This document shows, one piece after another, positions 1 to 64,000 of a DNA stretch of 64,000 nt. Source of the DNA: Bacteroidota bacterium. Its GTDB lineage: Bacteria > Bacteroidota > Bacteroidia > Chitinophagales > Saprospiraceae. Both the position numbers and the translations under genes were made by a program. The stretch spans positions 4,814 through 68,813 of the forward strand of contig JANNQA010000042.1 in assembly GCA_031400515.1 (NCBI GenBank). Direction: 5' to 3'. The notes beneath the pieces were generated by a model, which was not told the DNA's origin, ran no database searches, and was given only the letters and a program-made list of their open reading frames with translations. Numbering within the stretch: position 1 is the first letter of the stretch; every line of letters starts with the position of its first letter.

Positions 1-126
1 CCGAAAACGCTAGCCGGTCACCCCAAATTGCGTTTTACCTAAACCCGCTTGTTACTGAATATCATTTATGCCGTCGGACACACCACTTCCTGTACTTTCA
101 GCCAAAAGCTGACCAGCCTCTGGCTC

Positions 127-185
127 CCTGCTTCCCCTGCTTTTCCAATTTCCCCAATTTCCCCGGTTTCCCCAGCTTTCCAGTT
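127..185. repeat. 9-nt-periodic microsatellite (minus-sense GGNGAAANN) immediately 3' of the stop of the 186..599 gene
   Basis: cctgcttcccctgcttttccaatttccccaatttccccggtttccccagctttccag. The period is 9 nt. The same word family recurs at about 3022-3055, 3556-3580 and inside the tricorn ORF at 32616-32723. Confidence 0.7.
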
Positions 186-599
186 TCACCCATTCCCTAT
201 CTGCATGATCACGCTATTCATATCCAGTAAGCCCCAATGCTCGATAAATTTTCCATCACGCAGGCGAATGATATCGATGACATCCATCACGACGGGTTTA
301 TTTGTTGCCGGGATGCCGAGGAACTCCCCTTTGTGAGTGGCATGGAACGATTTTCGTGTTGTGACTTTGTCTCCATCCGCAAGTTGATCATGGATCACCA
401 CTTTGAGATCCGGGAAAGCAGGCTTGAGAAAATGATTGAAAAAGTAGATGACACCTTCAGGACCTTGCGGAGCCCCTGGGGGTGCCGTATGGTTGATGAA
501 ATCATGAGAGAAGATTTCATGAAAGGTATTGAGGTCACCGCCTTCGATGAATTCTTTGTTCACGCGGGTGACGATGGATTTGTTTTGTTCGGTATTCAT
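186..599 (-). CDS. SnoaL/NTF2-like predicted ester cyclase
   Basis: 137-aa ORF with a SnoaL-like pattern (NKEFIEGGD..., ...RDGKFIEHWG...) and a size typical of the family. Confidence 0.65.
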   Translation of the reverse strand: MNTEQNKSIVTRVNKEFIEGGDLNTFHEIFSHDFINHTAPPGAPQGPEGVIYFFNHFLKPAFPDLKVVIHDQLADGDKVTTRKSFHATHKGEFLGIPATNKPVVMDVIDIIRLRDGKFIEHWGLLDMNSVIMQIGNG

Positions 600-626
600 T
601 GTTTGTTAATTTTTACCTGGTATAGG

Positions 627-901
627 TCTCACGCCTGTCTGCCGATCAGGCAGGCAAAGAGTGTCTCACGCAAAGGCGCGGAGAACGCAAAGAGTTTTAA
701 AGAATCTCACGCAAAGCCGCAGAGAACGCAAAGAGTTTTAAAGAATCTCACGCAAAGGCGCGGAGAACGCAAAGAGTTTTAAAGAATCTCACGCAAAGCC
801 GCAGAGAACGCAAAGAGTTTTAAAGAATCTCACGCAAAGCCGCAGAGAACGCAAAGAGTTTTAAAGAATCTCACGCCTATCTGACGATCAGGCAGGCAAA
901 G
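627..901. repeat. Tandem array of 5 exact-period 41-bp units bounded by two copies of a 33-nt hairpin-containing sequence
   Basis: The unit tctcacgcaaag(g/c)cgc(g/a)gagaacgcaaagagttttaaagaa starts at 664, 705, 746, 787 and 828. The flanks tctcacgcct(g/a)tctg(c/a)cgatcaggcaggcaaag lie at 627-659 and 869-901. Confidence 0.9.
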
Positions 902-947
902 TGGTGGAGAGTGCAAAGAATCTTCTTCATAGTGCCCCTAAACGCCT

Positions 948-1152
948 TTACGTGCACAGTCTTCGAGGAGTTTCTTTGCGTCTTTTCTTCTTAGCGTCCT
1001 TCGCGCCTTTGCGTGCACTGTCTTCTAAGAGTTTCTTAGCGTCTTTTCTTTTTAGCGTCCTAGTCGCCATTGCGTGCACTGTTTTCTAAGAGTTTCTTAG
1101 CGTCTTTTCTTCTTAGCGTCCTTCGCGCCTTTGCGTGCACTGTCTTCTAAGA
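948..1152. repeat. Tandem array of about 3.3 copies of a roughly 62-bp unit, with motifs inverted relative to the 627-901 array
   Basis: The unit ...ctttgcgtgcactgtcttctaagagtttcttagcgtcttttcttcttagcgtccttcgcgc repeats. It contains ctttgcgt, the reverse complement of the acgcaaag core of the first array. Confidence 0.85.
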
Positions 1153-1224
1153 ACCGCATTACGTGATACAAAAGTGTATAGTAATTGCAAGACCTGCATA
1201 GTACGAATACGGCGAGGTATGGTA

Positions 1225-2157
1225 CTATTCCGACTTTGCACGGTATTGCGTTGGTGTGCTGCCTGTGTACTTACGGAAGAATTTGGAAAAATGAGATGGA
1301 TCTGAAAACTCAAGCTTGTATGCAATCTCAGCGACGGACATTGCAGAGTGAAGAAGATGAGCCTTTGCTTCATTGAGCAACATTTCGTCGATCAGTTCAT
1401 GTGCAGTCTTAGCTGATTGCGATTTGATCGTCCTATTCAGGTGGTCCGGAGAGACATAAAGTAGTGCAGCATAGTCAGAAACTTTGTGGATTGTGAGATA
1501 ATGCTGACTCACGAGCTTGATGAATCTGGAGAAAAGAGACACGCTGCTTTCCGAGGACTCATGGTTTATTAGCATGGTGCGATCATAGCTGCGTGCAGCA
1601 ACGACAAGGATAAGCTGGATATAGAGTTTGATAGACTGACTCATGTCCCCTTGTCTTCGTTTGACCTCGAGATCTATGTGAAAGACGAAATTTTCAATCT
1701 CGATGCCTTCTTCTTCGGAAAGTTGGAAATACTGTATGCCTGAGTAGCTCAGAAAAGGAAATCGCCTCCGGTAATCTTTAAAGAGTTCACTGCCTGCTAC
1801 AAATTCTTCATTGAACAACATATAGTAACAGAAAAAGTCTTCTGTCTGATCATACAAGGAAAAGATCTGGCCCGGGAAGCCAAATAAGATGCCATTGCGC
1901 GCAGTACTAAACGTCTCTAATCCGATGTCTATGTTGGTACTTCCTTCTCTCATCAGTCCAATCCGGAAGTATTCAGTTTTGATCGGACCGATCCGTTTTT
2001 TCATATCTATCGTTGAATAAATGCCGAATCCACCATCAATCAGTTCATCCGTATTATCCATGCCGAAGTTGCTCGTTGCACTTCCTTCCTTATGAATATG
2101 AAACAACAACCGGTCTAGTTTGTATCTCTCGATGTCGTGTAGAATACCCTTATACAT
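1225..2157 (-). CDS. AraC-family transcriptional regulator
   Basis: 310 aa with a C-terminal double HTH (…VSDYAALLYVSPDHLNRTIK…VAEIAYKLEFSDPSHFSKFFRKYTGSTPTQYR). Confidence 0.85.
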   Translation of the reverse strand: MYKGILHDIERYKLDRLLFHIHKEGSATSNFGMDNTDELIDGGFGIYSTIDMKKRIGPIKTEYFRIGLMREGSTNIDIGLETFSTARNGILFGFPGQIFSLYDQTEDFFCYYMLFNEEFVAGSELFKDYRRRFPFLSYSGIQYFQLSEEEGIEIENFVFHIDLEVKRRQGDMSQSIKLYIQLILVVAARSYDRTMLINHESSESSVSLFSRFIKLVSQHYLTIHKVSDYAALLYVSPDHLNRTIKSQSAKTAHELIDEMLLNEAKAHLLHSAMSVAEIAYKLEFSDPSHFSKFFRKYTGSTPTQYRAKSE

Positions 2158-2341
2158 AGTGTATCATTGAACAGTGATTGTCACATTCAACATTGCGTTT
2201 GCTCCGAAAAGTGCCTCACCGTTGACGCTCGCAGGTTCTGTTGAGTTCATTCAAACATTTTGCTGCCAGCTACGAACGCTGCGAGATCATCAACGCCTTT
2301 TTTGGAGTAGACTGAGCATTCAACATTCGATATTCATCATT

Positions 2342-2740
2342 CTATTCTGTAGTCTCTCCATCAAACTCCTCCTCACTGTTCTCCGCAATTTCCTTTGTCT
2401 GATGGATCACGCCGTCTTTATGATGCGGTGGTGCGTAGATTGTATAAAGCTTGAGTGCTTTGGTCTGATGTGTGTTGATCACATTATGCTTAGCGCCTGC
2501 GGGTACGATGAACGCATCACCATCTTTCAGCAAGTACACATGCCTGTCTATGATGCATTTGCCGGAACCGCTGTCCACACGGAAAAACTGATCAGTGTCT
2601 TTATGTACCTCAGCACCGATTTCTTCTCCCGGTTTGAGGCTCATCAATACAAGTTGCAGGTGAGATCCTGAATAGACTACGTTGCGGAACACTTTGTTCT
2701 TCTTCGTGTCGCGTTCGATGTTACTTTTATATCCTTTCAT
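2342..2740 (-). CDS. Cupin-domain protein
   Basis: 132 aa with cupin motifs (G…EIGAEVHKDTDQFFRV…G…AGAKHNVIN). Confidence 0.75.
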   Translation of the reverse strand: MKGYKSNIERDTKKNKVFRNVVYSGSHLQLVLMSLKPGEEIGAEVHKDTDQFFRVDSGSGKCIIDRHVYLLKDGDAFIVPAGAKHNVINTHQTKALKLYTIYAPPHHKDGVIHQTKEIAENSEEEFDGETTE

Positions 2741-2922
2741 GGTGTAAGTTGTTTTTAAGTGGCTGGTAAGTTGCTTTTAAGTTGCTTTTAAGTTGCTTGT
2801 AAGTGGCTGGTAAGTGGCTGTTAAGTTGCTTGTAAGTTAGCTGTTAACTGTGCTTGTAAAGTCACTTGTAGTACAAATTTATAAACCTTAAGCCATGCGT
2901 CTTTAGATTGTGCCCGTTCTTT

Positions 2923-3012
2923 CCATTAACCCATTAACCCATTAACCCATTAACCCATTAACCCATTAACCCATTAACCATTAACCCATTAACCCATTAA
3001 CCATTAACCCAT
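2923..3012. repeat. Octamer microsatellite (ccattaac)n, about 11 units
   Basis: Direct reading shows ccattaacccattaaccc... It lies 3' of the minus-strand GNAT gene, so the transcript sense is GGTTAATG. Confidence 0.9.
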
Positions 3013-3050
3013 AAGCCCCTGTATTCCTGCTTTACCGGCTTCACCGATTT

Positions 3051-3539
3051 TCACCGGCTTAACCTTTTCTCAAAGCACACACTATTTTCAACATTCTCAT
3101 ATTGGCCATAGGGTGGGATAGAGGCGAATCCATTCTTTTCATAAAGCGCGATTGCTTCCGGTTGTCTTTTTCCGGTTTCCAAAATGCACTTTGTGTAAGA
3201 CAATGCAGTAGCCCAATGTTCCAATTCTGATAACACTTTGGTGGCAATCCCTTTTCCTCTGCTTTCTGGTGTAGTATACATTCGTTTGATTTCTGCGATA
3301 TCGGGGGCATATTCTTTTATAGCACCGCAACCGATGGGTTTGTCATTTTCGTATGCGACGACAACATACTTGAGCTGCGCAGTTTTATTGAATTGGGAGT
3401 AAAATGCATGCTCGTCACCGTCTCTTTCAGCAAGATCTGCGTCAAGATGCTTTACGAGGTTGATGAAATCGTTATTGGTGGAGTCGGTGCGAAGGAGTTT
3501 GATCATTTTAAGAATTCTTGAAGGATTGAAGAAAGGCAT
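3051..3539 (-). CDS. GNAT-family N-acetyltransferase
   Basis: 162 aa with an acetyl-CoA binding motif region (…RGKGIATKVLSELEHWA…) and a GNAT-like length. Confidence 0.8.
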   Translation of the reverse strand: MPFFNPSRILKMIKLLRTDSTNNDFINLVKHLDADLAERDGDEHAFYSQFNKTAQLKYVVVAYENDKPIGCGAIKEYAPDIAEIKRMYTTPESRGKGIATKVLSELEHWATALSYTKCILETGKRQPEAIALYEKNGFASIPPYGQYENVENSVCFEKRLSR

Positions 3540-3581
3540 TAATCCAAATGTACTACCCAGGTTTCCCAGGTTTCTCCGTGC

Positions 3582-4079
3582 TTACTTCTTTTTCGTCCTT
3601 GTCGTTTCACTTTTCTCTGGCCTCTTTTTGGCTGAAATCGATTTCACAATTGTCTGTCCGTGCAAAATTTGTGTCTTGTCTTTGACTTTTGCAAGGGAGT
3701 TTACGTACGCTTCCTTTACGAGTTTCTTGAGATATACTCTGGGAAACTTGTCCTTGTGTGTCACCAGAATATAGCGGTACTGATTGCCCTTGCCCAGGAG
3801 CATGTTGTCAGGGTCTGAGAGCTCACTGCCCCAGTAGAAACCGAAATGAATATTCTTGCTTGATCGGCCAATGGCAATGGAACAAAATGTATGTCCAACT
3901 CTGTCAGTAGGTGACCATCCAAAAGCAACGGCATTGTAGTTGTCGTAGATCAATTCATTGGTCTTAGGATATAAATCCCAGACAAATTCCCGCAACCATA
4001 TGACCAATTCTATGCTTTCCTTACCAAAGGGTTTTAAGAATTTCATAAGATCGGTTGTCTGTTCTTTACTCATGTCCAA
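3582..4079 (-). CDS. DUF1801 (YdhG-like) domain protein
   Basis: 165 aa. The N-terminal pattern is typical of DUF1801 proteins, followed by a Lys-rich tail. Confidence 0.5.
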   Translation of the reverse strand: MDMSKEQTTDLMKFLKPFGKESIELVIWLREFVWDLYPKTNELIYDNYNAVAFGWSPTDRVGHTFCSIAIGRSSKNIHFGFYWGSELSDPDNMLLGKGNQYRYILVTHKDKFPRVYLKKLVKEAYVNSLAKVKDKTQILHGQTIVKSISAKKRPEKSETTRTKKK

Positions 4080-4091
4080 TTTCCGTTTTCG

Positions 4092-4835
4092 CTACATAAA
4101 CGCAGGAAGGATATTCACAATCCAAAACACAAAGGCAATGACCCATACCGGCCATGTGATGTAAATCGCTTTCTGTTTCCATTTATATAAAGAATAGGCG
4201 ATCAATAGCATCCATGTAATGAGAAGCCCATAGACCGGGATTGATAATATTTCAAATACGGAAAACCCCAGCGGTTCAAATGCCACAAAAAGCATGAGCA
4301 CTCCAGTGACAAGTGCGATCATAGATAAGCGATTATCAAATATTCTGCTTTCACGCATGGACAGAAAACTATAGATGAGCCATATCGATAAAAAAAGACT
4401 GCCGAGGTGTTCACCTACACTCATTCCAAAGTAGGCATTGAGTAATCCTTCAAGTGCGCTAACATCTGTCTCCGGGCTTATCGCTGTCAGATAGGGGATG
4501 GCGACAACCCATCGGATAAAACCCAACGTTTGACAAAGTCCAGCCAGAATCCCGAAGATCAATCCCGCAAGTCCATTGGAGCTGTTCGAGTCGGTAATTT
4601 TGAACAAATAGATGCTGAAGAGAATTTGCAACACCCCTGTGAATGCAAAAAGATAGTATGTCGGAATGATGATTGGCTCGTTCTGTAGAAACAATGCAAA
4701 CCTTTCAGAGACAGGCTTTCTCAGGATATCAGGAAATTCAAATGCTGACGCCAGGATACTATAAGCGGCAATACCACTTACAGCATAAAGACACAGGAAT
4801 ATTGCGGCTATTTTAAAGTCTGACTTATTTTTCAT
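4092..4835 (-). CDS. Polytopic membrane protein (DUF4386-like)
   Basis: 247 aa with about 6 hydrophobic helices. The family assignment is by resemblance only. Confidence 0.5.
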   Translation of the reverse strand: MKNKSDFKIAAIFLCLYAVSGIAAYSILASAFEFPDILRKPVSERFALFLQNEPIIIPTYYLFAFTGVLQILFSIYLFKITDSNSSNGLAGLIFGILAGLCQTLGFIRWVVAIPYLTAISPETDVSALEGLLNAYFGMSVGEHLGSLFLSIWLIYSFLSMRESRIFDNRLSMIALVTGVLMLFVAFEPLGFSVFEILSIPVYGLLITWMLLIAYSLYKWKQKAIYITWPVWVIAFVFWIVNILPAFM

Positions 4836-4880
4836 TGGGTAAAAGGTTCCTGATTTTCTCTTTCAAGTCTTTCTTCCAAA

Positions 4881-5405
4881 TCACTCTGTTCTTCTGATGA
4901 CAACTTGCGCCAATCCCTGCACATATCTCCTCCCGGTTTTAAAGTCCGAAGCACAGACGACCGGGATGCGATCCTCCAGCATCTGTATTGGCACTCCGCC
5001 TTCTTCAATGATGACATAGAGATATTCACCAGTGCCGGAATTGAAAATTTCATTCCAGGAGAATACCACTTTGTATCCGTCTGAGGCGATCAGTGTCACA
5101 TAGTATTCACTCAGAAGTTTTGGACTCTCTGAAGTAATCTCAACATCTGCCAGGATTGACTTCAGCAAGACGCCTCTGAGTCCGGTAAGGGTATCTTTTA
5201 CTGCACCAGAGTGGCTTGTGATGATGACATACGGAATATGTTCTGAAGGATAAGCATGTAAGTCATCAAGTGTCACGGTTTTCTCTGACTTAATCTGGCC
5301 GGAGATATGAAATGCATCTGTTGTCGGGATGTTTTTCTGTGCTGAGCAGAGTGAGAGAATGCAACTACAGATGACACTGAAGAAATATTTCACACGATAT
5401 CTCAT
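4881..5405 (-). CDS. Secreted protein, possibly with a molybdopterin-oxidoreductase-like fold
   Basis: 174 aa with an N-terminal signal peptide (…CILSLCSAQ). It overlaps the upstream gene by 4 nt. Confidence 0.4.
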   Translation of the reverse strand: MRYRVKYFFSVICSCILSLCSAQKNIPTTDAFHISGQIKSEKTVTLDDLHAYPSEHIPYVIITSHSGAVKDTLTGLRGVLLKSILADVEITSESPKLLSEYYVTLIASDGYKVVFSWNEIFNSGTGEYLYVIIEEGGVPIQMLEDRIPVVCASDFKTGRRYVQGLAQVVIRRTE

Positions 5406-5857
5406 TCCGCTTCGACAAGGTTTTTGATTCCTTCAAGAATAGGATTCCATCCTTCACCACCATTGTAGGATTCGTTGTACCGTCGTTCGCCATCAGCGAC
5501 TTTCGCATAATCACCCTGAGTGACTGTAAGAAGTGTGTTTCCTGCTTCGCCGGACAATCGATATGTGACCGTGAGATAGTTTTCGGGAAGATCTTCGATA
5601 TCAGAATTCGGATCAATCACGGTGTAAGCAAGGTATTTCCCAGGTTCAATTTCCACAATGTGGCCGCTCACGAAGATCACTTCCTTGCCCTCGTACTCAC
5701 CCTTCCACAGCAACGTGCTTCCCTTCTTCCAATCAGACACTGTCTCACAGCCGAACATATATTGTTTCGTCTTCTCCGGATTTACCAGCGCATCCCAGAC
5801 TTTCATAGCGGGAGCATTGATGACAATTTCGTTTTGTATGAATAATGCGCTTGACAT
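5402..5857 (-). CDS. SRPBCC / AHSA1-family protein
   Basis: 151 aa with the pattern …APAMKVWDALVNPEKTKQYMFG… and a C-terminal …GGEGWNPILEGIKNLVE typical of the Aha1/BPI START-like family. Confidence 0.75.
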   Translation of the reverse strand: MSSALFIQNEIVINAPAMKVWDALVNPEKTKQYMFGCETVSDWKKGSTLLWKGEYEGKEVIFVSGHIVEIEPGKYLAYTVIDPNSDIEDLPENYLTVTYRLSGEAGNTLLTVTQGDYAKVADGERRYNESYNGGEGWNPILEGIKNLVEAE

Positions 5858-5982
5858 AGATGACTGATATTAACTGTAATTCGAGATGTATGATTCAAAT
5901 GTATCGCTTTATGAAAATAGTGAAGGGTGATGAGTCACGCGTTTTAATCCTCATAGAATCCTATACGATCCCAACTCCTAAC

Positions 5983-7503
5983 TCATTTTTGTTTTTGATT
6001 CACAGTTGTTGCCTTGAACGTCCCTTCCGGCTGAATGGAATACATCGCTATTGGCTTTCCATCTTCCATTTCGAAGCGGACCTTATAACCACTGAGATTC
6101 CTGATACTAAATTCATGTTCGCCTGCTGGTACAAGTTCATACTCAGGTTGTCCCGGAGCGAACATCATCACTTTGTCTTCTGTGATATAGGTTTTTACTA
6201 CCATACCGGTGAAATCAAATTCTCCTGCGTATTGTTGCAGCTCAATGACACTCAACATCAGAGGGGTGACACCCTGAAGTTCATTCAATTTTTGTCTTGA
6301 AAATGGATTTTCTTTCAAGGCTAGCGCTTTTTCAAAATTCGCTACGGCATTCGCGGTATCACCTTTTGCTACAAAAAAATCGCCATACGAATCATACACA
6401 TTATAGCTCTCCGGATAGTTGGCGACGTTCAGTTTGAAAAAACTTTCCGCTTTTACGTACAACTTTGAATTCAATGCTTCATACCCAAAAGTATTCATCA
6501 TATTTTCAGAGGGACTGACTTTATACCCAAGATGCCGGGAAATATTTTTGAAATGGGTTTCATGTTTATTAGCTAAACGCGCCGTAGAATCTGTCCAATC
6601 TTCGAAGCTGAGTTTCAACCGGTAAAAATCAAATATAAAACGCAGTGCATCGTATTCAGCAATCAATGGAACGCTACCATGATCATCATTTTCATAGTAA
6701 TTGCCCTGGTATCTCAATCCGTTTTTCGTATTCTCTTTAAGGGAGCGGTCTAATTGAATTATAGATCTGATATGTGCTGTGCTTTGGGAAGTATCACTTA
6801 TTACGTGACGTACATTCATACCATCTTCCATTGTATTGGCATAGCCCAGATACAATGAAACACCATCGTATTTTTTATTGGCCAGGGCCTTTTGGGTTTC
6901 TTTTAAAAAATTCATCTTGTCATACCACATGCTTGGATCTATACACACATAGGCATTGAATAATCCCGGGTGATTGATCAGTGAATGCATGACGGCCAGT
7001 CCACCAAACGAATGTCCAATGAGCATTTTATACGGGCTGGTAGGAAACATAGAGTCAATGTGAGGTGCTAACTCTTTTTCAATAAACGAGATGAAGTTCT
7101 CACCTCCGCCCGTCGTCACAGAAAACGTGCTATCCATAAAAGGAGGATCACTTTCTATATGCGTAGGCGTCAGATCCCTGGTCCTGTCGGTGTTTGGTAT
7201 GCCTACGACAATCATTTCAGGGCAAATCGTATTGCCATTCACCTGGCTCAACTGCTGAATCATGCCTACTACCGAATAAAAATGCGCATCGCCATCCAAT
7301 AGATAAACCACAGGATAACGTTGCTGCGCATAAATGCCATTTTCTGTATCAGCATTGGGAATATATACCCACACTTTTCTTTCCTCATTCAAGATAGAGG
7401 AATAGACGCTGTCAATCTTGCCAATGACAATCTTGTTTTCTGTTTGTGCAGAAGTAAACAACGAGATGACAAGTAAAAGGATAGAAAAAGATAATGTCTT
7501 CAT
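5983..7503 (-). CDS. Secreted alpha/beta-hydrolase (putative esterase family) with a C-terminal TPR-like region
   Basis: 506 aa with a signal peptide, the serine nucleophile motif GHSFGG, and the YPVVYLLDGD pattern of esterase D / enterochelin-esterase-like proteins. Confidence 0.75.
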   Translation of the reverse strand: MKTLSFSILLLVISLFTSAQTENKIVIGKIDSVYSSILNEERKVWVYIPNADTENGIYAQQRYPVVYLLDGDAHFYSVVGMIQQLSQVNGNTICPEMIVVGIPNTDRTRDLTPTHIESDPPFMDSTFSVTTGGGENFISFIEKELAPHIDSMFPTSPYKMLIGHSFGGLAVMHSLINHPGLFNAYVCIDPSMWYDKMNFLKETQKALANKKYDGVSLYLGYANTMEDGMNVRHVISDTSQSTAHIRSIIQLDRSLKENTKNGLRYQGNYYENDDHGSVPLIAEYDALRFIFDFYRLKLSFEDWTDSTARLANKHETHFKNISRHLGYKVSPSENMMNTFGYEALNSKLYVKAESFFKLNVANYPESYNVYDSYGDFFVAKGDTANAVANFEKALALKENPFSRQKLNELQGVTPLMLSVIELQQYAGEFDFTGMVVKTYITEDKVMMFAPGQPEYELVPAGEHEFSIRNLSGYKVRFEMEDGKPIAMYSIQPEGTFKATTVNQKQK

Positions 7504-7618
7504 AAGATTAATACATGATTTCGATAAAAGAGAAGCTGAAAGAAACGGGTGAAGGAATTGAGACAGAGTAATTCACAGTGTGCGCAAAATACGGTTTCAT
7601 TTGCTAGAGTTCGCCTCG

Positions 7619-8050
7619 ACTTTTTGCTCTTCACACCCCGTCCGGCGCCATAGGCTATGGCCGTCCGCGTGCCGTCGTAGCTTCGTCCGGCGCCATAGGC
7701 TCTGGCCGACGGCGTCAGCGGAGGAGCGTGGAGACCAGTCCCTCGACAAGGGGAGAGCTACCCACAAAGCCAGACATTATAGCAAAAGATTTTATTAGAA
7801 TTGATAATCGACAATTGAAAATCGAGCCTTGCCTGCCGGCCTCGCTCTGCGCTCCGTCGCCGTAGCCGGCTTTGGCGCAGGCGCCCGAAGTGGCTACGCG
7901 AAGGCGATGCAGGCAGGAATCCTCATTTCCCTTGATCTGCTTTTTGCTCTTCATACCCCCAACCCCTCGACGAGGGGAGAGCTCACCCCCAAAGCCGGAC
8001 TTATAGCAAAAGATTTTATTTGAATTGATAATCGACAATTGAAAATCGAG
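7619..8050. repeat. Two copies of a roughly 110-bp intergenic element, the first interrupted by a nested duplicated insert
   Basis: The head ctttttgctcttca(c/t)acccc occurs at 7619 and 7939. The body ccctcgac(a/g)aggggagagct…atagcaaaagattttatt(a/t)gaattgataatcgacaattgaaaatcgag occurs at 7739-7825 and 7963-8050. The insert at 7639-7738 contains gtccggcgccataggct twice. Confidence 0.85.
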
Positions 8051-8073
8051 AATCATTCGTTGATCCCTTCCCC

Positions 8074-10242
8074 CTACAAAACCAATAACCCAATTTCTTT
8101 GAGTTCTTCCATCGTCTCACCATACCAGAAAAGTGTGAAATCCGAAAGATTGTGTTTGTTATAATTTTCATGCAGTTGTTGATAGGTCATCGATGGCGTA
8201 TTTTTTGGAACCATAGAAACCAACACCGATGCTAACCATTGACCTTCAGCATCAGGACATTCAATCTGGATGGACTCTTGCTTTGTTGAAATCCTGAGCG
8301 CTGACAGTGTTGAGTCGTAAGAGACAGGTCCGCCTATCCATATGAGGAAATTTCTCGCTTGTATTTCGCGGCCATGAGGTAGAGCAAGATAGGATGCAAT
8401 CAGATCAGGTGACAGAGACGTTTCGGGTACAGTGTGATCGAACCAGTTTTGAAGAGGATGATCGAGACATACGCCATGCATATAATTATATAGGGATTTA
8501 CTCAAACCCGTCCCAAATTTATTATGATCAGCTCCTGTAGAATCAAGGTGATCTAAATCGTTGTTTGCGAAAGTACCAATGCCCGGGGTGAGGATCTTTA
8601 CTTCAAATTTCTCCGGATACATCCCCACCGGACTATGCGCTGTAGCAGCAAATCTGTGCCAGAACGCAGACTGCAGAATATGTTCTTCAAACATTTGTCT
8701 TACGACTTCGAGTGAGTCAATGGTCTCTTGTGCAGTTTGAGTTGGAAAGCCATACATCAGATACGCATGTACCATAATTCCGGCCCTGTTAAAATTTTCT
8801 GTGACTCTCGCCACTTGTTCGACAGTAACTCCTTTTGCAATTAATTGGAGAAGTCTGTCCGATGCCACTTCTAATCCACCGGATATCGCAATGCATCCGG
8901 AAGCAGCAAGCAGACGACATAAATCATAATTAAAGCTCTTTTCAAAACGGATATTCGTCCACCAGCTTACAACCAGTTTTCTACTGAGTATCTCAAGGGC
9001 TACGGCTTTCATCAGTGCAGGAGGAGCGGCTTCATCGACAAAGTGAAATCCTTGTTCTCCGGTTTGTGCGATAAGACTTTCCATGCGATCCACGATCAGA
9101 GATGCAGACGATCCGTCATAGTTTTTGATGTAATCCAACGAGATGTCACAGAAAGTACATTTACCCCAGTAGCAGCCATGCGCCATCGTCAATTTATTCC
9201 ACCTTCCGTCACTCCATAGTCGATGCATTGGATTCGGGAGCTGGATCACGGACAAGTATTCCTTGAGCGGTAGATCTGCGTAATCCGGTGTGCCAACTTT
9301 CTCTTGTTTGATATCGGGATAAAGGCTTCCATTGCAATACTGCACGACTCCATTCACCAGGGCGAAGGTGCGTTTGAGCATTGAAACATCCAGACGACCG
9401 TCAACATATGAGAGCAGGTTCATCAAAGGAATTTCACCATCATCTAAACAGATGAAGTCCACAAATTCGAAAACACGCGCATCTGATATGGATCGTAGTT
9501 CAGTATTTGGATAGCCACCTCCCATCACGATATGTATGTGCGGGTGAGTTTGTTTTAACCATTGGCCACATTTCAGTGCTGCAAAAAGATTTCCCGGAAA
9601 TGGGACTGACAAACAAACCAGAGTCGGTTCGTATTCTTTGATGCGTTGTGCCAATATTGACAGCATCAGCTCAACGATATAGCTGGGATGCGCATTGAGC
9701 TCTTCATAAAGTTGATCAAATGCATGCGCTGACATACCAAGACGTTCTGCGTAGCGACTGAACCCGAAATGCGGATCCACCAGGTCTGTGATGAAATCTC
9801 CCAGATCTTCCAGATACAATGTAGCGATATGCCTTGCCTGGTCTCTGATACCCATTGTTCCAAATGCCCATTCGAAATCAGCGGTTTGTTCAAATTTGGA
9901 AGCTTCAGGAAGGAAGTTTCGTGTACAAATAAGATGGGATAGAGTGGGATCATCATCCTGCAGGTAGCGAATGACTGGTTCAATGGTATGCGTGTAGCTT
10001 TCTCTCAGCGTGTATATCCTTTGCGAATTTGGAGAGCCTTGTTGGATTTTTTCACTGGCTGTAGCAAATAATTGCTCAAGACCTTTTTTTGAAAACAACT
10101 TTAAGATGGTTTCAATACCAAGGTCCATCTGCGTGCTGGAGATCCCTTGTGAGTTCAGATAACCCTTGAGATAAGCTGTCGCTGGATACGGTGTATTAAG
10201 TTGCGTGAAGGGTGGGGTAACCAGTAGAATTTTCTGCTTCAC
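8074..10242 (-). CDS. B12-binding-domain radical SAM protein
   Basis: 722 aa. The N-terminal Rossmann-like region is cobalamin-binding type (KILLVTPPF…). The CxxxCxxC cluster motif is CYWGKCTFC. Confidence 0.85.
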   Translation of the reverse strand: MKQKILLVTPPFTQLNTPYPATAYLKGYLNSQGISSTQMDLGIETILKLFSKKGLEQLFATASEKIQQGSPNSQRIYTLRESYTHTIEPVIRYLQDDDPTLSHLICTRNFLPEASKFEQTADFEWAFGTMGIRDQARHIATLYLEDLGDFITDLVDPHFGFSRYAERLGMSAHAFDQLYEELNAHPSYIVELMLSILAQRIKEYEPTLVCLSVPFPGNLFAALKCGQWLKQTHPHIHIVMGGGYPNTELRSISDARVFEFVDFICLDDGEIPLMNLLSYVDGRLDVSMLKRTFALVNGVVQYCNGSLYPDIKQEKVGTPDYADLPLKEYLSVIQLPNPMHRLWSDGRWNKLTMAHGCYWGKCTFCDISLDYIKNYDGSSASLIVDRMESLIAQTGEQGFHFVDEAAPPALMKAVALEILSRKLVVSWWTNIRFEKSFNYDLCRLLAASGCIAISGGLEVASDRLLQLIAKGVTVEQVARVTENFNRAGIMVHAYLMYGFPTQTAQETIDSLEVVRQMFEEHILQSAFWHRFAATAHSPVGMYPEKFEVKILTPGIGTFANNDLDHLDSTGADHNKFGTGLSKSLYNYMHGVCLDHPLQNWFDHTVPETSLSPDLIASYLALPHGREIQARNFLIWIGGPVSYDSTLSALRISTKQESIQIECPDAEGQWLASVLVSMVPKNTPSMTYQQLHENYNKHNLSDFTLFWYGETMEELKEIGLLVL

Positions 10243-10343
10243 TTAATACGTGATTGTCTATAAATATAGCCAAGTGCTTCTTATCCTCTGCTCGTGATGC
10301 TTTTGGTGTGCATGGCATATTGCACAACGTGTTTTGGATTCTT

Positions 10344-10509
10344 GTCATTCCGAGCGAGGAGAGCAGCGACAAGTCGAGGAATAACGGGGTGTTCTCAAGT
10401 TTTACCCCGCGAGTTGGTGAAGACGCGTCTTCACCAACTCGCGGGGGAGATATCACAGGATCTCACTCATTCCTCGACTCTCCGCCTAAGGCGGATCGCT
10501 CGGAATGAC
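10344..10509. repeat. 166-nt REP/MITE-like hairpin element with 14-nt terminal inverted repeats and a perfect 42-nt central palindrome
   Basis: The ends are gtcattccgagcga (10344-10357) and tcgctcggaatgac (10496-10509). The palindrome ccccgcgagttggtgaagacgcgtcttcaccaactcgcgggg spans 10405-10446. Confidence 0.9.
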
Positions 10510-10691
10510 AATATCCTTCATTCATTAGGTCGTTGAAATAGCCTACTTATGCAATATGTCATGCACAGTGCTTTTTGGTATCGGCATTTCATGAAAAAAC
10601 CCCTAAAGAGTTTTGAGACACTTTAAGGGTCGTTCACATAGTGGTGCAGCCTCATGGCTACATTGATACTTGAAAGGAGGTTGAACTGTCG

Positions 10692-10982
10692 TCACACGTC
10701 CACCTGCATAGAAAGAAGGATTGGCTCCTTCACGGTGTGCCGGTCTTTAGCTTCCTGAATATTCGGATCATTCATGATCGCTCCAAGCTTATCCATATCC
10801 TTTACTTCCAGGACCAAAACCACAGATTTAGGATCATCTGCGTCCTGGAACGTCTTAAAGCTCGAAATTGCGGGAGCGAATAACCGCACTCTGTCGTCAT
10901 GACCTTCGAGCCATGTGTCGAAATCGCCCACTTTGTGTCGTACTACTACCGTTGGCATAATTGATGTTTTTTGATTTGACAA
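10692..10982 (-). CDS. Small hypothetical protein (possibly a ferredoxin-like/Dabb fold)
   Basis: 96-aa ORF with compact globular composition. An alternative start at Met9 (10958) is possible. Confidence 0.45.
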   Translation of the reverse strand: MSNQKTSIMPTVVVRHKVGDFDTWLEGHDDRVRLFAPAISSFKTFQDADDPKSVVLVLEVKDMDKLGAIMNDPNIQEAKDRHTVKEPILLSMQVDV

Positions 10983-11064
10983 AGTTGATTAAAAAATCCA
11001 CACATCCAAATTCTGTCGAGCCTATGAATAGCTCGAAACAAAGGGTTTAATTTATTTCCAATTT

Positions 11065-12297
11065 CTAATTTCCCGGATTGATTTCCAGGATTTCAATTGT
11101 TGTATCACAATGGTCTTCGTTATTAGCAATATCTCTGTCTTCCTGTTGACATTCGAGGATTGACGAAAAATTAATTTCGGACATTTTAGAAAAGCCCTTC
11201 ATCGTGATCAGGTCCACATCGCTGAGTTTTGCATCATTGCTCAACATGTCATCCTGCAATTCCTGAGATTGCCCGCCATTCAGAAATTCATAAAGTATTG
11301 TCGTTGAGTTTGACTGAAGATCAATATCAGATGTGACGAACAGGAGCCTGGTTCCATTTGCCTTGAGCTGATTACTTTTTGAAAGAAGACTTTCGTATTG
11401 TGCACTAAAAGAACTTGACCTGTTATCGCTCCAATTGCTCCAGCCATCTGTAATGAAGATGAAGACATCTGGCTTTCGTGCTATGGCTTCATCAAAAGCA
11501 ACTGACCAATTTGTCCAGCTTGTAAATTTTGACTTGTCATTCTTATCACGCTTGTATTTCTGAAATGCCTCAATGAGGACGCGTTTGTCTGTCGATTCCA
11601 CCACCGACACGATGTCCGATCCGAACTCCACGATACAGAGTTGATGAGAATCCTGGGTAAAACTGGATTTTCTGACAAACTCTAATAGATGGTCACCAAT
11701 GAGAGTTCTTTCGTTTTTATCAATAGAAGAAGATCCATCGATGCCGATCATGACATGATTTTGCTGGCAGGGAAGGACCTGTGGATTAGCAGAGATATCA
11801 ATCACCGGGACGATCTTCAGATCCTTAATCCCAAGATATTGACTGATGTTCACGCCAAGAGAATTTGAAAACTCAAGATTGATAGAGTCGATCTGTTCAT
11901 TAAACCAGACGGGGATGGAGCCATGTATCCTTTCAAAAATGAGCATGTGTTCCTCGATGAGAATGTCCTTATTGACATCATCGAAGCTGTACGTAGGGTA
12001 GACCACTTCCTCATGACGATAGCCAGTGATTTTGACACCAAAGCGCAGATTCGAAAATTTTGCGGTTGACGCGTACCCGATTCCGGAAAGAGAGAAGATC
12101 ACCTTTCCCGTGCGATGTGGTTCGATCTTGATAAAGTAGGAGTTCGTGTCTGATTTCAGTTGTATCGATGACTCTGTAAACTCCCGGACGTACACATTTT
12201 GCGTAGTGATCGTAAAGGATTCCAGCACATTGGCTGTTGTAAATGATGGTATCAGGACGATGAGACTCACCGCCAGACGGGGGATCCACTTCTTCAT
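11065..12297 (-). CDS. Secreted von Willebrand factor A (vWA) domain protein
   Basis: 410 aa with a signal peptide and the MIDAS motif DGSSS in …VMIGIDGSSSIDKNE…, followed by …FIFITDGWSN. Confidence 0.65.
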   Translation of the reverse strand: MKKWIPRLAVSLIVLIPSFTTANVLESFTITTQNVYVREFTESSIQLKSDTNSYFIKIEPHRTGKVIFSLSGIGYASTAKFSNLRFGVKITGYRHEEVVYPTYSFDDVNKDILIEEHMLIFERIHGSIPVWFNEQIDSINLEFSNSLGVNISQYLGIKDLKIVPVIDISANPQVLPCQQNHVMIGIDGSSSIDKNERTLIGDHLLEFVRKSSFTQDSHQLCIVEFGSDIVSVVESTDKRVLIEAFQKYKRDKNDKSKFTSWTNWSVAFDEAIARKPDVFIFITDGWSNWSDNRSSSFSAQYESLLSKSNQLKANGTRLLFVTSDIDLQSNSTTILYEFLNGGQSQELQDDMLSNDAKLSDVDLITMKGFSKMSEINFSSILECQQEDRDIANNEDHCDTTIEILEINPGN

Positions 12298-12475
12298 GTT
12301 TTTGGCTCTTTGTTATATTATAAGTATTGATAATATATCAATGAACGTGCCAAGTTTGGAAATGGCGGAACCACCTTCGCTAAAGCTATGGCGGTCGAAG
12401 ACGGCGGACAGGCGAACGGCGAACAGGCTCGAAGAGGGTAGGAGAGAATGGGGAGTAGGATGAAAGGGAAAATTT

Positions 12476-12507
12476 ATTTTCCTAAAATATTAGGAAATAC
12501 GAAAAAT
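12476..12507 (+). promoter_or_regulatory. Candidate operator, copy 1 (palindrome TTCCTAA-N4-TTAGGAA) upstream of the GbsR-like regulator
   Basis: attttcctaaaatattaggaaatacgaaaaat ends 17 nt before the ATG. It is near-identical to the 13036-13067 copy. Confidence 0.55.
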
Positions 12508-12523
12508 CCGATATATTTGGGTT

Positions 12524-13021
12524 ATGAAATTCAAGGAAGCGAGGCAGGAATTCATCCAGATCTGGGGTGCTCTGGGCAGTAATTGGGGTATCAACAAAGC
12601 CATGGCACAGATTCATGCGTTGCTCATGGCAACCGAGCGTCCGGTAACGACCGATGAGATCATGGAAGAACTGCAGATTTCCAGAAGTAATGCTAATCTC
12701 AACCTCCGCGCACTGCTTGACTGGGGCTTGATATACAGGAAACATACTGCTGGCGACCGGAAAGAATATTTTGTTGCTGATAAGGATATGTGGACCGTAG
12801 CAATTAAGATTGTCAGGGAACGCAGGAAACGCGAAGTTGACCAGGTCGTGAAGGAGATTCGGCAGCTTTCGAAGTTTGATGCTGCCACGGCTGAAGAAAA
12901 GAATTTCAAGCACTTGCTGGAAGAAATGAATTCTTTGGCTGATTTAATGCTGAAAATGACTGATCTCCTGGAGAAAGCAGATAAACTGAAATTCTTAAAG
13001 TGGGTCGTGAAAGGTGTGTGA
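12524..13021 (+). CDS. GbsR/MarR-family winged-helix transcriptional regulator
   Basis: 165 aa with the pattern …WGINKAMAQIHALLMATERPVTTDEIMEELQISRSNANLNLRALLDWGLIYRKHTAGDRKEYFVA… characteristic of GbsR-type regulators. Confidence 0.75.
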   Translation: MKFKEARQEFIQIWGALGSNWGINKAMAQIHALLMATERPVTTDEIMEELQISRSNANLNLRALLDWGLIYRKHTAGDRKEYFVADKDMWTVAIKIVRERRKREVDQVVKEIRQLSKFDAATAEEKNFKHLLEEMNSLADLMLKMTDLLEKADKLKFLKWVVKGV

Positions 13022-13035
13022 TTTTTTTTGCTTCT

Positions 13036-13067
13036 ATTTTCCTAAAAATATAGGAAATACGAAAAGT
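13036..13067 (+). promoter_or_regulatory. Candidate operator, copy 2, directly abutting the ATG of the first membrane-protein gene
   Basis: attttcctaaaaatataggaaatacgaaaagt has about 30 nt near-identical to copy 1 and a TTCCTA-N6-TAGGAA palindrome. Confidence 0.55.
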
Positions 13068-13427
13068 ATGAAAACATTTTTGATCTACCTTCTCTACTTC
13101 CTGGTAAGCATTTGGCTTACATACAGAATAGGCAACAGCCTTCACAGGAATGGCAGACAATGGATCATAGACTTGATTGGAGATATTCAGCTTTCAGACA
13201 GGATTAACGATATCCTTCTTCTTGGATACTGGTTGATCAACATGGGTTACCTCCTGATCACCCTCATGCTAAGCTGGGTAAGGGATGAATCTTTGGCTGC
13301 GATTATTGAATTCTTCAGTGCAAAACTCGGACTCATCCTGTTGATCCTTGCAATGTTGCACTTTCAGAATATTGGTTTGCTTCTTCTTTTTTCTAAACTA
13401 AAATCTAAATACAAATGGCACCTTTAA
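13068..13427 (+). CDS. Small 3-TM membrane protein (paralog 1)
   Basis: I start the gene at the ATG at 13068 (MKTFLIYLLYF…). The tracked ORF start at 13014 would read through the operator box. Confidence 0.6.
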   Translation: MKTFLIYLLYFLVSIWLTYRIGNSLHRNGRQWIIDLIGDIQLSDRINDILLLGYWLINMGYLLITLMLSWVRDESLAAIIEFFSAKLGLILLILAMLHFQNIGLLLLFSKLKSKYKWHL

Positions 13428-13813
13428 TTATTGTTGTCTACGCGGTGTATATCGCTTTTATTACAGCCGCTACGATCTATGTAGCACGCACATTGTTTTC
13501 GAACAGCAAGATGTTTATGTTCACCATATTCAATGGTCGTGAAGCGCTTGCACTTGCTACGAATAAACTCTTTGAGACAGGTTTTTTCCTGCTTGCGTTC
13601 GGACTTGGATTATGGTTTCTTGAAACACGAGAGATCATCGATACTCACCGAAGGTTATTTGAGGTACTCAGTGTGAAATCCGGTGGCTTCACCATTTTTC
13701 TCGGTATGCTCCTCTTCTTCAATCTCTATCTTTTTTTCCGAGGTATGAAGCATAGGAGGAAATCTTCTGAAAGCGTTGTGGAGGGACAAACAGTTTCGGA
13801 ACAACGCGTGTAG
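13415..13813 (+). CDS. Small 3-TM membrane protein (paralog 2)
   Basis: 132 aa with the same topology as, and weak similarity to, the preceding gene. It overlaps that gene by 13 nt. Confidence 0.6.
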   Translation: MAPLIIVVYAVYIAFITAATIYVARTLFSNSKMFMFTIFNGREALALATNKLFETGFFLLAFGLGLWFLETREIIDTHRRLFEVLSVKSGGFTIFLGMLLFFNLYLFFRGMKHRRKSSESVVEGQTVSEQRV

Positions 13814-13815
13814 AA

Positions 13816-14736
13816 ATGAAAAGAATCGTCATCACCGGAGGTACAGGATTCATTGGGTTGAGTCTGGCCAAACATCTTTCAGAGCATGGGTTGATTCCGA
13901 TTTTGATTGGAAGAAATGCACCAAATGCCAAAATCAATTTTGAATATGTCAGGTGGGATGCAATACATCCCGGGGATTGGATAAAAGCACTTGATGGTGC
14001 ATTCGCTATCGTGAATCTGGCTGGGAGATCCGTGGATTGCATCAAATCACCTGACAATTGCGATGAGATCCTGAGATCCAGGGTTGATTCAACAAAAGTA
14101 ATCGGCCAGGCTTTAAGACAAGTAGCCAATCCACCAAAGATCTGGCTGCAAATGTCTACCGCCCATATTTATGGAGACCCTCCAGTACAAATGTGCACGG
14201 AAAGTTCAAGCATGGGTTATGGACTGGCACCATTTGTTGGTATGGCTTGGGAGAATGCATTGCTAGAATCAATACCAGGCGGTGTGCGTGAGGTGAGATT
14301 GAGGACAAGTTTCGTACTCGGTAGAAATGGAGGTGCATTGAAAAAATTAATAAAAGTTGCAAGGCTTGGATTCGGCGGTAGGGTAGGACATGGCAGGCAG
14401 GGTATGAGCTGGATTCATCAGGATGATCTGAATGAGATTATGTATCAGACTATTGTGAGTAGCAGTTATCAAGGTATTTACAATGCAAGTTCACCAAATC
14501 CGGTTTCGAATGAGGCATTCATGAAAGCAATCCGAAAGAATTTGAAAATACCTTTTGGACTTCCTACTCCTGATTTGCTGGCCCGAGTTGGAGCCAGGAT
14601 ATTCTTCAGGACTGATCCGGAATTGGCCCTCTATGGCCGATATGTAAAATCGGAAAGGTTAGAAAAAGAAGGCTTTAAGTTTAAATACGCAGAGATAGAT
14701 GAGGCATTGAAGGATTTGTTACAGCGAAGCGAATAG
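13816..14736 (+). CDS. TIGR01777/YfcH-type NAD-dependent epimerase-dehydratase family protein
   Basis: 306 aa with the N-terminal motif ITGGTGFIG and a C-terminal DUF1731-like end (…GFKFKYAEIDEALKDLL). Confidence 0.8.
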   Translation: MKRIVITGGTGFIGLSLAKHLSEHGLIPILIGRNAPNAKINFEYVRWDAIHPGDWIKALDGAFAIVNLAGRSVDCIKSPDNCDEILRSRVDSTKVIGQALRQVANPPKIWLQMSTAHIYGDPPVQMCTESSSMGYGLAPFVGMAWENALLESIPGGVREVRLRTSFVLGRNGGALKKLIKVARLGFGGRVGHGRQGMSWIHQDDLNEIMYQTIVSSSYQGIYNASSPNPVSNEAFMKAIRKNLKIPFGLPTPDLLARVGARIFFRTDPELALYGRYVKSERLEKEGFKFKYAEIDEALKDLLQRSE

Positions 14737-14862
14737 GGCCATTGAGGTCGAGAGATCTCAGTCGCAATAGCACTACTAAACTTCATCCCAAAATTCAAAA
14801 CACGTGAGCGTCCGAACGCATTTCTCACCTTCTCGCTCTCTCACCTTCTCACATTCTTCTCC

Positions 14863-15363
14863 CTACTTCCCCTTCATATCCGCAGGAGGCTGTAGTATAC
14901 TTATGCGGTTACCTTCTGTGTCAACAAATGCAACATAAGCTCCGATTCCGGGTATATCCATTGGTTCGCCAAGCACCTGGCCGCCGGCTTTGGTAATTTT
15001 CTGTATGGATTTTTTGATGTTATCAACTGAGATCACAATCGATGGATATTGCGCCGGCATATCATCAGTTTTGAGATAGAAGCCGCCATTGATGATGCCC
15101 CCTTTCTTTGGAGTTCCGTTTTTAGTGACTTCGGTAGTAGTCGCTGCTGTCACATAGTTTCCCATGTCCTTGCCGAGCATTTGTGTTTTCCAACCAAACG
15201 CAGAGGTGTAAAATTTTGCCATTCTCTTGCTGTCTCCTGCCGGCATTTCGAAGTGAACAACAGGGTCTGCTCTTCTTACAGTCGGAGTTTTGGAGGCGGG
15301 TGCTTTTGCAGCGGCTTTTTTGGTGCTTGCTTTTTTAGTGGCTGTTTTTTTGGAAGCTTTCAT
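14863..15363 (-). CDS. VOC/glyoxalase-fold protein with a Lys/Ala-rich histone-H1-like N-terminal tail
   Basis: 166 aa. The tail is MKASKKTATKKASTKKAAAKAPASK…. The VOC core follows (VVHFEMP…FGW…GAYVAFVDTEGNRISI). Confidence 0.7.
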   Translation of the reverse strand: MKASKKTATKKASTKKAAAKAPASKTPTVRRADPVVHFEMPAGDSKRMAKFYTSAFGWKTQMLGKDMGNYVTAATTTEVTKNGTPKKGGIINGGFYLKTDDMPAQYPSIVISVDNIKKSIQKITKAGGQVLGEPMDIPGIGAYVAFVDTEGNRISILQPPADMKGK

Positions 15364-15654
15364 TTTTTATAAGTTTTTTTTAATGTGCATAATCAGACAG
15401 AAAACAGGAATGCAAGTATAGGGTGTGTTTCGGTAATGTGGAGTAAATTTTAGATAAAAAAGTGCCACATACTTTTAAAAGTGCCACATGGTTTTAGCTA
15501 AGTACAGGGGAACCGATTTCAAAATCGAATCTCAGAAAATGTCAAAAATGATGTCTACTGGTTTTATGCAGGGTGGCAGCAATGCAACATCACACCCTTG
15601 TCGAAGGTTTTGGTTTTGATCATTTTCAGTCCTTCTATGCTCAAATTGTGCTGT

Positions 15655-16152
15655 TCAATTCTCTTGTGTCGTATCTAATTTGTCAAGACATTGATGCCAA
15701 CTTTTAATACAATCATCCTAAGCTTCGACAGGTACACCTTAGTGCTGTAATAACATATGCGTTTTACCTCCATCTTCCTGAAAGTCAACAGTTAGAGTGA
15801 GTTCAAGTGGCCATTCACCCGGCAAGTTTAGATCAGAAGCCGGGATAATATTTCCTTTACGATCTACAAAACTATCGGTATACACGATTTTTTTGAGAGG
15901 GATGATTTCTTTGTATGTGCCTGTTGACCAAATCTTTATTCCATCTTCCCCTTGCATGGAGTTCAGATATTTTCCTCCTACTCTAAGGTCAATGGAGCAA
16001 TCCAGACACTTATAGTTCTCCGGACCAAACCATTTTTTAAAATTTTCAGGTACTGTCCATGCTTTCCACACATTCTTTAGCGGAAGGTTGAATGTTCTCT
16101 TGATGCGAATGGATTTTTGCACCTCAGCGGTTGTGTTTTCAGTCATTTTCAT
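15655..16152 (-). pseudogene. SRPBCC/AHSA1-family gene interrupted by two in-frame stop codons
   Basis: The intact ORF 15739..16152 ends …THMLLQH-TAA. The same frame continues GVPVEA-TAG-DDCIKSWHQCLDKLDTTQEN-TGA, and this tail matches the conserved C-terminal GW..LDKL motif of the family. Confidence 0.65.
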
Positions 16153-16337
16153 TGTGTTTAAGTGTAACGGCTGTATTACTCTGCAAGGCTGAGCAATTAT
16201 AAATTTAACGTGTTACATAATTCAGAAAATAGGTTACATGATTCCCGCATTGGAGGTTTGTGTAAACTTCCACACACACTAATGCTACTTTTCTGTAAAG
16301 AAGGGACGTAGGGGGACTGAAGACCTTATCGTAGGTT

Positions 16338-17515
16338 CTATTCTATCACATACACCGATCCTGCAGCAGAGACTGAGTTATCATTTTGATTTCCATTGAT
16401 CCCTGTGGCAATGGAATCTTCCTGATGTGATCCAACTACCAACATGTTGCCATCTGCAGTCAGACTTAAAGTCCATCCAAAAAAATCTGAAGTTTCTGTA
16501 TTCGATGCTTTGATATAGTGTTCCTGAAGCCAGATGCTACCAACCTTTCTACGCAGATATACAGCTCCTGCACTACTGGCAGTATTGTCGCTTTGATCCC
16601 CATCGAGTCCAAGAGCATTTGAATCTTCAGACGGTGTCCCCACTGCCAATGTCTTCCCATCTGCACTCAAACAAAGTGCATAGCCAAAAGTATCATCGCT
16701 TTCGCTGTTCGATGCTTTCATATAGGACTGTTGAGACCAGGACCCTGAATTGAGAAATACATAAACAGCCCCTGAGTTGCCGACAGAATTGTCATTTTGA
16801 TTTCCTCCGATCCCGGTCGCATTGGAGTCTTCATTTGGAGATCCTACAGCAATTGTAATTCCATCTCCGCTTATACTCACTGTGTTGCCGAACCGGTCAT
16901 CTGCATTTGTATTTGATGCCTTCACATATGCCTGTTGTGACCAGACAGAACCTGTCCTCACGAAGACATACGCTGCTCCGGAATTGGGTGCAGAGTTGTT
17001 GCTTTGAATTCCTTCGATGCCAGTCGCGTTAGAATCCTCAAAAGGAGCTCCTGCTACGAGATGATTTCCGTCTGCGCTGATACTCTGTGCATAGCCAAAC
17101 AAATCGCCGTTAGAGGTATTCGATGCTTTGATATAGGCTTGTTGTGTCCATGTTGTACCTGTTCTTTCAAAAACATAGACCGCACCGGAATTACTGGCCG
17201 AGTTGTTCGCCTGGTTTCCATTGATCCCGGTGGCATTGGAATCTTCCTGATATGCGCCTACTGCCATTGTGTTCCCATTTGCGCTCAGGCTCACATTCCA
17301 ACCAAAGAAATCATTGGCGCCTGTATTCGAAGCTTTGATATACGCCTGCTGAGACCATACCGTACCTGATCTTACGTAAAACTTATTACGAATGGTTACG
17401 GCAATCCGGCAGTTCAGCGCTTATACTCGTGACATAACCATATAGATCAAGAGTATCTGTATTCGAAGCTTTCACATAGGTATAGTTTCCATCATAAGGA
17501 GTATTGCCCAGAACT
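16338..17515 (-). pseudogene. FG-GAP/beta-propeller repeat protein gene that is 5'-truncated and decayed
   Basis: There are 5 or more units of about 66 aa (…EDSNATGI.GNQ.NNS..NSGAVYVF…W.QQAYIKASN….FG…S.SADGN…). There is no signal peptide. The frame stays repeat-like only to about 17385. At 17405-17515 the repeat unit continues in another frame (GNYTYVKASNTDTLDLYGYVTSISAEL) with an internal deletion. Confidence 0.7.
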
Positions 17516-17535
17516 GCGATAATGCCTTTGCCGCC

Positions 17536-17628
17536 GGCTCCTGGTCCCAACAGGCATATATCAAAGCATCAAACCCAAATGGATCCGATATTTTTGGCGC
17601 CAACCTGTCTCTCAGTGCAGATGGCTAG
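17536..17628 (+). pseudogene. Inverted fragment of the same FG-GAP repeat unit on the opposite strand
   Basis: The plus-strand frame reads …GSWSQQAYIKASNPNGSDIFGANLSLSADG then TAG at 17626. This is head-to-head with the minus-strand gene. Confidence 0.65.
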
Positions 17629-17903
17629 ACCTTGGGGCGTCCTTTAGGGACCCGCAAGCGTCAAGCGGGTTGGCCTCTACTTTCTCCTTATCACTTTGTT
17701 TGGAGTTGTCATCCTGAGCGAACGCAGTGAGTCGATTCTTTGTAATCGTGAGCGAACGCAGAGAGTCGAACGATGCAATAGTGCACCACACTATCCAATC
17801 TTGAGAGAGCATGAGCCGATTGAGCGATGCGAATAATGTGAATGCGAACGAAAGATCTTTTTTGAAACCGGTATCGGCAATAGTCACTATTCTGAGATTC
17901 GGT

Positions 17904-18269
17904 CTACTGCTCTTGATGAAACGCTTTTATAAGTTCCTTTAGCTCTTTGTCACTGATGGTTTCTGTATCAGCCTTATCATAAATAGTGATGAGGTTCACA
18001 GTAGCATGTTCATCCGTGGTAAGGATTTCGCCAATCAATGTTGACTCCACCAATGAAATGACCCTTGCGCCACCACTTTTGCCCTTCCCTTTGCTTGAAA
18101 CGATCAAACGGATTTTGTAAGCATTGTGTCCGAGAGGTGTTCCCAGAGTTGGGTTAAGTATGAGTTCACCTTCAAGTTTTAGAAGATCTTTCCGAAGGGA
18201 GGGGTACTTTTTGAGTAAAGGCTTAGCAGCGATCTTAAAACTCCTGGCAATCCGAACAGTGACATTCAC
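17904..18269 (-). CDS. Type II toxin, RelE/ParE superfamily (HigB-like)
   Basis: 121 aa with the motif …KGKGKSGGARVI… typical of this toxin group. It has a GTG start and overlaps the upstream small gene by 4 nt (GTGA). Confidence 0.7.
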   Translation of the reverse strand: MNVTVRIARSFKIAAKPLLKKYPSLRKDLLKLEGELILNPTLGTPLGHNAYKIRLIVSSKGKGKSGGARVISLVESTLIGEILTTDEHATVNLITIYDKADTETISDKELKELIKAFHQEQ

Positions 18270-18478
18270 GTCAGGAAATCTTTAAGAGTCTGCAATTTCT
18301 TTCCTGTTTGTTTGCTTCTTTTTACTTCATCGAGCCCTTCACGAATATTATTCAAGACGGCGAGCTTTGCCTGAAGCTTAGCATAGTTGCTGTTCAACTC
18401 TTCCCAGACCTTTACAGGTACCAAAACAGACGTTCTTTTTCCGTTGTCGTCAGTGACATATTTTATCGCGGTAGCCAT
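18266..18478 (-). CDS. Cognate antitoxin (small coiled-coil protein)
   Basis: 70 aa, upstream of and translationally coupled to the toxin, with a typical toxin-antitoxin size pairing. Confidence 0.6.
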   Translation of the reverse strand: MATAIKYVTDDNGKRTSVLVPVKVWEELNSNYAKLQAKLAVLNNIREGLDEVKRSKQTGKKLQTLKDFLT

Positions 18479-18585
18479 CTGAATTGTTTTTGCAAAACTA
18501 TGAAATCATAGTAAACCGCCCAGGGAAGAGATACGAGAAAAATTTGCTTGTAAGCTCTAACCATCATCCATTTTAAAAGATGAAA

Positions 18586-18693
18586 CCCATTCCCACCCCC
18601 ACATCCAACGCCCGTCCATTGAGAACATGATACATGGCACTAGCGGGGATGCCATCGAATTGTGACAACAAACTATGCTTTGCAAGGATCGAC
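18586..18693. repeat. 108-nt direct repeat, copy 1, flanking the phosphoesterase gene
   Basis: It aligns without gaps to 20614-20721 with 13 mismatches (hand count). Read on the minus strand it encodes …SILAKHSLLSQFDGIPASAMYHVLNGRALDVGVGMGFIF*. Confidence 0.85.
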
Positions 18694-18905
18694 AAAGAAG
18701 GTGAAGGGGAGGAGGAAGGTAAGGGTAAGGCTGATGAGCTTCATGAATTGTTAGAGATAGAAGATATCCGTATCGTATCCATATTTTATCCAAAAAAATC
18801 AGATGAATATTTTCCGACTTTCTCAGGGATTATGCATTATTGGTTAGTTGTATTTTGTGTAATCAAACTACCTATATGAGTTCGACTCTTACTTATAAAT
18901 CAGAA

Positions 18906-20342
18906 TCAACTGTTATCCCCGTATCTGGCCAGAAACTCGTTCTCAACTTGACGAATGTTCAACGGAGCTTTTGGCATAAATCTCTTAACTGCCATGTCTT
19001 CGTACATCCGATTGCCGGTTAATGCAATATTCCTCTCGACGGTTAGTTCATCATCGGCCATTACTTCCTGCATATTCTCGGCCATCTGCAGAAGATCTTT
19101 TTGCAGCTCGTTGAGCTCATCAAAATTCTGTTCATTGATTTCAGCGAAGCCCATGAACTTCGGAGCTAAATTATCTTCAAAAGGGACATGAACAGTTAGA
19201 GGCCGCAGGGGATATTCGGGTTCTTCATCCGTCAGACTCTGCAAGAATGACTTTGCAATCTTGTCCCGATCCTGCAGATGCGCGTCAATATCTAATATTT
19301 GAAAAACAGATCTGATGATGGAGCTGTGATCATACTCTTCGCTATCGATATGTGCTTTTTTTGCGTGTGGTGATACAATTATGGCGGGGACTCTGATTCC
19401 GTATTGCTTGAAATCAAAACCTCCAACTGCTATTTGGCCATCGGGTGAAACACAAGTTGGAGGTGGCTCGTGATCATAAAAGCCCCCGTGCTCATCAAAC
19501 GTAATTAGTAACACAGATTTTTCGAATACGTTCTTGTTTGCCAGCAGTGTATTGTAAATCTCTGCGATCAGAGCCTCGGCTGCGATGAAGTCCTTATCGC
19601 CGTCCTTCCTATTGTTTGCGGGATGCATACTGTTTGATCTGCCTTTTAGGCTAAAATGAAGAGGTTCGATGAAGATGTAATTGGCGAGCCTATCAGATTC
19701 AACGTCTTTTTTGAAGTGATCAAATGATCTGAAACGGCGTTTAAACCACAGTTTATAGAAGACCATAGCTTGGGCAATGCCATCGTGATAGATTTGCCAC
19801 TTCAATCCATGTTCTGCGATCTCCTCAAAGATTGTTCTGTTCTTGTAGAATTTCTTTTTGATGTTTACTTCACCATCCGAAGTTCCTGCATGAGCGAAAT
19901 TACGATTGGGCCATGTCTCGCCTGGCACAGAGCTAAACCAATTATCACAAAGTGTGTATGCTTTGGCCAATTGAGCGATAATATAGCCTGGCTTTCCGGG
20001 AGTAGCGGTATCAAAAATTCCGAGAACTTCCCTTGGATCACTCTTGCCACCTTTATCTGTAATTTTCTCTGCATAGCTGCTGTAGAATCCATCATTTTTC
20101 CCGCCAACTCCCAGATCGATTTGAGTCATAATTTCCAGATGACTGTGGCCAGGATCCGGATCATTGTATGTGTTGGCACCTTTATAAACAGATACCGGTG
20201 TTGGGTCTGTCTTGTATTTAGGATTGGATTCGTTTCCTGTCAGTCCATTGAATTTTTTCGGATGATCAAGAAACCCAAAAAGATGATCAAAGGACCTGTT
20301 TTCAAGCATCAGAACAATTACGTGCTCAATTTTCGGCGGCAT
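18906..20342 (-). CDS. Phosphoesterase-family protein (phospholipase C / acid phosphatase AcpA-like) with no signal peptide
   Basis: 478 aa. The N-terminus IEHVIVLMLENRSFDHLFG is the hallmark of the PLC/AcpA phosphoesterase family, together with …ITFDEHGGFYDH… The start is not hydrophobic. Confidence 0.85.
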   Translation of the reverse strand: MPPKIEHVIVLMLENRSFDHLFGFLDHPKKFNGLTGNESNPKYKTDPTPVSVYKGANTYNDPDPGHSHLEIMTQIDLGVGGKNDGFYSSYAEKITDKGGKSDPREVLGIFDTATPGKPGYIIAQLAKAYTLCDNWFSSVPGETWPNRNFAHAGTSDGEVNIKKKFYKNRTIFEEIAEHGLKWQIYHDGIAQAMVFYKLWFKRRFRSFDHFKKDVESDRLANYIFIEPLHFSLKGRSNSMHPANNRKDGDKDFIAAEALIAEIYNTLLANKNVFEKSVLLITFDEHGGFYDHEPPPTCVSPDGQIAVGGFDFKQYGIRVPAIIVSPHAKKAHIDSEEYDHSSIIRSVFQILDIDAHLQDRDKIAKSFLQSLTDEEPEYPLRPLTVHVPFEDNLAPKFMGFAEINEQNFDELNELQKDLLQMAENMQEVMADDELTVERNIALTGNRMYEDMAVKRFMPKAPLNIRQVENEFLARYGDNS

Positions 20343-20599
20343 TATTTCATTTTTAGTTTATAAAATTCTATGCAATATCGTTTAGCGTCCAATCCCGACT
20401 TAAAATATATCTAATCCAAGGCCTTGACTGTTCCTCTGTTCGTTCCTTAATGTATAGAGCATGACAATGTAACCGGACGAATAGTCCGATCCCGTGTTGA
20501 GATACTTTGACGGACTTCCAATCACTCGTTCTCGCCGATGCTCTAAAACTTCTCTTCGCCAGTATAATTCATCGAAAATCCATAGTAGTCCGCGCCAGT

Positions 20600-20779
20600 T
20601 CAAAAAATCATTCCCATTCCCACCCCTATATCCAACGCCCGTCCATTGAGAATATGAAACATCGCAGGAGCGGGGATGCCATCAAACTGCGACAACAGGC
20701 TTTGCTTTGCAAGGATCGACACATGCAGCTTCCGCGAATGAGCGATTCGAATGAAGTCTTGCTGACTGCTCGTGAACAT
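20600..20779 (-). CDS. 59-aa ORF whose C-terminal 40 aa are duplicated in repeat copy 1, possibly a gene remnant
   Basis: MFTSSQQDFIRIAHSRKLHVSILAKQSLLSQFDGIPAPAMFHILNGRALDIGVGMGMIF. It is below the ORF-track cutoff, and I translated it by hand. Confidence 0.3.
   Translation of the reverse strand: MFTSSQQDFIRIAHSRKLHVSILAKQSLLSQFDGIPAPAMFHILNGRALDIGVGMGMIF
20614..20721. repeat. 108-nt direct repeat, copy 2
   Basis: See copy 1 at 18586-18693. Confidence 0.85.
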
Positions 20780-20828
20780 TCATCGAGCCCGATTTATCTC
20801 CATCAATACGAGCGTTGTCAGATCACGC

Positions 20829-21596
20829 CTATTTTGAAATATCTCGTCCATAAAGCAGCATATCTTGCCCACTTTTGAACATAGTATAATTGCGAATGTC
20901 TATCGGAAATATGTAGGCGGGATTAGATGCTTTTTCCAGCAGCACTCTTTTCAAACTTTCTTCAAGTTTATCGTCTGTTAGTTTCGCAGAACGCTCAATA
21001 ATTTTAATTAGAACGATTCTTCTTTGTTCCAGGGTTGCATCTGAACATTCAGAATTTGTAATTGCATCATACTTTCCAAAATTCAGTCCATAGATTGGAA
21101 GTTTCTTCTGGGATTTTAAATTACTTTTTACAAGACTGAAGAGAGTTTCTACTCTGTCTTTCGCTCTACTTTCCTCTCCTTTTGTGTTTCCTTCGGAAGA
21201 AGCCGTTCCAACGCAAACTATCCCAAGTGCATTTTGCAATTCAGCGCTATCTCTATACTTGGAAATGACATCAGCCAAATCCGCCCTCTCATTACCTCTA
21301 ACAATTTCAGTGATGCTCGCGCACTTCCATCTGAATTGCTCTGACAATAAGTCTATCTCGGCTTCAAGTAGAACCTCGCCATCTGGAGCAACATCAACAC
21401 TTTTGTAAGTTGTATACGGATATTTGCCAATAATTTGTGTTCGCTGTGAACAATCAACACAGAGATCAAACCTCGTTTCAAGTTTGGTCAGACGACTCTC
21501 ATATTCTCGTAAAATTTGAAAGAACCAAACTACAAACGCAGCAAGAATTGCAACAAACAATCCTATCAAAATATTTTCACGGGTACTTTTTTTCAT
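20829..21596 (-). CDS. Single-pass membrane-anchored hypothetical protein
   Basis: 255 aa. One N-terminal TM helix (ILIGLFVAILAAFVVWFFQIL) is followed by a coiled-coil segment and a globular domain I do not recognise. Confidence 0.55.
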   Translation of the reverse strand: MKKSTRENILIGLFVAILAAFVVWFFQILREYESRLTKLETRFDLCVDCSQRTQIIGKYPYTTYKSVDVAPDGEVLLEAEIDLLSEQFRWKCASITEIVRGNERADLADVISKYRDSAELQNALGIVCVGTASSEGNTKGEESRAKDRVETLFSLVKSNLKSQKKLPIYGLNFGKYDAITNSECSDATLEQRRIVLIKIIERSAKLTDDKLEESLKRVLLEKASNPAYIFPIDIRNYTMFKSGQDMLLYGRDISK

Positions 21597-21965
21597 TGTC
21601 GATTGCCTTTCTAACTAGGAACTAAGGTTACATATAGCGTACTGTACAAGATCAAAATGCTGATAGAATCCAAATGTCAATTCAGTCTTGAATTTCAATG
21701 AGGCAGGAGCATGGGGTCTTTGAATATCTGCTTCGTTTGTACTGTTGAAGAAATATTCCCTTCTGTGATGCTTTTGAGTTTCCAGGTCTTGAGCGAAGAG
21801 GGAGATGGGTGAGGAAAGAGAGTTGGATTTCATGATTGGTACGGGTAGAAGCTTTTTCAAGCGATGCCTTAATGTCCACACCAACTTCAACTAAAAATGG
21901 TTGGGTCATGGTTCAATTTTAGGTACAATTCTAGCCTGTGTCTTTTACAAATTCGCTTGGCTACC

Positions 21966-22583
21966 TTATTCTGTTAAGACGTCAGCTAAGTTCTTAAAAT
22001 ATTCAGTCAAGATAATAAACAACAACGTGTTACTACTTCTTTTTTTTTGTACTAACAGATCAGCCATGGTAGGGTTAAGAGAGGCAAGATATCCCAATTG
22101 ATCCTTTACGAATTTCTCAAATTTTGCAATTGCATTGTGAGATCTGTGTGCAATAGCGTTACGGATTACAACCAGTTCGTACATTTTATCACTGGATAGA
22201 TTGATCTTTTGAACTCTCGAATTAGACCTGAAATGATCTTCAATTCTTTGTCTAAGAATTGTTGAATCTAACCAGTCAATGTAATCCTTGTCCCGATCTC
22301 TTCTATTCATATTTATTTTTCTAAAAGCGATAGATAAGTTATTATATGGAGTATGTAACGGTTTTATTATTTTATTTGACCTCGTCTTGCAGGAACAAAG
22401 GCATCTTAAAAAATACTCTTCAATGAATAATTCCCAGCAAACTACAAATCTGATATAACAACCTTCAATTAAAGTATCCCTTCTTAAACTTGGCTGATCG
22501 GTAGATACGGACTTTACAATTGATTCGAGTTCTTCAACCTGTCCAACAAGCCTATCGTATATGCTAGTTAATGCGTAAGCCAC
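21966..22583 (-). CDS. HEPN-domain protein (predicted RNase-type effector)
   Basis: 205 aa and all-helical in appearance. The Rx4H motif RNAIAH is at residues 141-146 (nt 22146-22163). The GTG start directly abuts the TAA of the DUF262 gene. Confidence 0.6.
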   Translation of the reverse strand: MAYALTSIYDRLVGQVEELESIVKSVSTDQPSLRRDTLIEGCYIRFVVCWELFIEEYFLRCLCSCKTRSNKIIKPLHTPYNNLSIAFRKINMNRRDRDKDYIDWLDSTILRQRIEDHFRSNSRVQKINLSSDKMYELVVIRNAIAHRSHNAIAKFEKFVKDQLGYLASLNPTMADLLVQKKRSSNTLLFIILTEYFKNLADVLTE

Positions 22584-23615
22584 TTAGACTATGAGTTTCG
22601 AAATTTCAGTATGTCTGAACATTCTCTGCGCCACGTTTCCAGTGGCTTGCTTGAATTCAGCTTTCATGATAGGGTCAAATTCCCTTCTTTGATAATTAAT
22701 ACTGAACTTCTCTAAGCGCTTTATACTTTGTTCAGTATTCACATGCCCTGTTTTCTCATTTACTTTTCCTTCAAAACCAAACAGTCTGGCATAGACCACG
22801 AGAAAAAGTGAATAAAACATAAACTTAGGGCTGAATACAGTTCTTATATGTTTAGATTCTAGTAGATGTCCAAGAATGCTAATAGTTTTGGTAAACCTCT
22901 CATAAAGACCTTTACGATTTGGTAGATTTTCTTCGTATCTCGCGTACATTTTGTCAACTCCAGATGCACTAGCTGACTTAATTCCACTTATCACAGTATA
23001 AAGAATCTCTGAAACTAAAAGCGCATCGGCCATTCTCGCAATATTGTTCTCTGAAAGGATCTTGAATTGTATCCAAAAAGTGTTGTACTCTGATGCTATT
23101 TCATACACTAAGGTCTTAAACTCACCCGCGAATTTTGAATTACGCTTTTCCTGTGTATTTAATGGGAGGCTAAACGAATTTAATCTGGAGAAAATAGAGA
23201 TGATGTCTGCCTCCGTTGCACCACGAATTGAAATAAATGAAACTTCAAAATCCTCATACTTTTGTTGTTCATTTTTTGGTAGTTCAGAGAATAGTAGCCC
23301 GGCGTAGTCTTCTTCTGAAATTACTTTAGTAAGTTTAAAATGATTGGCACTAAATTCAGTTACTATTGAAATCCTTTGTTGTCCATCTATAATTTCCTTT
23401 CTTCTTTCCCCCGCCTCATTAATATAGTCCCTGAGATATATTGGTGGAAGTGGAAAATTACTAAGTATTGTATCTATTAATGCGGTCTTAGCATTTTTTG
23501 GCCAACTAGTTCTTCTTCTTTGATACTTTGGCTGAATCACCATTTCTTTACTTTCAAGCAATCGTGTAATATCTCTGATACTATACATTCTCTGAGATAA
23601 TTGGATCTTACTCAT
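22584..23615 (-). CDS. DUF262 (ParB/GmrSD N-terminal-like) protein lacking a DUF1524 nuclease domain
   Basis: 343 aa with …VIQPKYQRRRTSW… and the signature IDGQQR (residues 76-81). No HNH/DUF1524-like His-Me motif is visible in the C-terminal half. Confidence 0.8.
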   Translation of the reverse strand: MSKIQLSQRMYSIRDITRLLESKEMVIQPKYQRRRTSWPKNAKTALIDTILSNFPLPPIYLRDYINEAGERRKEIIDGQQRISIVTEFSANHFKLTKVISEEDYAGLLFSELPKNEQQKYEDFEVSFISIRGATEADIISIFSRLNSFSLPLNTQEKRNSKFAGEFKTLVYEIASEYNTFWIQFKILSENNIARMADALLVSEILYTVISGIKSASASGVDKMYARYEENLPNRKGLYERFTKTISILGHLLESKHIRTVFSPKFMFYSLFLVVYARLFGFEGKVNEKTGHVNTEQSIKRLEKFSINYQRREFDPIMKAEFKQATGNVAQRMFRHTEISKLIV

Positions 23616-23798
23616 AATTAGATATTTGAGTGTTTAAATTTCAGTTTGTCTTATGGTAGGTTTTTATGAGTTAGATGGATCTATATTTTCAATAAGATTA
23701 ATTAAAGACACGTATATTATCTAATACTTTGGTCAAAAATCTTTGCTAACATAATTGTTTATTCCAATGACGTAGAGTCTTGTCTTTATAAGATGTTT

Positions 23799-24110
23799 TT
23801 ACCTAACTATAGATAGAATTCCAAAATATTGAAGATCATCCTTACTCTCCAAACTCACCACATAAACTCCACTCACCAATCCCTTCAAACTCACTCTCGG
23901 ACTCTCCGGATCAAACCGCTGTGACAACACTTCCACGCCCTGCATATCCACAATCGTCAACACCCCTGCCTCCTCCGTCTTTACCTCGATATAATCCTTC
24001 GCCGGATTCGGATATATCTCCAACTCTCCCACAATCTCATCATCAACATCAGACACCACACATGTCTTACCTGGCAGATTCTCGTCCATCCACTCGAGCC
24101 TTGATGTACA
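23799..24110 (-). pseudogene. Orphan 3' fragment of a CotH-like gene (T9SS C-terminal sorting domain only)
   Basis: (RLE)WMDENLPGKTC…GELEIYPNPAKDYIEV…GVYVVSLES… is about 65% identical by hand count to the last 96 aa of the 28159..30198 gene. The upstream frame is broken by a stop. Confidence 0.8.
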
Positions 24111-24196
24111 TCACCACTCTAAGTAGCTATTCCACAAAAGATAAGATGGCAAAAGGAAGATATAGAAACAAGTGCAAGAGTTTAAAGATTTTTATT

Positions 24197-26377
24197 TTAG
24201 TTCTTACCATGCCAATTGCGATAATCCCAGAGTCTATCGCCACCAAATGAAATGTCAATTACAAAACCGCCTTTTAGCTCTTCTGATTTTGGTGAATAGT
24301 AGCCTATTCCTATTGAATTATAACCGAATTTTCTTGGATAGTAAAAGGCAAGCGTCCAGACAGTTCCATATTTTACGAATTTTCTGTTCTCTTCCCCTGG
24401 AAAAAATGAGTCTTTAGGAGGTCTGATATAATCAGCTCGATTTCTCAGTATCAATGATAAATCACTTTCTTCTTCAACTTGATAGATTAAAGAAAGTAGT
24501 CTAACAAACTGTTCAGGCTCAAATTCTTTCCAGGTGTGACGGTAAACGCCAAAACCTTGAAGATGGAATTTTTGATTTAATGGCATGGAAAATTCCAAAC
24601 CGTGAGATGATATCCAATCTTCTTCACCAAGAGGCAGGTTGGCTTGGTCTGATATATTCAATTCAAATGCCTTTAAACTAATTGGAAACACTACTGAATT
24701 ATTAAGAATTAGTTGCGGGTATTTCCACTTTTTGTCCTTACCTGCCCCTGAATATAATAAGATTCTATTTGCTAATGAGGGGCTTTCAAATCCGCTATTG
24801 AGAGTTGTTGAGTTTTCTGCTATGCCGGGTAATGTACTTGGCTCCTCATTGATTTGCAAAGCTAAAACATATGGGATTGAAAGGTTAAACTCATACCTGT
24901 TATCGTACACATACTTGAGGTTTGAATAAATTTGCGTGGAGAGGTCTGAACTTGCAGCCTTCCAAATTCTTGTAGGATCGTAAATCTCTCGTCCACCTGT
25001 GTTGACGGAAAGTTCACCACTGAACGCAAACAAGTTCTTTCCCTCTGTCTTGGGGTACCATCCGGATGCTCGAATCAATGAAGGATTGCTCTTTGCTATT
25101 GTATAAAGACTTTGGGCGTTCTTGCAAACACAGGCGCTAGCTTCTTTATGATATAGGCTGTCAATTCTTACTTTTTCTTCCTTATTTAGTCTTTCTAACA
25201 AATCTTTTGACCAGGTTTTCGGTTCACCAAAACCAAGTGGGATTACCCACGATACTGCTTTTGAATTGGGGCGTGATTTGATTACCCCCTCTCGAATGGC
25301 AAAAGGATTCTTAAACAATACTTCTTCTGTCCATGGGTCGGTAAAGTTCTTGTCGCTGATGGGTAACGGTTCGTGGTTGTATGCAAAATGTGCCGAGACT
25401 CCCCCTGAAAGTGAATAACCATACGCAAGTCCCGGTATATGTACTCTCAAAGTAGGTATCTCTAAAGGCGTTTCTACCGTGTGAAGTTCAAATGCGTTTT
25501 CCCAGAAATCCAACATTTCATTCGTAGGTTTGCCTTTTAAAAAATCATTAAATAAACCAGAAAGGGTATATGCATTTTTTAATTCTTTTAAAACAGTGAA
25601 TTGCTTCGCAAGGGCTTCAAAGTTTTGGGAAATCAATTTAGCATACAAAGGAGAGGTGCGAAGAGGATCTTCTCTCAAGAGTTTTCTTATGTTTTCTTCA
25701 TCTGGGATAGTTGTTCCCATTGGTAACTGTACAAACTCATCAGAATGGTTCTTAATTCGTACCGTTACTGAAGTGGCAGCAATGCATTCGCCGCCTACGC
25801 GATAATTCACTTTGAACGGGAAGAACCAGGATCTGTCCCATTTGGATTCCCATATCTCTTTCCTTCTCCCATCCTTTTCACTATCAATTAAGAGGTCAGT
25901 CTCGCTTGGCAGTCCATCAATCCCTGAAGAGACGAATCCTTCCGACAATAGTTTTAATAACAAATCCGCTTCGAATACGATTCTCCCATAATCCGTTCCT
26001 TCGATTCCACCTGTGTATCTGACTTTTTGAATATCTAAATTTGCTGAACGATTAAATGGTTCAATACTCACTCCTGGGTCATTGCCAATAGTACTATTTA
26101 TGTTATTTCTACTCTTCAATGAAGATACAACCAAGTTGAGGCTTACACATGGACTATTTGGATCGCTTTCTCCAACTATTATTATGTCCCCAAGTGAATC
26201 ACTTGCAATTGCCCATATTTTGGTTATGTGCCCTACATTAATGACCTCATCACTTGCAAGCATATTTCTTGCGCAGGACAGCGAAAAAGCAATCAATCGA
26301 GGAGGTTGTTCAGATGATTGCGCAAAGCAGTTGTGAACGATTAATCCCAAAATAATCGAAACTAAATACTTTTTCAT
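24197..26377 (-). CDS. Large secreted hypothetical protein
   Basis: 726 aa with a signal peptide (MKKYLVSIILGLIVHNCFAQ). I cannot assign a confident family. It is the last gene of a 3-gene operon. Confidence 0.6.
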   Translation of the reverse strand: MKKYLVSIILGLIVHNCFAQSSEQPPRLIAFSLSCARNMLASDEVINVGHITKIWAIASDSLGDIIIVGESDPNSPCVSLNLVVSSLKSRNNINSTIGNDPGVSIEPFNRSANLDIQKVRYTGGIEGTDYGRIVFEADLLLKLLSEGFVSSGIDGLPSETDLLIDSEKDGRRKEIWESKWDRSWFFPFKVNYRVGGECIAATSVTVRIKNHSDEFVQLPMGTTIPDEENIRKLLREDPLRTSPLYAKLISQNFEALAKQFTVLKELKNAYTLSGLFNDFLKGKPTNEMLDFWENAFELHTVETPLEIPTLRVHIPGLAYGYSLSGGVSAHFAYNHEPLPISDKNFTDPWTEEVLFKNPFAIREGVIKSRPNSKAVSWVIPLGFGEPKTWSKDLLERLNKEEKVRIDSLYHKEASACVCKNAQSLYTIAKSNPSLIRASGWYPKTEGKNLFAFSGELSVNTGGREIYDPTRIWKAASSDLSTQIYSNLKYVYDNRYEFNLSIPYVLALQINEEPSTLPGIAENSTTLNSGFESPSLANRILLYSGAGKDKKWKYPQLILNNSVVFPISLKAFELNISDQANLPLGEEDWISSHGLEFSMPLNQKFHLQGFGVYRHTWKEFEPEQFVRLLSLIYQVEEESDLSLILRNRADYIRPPKDSFFPGEENRKFVKYGTVWTLAFYYPRKFGYNSIGIGYYSPKSEELKGGFVIDISFGGDRLWDYRNWHGKN

Positions 26378-26385
26378 TTTTTTTG

Positions 26386-27498
26386 CTAATTAATTTTCCA
26401 AGTTTTCGAAGGATAGTTTAGTAAAAACCAAGTTCCTGAAAGACTAGGAAGGCCTTCGATAAAAGTCTCTTTATTAATTCCTTCGATTTGGATTGAATAA
26501 ACTCCGCCTTTTAAACTATCAGCAAAATCATGCTGATTGGTATGAATAGTAGCTGGAGTGCTGTTAATCATTTTATCTATGCTATTTCCCAAATCAAAAG
26601 CAGTAGCACCAGCATATGTAACTGCGCCGATAATTTTAAACTGAGGAATAGGAATAGCCATTGCCAGTTTAGCAACACCACGTGCTTCTGTAATTGAATC
26701 AGGTGAAGAAAATAGTAAATCAAGTTTTGCAAATGGTGTATTAATTGCAAAAGGAGTAATGTCGAAAAACCCTTCTACATTACCAATTGTGTGGTACGCA
26801 ACCTTTATCCCGTTGTATGCCAAGGAAAAATCAGACTTTAGATTTATGGCTTTCTGGAATAAACTTATACAACCTTCTTCGTCTCCGCCAACTAATAAAA
26901 AACCTACACCTTTATTCACAAAAGCATCGGCCATATCAGTTTTGATTGAAAGTGCCAAATCCCAATCTGCTGTACACTGAAGACACATCGCTTCATTTTT
27001 TAATTTCGACCACACCCATTCATTTACACCTCTAGCATTTAGGGCCAAAAAATTGTTCGGAGATAGTTCTATTGCTTTTGTAAATTCTACGTTAGCGCTA
27101 TCATACTTTTCTAATCTTGCCAATGCATCACCAAGTAAGTAATGAGAACTTGTAAAGCTAGGCTGGTTCAAAACTAATTCTTGGCAGAACGCTCGCCATT
27201 TTATCAAGGATTCGGAGTTCAGTGTATCACAAGCGCAGTAAAATTGATTCATCGCTTCATCGTAATTACCTAACGCAAGTGAAGTATGACCGTGTAATAA
27301 TCGAATAACTGGGTCCCCTTGACATATTTGATTTTTGTCCAATTTGCCTTGAAGTTTGGCAGAAGATTGCCAAGCTTCACGATAAATTTCATTTTCCAGA
27401 TAAAACTGAACTTGGCTCAAACTCTCAGTAACCTGACCTTCTAAAAATGGAGTGAAAATTGCGGAACAAAAAATGAAAATGATAACTATGATTTTCAT
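26386..27498 (-). CDS. Secreted TPR-repeat protein with an unrecognised C-terminal domain
   Basis: 370 aa with a signal peptide and TPR-like helical repeats (…GNYDEAMNQFYCA…, …KYDSANVEFTKAIELSPNNFLALNARG…). It lies 8 nt upstream of the next gene. Confidence 0.6.
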   Translation of the reverse strand: MKIIVIIFIFCSAIFTPFLEGQVTESLSQVQFYLENEIYREAWQSSAKLQGKLDKNQICQGDPVIRLLHGHTSLALGNYDEAMNQFYCACDTLNSESLIKWRAFCQELVLNQPSFTSSHYLLGDALARLEKYDSANVEFTKAIELSPNNFLALNARGVNEWVWSKLKNEAMCLQCTADWDLALSIKTDMADAFVNKGVGFLLVGGDEEGCISLFQKAINLKSDFSLAYNGIKVAYHTIGNVEGFFDITPFAINTPFAKLDLLFSSPDSITEARGVAKLAMAIPIPQFKIIGAVTYAGATAFDLGNSIDKMINSTPATIHTNQHDFADSLKGGVYSIQIEGINKETFIEGLPSLSGTWFLLNYPSKTWKIN

Positions 27499-27509
27499 TA
27501 TTAGTGAAT

Positions 27510-28013
27510 TTAATTGTTAATGAATTCGCTGTTAAAAACATCGACAGCTTTTTTAATTTGTTTTCTCTTTTTTATCGAACCGTAATAGGAAATTCCGGCA
27601 CTTACTGTCAGATTAATAGCGTCAACAACTGGAGTAGGGTTGCCATCATAATCACCGTCTCTTACTTGTTTAGCCTTCTTTATAGTATAGATAAAGGACT
27701 TGACTATCAGGGAGTAGAAAATTACCCGCCCACCAGTCTCCAGGGTTTGATACTGATAAGATTTTCTCAGCTCTCGAGCGGCATAAGGATTTGTCGCTAA
27801 AGCAGTTTTAAACTCATCGGTATATCCATACCCAAGCCCCAGCCAATGCTTTTCGATTGGTTTAGATTGTATCTCCCCAAATGAAAATTTTCCCTTCTTG
27901 AGTAATTGGATTGTTTCTCTTTTCAAGGTATCAGATACCACGGAGGCGTCTTGCCCAATAGATTGGATAAGAGCGAAAATCACGAGGTTCAGGGTTAGTA
28001 AGATATTTTTCAT
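27510..28013 (-). CDS. Small secreted hypothetical protein
   Basis: 167 aa with a signal peptide (MKNILLTLNLVIFALIQSIGQ). It lies 11 nt upstream of the TPR gene. Confidence 0.55.
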   Translation of the reverse strand: MKNILLTLNLVIFALIQSIGQDASVVSDTLKRETIQLLKKGKFSFGEIQSKPIEKHWLGLGYGYTDEFKTALATNPYAARELRKSYQYQTLETGGRVIFYSLIVKSFIYTIKKAKQVRDGDYDGNPTPVVDAINLTVSAGISYYGSIKKRKQIKKAVDVFNSEFINN

Positions 28014-28158
28014 TTGTTTATATCTAAGTAAATAATTTTTTCATTTTTAGCTTACGTTGGTTCTTATACCTGCGCAGTCCGTACCCTTCCCCTGAGCGCT
28101 GTTACATGCGCCTCGTTTTATACAATGGTGCTATAAGCTTCTAAAATAGAGGATTATA

Positions 28159-30198
28159 TCACTTATACTTTACGATCTTTCCTCGAAATGTCCCTGCATT
28201 AGCGGTCTCCAAACTCACCATATAAACTCCAGAACTTAATCCTCTAATATTAACCCTTGGACTCCCCGGATCAAACTCCTGTGAAATCACCTCCACCCCC
28301 TGAATAGCCACAATTCTCAATATACCCGCCTCCTCCGTTTGAATCTCCACATAATCACTCGCCGGATTCGGATAAATCTCCAATTCTCCAGCGATGAGAT
28401 CATGAGTACCTGAGGCAAGGCATGTCTTTCCAGGCAGATTCTCATCCATCCACCTGAGCCTTAATGACAACCAGTCGGAAAAGTAACCGACCTCCTCTGC
28501 GTAGGTGTTTCCAATGAAGAAGTTTGGCCAGACGTAGCGGGAGAGAATAGGCCAGCGCTCGTAGTTGCGGCTTTGCGTGGGTGCGAGAGTGTCGTACATA
28601 GAATCTATCCAGGCAGTGAGGACTTCTGTAGAAAGCACATTACGTCGCAATGAATCATACCGGCATCTCAACTGATCAGCATATGCAGGATCTTCAAGCA
28701 ACCTCGCCCACCACAATGGGGTATTACCGCATGCGCCGCTGTTGATATATGCCCATCCTTCGGTCGCCTGACAATTGCAATAGTCGACGTTGCCATACGC
28801 GAGATTGAAATCCCAGAGCGGACCAGCATGCAGAAGAGAGTCGATGGAATTTCGGTCTTTGAATAAGAAAGTGCTCAGACGGTATGCATCGACGTTGTGA
28901 CCTATTTCAGAAACAATGAAGAGATCAATAAATGACTCCACATCGATATAGGCGCGATATCCAACCTGCGGATCAGCAAAGTCCTTCCCATAGAGTGCAC
29001 GCTCAAACCTATCATAATAGTTCTCGATGTAGGCCTTCTGCTTAGGATGCAGATCCGGTCCTTCGGGATCTTCAAACACAACACGGATCTCCTGGTCCGC
29101 AAATGTCCCTTCATATTCTGAGACGAAGAACGAACCTTCACCATCATCGCGGTCAACTTTGAGGAGATATCCTCCGGTGAGTTTGTCGCCAGTGGTATCC
29201 TGCTCTTCGATCTTGGCGATGTTCACACGATTCTTGTCGCGCTTGATTTTTTCTTCGAGACAATAGACGCCATGATAATCGCCATTGAGAAATAATTCAC
29301 AGAAGACCGTGCGTGGCGCATAATGTCCCATGTCACGACCGAGTTTGTAAGTGAGTGCATCGCGGAGAAAACTCTTATCAGTATATGGTGCATACAGGAT
29401 CCAGTCCTCTTCTTTCGGCAGTCCGAGCAACTCTGTCTCGAGATCATCACCTTCTTCATCCCATGTCTCGAAGCCAAAACTTTTCTTGGGAAACTGTTGC
29501 GACGATGAGCCACGGACCTCGATGCCCAAATCAGAATCATGGATTGGTGTATCCGTGAGATAATTATCAAGACCCAGGTCATTATGAATGATGCGGATGC
29601 GTCCATGGATCTTCGGATCATCGGGAATGGTCAGTTGATCAGTAGTATTTAATATGACGATCGGCAGATGTGAGGATTCAAAATTCATTGGTGATGGTGC
29701 ATCGGGACCGAAAGTGATACTCCAGTCCAGTACTTCTCCGCCATCAGCGTATGCATAAGTATCGAGGACATGTAAAGTCCAGGTGCCATTGCCATCGCTG
29801 CCATTGTTCACAGTGCCGATTGGCGAGAACGGACGATACTTCGCTGTGTATGGAAAGCCACCATCAATAATGTGAACAGAGGTATCCATCGAGAAGCAGG
29901 TATTGAGATAGCCATCCTGATCACCACCGAGTGTCGCAGCGAGCATGATCGTCGTCCCATCCGGTGCAGTCAATCGCACATCGAGATCTGCCATCCACGT
30001 ATGCGTGATGTTGATACATACTTCTTTAAGACCAAAGCCTGCTGATAATGCAGATGACGGAAGATCATTGATACTGCGTGTATAAATGTTGTTCCTTCCA
30101 TCATCGTGGACGATGCCACCCGGGCCGAAGTAACTTTGGGAGAAACATGGGAAAGAAAGCAGGAAGAGGGATAGGAGGGGGAGTGTTTTGATGTGCAT
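28159..30198 (-). CDS. Secreted CotH-family protein with an N-terminal proprotein-convertase P-domain and a T9SS C-terminal sorting domain
   Basis: 679 aa with a signal peptide and a P-domain pattern (…CINITHTWMADLDVRLTAPDGTTIML…). The CotH core is recognisable (…LRDALTYKLGRDMG…YHGVYCLEEKI…). The CTD reads …ELEIYPNPASDYVEI…GVYMVSL…. Confidence 0.8.
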   Translation of the reverse strand: MHIKTLPLLSLFLLSFPCFSQSYFGPGGIVHDDGRNNIYTRSINDLPSSALSAGFGLKEVCINITHTWMADLDVRLTAPDGTTIMLAATLGGDQDGYLNTCFSMDTSVHIIDGGFPYTAKYRPFSPIGTVNNGSDGNGTWTLHVLDTYAYADGGEVLDWSITFGPDAPSPMNFESSHLPIVILNTTDQLTIPDDPKIHGRIRIIHNDLGLDNYLTDTPIHDSDLGIEVRGSSSQQFPKKSFGFETWDEEGDDLETELLGLPKEEDWILYAPYTDKSFLRDALTYKLGRDMGHYAPRTVFCELFLNGDYHGVYCLEEKIKRDKNRVNIAKIEEQDTTGDKLTGGYLLKVDRDDGEGSFFVSEYEGTFADQEIRVVFEDPEGPDLHPKQKAYIENYYDRFERALYGKDFADPQVGYRAYIDVESFIDLFIVSEIGHNVDAYRLSTFLFKDRNSIDSLLHAGPLWDFNLAYGNVDYCNCQATEGWAYINSGACGNTPLWWARLLEDPAYADQLRCRYDSLRRNVLSTEVLTAWIDSMYDTLAPTQSRNYERWPILSRYVWPNFFIGNTYAEEVGYFSDWLSLRLRWMDENLPGKTCLASGTHDLIAGELEIYPNPASDYVEIQTEEAGILRIVAIQGVEVISQEFDPGSPRVNIRGLSSGVYMVSLETANAGTFRGKIVKYK

Positions 30199-30369
30199 AG
30201 AAGAAATGTTACGAGGTACGTGTTACGAGGAAATCGGAATTTAATTAAAATGAAAATTAAAATAAAAAGGGGGAAAGGATCAACCGCCTTCGCCTGCTTC
30301 GGCGGTCGAGGACGGATCAACGGATCAAGAAGAGATCAATTCACTTCGAGACATCCGCAAGGTACCGCG

Positions 30370-30700
30370 CGAAACCTAGCAGGTTAGCTCTACCCAAGGC
30401 CGCGTGAAACCCCGCCCGACTGAAACGTCGTTCGGGCGGGCTGCCAGGTTAGCCCCACCCAAGGCCACACGAAACCATGCAGGTTAGCTCTACCCAGGGC
30501 CGCGTGAAACCCCGCCCGAGTGTACGTCGTTCGGGCGGGCTGCCAGGTTAGCCAACCATTGAACTGAAAGGGTAAGGGCGTATTTCCATTGAAGTACTTA
30601 GCTAACCTTGCAGGTTTAGCTGGGCAATGAGCGCTAGCAACACCTGCAAGGTTTAGCGCGGGTATGTGCACGCGGGGATACCTGCAAGGTTTAGCTGGGG
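30370..30700. repeat. Array of REP-like hairpin repeats
   Basis: The unit aggttagctctaccca(a/g)ggccgcgtgaaaccccgcccga…tcgggcgggctgccaggttagcc occurs twice (30381-30454 and 30481-30553). The word acctgcaaggtttagc occurs three times. Confidence 0.85.
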
Positions 30701-30866
30701 CCCTCCGCGAAACGCTCGCTCTGTAGCAGTATCGCTTCAGGGCTCGTAAGTTCTCCTGCGTCGAACGTTCCGAGGTTTGCAGCGCCGTTAAGCGTTTAGG
30801 AAAGTAAACTTACCAACAAGTTGGTCGTTTTTTGTCAGAGTTTTTTACACTATGGCAACTTTTCTT

Positions 30867-30953
30867 CAGCCCCTTCAGGGCTGCTGACATTTCTACCTTC
30901 TTTCGCAACGGGCATTGCCCGTTGCTATTGATATTAAGCCCCTTCAGGGCTTT
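30867..30953. repeat. Three GC-rich hairpins
   Basis: cagccccttcagggctg at 30867-30883, gcaacgggcattgcccgttgc at 30905-30925, and aagccccttcagggctt at 30937-30953. Confidence 0.75.
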
Positions 30954-31034
30954 CTTTTCAAACTTGTCTTGAAAAGGATTTAAACAATTAACCCCTAAAC
31001 ATTAAACATTAAACCCTTAACCAATCAAACCCCA

Positions 31035-34000
31035 TCAATCTTTTATCCCCTTCGCACTTCTATCCTCATACGGAGGACGCTTCTTTGTCACCCGCGGTTT
31101 TGTTTCAATCAACTTCATCGCTTCATCGATAGCGCGTTTCAATTGCGGATCATTTCCTTTTGCGAGTTCCGCAGGATCATCCCAGACTTCGATCGATGGT
31201 TCTATGCCATGCCCTTCGGCAAACCACTTTCCGTCCTGACCATAGAGTCGTGCATCCGGGACAGTGATGCCGCCATTGTCGATCAGTTGATGCCCTGTTG
31301 CAGGGCCCACTAAAATTCCTAATGTTCTTTCTCCGATAATAGGCCCGAGGTTCATTTGCTGGAAACCCCATGGGAATGCGTCACCACCGGAACCAGCCCA
31401 GCCGTTGATCAGCATCACTTTAGGTCCGTCGTTTCCTTTGATCGGCCATGCCATATCTCTTCCGTTGCGCCAGCCGATATAATAGAGTGAAGAACGGTTG
31501 AGCATTTCAAGAAAACGATCGGCGAGTTGACCTCCGGCATTAAAACGTTCATCGATGATGAATCCTTTTTTGTCAATCTGTCCATAGAACTGTCGCAACA
31601 ATTCTGTCTGACCATCTTCTCCGGTGTTCGGCATGTACATATACGCGAGTTGACCATTGGAAAGTGTCTCGACAGTTTTGCGATTGCCTTCGATCCATTC
31701 AAGATGTCTGAGTCTTGCTTCCTGCTGAGGAGTCAATGCTTCGATGATGACTTCTTTCGCATCTGCTCCTGAAGCGACTTTACTGATGCGTAATGAGATT
31801 GTTTTTCCGGATAGACCTTCGAACGCTGCATAGGGATCCGTCAAAGGATTTAGTTCTTTTCCATTCACGGATAAAATAAAATCACCTTCACTGACTTCTC
31901 TACCAGGGCGATCAAATGGTGAGCGTACTTCATTGTCCCATGCTGCCGGTTTTACGATCCGTTTGATTTTATACTTATTCTGATCGAGTGTCCAATCGAT
32001 GCCAAGAAAACCAGTGGGTTTTGATTCGGTCTGTTCTATATCACCGCCACCCGCATAGGTATGTCCTGCGCTGAGGTCTGAAATGAGTTCAATCAGAATA
32101 TTGCTGACATCCCATCGTGTGATCGCATAATCGATCAGTGGTCCGTATTGATTTTTCATTGCATTCCAATCCACTTGTTGCATCGCAGGATCGTAGAAGA
32201 AATCGCGATATCGTCTCCAGGTATCCGTGAAGATCTGCCGCCATTCATCGCGTGGCGTGAGCGTCATTGTCATCTCATCTGTACGCAACGTCTTTTCGAG
32301 TTTCTGATCTGCACCGACACTGATGATGCCATAGCGATTGTCCACATTGACAAGGATGGATTTCTCATCTACTGTGATATCATATCTGCCGACGTTGCCG
32401 AGGATCGTTTTCTCTTCGCGTGCTTCAAGGTCATAATACATTAATGGTGCATCACCTCCCGCGCTCCCTGTATTCGGATATCGCTGATAGATGATTTTTC
32501 CTTTCACGGCGCTCAGTTCTCCGAAATTTCCCGCACTGATTGGCAGTATGACCAGACGACTTTCAAAGTCCGCCAGATCAATTTTTACGTTGAGTGAGTC
32601 TTTCTTTACATCTTCTTTTTCTTCTGCTTTGCCTGCTTTTCCTTTTTTCTCTGCTTTTCCGGTTTTACCTATGTCACCGTCTTCACCAGTTTCCCCGGCT
32701 TTCCCTGCTTCCCCGGTTTCCCCCTCTTTTTTGATTTCAACCGTATCATTCCTTACATAAAGCGGCGATTTTGTTTTTTCCGTCAGACTTACTGCAGCGA
32801 TTTGTGTTGAGTTTGGATAAATCCATGTACCGTCGAGATTGCTGTATACCGGAGACAATGAACGGTCGGTATAGAAGTACAGATATTTTCCTTCGGGATC
32901 AAAGACAGGATAATTGTCATTATAGAAACCGGCTGTGAGTTGTGAAGCAGTTTTTGTAGTGAGATTATAGACATACAGTGCTTCATTCAGATTGTCCAAT
33001 GTTTTTGAATAAGCAAGCCATTGATTGTCGGCAGACCAACTGATGAGGAATCCTGCCAGTTGATTATACACAAGTTGATTCGTGCGATCAGCGATGATCA
33101 TCTGTCCGCTAGAAATGTCGAGGATGTTGATCTGTTGCATGTAATCCACAAATGCGAGTTTCTTACTGTCTGGTGACCAGAATAAACGGAATCCAAAACC
33201 GCTGGTGAATTTTGTGAGTTGTTTCTCCGGAGATTTGCCATCCGTGGCGAGCAGATAGATCTGGTATTCGCCATTCCTGTCGCTCCAGTAGGCGATCTGT
33301 TTTCCATCGGGTGACCATGCGGGGATCCTGTCAAATGCTCCGCTTGAGTTGGTTATGTTCTGGATATATCCATGTTCGGCAGGGAGGTTGAAGATCTCAC
33401 CACGAGCTTCCATCACGATACGCTTGCCATCGGGTGATACGTCCATTGCATTGATCATCGAATTCACTTTCACCGTACGTGACATGATGGAAGCGACGTC
33501 AGCAATGATCTTGATGTCCACTGGTTTATAGTCGTGTGTATCCGTGTTGAGGAGATATAAACGGCCGCCTGCTTCGAAGACGATTTCGGTTGGACCCAAT
33601 GACATATGATTGATATCAAAGTCACTGAAGAATGTCACTTGTTCACGTTTATTAGTTGTGGTGTGATATACCCAGACATTCCTTCTCTTGCTTTCGCCGA
33701 TATCGGAGACGTAGTAGATTTTATCCTTGTGCCATGCAGGTTTACCATCAGTAGCTGCATTGCTGGTGATATTTTCTGCAGTGTTCGTTGCAAGATCATA
33801 GATGATCACATCCGAGGCCAGACCGCCACGATATCTTTTGAAAGGATAATTCTCAGTGATGCGGGTGACGTACGCGAGTTTTGATCCATCAGGTGAGAAA
33901 CTTCCGAGTTCGCCATAGGGGATTGAGAGTTTTTGCGGCAAACCACCATTTGTAGAAGCGAGATAGAACTGACCATAAGCCTGTGTACCACTTTCTCTGC

Positions 34001-34373
34001 GGGAAACAATCAAGAGTCGGTTGCCATCGGGATGCCAGTCGACCATGCGGTCTGAAAATGAATGATAGGTCAGACGTTGTGGGCTACCTCCCGTCAATGA
34101 CATCGTGTATATATCAACGTTGCCATTATAATTTGCACTATAGCCTATCGTATTTCCATCGGGAGAAAAGCGTGGAAACGATTCTTCGCCGGGAGATGAT
34201 GAGATCTTGAAAGCAGTACCACCTGACTTCGGAACCAGCCAGATATCACCACCGTAGACAAACGTGATTTGAGTAGCAGAGACATCTGGATAGCGAAAGA
34301 GCCGGGCATCGGTTTGAGTGAATGCAACGCTGGCTATTGCCAAGCAACAGCATACGAGGAAAGATTTTTTCAT
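31035..34373 (-). CDS. Tricorn-protease-like S41 peptidase (beta-propeller + PDZ + S41 domains)
   Basis: 1112 aa from the Met at 34373 (MKKSFLVCCCLAIASVAFTQ signal peptide). The pattern RYPDVSATQITFVYGGDIWLV…FSPDG… is typical of tricorn homologs, and the C-terminus is S41-like. Confidence 0.85.
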   Translation of the reverse strand: MKKSFLVCCCLAIASVAFTQTDARLFRYPDVSATQITFVYGGDIWLVPKSGGTAFKISSSPGEESFPRFSPDGNTIGYSANYNGNVDIYTMSLTGGSPQRLTYHSFSDRMVDWHPDGNRLLIVSRRESGTQAYGQFYLASTNGGLPQKLSIPYGELGSFSPDGSKLAYVTRITENYPFKRYRGGLASDVIIYDLATNTAENITSNAATDGKPAWHKDKIYYVSDIGESKRRNVWVYHTTTNKREQVTFFSDFDINHMSLGPTEIVFEAGGRLYLLNTDTHDYKPVDIKIIADVASIMSRTVKVNSMINAMDVSPDGKRIVMEARGEIFNLPAEHGYIQNITNSSGAFDRIPAWSPDGKQIAYWSDRNGEYQIYLLATDGKSPEKQLTKFTSGFGFRLFWSPDSKKLAFVDYMQQINILDISSGQMIIADRTNQLVYNQLAGFLISWSADNQWLAYSKTLDNLNEALYVYNLTTKTASQLTAGFYNDNYPVFDPEGKYLYFYTDRSLSPVYSNLDGTWIYPNSTQIAAVSLTEKTKSPLYVRNDTVEIKKEGETGEAGKAGETGEDGDIGKTGKAEKKGKAGKAEEKEDVKKDSLNVKIDLADFESRLVILPISAGNFGELSAVKGKIIYQRYPNTGSAGGDAPLMYYDLEAREEKTILGNVGRYDITVDEKSILVNVDNRYGIISVGADQKLEKTLRTDEMTMTLTPRDEWRQIFTDTWRRYRDFFYDPAMQQVDWNAMKNQYGPLIDYAITRWDVSNILIELISDLSAGHTYAGGGDIEQTESKPTGFLGIDWTLDQNKYKIKRIVKPAAWDNEVRSPFDRPGREVSEGDFILSVNGKELNPLTDPYAAFEGLSGKTISLRISKVASGADAKEVIIEALTPQQEARLRHLEWIEGNRKTVETLSNGQLAYMYMPNTGEDGQTELLRQFYGQIDKKGFIIDERFNAGGQLADRFLEMLNRSSLYYIGWRNGRDMAWPIKGNDGPKVMLINGWAGSGGDAFPWGFQQMNLGPIIGERTLGILVGPATGHQLIDNGGITVPDARLYGQDGKWFAEGHGIEPSIEVWDDPAELAKGNDPQLKRAIDEAMKLIETKPRVTKKRPPYEDRSAKGIKD

Positions 34374-34729
34374 AGAAACAAGGATATTTTGAAGTGAGGT
34401 CAAGATAGCTGAATTCATAAACTGTGATGGCAGATATAGCATTAAGGGAGAAGCAGTGGGGAAGGAGATAGGTAGCAAAAGATCAAGACAGCCCAGCCAG
34501 GAGTTGAATTTCGACGCCCGCCTGACTGCGCTTTCGCGAAGCTTCAGCGGAGCGAAGCCGGACGGGCAGGAAATTCGAACGGCAATAATATGTTTCCCGT
34601 TCATTCCTAACCATTTGAGTTTTTGTCTGATTACGATCGACCCATTTTTATCTGGCACATCGCTCTAGTGCTTTTCTTTTAATAATCAGTTGAACCTGGC
34701 TTCAGGGAAATCTAAAAATGGCCCCGAAC

Positions 34730-36364
34730 CTATTCCTTCGCCACCATTTTGGCAGTGAGATATTTCAGGAACTTCGAATTTTCGTAGACATGCCAGAATT
34801 TCTCTTCTTTTGGTATTGTAGCAGTCGACAAACCTAAGTTTAGAATTAAGACATCTCCGAGCTGTAAAATCGAGCCACTTTTGGGATAGTCAGGAATTGA
34901 ATTTTGAACAGCATAGTTTTTATATTCTTCCAACTGGCTTCTTTTGAAGAAATCTACATTCACTCCCTGCAGCGTTAACTGATTCGCAATCTTTGTTTCT
35001 ACACCAAATCCTGCAAATCCCACCGGTGCAAGTTGTAGATCATTATGAACTTTTGCTTTAGGAAATGGATCAGAGAGATCGTAATTACTATTATTGACGA
35101 GAGCGCCGACAAATGCAATTTTAGTCTTGCCCTTCACATACCCTTCATGGCTGAGGATGTCGTGCATAATATGACTTGCTAATCGCTGCCCTGCATCCAA
35201 CTTCAATGTGTACTTCAATGCAATCGCATTATCTGTCCGGATATTTAACAGAATAAACAATGCGCCCATGATATAGGCGATAGGTTTTAGCCGGTCACCG
35301 AATAATCTGACTGTGTACAACACGAGTAGAGTAGCAAGAATGATAATACCGAATTGAAAACCGGGATAAGGCCACGTCTCGAATGTCACGAGATAAATGG
35401 ACAATGCACCGATAAGCATCGCACAGATAAGGAACACTGCGTACAGACTCCTTCCAAAAGCGAAATTGGTTTTTCCACTCATGATGCGAAACATGCCGAA
35501 CAGACCCAGTACAAAAAAAATCTTGTACCAGATACTGGCCATCAGAACATATAGACCATGGAGGAGAAATGTCCACATCAATTTGTGTGGAAGTTTTGTG
35601 AGGAGCACAGGGATACTCAATTCATCCGCGTTTTTGTATGACATCAGCTTAAGGCCGAGAAATGCAATCATACCTTTTGTGGCAAGAAAATATAGCAATA
35701 AGCCAAGCGCACAAATGCCCATAGACTTCAGAAACAATACCATGTTCTGCCGGATCTGAGGATTCTTCGTAAAAGCATGAATGACATAAAACATGTAAAG
35801 CACTGTCGCAACTGAAAATAATGCCGGATAGCAACCCAGTGCCAGTACAATAAGAATGACCGACACGATATAGGCAGATAATGTGTGTCTGGTGAAAGAC
35901 AGGAGTGAAAAGAAGATCAATACCATGCCGCTGCCATATACTTCTGCGTCGCCGGTAAAATAGATGTAGTGAATAAAGAGAGGCAACGTCATAAATATGC
36001 CACCCGTCAAAATGCGTTCAGCGCGTCCTTTGATCTCAAAAATATACCAGAGTAACAGTGTGCAGAGCAAAAGCAACAACACTACTAAAATGCCATGAAA
36101 CAGCGGTAAGCGAAAGGATGAAAAATACAGGTTTGAGAAAAACGCGTACATCCATCTTCCTTTTACAAGTCCGGATTCAAATGAAATGTCAATTTCAGAT
36201 ACACGTAGAATCCCATCGTTATTGTAGGTAAATGAGAAAAATGAATACCCATATGTCAGGAAGCCAATAAGCAGAATTGCAAGGGAACAGATGACAAGTT
36301 CTTTTTTTCTAACCGGGGTCATCTCTTTCAGAAAGGTCGATAGGGATTGGATTGAAGCAAGCAT
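34730..36364 (-). CDS. Polytopic membrane protein, possibly a GtrII-like glucosyltransferase
   Basis: 544 aa with about 11 TM helices and a soluble C-terminal domain. The functional call is weak. Confidence 0.45.
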   Translation of the reverse strand: MLASIQSLSTFLKEMTPVRKKELVICSLAILLIGFLTYGYSFFSFTYNNDGILRVSEIDISFESGLVKGRWMYAFFSNLYFSSFRLPLFHGILVVLLLLLCTLLLWYIFEIKGRAERILTGGIFMTLPLFIHYIYFTGDAEVYGSGMVLIFFSLLSFTRHTLSAYIVSVILIVLALGCYPALFSVATVLYMFYVIHAFTKNPQIRQNMVLFLKSMGICALGLLLYFLATKGMIAFLGLKLMSYKNADELSIPVLLTKLPHKLMWTFLLHGLYVLMASIWYKIFFVLGLFGMFRIMSGKTNFAFGRSLYAVFLICAMLIGALSIYLVTFETWPYPGFQFGIIILATLLVLYTVRLFGDRLKPIAYIMGALFILLNIRTDNAIALKYTLKLDAGQRLASHIMHDILSHEGYVKGKTKIAFVGALVNNSNYDLSDPFPKAKVHNDLQLAPVGFAGFGVETKIANQLTLQGVNVDFFKRSQLEEYKNYAVQNSIPDYPKSGSILQLGDVLILNLGLSTATIPKEEKFWHVYENSKFLKYLTAKMVAKE

Positions 36365-36603
36365 TTAAACAGGGTGTGTTTCGGAAGAGGCAATGAAAAT
36401 TACAATGCAAAGTAAAATAAAGAAAGAGATCAAGTCCTGCCTGCCGAACGCACATCAGATGATTGTATAGTACGCGATCCCCTCTTGAGTAGCATTCTAA
36501 CCTGAGCACAAATCCTCCCTCAAAGAGGGGGCGAGGGGTGAGTCCAGAAGTTGAAATGCTCTTCTGTCATTTGCCATACAATCCAAAGACCTCTCGCCAT
36601 CCC

Positions 36604-39018
36604 TTACTCACTTCGCAACCATTTCGCCGGATTCGTCATTGCTACGCGTAAAGTTTGTGAGCAGACTGCAAGGAGTCCCAGGGCAACGATGATTGCAATC
36701 CCAAATCCTAATATCAGTGGTGTGATGTGTATCCGATATGGATATTCTTCCAGAAATACTTCGCTCAACAAATAACTCAACGGAACGCCAATGACGATCG
36801 CCACGCCAATTAGCAGCATGTAGGACTTGCTCAGCATGATGACCATATCACTGACAGAAGCCCCCATGACTTTTCGGATACCGACTTCCTTTGCCCTGAT
36901 CCTTGATGCGTACATAGCCATCCCAATCATACCTAAACATGCAAGTGATACAATCAGGAATGCAATATATCCTACCATCACTGGCATGTCACTCACGCCT
37001 GTTTGCCTGTATGCCTCATCAATTTCCTGATCCATCATCATGAAATCTATTGGATGAATGGCATCGTGAGTTTTCCAGATTGCTTTGATGGATTCAGTGA
37101 CGGACGCGATTTGTGATGGATGAATGTTCACGCTTGCATAGTTGAGGTCCTCTGTATGATAACGCAGGGCAAGCGGGCCAATTTTATTACTTAATGGCCG
37201 GAAGTGAAAGTCCTTCACGACACCAATGACTTGCAGCGTCAGAGAATCATCAGCATAAATGTGTTGGCCAATCGCCTCGGAAGGATTCTGATAGCCAAAA
37301 TGAGCAAGCGCTGTTTCATTGAGGATGACATCTTTTTCTTTAGCCACCTGCTCAAGTGCATTGAAGTTCCGGCCTGCTACAAAAACCATCGCCAGGTTCT
37401 CGATATAATTATCATCCACGACAAAATCGCGCATCATAAACGGTGTATCGCTCTCCTGTTTTTTATACTCACTGGACTTCTCCTCCCAGGTGCCGAGAGT
37501 ATGAGATACTCCGCCCACGCGTAACACACCAGGCAGACTTCGGATTTCATTTGCGATTTTTTCAAACTCAACACCCCGAAGATTGAGATTGAGATTATTC
37601 TCTTGTTCAATACCATAGTCTGCAGTCAGCATAAAATCGACCTGACGATAAACGACCAAAACGACGATCACAAAAACAACCGATAATGTAAACTGCAACA
37701 CCATCAGCAATTTTCTGAAAGTAAGTCCTGCGTAGATTTTGAGATTCTGAATATCCTTCAACACCCTGGACGGTTTAAAAGCCGACAGATATGTCGCAGG
37801 CAGAACACCAGCTAAAATGCCAGCAGCTATTGCAAACAATACGAACATGAGATACAGAGACACATCTTCCTGCATCGTCAGGAAAAATTCCTCACTTAGC
37901 GACAATTTCAAGAACGCAATTTTTAATGCCTGAAGAAGGACATAAGAAAAGGCTAAGGCTCCGAGGGAAAATATCACGGCTTCACCAATAAACTGAAAGA
38001 ACACCTGACGTCTGTTTGCGCCAACGACTTTTCGTACTCCAATTTCGCGGGCACGAGAGAGTGATTTCGCAATGGTCAGATTGGTAAAATTAAAGACTGA
38101 CATTAGCAAGACAACACCCGCCAACACGCCCAGAAACATCAGAAAAGAAGAAGACATCCCTTTACCCATCTGATCTGCCAACTCGGGGCCAGGTGTAATC
38201 TTCGATAATGGTTGCAGATAAAATGCTTCATACTGAAAATCGCGACCTTCTGTTTTCAAACCGACGCCATACGTTTTATTGATTGCTGCAAGAGCTTGGG
38301 TTACTTCATCTAAATTTTGGTCATCTTTTAATTTGATGTAGACAAAATTGTTGTAGTAAGTGCTCCAATCATTCATTGCGAGACCGATCGCTCCACTTCT
38401 TTCAAAGGCAGGAAGAGAAGACATCGAACAAAGCGCTTCAAATTCGAAATGTGTTTTGCCAGGAAATTCCTGTAAGACTCCGGTGATGGTGAAATCACCA
38501 CGCCCTGTGAGAGAAATTGTCTTGCCAATGGGCTCCGCTGTTCCAAACATCTTTTCCGCAGCATGCTTTGTCAGAACCAGGCTGTTGGGTAATGTCAGTG
38601 CCGATGCAGGATCACCTTTGAGAAAAGGAAAATTGAAGACCTCTGAAAATGTTGGATCAACAATGAGTCCATACAGTGGAAGAGTCATGTGATTGTATGT
38701 AGCGTCACCGTTTAGTTGCCGGCTAATCCGGACGATATTCTCAGTGAAGGCATATTCATCCTTCAGCACCTGGCCAATAGACAGCGGTGTTGATGCAAAA
38801 TCTACTTTACCCCAGTCCGGATGAAGCACACGGGTGTTCACTCTGTATATCCGTCCTGTATCCTGATGAAAATTGTCAAATGCACATTGATCTTTGATCA
38901 GCATGATAATGAGCATGCTCAATGACATGCTGACTGAGAGACCAACCAGGTTGATGAGCGAAAAGACTTTGTTTCTGAAGAAATTCCTCAGTGATGTGAT
39001 CAGGATGTTTTTCAGCAT
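36604..39018 (-). CDS. ABC-transporter permease of the MacB/FtsX type (two FtsX domains)
   Basis: 804 aa from the Met at 39018 (MLKNILITSLRNFFRNKVFSLINLVGLSV…), the canonical N-terminus of Bacteroidota FtsX-like permeases. There are two 4-TM modules. Confidence 0.85.
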   Translation of the reverse strand: MLKNILITSLRNFFRNKVFSLINLVGLSVSMSLSMLIIMLIKDQCAFDNFHQDTGRIYRVNTRVLHPDWGKVDFASTPLSIGQVLKDEYAFTENIVRISRQLNGDATYNHMTLPLYGLIVDPTFSEVFNFPFLKGDPASALTLPNSLVLTKHAAEKMFGTAEPIGKTISLTGRGDFTITGVLQEFPGKTHFEFEALCSMSSLPAFERSGAIGLAMNDWSTYYNNFVYIKLKDDQNLDEVTQALAAINKTYGVGLKTEGRDFQYEAFYLQPLSKITPGPELADQMGKGMSSSFLMFLGVLAGVVLLMSVFNFTNLTIAKSLSRAREIGVRKVVGANRRQVFFQFIGEAVIFSLGALAFSYVLLQALKIAFLKLSLSEEFFLTMQEDVSLYLMFVLFAIAAGILAGVLPATYLSAFKPSRVLKDIQNLKIYAGLTFRKLLMVLQFTLSVVFVIVVLVVYRQVDFMLTADYGIEQENNLNLNLRGVEFEKIANEIRSLPGVLRVGGVSHTLGTWEEKSSEYKKQESDTPFMMRDFVVDDNYIENLAMVFVAGRNFNALEQVAKEKDVILNETALAHFGYQNPSEAIGQHIYADDSLTLQVIGVVKDFHFRPLSNKIGPLALRYHTEDLNYASVNIHPSQIASVTESIKAIWKTHDAIHPIDFMMMDQEIDEAYRQTGVSDMPVMVGYIAFLIVSLACLGMIGMAMYASRIRAKEVGIRKVMGASVSDMVIMLSKSYMLLIGVAIVIGVPLSYLLSEVFLEEYPYRIHITPLILGFGIAIIVALGLLAVCSQTLRVAMTNPAKWLRSE

Positions 39019-39308
39019 AGCTTCAATGGTAAATAAACGTTGTATTTCATGAATACCAAGAATCGCGCCTGCCTCATTCATACCTGATTTCAAAGCATTT
39101 GCACGGTTTGCGCATGATCTGGTCGATATTTGCACAGACACCGGTGTCCGGTTTTGATACATTGCTGTGCGCAAACGATACATGTCGAAGTCCATAGGCA
39201 ATTCCGTTTGGTGGAAGAAAGCGCTATGCAGTCAGTTCTTTTCGTCATGATCTCTCATCTCATCTTCTACAGAACCAATCCCGGTTTCAGACCTGGCTTT
39301 CATTAGAT

Positions 39309-39578
39309 TTGTTCCTCAAAACAGAGGAATACACCAGGACAAAAGAATTTAAACCAGCAGGATACAATTCAGTCTCTCCATACTTCATCGTAAACGGAGC
39401 ACAGAAGTTTATTGATTTACTCAAAGAAATCTTTGATGCCAAAGAACTCAGGCGTTATGATATGCCTGACGGCACAATTATGCATGCTGAAATACAAATT
39501 GATGACTCGGTTATTATGCTCGGCGATTCTTCGGACAAGTATCCACCTGTACCCACTGTCCTAAACAATAAACACTAA
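39309..39578 (+). pseudogene. C-terminally truncated VOC/PhnB-like gene
   Basis: 89 aa with a TTG start. VOC-like sequence (…GYNSVSPYFIVNGAQKFIDLLKEIF…MHAEIQIDDSVIMLGD…) stops after about two thirds of a domain, where the octamer repeat (ctaaacaataaacactaaac…) begins. Confidence 0.55.
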
Positions 39579-39588
39579 ACATTAAACC

Positions 39589-40209
39589 CTAAACCCTATA
39601 CCTCCCATAACACAACATCGACAATATCTTCCTCTCCCTCAAATGCCAGCTTGCCCACGACAACGGAGTATCCCCATTCATATCCCTGAGTGTTTTATCC
39701 GCACCAGCATCGAGCAGCAATTGAATTGTGTTTTCATCAGCATAAGCAGCAGCACGATGTAGTGGTGTTTCTTGTCGCGTACGGATATCGCGCATGAAGG
39801 CATCAGTTTCAATACCGGGTTTGGTCATCGCATTTGAATTAGCGCCATGCTCCAGGAGCAGTCGTACGATCTCATTGTTTGCTGATCTGTATGTTTTTGT
39901 CAACACGGCATGCAGGGGAGTCTCTCCAGTATCGGGCAACGGGTGATTCGGATCAGCACCTTCTTCCAGTAGAAACCTGCTTAGCTGTACATGTCCGTGA
40001 AACACAGCGCCGTTCAGGTCGAAGTTTTCTCCGAGGTCTTCGAGGGATACGCCTTTGGTGAGCAAGTATTTTATAGCGGAAACATCACCGTAATAGGCGC
40101 ACCATTTGATCAGCGATACGCCGTGTGCATCAGTAGAAGTTGGGGAATGTCCACTTTCGATGTACCCGAAGACGAGATCTGTTTGACCCGAAGTGATTTT
40201 GTCTATCAT
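39589..40209 (-). CDS. Ankyrin-repeat protein
   Basis: 206 aa from the Met at 40209, with about 4 ANK repeats (…TPLHAVL…LLLEHGANSNA…TPLHRAAAYADENTIQLLLDAGADK…). Confidence 0.8.
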   Translation of the reverse strand: MIDKITSGQTDLVFGYIESGHSPTSTDAHGVSLIKWCAYYGDVSAIKYLLTKGVSLEDLGENFDLNGAVFHGHVQLSRFLLEEGADPNHPLPDTGETPLHAVLTKTYRSANNEIVRLLLEHGANSNAMTKPGIETDAFMRDIRTRQETPLHRAAAYADENTIQLLLDAGADKTLRDMNGDTPLSWASWHLRERKILSMLCYGRYRV

Positions 40210-40490
40210 GGCAAGGAATAAAAAATGAAAATAAAAATTAAAATGAAAATTGAACGCGTACTCGGCATCTTGTTTCACGATAAACCTTGCAAGTTATCTG
40301 TGCGCTTTATCCAACTACACTAACCAGGCTAGTCAAGCGCACCATACAGCGCAATCCGCGCTTCGCACCTCATTCTATCTGGTTTTTTGACAAGCAGTTG
40401 ACAATTTCACTTAAGAAATTCTTAAAGTGGTTGTTCAATTAAATATCCGCACATGAATATCAGTCATCTGCATGAAAAAATTCTCATCAA

Positions 40491-40982
40491 ATGTCAAGAC
40501 ACGCTTTCATTCCCGGTTTGTGCCTCTCCACAGTCCTTCTGATGCAATGCACAAATGATTCACTCAACATTTCTCCAACAGAATATGATGGCCTTGTTGA
40601 TTCCCGGCTTATCCCATACTTCCAGTCCTTTGAATATGAAGCAACATTGAGAGGTATCGATATAAATTTTGAGACTTTTCCCATCAATGGCTATATCCGT
40701 AGCATCCAGGAAGATGATATCGCCGGCACATGCAACTATCATCAAGGTGAACCCAATGTAGTGACCATCGACCTTGAATTTTGGAATGCTTCGTCGAACC
40801 TGCGGCGCGAAATGGTTGTGTTTCACGAACTCGGTCATTGTTATCTCGGACGGGATCATCGCGAAGCGGCGTTCGACAATGGTATCTGCACCACAATCAT
40901 GAATAGCGGCACATCGGGTTGTTTTGTCGCGTATACATCAGAGAATAGAGAGTATTATCTGGACGAGCTTTTCAGTCAATAA
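40491..40982 (+). CDS. Small metzincin-like zinc-metalloprotease lipoprotein
   Basis: 163 aa with a lipobox-like LLMQC, the motif HELGHCYLGRDH (HExxH plus a third His one residue further out than canonical), and a possible Met-turn (TIMNSG). Confidence 0.55.
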   Translation: MSRHAFIPGLCLSTVLLMQCTNDSLNISPTEYDGLVDSRLIPYFQSFEYEATLRGIDINFETFPINGYIRSIQEDDIAGTCNYHQGEPNVVTIDLEFWNASSNLRREMVVFHELGHCYLGRDHREAAFDNGICTTIMNSGTSGCFVAYTSENREYYLDELFSQ

Positions 40983-41310
40983 AGGTGGAAGGCGGAAAGG
41001 CAGAAAGGCGGAAAGGCAGAAGGGGGAGAAAGCAAACTCAACTTCCATGTTCCATGTTTAATGTTCAATGTTGAGGAACTGACACAATAAACCTTAAAAA
41101 CATTAAACAGACACCGCTTACCTCGTACCTCGTATCCAGCCCCTCGCATCTCGTACCTCGAAACTCGCACCCCGAAACCCGTACCCCCCTTCGACTGCGC
41201 TCAGGGCAAGCACACTCGTAACCCGCACCTCGTTCCCATTTTCTCCCCTCAGGCAGCATTTTGGCCCTCCCCGGTGTCAATAGTGCTGAATCAATTAAAT
41301 CTAACTAATC

Positions 41311-43065
41311 ATGCAGAAAGTACTTTACTTGTTCGTCCTCACCACCTTTCTCCTGTTTAGTTGTGGCAAAGACTCGGATATTTTTGTCCCCAATTCGGAG
41401 CCAGAACCTGAGCGTATTGTAGCCTCCGTCCTGGGTATCGTCACAGATGAGCTCGGCGCACCTGTCAGTAATGCCAATGTATGGCTCGAGAACAACACCC
41501 TCCAAACCAACGAACTGGGCCTGTTTCTCTTCAGCGATGTCGAGATGTCAGAGGACGCCTATGTCCGGATTGAGAAGCCGGGTTTCTTCAATGGATCAAG
41601 GCGATTTTATCCAACAGCCGGAAATACAGCACAGGTCAGAGTTCAATTGGTGAATGCTGCGAGTATCGGAAACTTTCAATCCGGTTCCGGGGGATTAATT
41701 ACTCTCAACGGAGGCACGACGATGTCATTTCCTTCGAACGCAATTGCACGCCAAAGCGGAGAAGCCTATACCGGCAACGTTCAGGTGTCTGCTACACCAT
41801 TATATACAGGGGATCCGGAACTCTTTGAGAAAATGCCCGGTGATCTGGTAGGACGCAATGAAGATGGGCAACTACGCGCATTGGGTAGTTTTGGTATGAT
41901 CGGGGTTGAACTTCGTGACGATAGTGGCGACTTATTGCAAGTTGCGCAAGGAAAAGAAGTGACGATCGAGTTCGCTATTGCAGATCACCAACTTGCCACC
42001 GCACCATCAAGCATTCCGCTGTGGTATTTCGATGACGCGAGCGGCTATTGGAAAGAGGAAGGAGAAGCATCACGTTCGGGTAATGTCTATGTGATGAATG
42101 TCAGTCACTTCTCTTTCTGGAATTGCGATGCGCCATTTCCACTTGTGACGATCACTGGAGTAGTGTTCTATGATAATGACGAGCCTGCTTCAGGAGTTTA
42201 TGTCTGTATCACTGTGCCAGGTCTCAATACAATGAGTGCAGGTATTACCGATGACGATGGAGTTTATGCAGGCAAGGTGCCGAAAGATCAGGAGCTCATC
42301 ATCACCGTGAAAGACAACAATGGATGTGAAGTATTGGAATTTGATCCAGTCACAGTGGGCCCGTTCCAGGACGATGCGACGATACCACCTATTGCGATCA
42401 CATTCACGACAAGCGAGCTCGTTGAGGCGACCGGTAGTCTTGTTGATTGCAATGGAGATCCGGTGGAAGGTGGGATTGTACAACTGAATTATGGCAATCA
42501 GCTAAGCTATATCTATGTAGAAGAAGGCAACACATTCACACATACCTTCTATAATTGTGATGAAGGTGCGGTCAGTGCCAAAGCATATGATTATGCAAAT
42601 GAAAAGGAAAGCTTGCCGGTCACATTAGATCATGCTGCGTTGATTGACTTTGGAGAGATTTCCATTTGTGAGGATTTGACTGAATATTTGATTGTAGAGG
42701 CAGACGGTCAGACAATCTCATTTGTATTGCCCAATATCTATGTGAATCCTCAGGGCACAATGGATTCTTATATCCAGGGCAGCGGCATTCAGGATTCTAC
42801 TTCTTATTTCTATCTCGGAGTTCCGGGCCAGGGGACGGGCACTTTTGAGATTGGAGGTGCGAATGGTAGTGTAGAAATGTTTTTTGATCTCGGTTTTGGG
42901 AATTATGGAAGGATTGAATCCGGTACGCTCACATTCACATACTTCGGAGATGTGGGAGACTTTGTGATGGGGACGCTCGAAGGGATTTATGTTGAAGTCA
43001 ACTGGACGACACAGGAAGAAATGAGTTATCCATTTACCGGTGAGTTCAAAATACTCCGTGAATAA
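41311..43065 (+). CDS. Secreted lipoprotein with an N-terminal carboxypeptidase-regulatory-like domain
   Basis: 584 aa with the lipobox LLFSCG and a CarbopepD_reg-like segment (…GIVTDELGAPVSNANVWLENNTLQTNELGLFLFSDV…). Confidence 0.55.
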   Translation: MQKVLYLFVLTTFLLFSCGKDSDIFVPNSEPEPERIVASVLGIVTDELGAPVSNANVWLENNTLQTNELGLFLFSDVEMSEDAYVRIEKPGFFNGSRRFYPTAGNTAQVRVQLVNAASIGNFQSGSGGLITLNGGTTMSFPSNAIARQSGEAYTGNVQVSATPLYTGDPELFEKMPGDLVGRNEDGQLRALGSFGMIGVELRDDSGDLLQVAQGKEVTIEFAIADHQLATAPSSIPLWYFDDASGYWKEEGEASRSGNVYVMNVSHFSFWNCDAPFPLVTITGVVFYDNDEPASGVYVCITVPGLNTMSAGITDDDGVYAGKVPKDQELIITVKDNNGCEVLEFDPVTVGPFQDDATIPPIAITFTTSELVEATGSLVDCNGDPVEGGIVQLNYGNQLSYIYVEEGNTFTHTFYNCDEGAVSAKAYDYANEKESLPVTLDHAALIDFGEISICEDLTEYLIVEADGQTISFVLPNIYVNPQGTMDSYIQGSGIQDSTSYFYLGVPGQGTGTFEIGGANGSVEMFFDLGFGNYGRIESGTLTFTYFGDVGDFVMGTLEGIYVEVNWTTQEEMSYPFTGEFKILRE

Positions 43066-43117
43066 GAACAGAAAGATGATAAGAGACTAGGTGGTGAGAT
43101 ACTTAGCGATTGTTCTT

Positions 43118-43156
43118 CGCCCATCGAAGTTGTACTGAGATGGGCGATTTTTTTTT
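43118..43156 (+). terminator. Rho-independent terminator
   Basis: The stem cgcccatc…gatgggcg is followed by a and T9. It lies 53 nt after the stop of 41311..43065. Confidence 0.75.
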
Positions 43157-43175
43157 GGAAAGATGTTGACGGTTT

Positions 43176-43377
43176 CAGAGTTATCCAGAAAAGCTTAACC
43201 GTTCGAACGGTTAGTACGGATCGCAAACGCTATTCATTTGCGCATCTCTGTGCTTGTTTTTGGCATTGTTGTTTTATAACCAGTCCTGAGAAAAGATGAT
43301 GACTCCTTCAGAGTATCCAAAAAAGCTTAACCGTTCGATCGGTTAGTACGGATCGCAAACGCTATTCATTTTGCGCG
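43176..43377. repeat. Two direct copies (133-nt spacing) of a roughly 69-nt element, each with two hairpins
   Basis: The element cagagt(t)atcca(g/a)aaaagcttaaccgttcga(a/t)cggttagtacggatcgcaaacgctattcatt(t)tgcgc occurs at 43176-43244 and 43309-43377. It contains the palindrome taaccgttcgaacggtta and the stem cgcaaa…tttgcg. Confidence 0.85.
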
Positions 43378-43672
43378 TGTCTATCCTTGCTTTCTGCAAG
43401 ATCTTTTCAAAGGGCAGGGTAATAAAAGCGAACTATCTCAAACAATCATAGAGATAAGTAGTGTCCTTGACTTTGTCACAGCATAAATCCAAATGATCGT
43501 AGCAATGACAACTATCCCAAACAAAAGAAGGGATCAAGGGTAAAACAGTAATCGGTAATCGGTATAGTGGGTAAGTGTGAATTTCGAAGTGATCAGTAAT
43601 CTTTGCTCGGTGAATGGATCAAAAGGATCAAGGGATCAACGGAAGAGCGAACGGCCAACGGCTAATAGCCTT

Positions 43673-44317
43673 CTAGGCATTGACAATCGCCATGACACGA
43701 TCTACGATCTTATCACAATACACGAGGTTAAATTCGTAGATATCTTCCGAGGAATATGTCTTTTCAATTTCTTTTCTCAGCATGCCCTTGGCTCTGTTCA
43801 GCCTGACTTTTACGTTACCTTCGGAGATGTTGAGGAGCTCTGCGGTTTCTGCTACATTCATACCATTCAACTCTCGCCTGGCAAATGTCAGACGATAGTC
43901 TTCTGGGATTCTGGATAAAGCCTGTTCTATGATATGTCCCAGTTCTTTACCCGTGATATTGGATTCCATTGTATATCTGGTATTAGTGTCTTGATGCAGA
44001 CTGTGATTGTGAAGATGTTCTATCTGAGTCCGCAATTTTTCTTTTTTATGGTAGCAGTGGTTAAGTAAAATCCGCACAAGCCATGTTTTGAGTGAGGAAC
44101 GGTATTCAAATCCTGAGAGACTCGCATAAGCGCTGATATATGTCTCCTGCATCAGGTCTTCAGCATCCTGGTGGTTGTATCCATATGTCCTGCAGGTTTT
44201 ATAGAGACAGGGATTGTAGCTGCGTACAACGACTTCATAGAGACTCTTTTCGCCTGCAAGGATCCTTTCGATCAACTCGTTTTCACTAAAGGTCTGGGAT
44301 CTGACAATTGACTGCAT
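43673..44317 (-). CDS. ECF-type RNA polymerase sigma-70 family factor
   Basis: 214 aa with region 2 (…DAEDLMQETYISAY…FEYRSSLKTWLVRILLNHC…) and a region 4 HTH (…MNVAETAELLNISEGNVKVRLNRAKGML…). Confidence 0.85.
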   Translation of the reverse strand: MQSIVRSQTFSENELIERILAGEKSLYEVVVRSYNPCLYKTCRTYGYNHQDAEDLMQETYISAYASLSGFEYRSSLKTWLVRILLNHCYHKKEKLRTQIEHLHNHSLHQDTNTRYTMESNITGKELGHIIEQALSRIPEDYRLTFARRELNGMNVAETAELLNISEGNVKVRLNRAKGMLRKEIEKTYSSEDIYEFNLVYCDKIVDRVMAIVNA

Positions 44318-44324
44318 ATAATTC

Positions 44325-44754
44325 TTATTCTACGACTTTGTACTTCAGGATAAGCTGTGCTCCGATAAAGTTACCGTTTAGCATCAAGCCAATAGCTGCC
44401 ACTTTCATGATTAATATCGTCGCGCTATCTGCACGGATGTCTGGGTATTCCGGGTATTTCATCAAAATGAGAATTGAAAACACAAGGACAACCGTAGCAT
44501 TTATTCCCCCGTGGATTAATGCAGATAACATAGCGTCCTGTCTGTTCTTGTACAATTTGAGTAAATCGATTGCGCCAAACACTATCGCCAGCCATCCAAG
44601 GAAAGCACCACCAATGCCAGCATAGAATGACGCTTCCAAAAAAGAAGCTTCTCCTGAATAAATTGTGAATTGCAGAGCAAACCAAATCCATCGGAAACAA
44701 GGCTGAAGGGAAATGGACTAGCATCATATGTACAGGATGACCAAATAGCCTCAT
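44325..44754 (-). pseudogene. DUF2231-family membrane protein gene with a single-nucleotide frameshift
   Basis: The N-terminal part (MRLFGHPVHMMLVHFPSALFPMDL…) is in ORF 44425..44754. The C-terminal TM helices are in ORF 44325..44639 in the +1 frame. The frames join cleanly near 44647-44661. Confidence 0.65.
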
Positions 44755-44763
44755 GCAACACTA

Positions 44764-45102
44764 TTATCCAAATGCAAACAACAGGAGGGTGATAAAGGCA
44801 GTCACTCCCAGGAGCGCATGTACAAATGCGATTGGGATAGGATGAGGTTTCTTTTGCAAATCCGTGAAGAACAGGTAAAAGCCACCAAGAGCCCCAATGA
44901 CAAACAAAATGAGACTCACTTTAGGAAAGTTCTCAGGATGTTGAAATGAATACACAGCGAGGAGTACCAGCGCTGTCGCTGCGATAAGTCCATGCGAATA
45001 AATGACCGTCCGTAAAGCCTCCTTTTTCGTGAGCCATTTGATCAGGATCGTCAATCCCAATACTGCCGCAAGGGCAAACAATGCAATGGATGCGTTGATC
45101 AT
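44764..45102 (-). CDS. Small 4-TM membrane protein
   Basis: 112 aa with four hydrophobic helices. It lies 9 nt upstream of the DUF2231 gene. Confidence 0.55.
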   Translation of the reverse strand: MINASIALFALAAVLGLTILIKWLTKKEALRTVIYSHGLIAATALVLLAVYSFQHPENFPKVSLILFVIGALGGFYLFFTDLQKKPHPIPIAFVHALLGVTAFITLLLFAFG

Positions 45103-45449
45103 GTCCGTTTGTTTTTTTGGTGTAATGAACAGTTAGAGTAGGTGAGGGGGCAAAAGGTTACAGAAGGCTTGCCCGAATCCGACTTGGTCGGAGGCGGGTG
45201 AGAGAGTGAGAATGTGAGAATGTGAGAAGGTGAGAGAGTGAGAGGAAAGCCAAGTGCAAGTGCAAGCGCAAGTCAAATCTGCAATCCGAGATCCGCAATC
45301 CGAGATCTAGGTACATGCTGATTCCGGTCATTTTCAATCAAAACGTACTTAAACCCAAATGAGCCGTTTGAGACAAATCTGAATGCACCGGAAGGGGGCG
45401 AATCGAGAATCGAGAATAGAAAATCAAGAATTCTATCTTAGCGCCCCTT

Positions 45450-46244
45450 ATGCCGGATGGACAGATGACGAATCAGGCGCTGGGGCATCATATGCCGCAT
45501 ATCCAATTGCTCAGTGAGGCATTTGAGATACCTCAGCTTAAAAAGAACCGGCGAATTTGGGTACTGCTGCCACATGACTATCACACGAGCGACAAGCGCT
45601 ACCCCGTCCTCTACCTCCAGGATGCTCAAAACCTTTTTAATGAATATGCTCCGTTTGGCAACTGGGCCATCGATCGCAGATTGGCTTCCCTGTCCGCGAA
45701 AGGGGCGGGAGATGTCATCGTCATAGCGGTAGATCATGGCGGTACGGAGCGCATTACAGAATATAGTCCTTACTTCCATCGGAAATTTGGCAAAGGGAAA
45801 GGGAAACTCTATGCGAAATTTCTCATCGAAACGCTGAAACCCCACGTCGACAAGACGTTTCGTACGAAGCCAGGCAGGGGGGATACTGGTATTGGCGGCT
45901 CATCAATGGGTGGCCTCATCAGTGCTTATACGGGAATTGTCTACCCTCAGCATTTTAGCAAATTGATGATTTTCAGCCCTTCTTTCTGGTATTCGGATGA
46001 CATTTATTTTGACGCGTTCAACTATAAATACATTCTTCCCATGAAAATTTACCTTTATGCCGGAGAGAATGAGTCGCGCTTTATGACCCAACATATCCAC
46101 CGCTTTAGAGGTGCGGTGAAATCTTCAGTATTCAACAGTCCACTCACGAAATTCAACATCCTGATCAATCCGGATGGAGAGCATAATGAATGGTATTGGG
46201 GTGAAGAATTCGAAAAAGCTGTGCAATGGTTGTACTTTGATTAA
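45450..46244 (+). CDS. Alpha/beta-hydrolase, putative esterase family
   Basis: 264 aa with …YPVLYLQDAQNLF… and the nucleophile motif GGSSMGG. The true start may be an internal Met. Confidence 0.75.
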   Translation: MPDGQMTNQALGHHMPHIQLLSEAFEIPQLKKNRRIWVLLPHDYHTSDKRYPVLYLQDAQNLFNEYAPFGNWAIDRRLASLSAKGAGDVIVIAVDHGGTERITEYSPYFHRKFGKGKGKLYAKFLIETLKPHVDKTFRTKPGRGDTGIGGSSMGGLISAYTGIVYPQHFSKLMIFSPSFWYSDDIYFDAFNYKYILPMKIYLYAGENESRFMTQHIHRFRGAVKSSVFNSPLTKFNILINPDGEHNEWYWGEEFEKAVQWLYFD

Positions 46245-46256
46245 TTGATAGAACAC

Positions 46257-47738
46257 ATGTCACTGAGAATACTCAAGAATATTGATCAAGCGGGACTGGA
46301 AACCGGCTGTGTGATCGTGCCCTGCCGGACCACAGATGATGCTGCACGTGCGCTGATGTTGTTAGGGCTGTCATCAGAGGCTGCAAGATTCTTACAGGAT
46401 TTCGATCCGTCATGTGAAGATGCCGGGAATTTGTATTTGCAAGACAGCAAGTTTGTATTTGTCGGACTCGCAAAGGCGGATACATATGGAAAGAAAAAAC
46501 AAGCACTTCAGGTACTTTCAGGAAAACTGAAAGGAAAAAAATATCACAGTCATATCTTGTTGTTGTCCCACTTGAATGATGATCTTGACTTGGTGAGAGT
46601 ACTTGCTGATGCTTCGGTGAATGGCTTATTGTTGGGTTGCTATGACTACGGTTTGTTGAAGACACATGAAGGAGAAGAACACGAAAAACATGAAGCGAAT
46701 CTGGACGTCATTGTCGGTTCTTTCGATCTCGAAGAAATCATTCACACAGCACAGGAATCGGCAGCTACACAATTGTCGGTGTACAATCTGGTCAATCTGC
46801 CTTCAAGTCATAAGACGCCTGACACTCTCGCAAGATGGGCTGTGAATTCGGCACGGGCACATGGCTATGAAGTTGATGTGTTAGACGAACATGCATTGAG
46901 CTCTCAGGGATTTGCTGCACTCCTTGCGGTAAATCGGGGTAGCGAATATCCTGCACGTCTTATTGTGTGTGAATACAATGGCACTGATGATAAGGATGTG
47001 CCGCTCATAGCGCTTGTTGGCAAAGGAGTCACGTTCGATACAGGCGGTGTAAATGTCAAGCTTGGCGAATCGATGCACCTCATGAAATCTGATATGTGTG
47101 GCGCTGCCGCCGTACTTGGAGCTATTGATCTGCTTGCAAGGCTGAAAGCACCGGTACGCGTGATTGCATGTGCGCCGTGTACAGATAATAATCTCGGTAC
47201 CCGTTCTATCAATCCCGGCGATGTGATCAGTTCATATTCCGGCAAGACCATCGAAGTCATCAATACAGACGCGGAAGGCAGGCTCATCCTTGCCGATGCA
47301 CTTGCTTATGTGGTCAAAAAATTCAATCCTGATGTCGTTGTGGATCTTGCCACACTCACAGGGAGTATCGTTCGTGCACTGGGTAGTTACTGTGCAGGAA
47401 TGTTCACACACTCTGATCAACTTGCGCAGGCGCTTATTGACGCAGGTAATGAAAGCGGTGAGCGTTTGTGGCGCATGCCGTTATGGGATGACTACGCGGA
47501 TGAAATGAAATCCGACATCGCCGACATCAAAAATCTCAGTGACAAACCCGCCGGTGGTAGCATCACCGCTGCAAAATTTCTCGAGCACTTCATCCCTGAT
47601 CATCCCGCCTGGGCACATCTCGACATCGCCGGTGTTGCTTTCAAAGCAAATGGTGTGAGCAAGACGCATGCTGCTACTGCGTATGGTGTGCGGTTGCTTT
47701 ATGAGTTTGTGAGGAAGTACAATAAAGGCGAAGGCTAA
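46257..47738 (+). CDS. pepA: Leucyl aminopeptidase (M17 family)
   Basis: The M17 signature NTDAEGRLILADAL is present, with …VGKGVTFDTGG… The ATG is at 46257, and the tracked ORF begins at a TTG at 46245. Confidence 0.9.
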   Translation: MSLRILKNIDQAGLETGCVIVPCRTTDDAARALMLLGLSSEAARFLQDFDPSCEDAGNLYLQDSKFVFVGLAKADTYGKKKQALQVLSGKLKGKKYHSHILLLSHLNDDLDLVRVLADASVNGLLLGCYDYGLLKTHEGEEHEKHEANLDVIVGSFDLEEIIHTAQESAATQLSVYNLVNLPSSHKTPDTLARWAVNSARAHGYEVDVLDEHALSSQGFAALLAVNRGSEYPARLIVCEYNGTDDKDVPLIALVGKGVTFDTGGVNVKLGESMHLMKSDMCGAAAVLGAIDLLARLKAPVRVIACAPCTDNNLGTRSINPGDVISSYSGKTIEVINTDAEGRLILADALAYVVKKFNPDVVVDLATLTGSIVRALGSYCAGMFTHSDQLAQALIDAGNESGERLWRMPLWDDYADEMKSDIADIKNLSDKPAGGSITAAKFLEHFIPDHPAWAHLDIAGVAFKANGVSKTHAATAYGVRLLYEFVRKYNKGEG

Positions 47739-48020
47739 GGCTAAGGAAGAATAAGAAGAAGTCAAAATGTAAAATAGCAAAGTCTAAAATCCGAAATTGT
47801 TTTTCTTGACTTCTGACTTTTACATTTGTTTCCCGGCTCTGAATTACCAAGATTTGATTTCCCATATCTGAATTGCCACGAGCATAAATTTCCACGAGTT
47901 GAATTGCGACGAGTATGAATTTGCGCGAGCATGAATTGCCACGTGCATGAATTACCAGAGCCTGCATTTCCACGAGCTTTAGCTGCATTTCCATGAGCTT
48001 TAGCTGAATTTCCATGAGCT

Positions 48021-48391
48021 TTAGCTCGTGGTCGTCACCGATCTCTTCAAAGCCAACAACAATCCCAATATATACCCCACAAAAAGCACTCCTTTAATAA
48101 TCGCAACCATCATCGAAGATACAGGCGCCGGATCATCCTGATCCAATCGCTGAAGCTGTCCAAAAAAAAACTCATAAACATCATTCCCGTCGCGGCGCCC
48201 CATGCCGAACAGAGATACGGTTTGCCAATTTCTGCCGATTGATATGTCTTCCATGCGGCGAACAATAAAAACGCTCCCATCAAATAATCATCGAACCAAT
48301 TGATGAAATGGTGTAAGTCAGTCAATTGATGCCACCGTCTGATCGTCTCCAGTATCGGAATGCCGATTCCACCAATAAACCCCAGATACAT
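48021..48391 (-). pseudogene. Small membrane protein gene split by a frameshift at a T9 homopolymer
   Basis: ORFs 48110..48391 and 48021..48254 overlap in different frames. One extra T in the run at 48162-48170 (coding-strand T9) would fuse them into …MMFMSFFFGQLQRLDQDDPAPVSSMMVAIIKGVLFVGYILG…. Confidence 0.55.
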
Positions 48392-48553
48392 GGTAAGGGT
48401 TTAATGGTTATTGTTTAACTGGTTAGGGGTTAAATGTTTATGGATTCACTTAAACGGAGCATGAACAGTTAACCATTAAACAGTTAACCATTAAACCGTT
48501 AACCATTAAACAATATATCTTCTTACCTTTCATCTTCATCAAATGTATCGAAA

Positions 48554-49756
48554 ATGAGCGCAAGTGATTACGGATTTCTCTGTTTGTGCAGCGACTTCAA
48601 GGGCGTAGATTTCATGCGTGCGATTGCGGAACTTGGCCATCGCGTATATCTCATTACTTCGGAAGATCGCAAGGACAGACCATGGCCTTATGATATTCTG
48701 ACAGATGTGTATTATATGCCCGGTCATGATGGGAGACAATGGAATCTTGAGCATCTGGAGCAGGGTGTAGCACATGTCATGCACGCTACGAAAATTGATC
48801 GGGTGATTGCACTGGATGACTATGAAGTACGGAAAGCTGCGATGTTACGTGAGGTGTTCAGGATACCGGGAATGGGTCAGACAACAGCGCGACATTTCCA
48901 TGATAAATTGGCGATGCGTATTCAGGCACGTGATGCAGATATTCCCAATCCGGCATTTACAGCACTGTTCAATGATGCTGTGATCAATGAATTTCTCGAA
49001 AAGAATCCTGGCCCGTGGTTTCTCAAACGCCGTGAAGATGCAGGTGCACTGGGTATCCGCAAAGCCAAAACGCCTGATGAGCTTTGGCAATTATTGCACA
49101 GTTTTGGAGAAAAGCGTCATCACTATCTCGCCGAATGCTATGTAAGTGGTGATGTCTATCATGTCGATTCATTGACACTCAGTGGTAAAATATTATTTAC
49201 GCGTGTTTCTCAATATCTCACACCGCCTTTTGATGTAGCGCATGGTGGAGGTATCTTCCAATCCTGTACACTCGAAATGAAAGATCCAATTCATCGCGAG
49301 TTGGAAGAACTCAATGCGAAGGTGCTTCACGGATTCGGAATGTTGCATGGCGCCTCTCACTCAGAATTTATCCGCGGTAAGGATGGTAAGTATTACTTTC
49401 TTGAAACATCCGCGCGTGTCGGTGGAGCGCATCTTGCCGATATGGTACACGTTGCATCTGGTATCAATCTCTGGCGTGAATGGGCGAAAATCGAATCTGC
49501 TTTGCTCCAGGGTAAAAAGTACTCAATACCCAAAGACGAGAAAAAAATGGCAGGTATCATTACTTCACTGAGCAGGGTAGAGCATCCTGATTACTCTCAA
49601 TTTCGTGATCCGGAAATCTCATGGACACTTGATAGAAAGCATCACATCAGTTTTATTTTTAAGTGCCCCGCTCATAGCCAGGTACAGACTTTGCTGGATA
49701 AATATTGCAACATCATTCGCAACGATTATCACGCGACAGTTCCGTTGAAAGAGTAA
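48554..49756 (+). CDS. ATP-grasp domain protein (carboxylate-amine ligase type)
   Basis: 400 aa with an ATP-grasp core (…PWFLKRREDAGALGIRKAKTPDELW…YLAECYVSGDVYHVDSL…HSEFIRGKDGKYYFLETSARVGGAHL…). Confidence 0.8.
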   Translation: MSASDYGFLCLCSDFKGVDFMRAIAELGHRVYLITSEDRKDRPWPYDILTDVYYMPGHDGRQWNLEHLEQGVAHVMHATKIDRVIALDDYEVRKAAMLREVFRIPGMGQTTARHFHDKLAMRIQARDADIPNPAFTALFNDAVINEFLEKNPGPWFLKRREDAGALGIRKAKTPDELWQLLHSFGEKRHHYLAECYVSGDVYHVDSLTLSGKILFTRVSQYLTPPFDVAHGGGIFQSCTLEMKDPIHRELEELNAKVLHGFGMLHGASHSEFIRGKDGKYYFLETSARVGGAHLADMVHVASGINLWREWAKIESALLQGKKYSIPKDEKKMAGIITSLSRVEHPDYSQFRDPEISWTLDRKHHISFIFKCPAHSQVQTLLDKYCNIIRNDYHATVPLKE

Positions 49757-49925
49757 TTGTTTAGGGTTTAGTGTTTAGGGTTTAATGTTTAGTGTTATCA
49801 CCGCTTACCTTTTTTATGAAAGAATAAATAGCATTGAATAGGGAGCAATAAACAAAATGCAAAACCCCGTTGATCCGTCCTCGACCGCCGAAGCAGGCGA
49901 AGGCGGTTGATCCATTTCCCTTTTT

Positions 49926-50318
49926 ATGAAACAACACATTGCCCGCATATCTCTTGTCGTAGAAGATTACGATGATGCAATAAAATTCTACATAGAAAAA
50001 TTAGATTTTGTTTTGATCGAAGACACTCCATTGAGTGATACAAAACGTTGGGTAGTGGTTTCTCCAAAAGGCTCTTCTGAATGTGCACTTCTCCTTGCAA
50101 AAGCAGCGAACGCTGAACAACAATCGCGGGTCGGAAATCAAACAGGTGGTAGAGTGTTCCTCTTTCTTTACACCGATGATTTCTGGAGAGATTACAATAA
50201 GATGATCGAAAAAGGAATTCACTTTGTTCGTCCGCCAAGTGAAGAAGACTATGGCATCGTCGCGGTCTTTTCAGATCTGTACGGGAATCTCTGGGATTTT
50301 ATACAACCAAGAGGGTGA
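49926..50318 (+). CDS. VOC/glyoxalase-family protein
   Basis: 130 aa (…IARISLVVEDYDDAIKFYIEKLDF…GIVAVFSDLYGNLWDFIQ). Confidence 0.8.
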   Translation: MKQHIARISLVVEDYDDAIKFYIEKLDFVLIEDTPLSDTKRWVVVSPKGSSECALLLAKAANAEQQSRVGNQTGGRVFLFLYTDDFWRDYNKMIEKGIHFVRPPSEEDYGIVAVFSDLYGNLWDFIQPRG

Positions 50319-50368
50319 GAGAGTGAGAATTCTTCGACTGCGCTCAGAATGACAAAGAAGTGAAAGAA

Positions 50369-50574
50369 GTCCTCAGTCCTCAGTCCTCAGTCTTCAGTCC
50401 CCAGTCCTCAATCTCCAGTCCTCAATCTCCAGTCCTCAGTCTCCAGTCCTCAGTCTCCAGTCCTCAGTCTCCAGTCCTCAGTCGCCAGTCCTCAGTCTCC
50501 AGTCCTCAATCTCCAGTCCTCAGTCTCCAGTCCTCAGTCTCCAGTCCTCAGTCGCCAGTCCTCAGTCTCCAGTC
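50369..50574. repeat. Tandem 14-bp repeat (ccagtcctca(g/a)tct), about 14 copies
   Basis: Direct reading gives the repeat. It produces a spurious 80-aa Ser/Pro/Gln ORF with 14-aa periodicity. The same word occurs at 56628-56660. Confidence 0.9.
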
Positions 50575-50577
50575 AAG

Positions 50578-50700
50578 TACAAACACTAAACATAAACCCT
50601 AAAACAATAAACCCTAAACACTAAACCCTAAACAATTAAACCCTAAACAATTAAACACTTAAACACTTAAACACTTAAACATTTAAACCCTAAACACTAC
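50578..50700. repeat. A/C-rich octamer-type repeats (aaacacta / aaccctaa / aaacactt)
   Basis: aaacactaaacataaaccctaaaacaataaaccctaaacactaaaccctaaacaattaaaccc… lies immediately 3' of the minus-strand gene ending at 50697. Confidence 0.85.
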
Positions 50701-51887
50701 TCAAAATACCCAACACTCCCACCAACCCACGTCTTATCCTTATTATACTTCACCCCAATCATTTCGCCTTTACTCAGCCGTGCAAGGTTATTGACGATAC
50801 GCGGGCGAGCAGTACCTTCTTCCCAGATCATCAACATGCGTAACTCGACTTTGGCAGGTTCATCAAGGGTTTGAATTACAGGATGATAATTAACACGCTC
50901 TTGCAAAATGTATTGGCCAGGGTCTGTCACGTGGTCAAGGTCATGCTTGGCGATATGCAGCTTCACACCTGTACCTGAAAATGAATACAGGGGTTTTAAG
51001 ACAAACTGATCCAGATCCGGTGGGATCTCATCCATCTGATTCAGAAACCACGTTCTGGGTGCATATTGACTTGTGATAAAAGGCAGCATAAACTTACTGA
51101 TCCTGAAAAACCAATTTGGATGACCAACCCAATGCACGTCACACTCACGGGTAAACTTAAAACCCGTTTTCAGATCCTTACGATGGATGAATTCGTCATA
51201 GATGACACGGTTGTAAATGCGCTTCACATGTATTTCTTTTCCGTGCTCGTCTTTATAATAGACTTTGTTGTCTCTCTGATAAACTTCTGAGACACAAGCT
51301 ACGTGGATGCCGAGATGATGCCGCGTGGCATGAAAATCAATTTGTGTGTTTTGCTTCCAGGGTTCTATTTCAAGGAGGATCACCTGTTTCGGATCTTCAT
51401 CTCCGACAATCTCACGGCGCAGTAATTCCAAATAACTCTCTTCATTCAGCCCATCACAGAGATGATCCATATCTGATGGGATGTCAAAAAATTTCCGGTA
51501 TGCTTTTGCAGCGAGGTGCTGGTAGTAATACAAAGAAGGAAATCCCTGTGCCTCGATCAGCATAGGCCAGAGTTCACCATTTTCTTTGCGCGTCACTCCA
51601 AAGTCCATGACCATGAACTTGGGATGTTCCGTCTCATTGGGTACTGCATACTTCTTCTGCAAGGAATTTTCCGTCATGGCTTTGTAATCAGGCCGGCAGA
51701 TCACATCGCAGATTTCATCACAAGCCCGAAACAAATGCTCCTTCAGTGCTTTAGGGATAAATACCGGCGTCTCTGCTATGCGGAAATACGGGACATGATT
51801 GTACTCTTTGCCGATATAGTCTAAGAAAGCCTTGTACTTGTCATCTGTGAATGCAGCGTTGTACGCGTGTCGGATGTCAGGAATCAT
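50697..51887 (-). CDS. Glutathionylspermidine-synthase-like / circularly permuted ATP-grasp-type ligase (tentative)
   Basis: 396 aa with segments such as …FMVMDFGVTRKENGELWPMLIEAQGFPSLYYYQ… and …VLKPLYSFSGTGV… that resemble pre-ATP-grasp plus ATP-grasp ligases. This is recognition by eye only. Confidence 0.5.
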   Translation of the reverse strand: MIPDIRHAYNAAFTDDKYKAFLDYIGKEYNHVPYFRIAETPVFIPKALKEHLFRACDEICDVICRPDYKAMTENSLQKKYAVPNETEHPKFMVMDFGVTRKENGELWPMLIEAQGFPSLYYYQHLAAKAYRKFFDIPSDMDHLCDGLNEESYLELLRREIVGDEDPKQVILLEIEPWKQNTQIDFHATRHHLGIHVACVSEVYQRDNKVYYKDEHGKEIHVKRIYNRVIYDEFIHRKDLKTGFKFTRECDVHWVGHPNWFFRISKFMLPFITSQYAPRTWFLNQMDEIPPDLDQFVLKPLYSFSGTGVKLHIAKHDLDHVTDPGQYILQERVNYHPVIQTLDEPAKVELRMLMIWEEGTARPRIVNNLARLSKGEMIGVKYNKDKTWVGGSVGYFE

Positions 51888-52002
51888 TAGCTGCGTTGAA
51901 TAGAAGAGTAATTGAGTGCTAACGTCGAAGAATATAAGTCATGATCATTTCACCAGGAATTGAGAATCTAGAATCGGGAATCGAGAATCAATAGGTCCAA
52001 AC

Positions 52003-52812
52003 TTAACAAAGTGCTTCGACTTGCTGCAGGTTTTCTATTGATTGCCTCAGAAACCTCGGTAGAATGGTGCACTGGGTGAGTCCGAGCTTGTTCGGATCAT
52101 GCAATTCTGCAATCATCCGCACATATTTATCCGGATGCTTAAACTCCAGAATCTCGTCTCGCTTATCGGGTTTTGTGAAATGCTCGAGCATACCAATCGG
52201 TGATGCTTCCGGATGAAATTGCGTGCCAAACCATGTATCTGAAAATCTGATTGCCATCGCAGCCCGATTCCGTGCAACGTGTGGCCGTACTTTTTCAAGA
52301 GCAGTGACCCTCGCACCATATACATCGAGTGAAGACTGTTCTATCTCAGTGACCTGATAATCCCTAAAGTCTCCAACATAGAACGGATCTGGTAAGCCAC
52401 TGAACAAAGGTTCAATCAGTCCGTCTGCGGTCTTGTGGACAGGATATATTCCAAACGAACGCGCATGTCGTTTCGACAGTTTTCCAATACCCCAGTGCCA
52501 GCACAATGTTTGAAAGGAGTGACAGATAAAAAACGCATGCTTCTTTGGCAATGCGCTATCCTGATTCATTTCCCAGAGCGTATCAATAAGATGGAAAAAT
52601 GGAACACCCCATTCAGGATCTATGTCGCGTGGATCACCAGGGCCGCCTGAAAAAATATAGAGGTCAAAACTTGTATCTGGCACCATCTTTCCCGCACGTA
52701 CATCAAATACTTTAGCAGTGAGTTCAGGAAAAGCCTTGACAAGGTTCTTGAGATACGTCATGCCCAGATTTGGAGAACCGTTGTAGAGGTCGAGTATTGC
52801 AGTACGAAACAT
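52003..52812 (-). CDS. Class-I glutamine amidotransferase-like protein with an intact Cys-His-Glu triad
   Basis: I start the gene at the Met at 52812 (MFRTAILDLYNG…). The nucleophile elbow is FFICHSFQ, and the His/Glu lie in FGTQFHPE. Confidence 0.75.
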   Translation of the reverse strand: MFRTAILDLYNGSPNLGMTYLKNLVKAFPELTAKVFDVRAGKMVPDTSFDLYIFSGGPGDPRDIDPEWGVPFFHLIDTLWEMNQDSALPKKHAFFICHSFQTLCWHWGIGKLSKRHARSFGIYPVHKTADGLIEPLFSGLPDPFYVGDFRDYQVTEIEQSSLDVYGARVTALEKVRPHVARNRAAMAIRFSDTWFGTQFHPEASPIGMLEHFTKPDKRDEILEFKHPDKYVRMIAELHDPNKLGLTQCTILPRFLRQSIENLQQVEALC

Positions 52813-52822
52813 GAAACGTGGA

Positions 52823-53761
52823 TCAGTGTTGAGCACTAACAAACTCACCCCAGGTAATGTTCAATTTTCCAGTTTTATGCTTCAAAGCACGCTCGATAGC
52901 CATTTCCGCCGCGTTCTGTACGATCCAGCCAAAATTCTCTTCGCCCACACTATCTACTGCTGCATCAGGAGCAGGATTACAAAAATCAATCGCATAGGGT
53001 ATACCATCCTGTACCGCAAATTCCACCGTATTGAAGTCATATCCTAATGCATGATTGAGACTTAGCACCCCTTCATGAACTTTCTTCACGATCGGATCTT
53101 TCATACTCGCTGTCTCTCTTACGTAGCGCAGATGATGTGGATTACGTGGTTCGTATGGCATGATATGTACACGGTCTCCATGGAGATAATAACATCTGAA
53201 GTACCTGTCAAAGTCAACTGCTTTTTGGAGCAACATCACAAGTTTTCCTGTCTCATGATAGGCTTTAAACAATTCGTTAGTGTCGTTGACTTTGTAGACG
53301 CTCTTCCAACCACCTCCTGAATGCGGTTTCATGTACAATGGAAATCCTCCGAGGTATGCAATGATTTTTTCCCAATCCATCCATTTCAGATTTGAGAATG
53401 ATTCAGGGGATGTGTCATCGGGCCTCTCAAACGATGGCAGGAGCACTGTATTAGGTACAGCAACATTGACAGACAACGCGAGACTATTGTTAAAAAACTT
53501 TTCGTCAGCACTCCACCAGAAGGGATTGTTCATGACTGCGGTACCTGTGATGGCGGCATTTTTCAGGTAAGCCCTGTAGAAGGGGACATCCTGAGATATG
53601 CGATCAATGAGTACTGCGTAAGGCGTTGCTTTGCCCTGCACCACTTCATCTACCTGTGCAAGTTCCGCCGACACACCTTTCGGCGCGATCGCATTGACTC
53701 TGTCAACAAAAGCCTGCGGAAAGGAACGTTCCTTGCCAAAAAGAATTCCGATTTTCTTCAT
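52823..53761 (-). CDS. RimK/glutathione-synthetase-like ATP-grasp protein
   Basis: 312 aa (…FPLYMKPHSGGGWKSVYKVNDTNELF…VMLLQKAVDFDRYFRCYYL…YAIDFCNPAPD…). It lies 10 nt upstream of the GATase-like gene. Confidence 0.7.
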   Translation of the reverse strand: MKKIGILFGKERSFPQAFVDRVNAIAPKGVSAELAQVDEVVQGKATPYAVLIDRISQDVPFYRAYLKNAAITGTAVMNNPFWWSADEKFFNNSLALSVNVAVPNTVLLPSFERPDDTSPESFSNLKWMDWEKIIAYLGGFPLYMKPHSGGGWKSVYKVNDTNELFKAYHETGKLVMLLQKAVDFDRYFRCYYLHGDRVHIMPYEPRNPHHLRYVRETASMKDPIVKKVHEGVLSLNHALGYDFNTVEFAVQDGIPYAIDFCNPAPDAAVDSVGEENFGWIVQNAAEMAIERALKHKTGKLNITWGEFVSAQH

Positions 53762-54111
53762 GCTGCTACAGTATTAGGGTAGTTCGTCGCAAAGATATAT
53801 GACATCTGCACTTAACCTAATGGCCGAAACCTACTGCGTCTATGACAAAATGCAGTTTTGTTAGTTGTTAAAAAGGGGAGGACCGACCTCGGAGCGTTCG
53901 CCCTTAAGCGAACCTGCGAGCGTCTGAGGGAGAGCCTAAGTCGGATCTTAAATTTGTCACACTCAACCTATGAAATGCATTTTCATTGACGTAAAGACAT
54001 GCTTTAGATACATCGGTAAATGCCAAAATGGCGGAGCCAGTTCCAGCCAGCTATGTCTTTACTACACGCTGTACTATCCCGAGTGCAGGCACATGTAGGA
54101 AATACACGCCT

Positions 54112-55125
54112 TCAGGCAAAGTTGAAATGTCTATTTGGATCTGATGCGAGCCTGATATTGAGATACAAATCTTTCCATGTGCATCCACGAGCAGAAATTC
54201 TCGTATGGAGTAGCTCGATGGATTGAACGAAGATGTCGATCATCCCTTTGGAAGGATTCGGCCAAATGGATACGTTGTCGATATCATAGCATTGCTGAAG
54301 GATAGCAACATCAGACAATTCATTCGCGCCCTCACTGTATTGTGTGTGCAGTCTGTAATAATGTGTACCAGATGCAATATTCTGATGCATGAAATCTCCT
54401 CTGTCAAAATCCGGACCTGTTGGTTGGCATTCGGACATGACAGACCAATCCTGTGCATTCATAGAATGTTGAAGGGCAATGATCCGGATAGATTCATCAT
54501 GTACAGCTTTCCAACTAATACTGGCTCCATTTTCAATTTGACTTGCTTGAAATGAGAGCAGTTCGAGTGGCATCAATCCACAACCGTTCAGGCTATTTGT
54601 ACCACATGGCATGCTTGGAATATCCTGAGGAACCCAATCACTCGAGCTATTGCCACTTCCATCATATTCCAGGGAAACACAGTCATCCCATGCCGGAACG
54701 AAATCATTGTTTGTCCAAATCCCTTCGCATTCAGCGACGCTTGATCTCGTGTGTCTATGAGAGCCCCATTCAACATAGTCAATCATATTGTTCGTGCTTG
54801 CATTGACACAGAATGGAAAATTCGAAGTTGTATACAAAGCAAGCTCATCATCTGCTGCATCCAAAGAATAGTTGAGATCCACCGTGACAAGCGCTCCTGC
54901 TTCAAGGAGTAGAGCTCCGCCGCAAATGACAGGAATAGTTGATAGTTGATTGTAGTCTGGAAAGCGACAGAGCCAGTACGTACCGATATTTACCGGGGAA
55001 GTGCCGGTGTTTCTGATTTCGACATGAGAATTTGAAGCCTGGATCTCGTTGATGACAATCTGGCTTTGTACTGAAGTTGAACAAGCAAGAAAAAGGGTGA
55101 AAAAGAATCCATAAAAATGTTTCAT
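54112..55125 (-). CDS. Secreted lamin-tail-domain (LTD) protein with a T9SS-type C-terminal domain
   Basis: 337 aa with a signal peptide, an LTD pattern (IVINEIQASNSHVEIRNTGTSPVNIGTYWL…) and a CTD-like …VSIWPNPSKGMIDIFV…. Confidence 0.65.
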   Translation of the reverse strand: MKHFYGFFFTLFLACSTSVQSQIVINEIQASNSHVEIRNTGTSPVNIGTYWLCRFPDYNQLSTIPVICGGALLLEAGALVTVDLNYSLDAADDELALYTTSNFPFCVNASTNNMIDYVEWGSHRHTRSSVAECEGIWTNNDFVPAWDDCVSLEYDGSGNSSSDWVPQDIPSMPCGTNSLNGCGLMPLELLSFQASQIENGASISWKAVHDESIRIIALQHSMNAQDWSVMSECQPTGPDFDRGDFMHQNIASGTHYYRLHTQYSEGANELSDVAILQQCYDIDNVSIWPNPSKGMIDIFVQSIELLHTRISARGCTWKDLYLNIRLASDPNRHFNFA

Positions 55126-55309
55126 TTCTGCAATTGATTATTACTCCCGCAATATCACGGGATGATTAGGAAATAATAATTGCTGGAAATGAGAATGTCG
55201 GAAAAGAGGAAAAGAACGTGTCGAAAGTACTAAAAATAGTCTTCAATAAACATCCATACGTAACGGCGGACCTATGTGTCCGCCTGGAACCTTGGAAAAT
55301 GTACACAGT

Positions 55310-56572
55310 CTATACTCCGAGAAGTAAACGCAGAGGATCCTCTAAGGCTTCTTTTACTTTTACAAGGAATGTAACAGAAGAACTACCATCGATCACACGA
55401 TGGTCATAGGACAATGCCAGATACATCATCGGTCGTATTACTACCTGACCTCCGATAGCAACAGGCCGGTCTTTGATCGCATGCATGCCAAGAATCGCAG
55501 ATTGTGGTTCATTGATGATGGGTGTACTCAGGAGTGACCCGAAAATTCCTCCATTTGTAATGGTGAATGTTCCTCCCTGCATTTCTTCAAGTCCCAGAGT
55601 ACCGGCACGTGCTTTCTCTGCGAGTTCTTTGATCTTGAATTCTATTTCATGAAATCCGAGTGATTCAATATTTCGTACTGGTGGTACTACCAAACCATTA
55701 GGAGTTGAGATTGCAATGGAGATATCGACATAGTCATGGTAAACGAAGTCCTCGCCATCGACATAAGCGTTTACTTCAGGCATCTCCAGCAATACTTTTG
55801 CACAAGCCTTTGCAAAGAGAGACATGAATCCCAGCTTGATTCCATACTTCGCAACAAACTGATCCTGGTACTTTGTCCTGAGGTCCATGATGCCTGTCAT
55901 GTCCAGTTCATTGAACGTAGTAAGCATTGCAGTTTCATTCTTCGCAGACACCAGTCGCCGTGCAATCGTCCTCCGCATCCGACTCATTTTCTTCCTGTGT
56001 TCATTGCGACTAAACAGAGCTTGAGCGACCGCATCCACAGTCGTGTTTTCAGTGACAGGAGTTTTTGGCGTTGAAATCGGAGCAGTTGGCTTGTTTAAGA
56101 CAGCTTGCTTTGCATCTTCTTTCGTGACCCTCCCTCCTTTGCCGCTGCCTTCAACTGATGCAGGTGTTACGTCTGCTTCACGGAGAATTTTTGCCGCTGC
56201 AGGTGATGCGATGACTGAAGGAGTCGCTTTCTCAACTATCGTCTTCTGGACTACCGTTGTCTTTGTTGGTTCAGGTTTTGCTTCAGTTGTTTGAGTCTGT
56301 GGCTTAGCTGGTTGCCCATTATCAGGTGGAGTCGCAGAAGTGTCGATAGTCGCTACCAGAACACCGATTGCAAGATCATCTCCTTCTTTGGCTACATGGT
56401 GGAGCACGCCGGTACCTTCTGCCGGAAATTCCAACGTGGCCTTGTCTGATTCAAACTCGCAAATTGGTTCGTCAAGATTCACCCACGCGCCATCCTTCTT
56501 CAGCCATTGCGATAGCGTAACCTCAGTGATAGATTCACCTATCGTCGGCACCTTCATCTCTATCATGCTCAT
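55310..56572 (-). CDS. sucB: Dihydrolipoyllysine-residue succinyltransferase (E2 of 2-oxoglutarate dehydrogenase)
   Basis: There is a lipoyl domain (…[15 protein letters not shown]…), an Ala/Pro-rich linker, a PSBD, and a catalytic domain ending …[12 protein letters not shown]…. Confidence 0.9.
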
Positions 56573-56952
56573 GTATGGAGTATTTAGCCGGCAAATATCG
56601 TCTCTTGGCCGGACTTGAGTGTGAAAGAAGAGTCCTCAGTCCTCAGTCTTCAGTCTTCATGCGGACTGTGGATTGCGTTTCGACAAGCTCAACGACCTGT
56701 CTCTTAGCCTGTCGAAGAGCGGACTATCGACTAAGCCTTGCAAACTGAGAATTACCAACTGACAACTACTTGCAGCCAACTGTCAACTGAAGACTATTGA
56801 CCTGACTTGAACTTTTATATTCGTTACCAATTCAGCATTGTGAATATCAGCCTCTGGCGTAGAAGTGTTTTAGGATCTATTTAGCGACACTGAAAGCATC
56901 CTGATAGAATATTGTCTGTTTTTTACTTGTGTTTATTCATCTTCACAAAGCA

Positions 56953-59415
56953 ATGAATGATCGATACCGGACTGTAATATTCTCCTTCCTTTTTTGTCTA
57001 CTGTCTGCAGAGCTGTTTAGCAATGCTGCAGAGAAAAGACAGATCACGGCATTGCGCGTCACAGAGCCCATGAAGATAGATGCCACGCTAGACGAACCTT
57101 CATGGCAATTTGCTGAGATAAGTGGTGACTTTACAAAATTTCTTCCTAGTCCCGGGGATCCTCCATCTGAAGCGACAGAAGTGCAAGTCTGCTATGATGA
57201 TGAGGCTATCTATGTCGGTGCAGTGATGTATGACACTCCAGATCTCATCGCGAAGCAACTCATAGAACGCGACAATATGAGTGATCAGGCTCAGACAGAT
57301 TGGTTTGCATTTGCGATTGATCCTTACCAGGACGGTATCAATGGTTTTGCATTTCTCGTGACTCCGTCTGGGGTTCAGATCGATATCAAATTTGCCAGCG
57401 ATGAAGACGACGCGGGATGGGACGCAGTATGGGATAGTGAGTCAAGGATCACAGAGCAGGGATGGGTTGTGGAAATGAGGATTCCATACGCAGCGATCCG
57501 GTTTCCCAACACGGATGTTCAAACCTGGAATGTTCACTTTGCACGAAAAATATTCCGTTACCAGGAAGAGGATTTTTGGAGTCCGAGAGATCCGGCGATA
57601 GAGGGATTCTTCACACAAGCTGGTATACTCCATGGCATCCGTGATGTCAAGGCTCCTCCAAGACTCGCGTTCACTCCCTTCGTTGCCGTTTATGGCGAAA
57701 ATCTTTATGACAAGGAAAGTGCTCCGTCGAGCATCTGGGGTCGTTCGATCAACGGTGGTATGGACGTAAAATATGGACTCAGTGATGCGTTTACACTGGA
57801 CATGACATTGATCCCAGACTTCGGACAAGTGCGATCAGACAATGAAGTGTTGAATTTATCTCCCTTCGAAATTCAGTTTTCTGAGAACCGCCAGTTTTTT
57901 ACCGAGGGTACTGAGCTCTTCGATAAAGCCGGGATCTTCTATTCACGCAGGATAGGTGATCATCCCTTTATCACAGAGATTGAACTCGATGAGAACGAGC
58001 GCATCGTGGAGAATCCACAAACACCGCAGCTTTATAATGCGACCAAGATCTCTGGCCGAACGCGTGGTGGTACCGGTATCGGCATCTTTAATGCTATAGA
58101 AGGACGTGAGCATGCGATCATCCGTTCTAAAGAAGACTTTGAACGAAGTGTTGAAACAAATCCCCTTACCAACTACAATGTCTTTGTCTTAGATCAGAAT
58201 CTGAAAAACAATAGCTACCTCTCGTTAATCAATACAAACGTCCTGAGAGAAGGCAGCCACTATGATGCAAATGTAACCGGGACAGAATTTTATATCCGCA
58301 ACAAGAAGAACACATACGCGATTGACGGAGGCGGCGCAGTGAGTCAAAAGTATTTGCCTGGTAAAACAGATTTGGGATATCAATACAATCTTGAGGTACA
58401 GAAGACCAGTGGAGATGTGATCTGGGAGGTGGGCTATCAACAGCTTAGTGACACTTATGATCCAAATGACCTGGGATTCCTGAATAACAACAATGAGCGC
58501 ACGGCCTCGCTTGAAATTGCTTACAGGGAGTATGATGCATTTGGAAAATGGCTGCGGATGGGAGGCGGATTTTTTACCTCGACTACGTTTCTGTATCAGT
58601 TTCCGGGTGAGAAGAATCAGCAAGTTCGGAATGACTTGTTCAGCTCATGGGGCCTCAATCTCTGGTGGTGGGGTGTGACAAGGAAGCATCTCGCGATTGA
58701 TGCTTTTGCGTATATCGAACCATTGAAAAATGTTGACTATTATGAGCCACGGACACCCGGTCGTTTTTACATCTATCCTGACTTATATACTGCCGGTCTG
58801 AATCTGAGTACAGACAATACAAAGCGATTTGCATACAGCATTAATACGAGATATCTCATCTCACCGAAAGATCATCGACGTGTATATGATGTTTCATTCT
58901 CGCCACGTGTGCGAATTTCTGACAAATTGAATTTGAGTTATGGAATTAACTACTCCAAAATCTTTAACCAGCCCGGGTATGTGACAGAGAATGACCTTCA
59001 GGGAATCGTCTTTGGTCGACGTGATTTCACAGATATCGAAAACCTGCTTGAGGCAATATGGGTATTCAATCCAAAACACAATTTTAGCTTCCGGATGCGT
59101 CATAACTGGACACAGGTTAAATATGTGTCTTTCCATCTCCTCACTGAAGACGGTGCGCTTGCTCCAAGTGATTATGTGGGAAATGAAGATCTCAACTTCA
59201 ATGCATTCACCATTGATGCAGTTTATCGCTGGCGTTTTGCTCCCGGATCTGACATCTTCATCGTTTGGAAAAACAACATTCTGGGACTTGATCAAACCGC
59301 CGAGTTGAGTTTCATAGAAAATATCGATCAGCTCTTCGAGTTGCCTCAACGGAATAGCCTCTCAATCAAAGTCCTGTACTACCTGGACTACTTGAAGCTG
59401 CGTAAAGCGAGATAG
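56953..59415 (+). CDS. DUF5916 / carbohydrate-binding-family-9-like outer-membrane-associated protein
   Basis: I start the gene at the Met at 56953 (MNDRYRTVIFSFLFCLLSAELFS). The N-terminal CBM9-like pattern is (…IDATLDEPSWQFAEISGDFTKFLPSPG…), followed by a long beta-rich C-terminal region. Confidence 0.7.
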   Translation: MNDRYRTVIFSFLFCLLSAELFSNAAEKRQITALRVTEPMKIDATLDEPSWQFAEISGDFTKFLPSPGDPPSEATEVQVCYDDEAIYVGAVMYDTPDLIAKQLIERDNMSDQAQTDWFAFAIDPYQDGINGFAFLVTPSGVQIDIKFASDEDDAGWDAVWDSESRITEQGWVVEMRIPYAAIRFPNTDVQTWNVHFARKIFRYQEEDFWSPRDPAIEGFFTQAGILHGIRDVKAPPRLAFTPFVAVYGENLYDKESAPSSIWGRSINGGMDVKYGLSDAFTLDMTLIPDFGQVRSDNEVLNLSPFEIQFSENRQFFTEGTELFDKAGIFYSRRIGDHPFITEIELDENERIVENPQTPQLYNATKISGRTRGGTGIGIFNAIEGREHAIIRSKEDFERSVETNPLTNYNVFVLDQNLKNNSYLSLINTNVLREGSHYDANVTGTEFYIRNKKNTYAIDGGGAVSQKYLPGKTDLGYQYNLEVQKTSGDVIWEVGYQQLSDTYDPNDLGFLNNNNERTASLEIAYREYDAFGKWLRMGGGFFTSTTFLYQFPGEKNQQVRNDLFSSWGLNLWWWGVTRKHLAIDAFAYIEPLKNVDYYEPRTPGRFYIYPDLYTAGLNLSTDNTKRFAYSINTRYLISPKDHRRVYDVSFSPRVRISDKLNLSYGINYSKIFNQPGYVTENDLQGIVFGRRDFTDIENLLEAIWVFNPKHNFSFRMRHNWTQVKYVSFHLLTEDGALAPSDYVGNEDLNFNAFTIDAVYRWRFAPGSDIFIVWKNNILGLDQTAELSFIENIDQLFELPQRNSLSIKVLYYLDYLKLRKAR

Positions 59416-59439
59416 GGGTTTAGAACAAAATGCACAGAT

Positions 59440-59900
59440 GGCTGAGATCTTTTTGTCATTCCTCGACCAATTGCCCTTCGACGTTGCTCAAGACAAGCAG
59501 CTCGGAATGACAAGGACAGAGCAATTGTCATCCTGAGCGATCTCGACGATTTCTGTCGGGAGAGTCGAAGGATGACGGAATGCATAACCTTTGTTTATTT
59601 GAGGGAGTGAGGAGCGCAACGACAAACGAGTCGAGAAATCCTTTTGGTAATAAAAGGATCTCTCGACTTACCATTCGTGTCCTCGTTGCCCTCGGATCAC
59701 TCATGGTTCCCTGCCTGCCGGCGAGGCAGGGCTCAAGATGAGAGAATATTAAACGCTTGCATCCTTGCGCCACCGTTAAAGCTAAGGCGGCACGCGGTCG
59801 ACTCCTCCCTACGTTCGTCGCTCAGGATGACAATCAAAGTAGGCAGTATATGTCATTTCCGGTTGGATATCACGCAGCGGTATTGATCACTCGGAATGAC
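59440..59900. repeat. Cluster of REP-like hairpin elements (gtcattcctcga…ctcggaatgac, gtcatcctgagcga…gtcgaaggatgac, ccctgcctgccggcgaggcaggg)
   Basis: Inverted-repeat pairs are read directly from the sequence. They belong to the same family as 10344-10509 and 17690-17790. Confidence 0.8.
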
Positions 59901-59995
59901 AAATGCTCGACTTTGGTTCAATATGGTATACACACAGACATAGTCGGCAATATCGCGTTCCCATTTATATTCGTAGACATTTAAGTTCTACATCG

Positions 59996-61624
59996 TTGTC
60001 TTTCTCTGCACTAGAACGTACACAGCATCTTGCGTCCCTTACTGGCCGGCAGTGGGATCTTCTGATCATTGGTGGCGGCATCACAGGTGCCGGGATTTTA
60101 CTTGATGCAGTGTCCAGGGGACTTAAAGTAGCGCTGATCGAAAAGGGTGATTTCGCTTCTGGTACCAGCAGTCGTTCTACAAAACTGATTCATGGCGGTC
60201 TACGCTATCTGAAGAATTTTGAAATTGGTCTTGTCCGTGAAGTAGGAAGAGAGCGTGCGATTGTATACGCGAATGCACGTCATCTCGTAAGGCCGGAGCC
60301 AATGTTGCTCCCTATCTATCATGACGGCTCTATTGGTCGTATCACCGGATCTATAGGATTGTGGTTTTATGACTTGCTCGCAGATGTAGATAAGACAGAG
60401 CGACGAAAAATGCTCTCTCGTGAAGAAACAATAATGCACGAGCCATTGCTCAGACAGGAAGGCTTGCTGGGAAGTGGATTGTATTATGAGTATCGGACGG
60501 ATGATGCAAGGCTTACACTTTCAATCTTGAAAAAGGCTGTCAGCCTCGGCGCGTTGGCGTTGAATTATTGCGAAGCAACGGGATTCATTTATGATGAAGA
60601 TCAGGTCACGGGTGTGCGATGTAAAGATATCTTCACAATGCAGGAAATGCTTATCCATGCGAATGTCGTTGTGAATGCAACTGGACCCTGGATGGATGAT
60701 GTGATGAACTTACATCAACAGTCACCTTCGAATGAAAAGAAATTACTTCTCACAAAGGGCGTACATATTGTCATTCCGAAATCAAAAATCCCGATAAGTC
60801 AATCTATGTATTTTGATGTACCTGCCGATGGTCGGATGATATTCTGCATCCCACGCGATCAATCTGTCTACATCGGTACAACAGATACCGTGTATGAAGG
60901 TCAGTTGGATGATCTGGAAGTATGTGATGAAGAAGTAGCATATCTCATTCAGGCATGCAATCATGTCATGGAAAATGTCACTTTGGGTGAAGATGATGTG
61001 ACCGGGAGCTGGGCGGGATTACGGCCGTTGATCAATGAAGATGGTAAGTCGCCATCAGAGTTGTCACGCAAAGATGAAATATTTGTTTCACCGAATGGAC
61101 TTATCTCTATTGCCGGGGGTAAACTGACCGGATATCGAAAAATGGCAGAACGTATTGTCGATTTGGTACTTAAATCTCCACGCCTGAAGGATTTACAAAA
61201 GATAGAATGTCGCACAGAAGATATTCGCCTGGCCGGTGCGGAGTTTAATTCCGAGCAGGATTTACAACTCATGGTGACTTCGCTTTACGAAGAATATAGT
61301 TTGTTTGAAAAAGCACAGATCGCGAAATTGTTTTTCCGGTATGGTGACGAGACAGCAGGGCTACTGTCAACTGCTAAAAGTCTGACCGCTCTTTCGCCGG
61401 AGGATGCCTTAGTTGAGGCAGAGGTGGCATTTGCAATACATCATGAGATGGCTCAACATTTGCCAGATTTTCTATTCCGCCGCACATCTGACGTATTCTT
61501 TGATCCGGAATACCTGAAACACAGATTCATGAAAATCGCGAGTGTGTTTGCCAGGATGCTGAACTGGAATGAAATGCGATGTCTTGAAGAAACCAGAGAA
61601 GTTGAGCAGGCGCTGCACAAGTAG
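59996..61624 (+). CDS. glpD: FAD-dependent glycerol-3-phosphate dehydrogenase
   Basis: The motif DLLIIGGGITGAGILLDAVSRGLKVALIEKGDFASGTSSRSTKLIHGGLRYL is present. The tracked ORF starts at 59903, inside the repeat-rich spacer. The in-frame TTG at 59996 is a more plausible start, but this is uncertain. Confidence 0.85.
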   Translation: MSFSALERTQHLASLTGRQWDLLIIGGGITGAGILLDAVSRGLKVALIEKGDFASGTSSRSTKLIHGGLRYLKNFEIGLVREVGRERAIVYANARHLVRPEPMLLPIYHDGSIGRITGSIGLWFYDLLADVDKTERRKMLSREETIMHEPLLRQEGLLGSGLYYEYRTDDARLTLSILKKAVSLGALALNYCEATGFIYDEDQVTGVRCKDIFTMQEMLIHANVVVNATGPWMDDVMNLHQQSPSNEKKLLLTKGVHIVIPKSKIPISQSMYFDVPADGRMIFCIPRDQSVYIGTTDTVYEGQLDDLEVCDEEVAYLIQACNHVMENVTLGEDDVTGSWAGLRPLINEDGKSPSELSRKDEIFVSPNGLISIAGGKLTGYRKMAERIVDLVLKSPRLKDLQKIECRTEDIRLAGAEFNSEQDLQLMVTSLYEEYSLFEKAQIAKLFFRYGDETAGLLSTAKSLTALSPEDALVEAEVAFAIHHEMAQHLPDFLFRRTSDVFFDPEYLKHRFMKIASVFARMLNWNEMRCLEETREVEQALHK

Positions 61625-61828
61625 GATTTTCTGGTGGTGCATCACTTTAATAGACGTTGTATCAATTTCTTCGCGTCCTTTTTTCAACCGCCGAAGCCTC
61701 GGCGAAGTGCGGTGCGACTTTGCGTGAGATAGCCCTGCGTGAACTGATGCGTTACCGAATTTCTCCGTGACAGACTGACTTAATGCAATCTGAATATCTT
61801 CGCAGGCAAATTTTTTAAAAGTCATTAT

Positions 61829-62137
61829 ATGCAAACTTCAGAATTTGACTCCTACATTATTTATCATGAAGAGAAGCCAACCGGCAAGGAGAAAGTTGTG
61901 GTCACATGTTTCTTTGAGGATCACACGGTAGGCTATATTTCTTTTTATGATGGTGCTTTGCCGCTCCCCGAAATATTACCGCATGGCGTGATGAAACTTG
62001 CATTTCACTATAGTCGGGTGCAGGAGATTCTTGATACGATCCGTGTCGAAAAGCCCTTGTTTATCTCCGTGTTCGGTGATAAAAGTGTTGTGAGTACAGT
62101 ACGTGAACCTGTCGGCGAGCAGGAGGGAAGAAGATGA
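61829..62137 (+). CDS. Small hypothetical protein
   Basis: 102-aa ORF lying 45 nt upstream of kynureninase. I recognise no family. Confidence 0.4.
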   Translation: MQTSEFDSYIIYHEEKPTGKEKVVVTCFFEDHTVGYISFYDGALPLPEILPHGVMKLAFHYSRVQEILDTIRVEKPLFISVFGDKSVVSTVREPVGEQEGRR

Positions 62138-62181
62138 CCACATGCCTGTCCCACTTTTCTATCAATCAATCCAGTTGATAC

Positions 62182-63450
62182 ATGGCCGATGATATGTCCT
62201 GGCGCCATCAGTTCCATATCCCTCGGATCAATACCAACAAATCCGTAGGACAAAGCGAAGAAGCGATTTATCTCTGTGGCAACTCACTGGGTCTGATGCC
62301 TGTGAAAGCACGTGAGTATGTCGATACAGAACTCGATGACTGGGCAAGACTTGGCGTAGAAGGTCACCTGCATGCGCAACATCCATGGCTCCCATACCAT
62401 GAGTTCCTGACTGCACAGATGGCACACGTTGTAGGTGCAAAGCCCACGGAAGTGGTAGTGATGAATTCACTCACAGTCAATCTGCATTTATTACTTGTCT
62501 CATTCTATAGACCAAAGGGAACACAGAGAAAGGTCATCATTGAAAGCGACATATTTCCATCTGACCTCTATGCAATACAATCACAAATTCGATTTCATGG
62601 TGGTGATCCTGATATTGATTTGATCTTCTGGGCTCCTCGTGCAGATGAACAAACATTGCGCTATGAAGACCTTGAAGAAATCGTCTACACAAATAGAGAT
62701 TCACTGGCATTGATTTTTATTGGTGGTGTCAATTACTATACTGGTCAGTCTTTTGATCTCAAACACATCACGCGCATTGGGCATGCACAGAATATTCCCG
62801 TGGGTTTCGATCTCGCACATGGAGCCGGCAACATTAACTATCGTCTTCATGACTCAGGAGCGGATTTTGCAGCATGGTGCAGTTACAAGTATTTGAACTC
62901 GGGGCCAGGTGGTTTGTCTGGAATTTTTATTCACGAACGTCATGGACATGATTTTTCTTTGCCGCGATTTGCAGGTTGGTGGGGACATAATAAAGAGACA
63001 CGGTTTGGCATGCGCGATGCATATGATCCTTTACCTGGAGCTGAAGGTTGGCAACTCAGTAATCCTCCCATCCTGCCATTAGCTGCACTCAGGGCAAGTC
63101 TTGAGATTTTCGAGTCAGCGACGATGGATGTGCTTCGTGCCAGATCAATTCATCTCACATCCCTTCTTGAAAAGTTGATTCTCGGGTTAGATCACCCATC
63201 GCTACAGATTTTCACCCCTTCAGATCCAGAATCTCGCGGTTGTCAACTCTCTCTTTATATAAAAACCGACGGCAGGAAGCTCTTCAATCATCTGACAACA
63301 AAAGGGGTGATCGCTGATTGGCGTGAGCCCAATGTGATCCGGGTGGCTCCTGTCCCGCTTTATAATAATGACAACGATATCTTGCAATTTGCCGGGATAT
63401 TAAAAGACGGCTTGAGATTTGTATCGGCTATCCGTAAGGATTCTACCTGA
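62182..63450 (+). CDS. kynU: Kynureninase
   Basis: 422 aa with …IYLCGNSLGLMP…, the PLP-lysine region …AAWCSYKYLNSGPGG… and …IADWREPNVIRVAPVPLYN…. Confidence 0.9.
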   Translation: MADDMSWRHQFHIPRINTNKSVGQSEEAIYLCGNSLGLMPVKAREYVDTELDDWARLGVEGHLHAQHPWLPYHEFLTAQMAHVVGAKPTEVVVMNSLTVNLHLLLVSFYRPKGTQRKVIIESDIFPSDLYAIQSQIRFHGGDPDIDLIFWAPRADEQTLRYEDLEEIVYTNRDSLALIFIGGVNYYTGQSFDLKHITRIGHAQNIPVGFDLAHGAGNINYRLHDSGADFAAWCSYKYLNSGPGGLSGIFIHERHGHDFSLPRFAGWWGHNKETRFGMRDAYDPLPGAEGWQLSNPPILPLAALRASLEIFESATMDVLRARSIHLTSLLEKLILGLDHPSLQIFTPSDPESRGCQLSLYIKTDGRKLFNHLTTKGVIADWREPNVIRVAPVPLYNNDNDILQFAGILKDGLRFVSAIRKDST

Positions 63451-63567
63451 TCCGGATTCAAAAACCCGGTGACCTTTCCAGCAGACAGGGTCTTCCAGGC
63501 AATGAATCCAATGAACAATCTGTTCTTGTTGTACCAAATCATGACGCGATAAAAACATTCCATCGAA

Positions 63568-64000
63568 ATGAACGAAGAAAACCTGAATAAGGGAATGCGT
63601 GAGGCTGTACTGCATTACCATGAATTTCCAAAACCTGGAAAAATTGAAGTTGTACCGACCAAGCCATGTGCGACACAAGAGGACCTTTCTCTGGCATATA
63701 CACCTGGTGTGGCGATACCTTGCCTTGAGATTGCCAGAGACCCGGCGCTTGCAAGACGATATACTGCGAAAAGCAACCTTGTCGCGGTGATTACCAATGG
63801 CACTGCTGTATTGGGTCTAGGGAATATCGGAGCTCTGGCTGGTAAACCTGTGATGGAAGGCAAGGGCGTACTCTTCAAGAGATTTGCAGATGTCGATGTC
63901 TTCGATATTGAAGTCAATACAGAAGATCCGGATGAAGTGATTCGCACAGTGCGGAATATTGCCCCTACGTTCGGTGGGATAAATCTTGAAGACATCAAAG
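63568..64000 (+). CDS. maeB: NADP-dependent malic enzyme, 5' partial (runs off the window)
   Basis: Hand translation from the ATG at 63568 gives [49 protein letters not shown]…[42 protein letters not shown]…. There is no stop before the window end, so it is absent from the ORF track. Confidence 0.85.

Follow-up and report, generated by a model that had tools for sequence, protein, structure and literature searches.

Glutathione is made by GshA/GCS2 and glutathione synthetase (GS), and its turnover in the cytosol involves a GGP1-type gamma-glutamyl peptidase and an M17 Cys-Gly dipeptidase. GGP1, a stand-alone enzyme of the class-I glutamine amidotransferase (GATase) fold, cleaves the gamma-Glu bond of glutathione to yield Glu and Cys-Gly (PMC9804317, PMC12958103). 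A ligase is also paired with a cysteine-nucleophile hydrolase, here a fused CHAP amidase, in Gss of E. coli, which has the permuted ATP-grasp fold of its paralogues YgiC and YjfC; the latter two are cited as peptide-spermidine ligases in a passage of PMC12568646 and bear this product name in RefSeq. PuuA/PuuD-type catabolism by gamma-glutamylation likewise combines a carboxylate-amine ligase with a GATase1-fold gamma-glutamyl hydrolase. Among the classical ATP-grasp enzymes, RimK, a poly-alpha-glutamate ligase, acts on ribosomal protein S6 (RpsF) and LysX/ArgX act on LysW, and RizA, BL00235 and BacD are L-amino acid ligases.

Here, we describe a stretch of Saprospiraceae DNA of 64,000 nucleotides (the window) in which six of the eight genes that make up a conserved Bacteroidota cluster are present. 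We found no paper describing this cluster, the 2009 amidoligase survey (Iyer et al.) lying outside the comparison, and no characterised pathway was found to match it, in agreement with the original remark that no known pathway signature is visible. The open reading frames, coordinates and spacings given there were all confirmed in the ORF listing:

AG312, 52823..53761, minus strand: ATP-grasp gene, 312 aa
GAT269, 52003..52812, minus strand: class-I GATase-fold gene, 269 aa; the ATG start matches the N-termini of homologues
GSP396, 50697..51887, minus strand: predicted permuted ATP-grasp gene, 396 aa
VOC gene, 49926..50318, plus strand: converges on the minus-strand genes
LAL400, 48554..49756, plus strand: ATP-grasp gene, 400 aa; converges on the minus-strand genes
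M17 leucyl aminopeptidase, 46245..47738, plus strand: translation may in fact begin at the ATG at 46257
EST264, 45450..46244, plus strand: esterase, PF00756 alpha/beta-hydrolase

With the ATG start of GAT269, 10 nt separate this gene from AG312, and 115 nt separate it from GSP396; EST264 adjoins the M17 gene with a gap of 0 nt. A longer, GTG-started ORF from 52848 is likewise present for GAT269.

An eight-family gene set in Bacteroidota

We compared 80 related genome loci, mostly of Flavobacteriaceae, picked by their similarity to GSP396. Recurring families were counted among ORFs of at least 90 aa, and shorter ORFs were judged from the intergenic gaps of one locus (L041) alone. Exactly eight families recurred: the ligases GSP396 (79 of 80 loci), AG312 (70) and LAL400 (57), the GATase (74), a YbdK/GCS2 ligase (58), a second esterase (58), the M17 enzyme (56) and the first esterase (56). 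The trio or quartet originally proposed as a unit is therefore conserved, and its genes co-occur in most of these loci and in several Bacteroidota orders, but the unit is larger and two of its families, the YbdK/GCS2 ligase and the second esterase, were not found in the window.

Gene order is also maintained, AG312 lying upstream of GSP396 in 69 of 73 loci. Among the 62 loci with sufficient downstream sequence, which were used for flank-corrected counts, LAL400 converges on GSP396 in 52, the M17 gene is kept between the esterase and LAL400 in 50, and EST264 is conserved in 49, so that synteny supports the link of the esterase and aminopeptidase to the ligases, at first offered as speculation. 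The VOC gene does occupy the converging position noted initially, but, being conserved in 0 of 62 loci, it falls outside the unit. In the Cytophagales and Sphingobacteriales loci, GSP396 has no LAL400-M17-esterase operon beside it. Taken together, the arrangement is far beyond what chance would produce. In locus L002, AG312 and GSP396 are 86% and 79% identical versus 71% for the adjacent SucB, which points to strong constraint; for most loci of Saprospiraceae and Flavobacteriaceae, the identity of AG312 lies at 60-69%, and for the closest three it is 77-89%.

In Winogradskyella sp. HB-48 (L041), the eight genes form two convergent operons with gaps of 3-64 nt, which leave no room for a precursor-peptide gene. 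Across the 80-locus census, the conserved set contains no transporter, regulator or precursor-peptide gene, bearing out the lack of precursor and transporter noted from the window. An adjacent precursor gene as in graspetide or other RiPP systems was not seen, there being no conserved small ORF and no ninth family. Nor did the conserved families of the census include an oxidase, dehydrogenase or transaminase of a Puu-type pathway; moreover, the Puu ligase is of the glutamine-synthetase type, whereas those of the cluster are ATP-grasp or GCS2 enzymes.

Ligases and hydrolases of the cluster

The identities of AG312, GSP396 and LAL400 as ligases are based on AlphaFold2 (AF2) models compared by Foldseek, on motif alignment to Ddl and YgiC, and on a PDB match to RizA. 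AG312 belongs to an unnamed family and is predicted to be a carboxylate-amine ligase of the classical ATP-grasp type, closest to Ddl, RimK and LysX/ArgX. Its model (pLDDT 85) has the three-domain ATP-grasp fold and matches Ddl, RimK, LysX/ArgX and graspetide cyclases in the PDB with probability 1.0 (TM 0.6-0.75). In an alignment with Ddl, the segments 'PLYMKPHSGGGW' and 'VEFAV...AIDFCN' fall on its ATP-loop and Mg-site motifs and include the ATP-binding Lys, the Gly-rich loop and the acidic/Asn Mg2+ ligands; across 38 homologues, K145, G149-G151, E247, D259 and N262 do not vary. AG312 reaches the threshold of no family in Pfam or NCBIfam (best Pfam, R2K_2, E=0.01), and the window protein has no match to the RimK family TIGR00768 in NCBIfam. 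Comparison by hhalign gave probabilities of 26% with E. coli RimK and 1.8% with GshB; PF02951/PF02955 gave no match, and GshB was absent from the top 50 Foldseek matches. The earlier label 'RimK/GshB-like' thus holds at the superfamily level and fails at the family level.

GSP396, again from an unnamed family, models as an ATP-grasp ligase with the circularly permuted fold of the GS/glutathionylspermidine-synthetase (GspS)/YgiC class. With its AF2 model (pLDDT 92, pTM 0.91), Foldseek retrieved 3n6x, human and plant GS, YgiC/YjfC, GspS and Cp1B (E 1e-14 to 2e-9, probability 1.0), and the permuted fold is common to 3n6x, 2hgs, 3kaj, 7uk8, 7uk6, 2io7 and 9cjn (TM 0.5-0.64); the fold agrees with the initial view of the 396-aa protein as a ligase. 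The segment 'VLKPLYSFSGTGV' aligns to 'YVVKPIFSREGANV' of YgiC, and the loop K-P-x-x-S-x-x-G-x-x-V is common to GSP396, Gss and YgiC/YjfC. However, sequence similarity to these enzymes is at noise level: no Pfam or NCBIfam family was above threshold, the score for Pfam GSP_synth (PF03738) was 15.7 bits versus a gathering score of 29.3 (E=0.009), YgiC appeared at E=0.25 in a PDB profile search, and hhalign gave 18%. The partner of GSP396 also differs from that of Gss, being a separate GATase1-fold protein. As AG312 and GSP396 align weakly to RimK, GshB and YgiC, their specificity cannot be read off from those enzymes.

The GSP396 family comprises 328 representatives at E<1e-30, and more than 8000 homologues without a Pfam domain were counted at 90% clustering. 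In Ca. Thermochlorobacter, a Na+/solute symporter is fused to GSP396, and an 870-aa member of the cluster of this fusion occurs on 5 contigs. Outside the Bacteroidota loci, a distant relative of GSP396 is directly preceded by a YbdK-type GCS2 gene, whose product is 33% identical to the GCS2 of the flavobacterial cluster (E=7e-78). A Spermine_synth and a Hist_deacetyl gene adjoin two other distant relatives, and these two neighbourhoods provide the sole, weak hint of a link to polyamines.

LAL400 resembles L-amino acid ligases: a phmmer search of the PDB matched RizA (4wd3, E=2e-18) over the catalytic region and others including BL00235 (3vot, E=5e-4), in line with its first description as a classical ATP-grasp ligase. 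Matches to NCBIfam PRK02186/PRK07206 (about 3e-10) were below the cut-off, and the Winogradskyella orthologue passes Pfam ATP-grasp_4. Unlike RizA, BL00235 and BacD, LAL400 lies outside an antibiotic cluster and is conserved phylum-wide beside peptidases. The three ligase identities originally proposed thus stand, but the family assignments are weaker than was implied, Pfam giving only the sub-threshold R2K_2 and GSP_synth matches above and nothing for LAL400 of the window.

GAT269 is a stand-alone class-I GATase-fold protein (PF00117, 37.1 bits versus a cut-off of 22.8). It contains FICHSFQ and QFHPE, as originally noted, with an intact Cys-His-Glu triad; none of C97, H200, E202 and the GGPG oxyanion motif varies among 36 homologues. 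Its sole PDB profile match is 3l7n (E=4e-4), and it carries a conserved, family-specific C-terminal extension. It is a candidate gamma-glutamyl-type hydrolase or amide donor, two roles that the sequence motifs do not tell apart. The M17 protein has the PF00883 catalytic domain (E=5e-116) and matches NCBIfam leucyl aminopeptidase models at E=2e-125, with 419.5 bits, below the curated threshold of 552 bits. EST264 (PF00756, E=1.6e-24, 87.5 bits versus 22) has the GxSxG nucleophile elbow 'GGSSMGG', and in the PDB it matches CE1 and ferulic esterases as well as IroE/BES-like hydrolases; it is a cytoplasmic protein that resembles siderophore, feruloyl and S-formylglutathione esterases.

Proposed function and alternatives

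The retention of ligases together with hydrolases across many Bacteroidota speaks for a small, as yet undescribed peptide or peptide-amine that they both make and degrade. We infer, with a probability of about 0.5, that the cluster builds a small cytoplasmic peptide or peptidyl-amine, probably of gamma-glutamyl type, in successive ATP-dependent steps and recycles it enzymatically. Free amino acids or amines would be the building blocks. LAL400 may form an alpha-dipeptide, AG312 may extend a carboxylate, and GSP396 would couple an amino acid or polyamine to the carboxylate of a peptide in the manner of glutathione synthetase, GspS and YgiC. In most other lineages, the YbdK/GCS2 ligase would add a gamma-glutamyl-type bond, a step that is conjectural in the genome of the window because this ligase is absent there. 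For recycling, GAT269 would serve as a Cys-His-Glu gamma-glutamyl-type hydrolase, the M17 enzyme would cleave di- or oligopeptides, and a remaining ester, thioester or amide bond may fall to the alpha/beta-hydrolase(s).

Glutathione metabolism shares four enzyme classes with the cluster: a ligase of the GS fold, a hydrolase of the class-I GATase fold, an M17 aminopeptidase and, in most lineages, a YbdK/GCS2 ligase. The pairing of GCS2 with GSP396 is also seen outside the Bacteroidota loci and suggests a two-step, glutathione-like logic. However, no cluster member passes glutathione-specific models, and the glutathione pathway has no counterpart for the two further ATP-grasp ligases and the esterases. 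A bolder version, in which a hitherto unknown, phylum-wide conjugate of a gamma-glutamyl peptide with an amine or polyamine, functionally analogous to glutathionylspermidine or trypanothione and possibly a low-molecular-weight thiol, is served by a gamma-glutamyl peptidase, a dipeptidase and a (thio)esterase of its own, is in our view a long shot, and that the product is a thiol is pure conjecture.

Alternatively, AG312 might add amino acids to the C-terminus of a protein encoded elsewhere, the remaining ligases extending or capping this reversible tag and the hydrolases removing it. The structural proximity of AG312 to RimK and LysX/ArgX, which have protein substrates, the very high conservation of the cluster proteins and the lack of a substrate gene in the cluster would suit such tagging, and many AG312 orthologues carry nucleic-acid-binding-type, Lys/Ala/Pro-rich histone-H1-like tails and a helix-hairpin-helix domain, features that are easier to reconcile with a macromolecular target than with a small molecule. 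However, these tails are lineage-specific and missing from the window protein, and no carrier or target gene such as one for an S6- or LysW-like partner is conserved nearby in the census. The best family match, of the Winogradskyella orthologue to rimK_fam (TIGR00768, E=2e-8), is weak, with 33.9 bits versus a cut-off of 143.4, as is the hhalign comparison with RimK. Furthermore, LAL-type and YbdK-type enzymes act on free amino acids, and these partners, the M17 enzyme and the symporter-GSP396 fusion count in favour of free small substrates. We regard tagging as unlikely.

Equally doubtful is a glutamine-dependent amidoligase, in which GAT269, as a glutaminase subunit, would feed ammonia to GSP396 or AG312, as CarA does to CarB and GatD to MurT, and convert a product carboxylate into a carboxamide. 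GAT269 directly precedes GSP396 in 76 of 77 loci (with 26 nt as the median gap, measured from the end of the tblastn match), overlaps it in one (L079) and is close to AG312 in the window; its triad and GGPG/CxxxQ glutamine-site motifs are intact and invariant, and its C-terminal extension could provide a docking surface. But in the RimK/Ddl and GspS/GS ATP-grasp classes we know of no enzyme that is supplied with channelled ammonia, the closest named models to GAT269 are stand-alone COG0518-type proteins, those stand-alone relatives that have been characterised, GGP1 among them, act as hydrolases, and the three other hydrolases of the cluster suit a degradative role. Finally, although M17 aminopeptidases and esterases are common housekeeping enzymes and the two halves of the cluster lie apart in some orders, a mere juxtaposition of unrelated genes is already disfavoured and highly improbable, given the tight, operon-like spacing and the persistence of all eight families together across Flavobacteriales and Saprospiraceae while the flanking genes all vary, the ninth most frequent family reaching just 19 of 80 loci.

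Oceans, soils, sludge and guts all have Bacteroidota among their dominant phyla. In this phylum, the conserved set combines three to four ligases with three to four hydrolases, the proteins are conserved as much as, or more than, an adjacent TCA-cycle enzyme and form thousands of sequence clusters, and AG312 and GSP396 have no curated family model; this implies an abundant, undescribed peptide-like metabolite or modification. Its identification would assign a function to several large families of hypothetical proteins, and could bring to light a hitherto unknown cofactor, osmolyte, polyamine conjugate or redox buffer.

Gene order and encoded protein families

All the genes of the original prediction were recovered in the ORF list with the same coordinates, on two converging strands:

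52823-53761, minus strand: AG312, a 312-aa classical ATP-grasp protein
52003-52812, minus strand: GAT269, a 269-aa class-I GATase-fold protein, its ATG at 52812, ten bases past the AG312 stop
50697-51887, minus strand: GSP396, a 396-aa circularly permuted ATP-grasp protein, 115 nt beyond GAT269
49926-50318, plus strand: a 130-aa VOC protein, convergent with the three preceding genes
48554-49756, plus strand: LAL400, a 400-aa ATP-grasp protein resembling L-amino-acid ligases, also convergent with them
46245-47738, plus strand: an M17 (leucyl) aminopeptidase, upstream of LAL400
45450-46244, plus strand: a PF00756 esterase, upstream of LAL400, with zero gap to the M17 gene

The GAT269 start lies at the position equivalent to that of its homologues. 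A 93-aa hydrophobic ORF without family matches (48110-48391, minus strand) is located between the M17 gene and LAL400, in a gap of 815 nt (47739-48553) that also contains repeat arrays and that measures 39 nt in Flavobacteriaceae. Just upstream of AG312, a 337-aa protein (54112-55125, minus strand) with a signal peptide and a lamin-tail domain (PF00932, E=8e-6, below the cut-off) is kept only in the closest relative, L001.

Short tandem repeats with periods of 7-61 nt fill nearly all the spacers around the cluster genes (45197-45431, 47824-48026, 48390-48512, 49758-49796, 50374-50699 and 51957-51989). One example is CAGTCCTCAGTCTC, repeated 14.4 times at 50374-50574, and the unit GAATCGA is common to two different spacers. 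Further arrays are present at 664-1152 and 2743-3012, and this Saprospiraceae genome probably contains such arrays throughout; they give rise to spurious ORFs such as 50360-50602. An Rfam scan of the entire window at gathering thresholds gave zero matches and thus no riboswitch clue, and promoter and terminator counts were no higher than the shuffled expectation.

Pfam clearly assigned GAT269 (PF00117), the VOC protein (PF00903), the esterase (PF00756) and the M17 enzyme (PF00883). AG312 gave only R2K_2 (E=0.01) and GSP396 only GSP_synth (E=0.009). LAL400 had no Pfam match and sub-threshold ATP-grasp matches in NCBIfam, and it matches the L-amino-acid ligase RizA (E=2e-18). Since the curated libraries left some of these proteins unassigned, the structures of AG312 and GSP396 were modelled from alignments of homologues. 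The GSP396 model (pLDDT 92, pTM 0.91) matched structures of the circularly permuted ATP-grasp class only, all with a probability of 1.0: 3n6x, the human, soybean and potato glutathione synthetases, E. coli YgiC/YjfC, GspS and the fungal ligase Cp1B. Its invariant motif VLKPLYSFSGxGV aligns to VVKPIFSREGANV of YgiC. For AG312 (pLDDT 85), the structural matches were Ddl, RimK, LysX/ArgX and graspetide cyclases, and an invariant Lys/Gly-rich loop together with E247, D259 and N262 aligns to the ATP and Mg2+ motifs of Ddl. In GAT269, C97, H200, E202 and a GGPG motif are invariant among 36 homologues. PDB profile searches with GSP396 and GAT269 found no useful relative at the sequence level, the sole solved relative of GAT269 being the uncharacterised 3l7n.

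The models, the RizA match and the invariant triad bear out the description of the cluster as three ATP-grasp-type ligases with an intact class-I amidotransferase-like enzyme. The label 'RimK/GshB-like' for AG312 holds at the level of the ATP-grasp superfamily but not at that of the family: hhalign probabilities were 26% against RimK and 1.8% against GshB, and 18% for GSP396 against E. coli YgiC, too low to place either protein in one of these families. The cluster components fall in known superfamilies, two of them, AG312 and GSP396, without a curated family; these two are new families within known superfamilies.

Recurrence of the gene set in Bacteroidota

GSP396, AG312 and GAT269 each have at least ∼8000 homologue clusters at 90% identity, whose named sources are mostly Saprospiraceae or other Bacteroidota. 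The GSP396 and AG312 homologues lack names or are called 'hypothetical', except where JGI has given a generic label (glutathionylspermidine synthase; glutathione synthase/RimK-type ligase), and those of GAT269 bear the generic annotations GMP synthase or type-1 glutamine amidotransferase. A genome scan yielded 80 loci from Saprospiraceae, Flavobacteriaceae (including Gelidibacter, Winogradskyella and Polaribacter), Cyclobacteriaceae, Ohtaekwangia and Sphingobacteriales. Synteny was counted by tblastn with the window proteins, at loci with a long enough flank. GAT269 is found upstream of GSP396 in 76 of 77 loci and AG312 in 69 of 73; LAL400 (52/62), M17 (50/62) and the esterase (49/62) lie downstream and convergent. 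The trio and the quartet proposed from the window thus co-occur in other genomes.

Unsupervised clustering of all 1120 ORFs of the 80 loci gave exactly eight recurrent families: GSP396 (79 loci), GAT (74), AG312 (70), a second esterase (58), GCS2 (58), LAL400 (57), M17 (56) and the esterase (56), the ninth most frequent, a fumarase, occurring in 19. The two additional families are a YbdK-type GCS2 carboxylate-amine ligase (PF04107, E=3e-65; NF010039, 536 bits against a cut-off of 371; PDB 1r8g, E=3e-51) and a second PF00756-type alpha/beta-hydrolase, both of them missing from the whole 64-kb window. The Winogradskyella sp. HB-48 locus has all eight genes, arranged as two convergent operons whose genes are 3-64 nt apart. 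At the Cytophagales and Sphingobacteriales loci, the genes next to GSP396 are those of the AG312/GCS2/GAT/GSP396 half alone, or just some of these. The cluster genes are under strong purifying selection: in L002, the cluster proteins are conserved equally to or better than the neighbouring SucB (86% identity for AG312 and 79% for GSP396, against 71%).

The conserved set includes no transporter, regulator or small precursor ORF, as judged from the clustering of the 80 loci for ORFs of at least 90 aa and from the HB-48 gaps for shorter ones. The VOC gene, which could have encoded a glyoxalase-type enzyme of a thiol pathway, was rejected as a cluster member because none of the 62 comparable loci has it at any position relative to GSP396. 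In the window it sits between the two convergent operons and appears to be an insertion specific to its lineage.

Wider relatives of GSP396

A full HMM search of the GSP396 family returned 328 representatives at E<1e-30 and 1581 at E<1e-3. In Ca. Thermochlorobacter (L082, 8001-10613), a sodium:solute symporter (PF00474) is fused to a GSP396-family ligase in a protein of 870 aa; a second 870-aa member of its cluster is found on five contigs, and none of the other cluster genes lies near the fusion on the L082 contig. Two relatives have polyamine-related neighbours: one adjoins a gene of the histone-deacetylase/acetylpolyamine-amidohydrolase family and the other a 992-aa protein with a spermine/spermidine-synthase domain. 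Directly upstream of one relative (L088/L089) lies a genuine YbdK-type GCS2 with 33% identity to the GCS2 of the flavobacterial cluster (E=7e-78). We count only this pair as solid, since the precomputed 'GCS2' Pfam label of a 531-aa gene upstream of the relative P0501 (L092) was not reproduced by hmmscan or BLASTP.

Tandem paralogues occur in an Elusimicrobia MAG and on one other contig. Distant relatives with such paralogues (L083, 5187-8737, from the Elusimicrobia MAG; P0387, P0398 and P0429) have an Ala-rich region of ∼150 aa as well as a signal-peptide-like or anchor segment at the N-terminus, which is odd for an ATP-dependent ligase.

Possible function of the gene set

The cluster is self-contained, with three ligases in the window, four at other loci, and three or four hydrolases; the catalytic residues are intact, and no substrate gene is encoded. 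The original prediction was that it makes and trims a peptide, polyamine-amide or protein tag. We infer that a small peptide or peptidyl-amine would be assembled stepwise with ATP and afterwards enzymatically recycled. LAL-type and YbdK-type ligases use free amino acids, and M17 aminopeptidases take short peptides. These preferences, together with the GSP396-symporter fusion in one lineage, argue for a small-molecule substrate.

Protein tagging, with AG312 acting like RimK or LysX, both among its nearest structures, seems unlikely. Many AG312 orthologues, among them those of Winogradskyella, Polaribacter and Psychroserpens (L041, 4763-6004, and L040, L043, L064 and L073), do have a histone-H1-like C-terminal tail, 30-150 aa long and rich in Lys, Ala, Pro and Thr, in some cases followed by a helix-hairpin-helix domain (PF14520, E=1e-5, 26 bits, just below the 27-bit cut-off), which suggests nucleic acid or ribosome association. 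However, the tails are lineage-specific, the window AG312 has none, and no target gene is conserved. It is equally doubtful that the set performs glutamine-dependent amidation, in which GAT269, in tight coupling with GSP396 or AG312, would supply the ammonia; sequence does not separate this role from that of a hydrolase. Coincidental synteny of unrelated genes is highly improbable, being contradicted by the eight-family census of the 80 loci.

A graspetide/RiPP reading was rejected, as no conserved precursor ORF was found, and a siderophore reading, raised by IroE/BES-like esterase matches, is unsupported, since the conserved families include neither a receptor nor a transporter. No relevant paper on this combination of genes came up in the literature searched, which did not include the likeliest place for a prior mention, the survey of Iyer et al. 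2009, reportedly of neighbourhoods of this kind. No characterised pathway corresponding to the eight genes was found.

Within the small-peptide reading, the cluster may follow a gamma-glutamyl, glutathione-like logic. This is argued by the GCS2-GSP396 pairing, which is seen both within the Bacteroidota loci and outside them, and by the glutathione-synthetase/GspS fold of GSP396. Cys-Gly, moreover, is a substrate of M17 aminopeptidases. A further argument is the plant class-I-GATase-fold enzyme GGP1, which cuts the gamma-Glu bond of glutathione and leaves Cys-Gly (PMC9804317, PMC12958103). As the window lacks GCS2, the gamma-glutamyl step is a conjecture in this genome. For the near-universal GAT269-GSP396 pair, the closest working analogy would be Gss, in which a synthetase is paired with a cysteine amidase.
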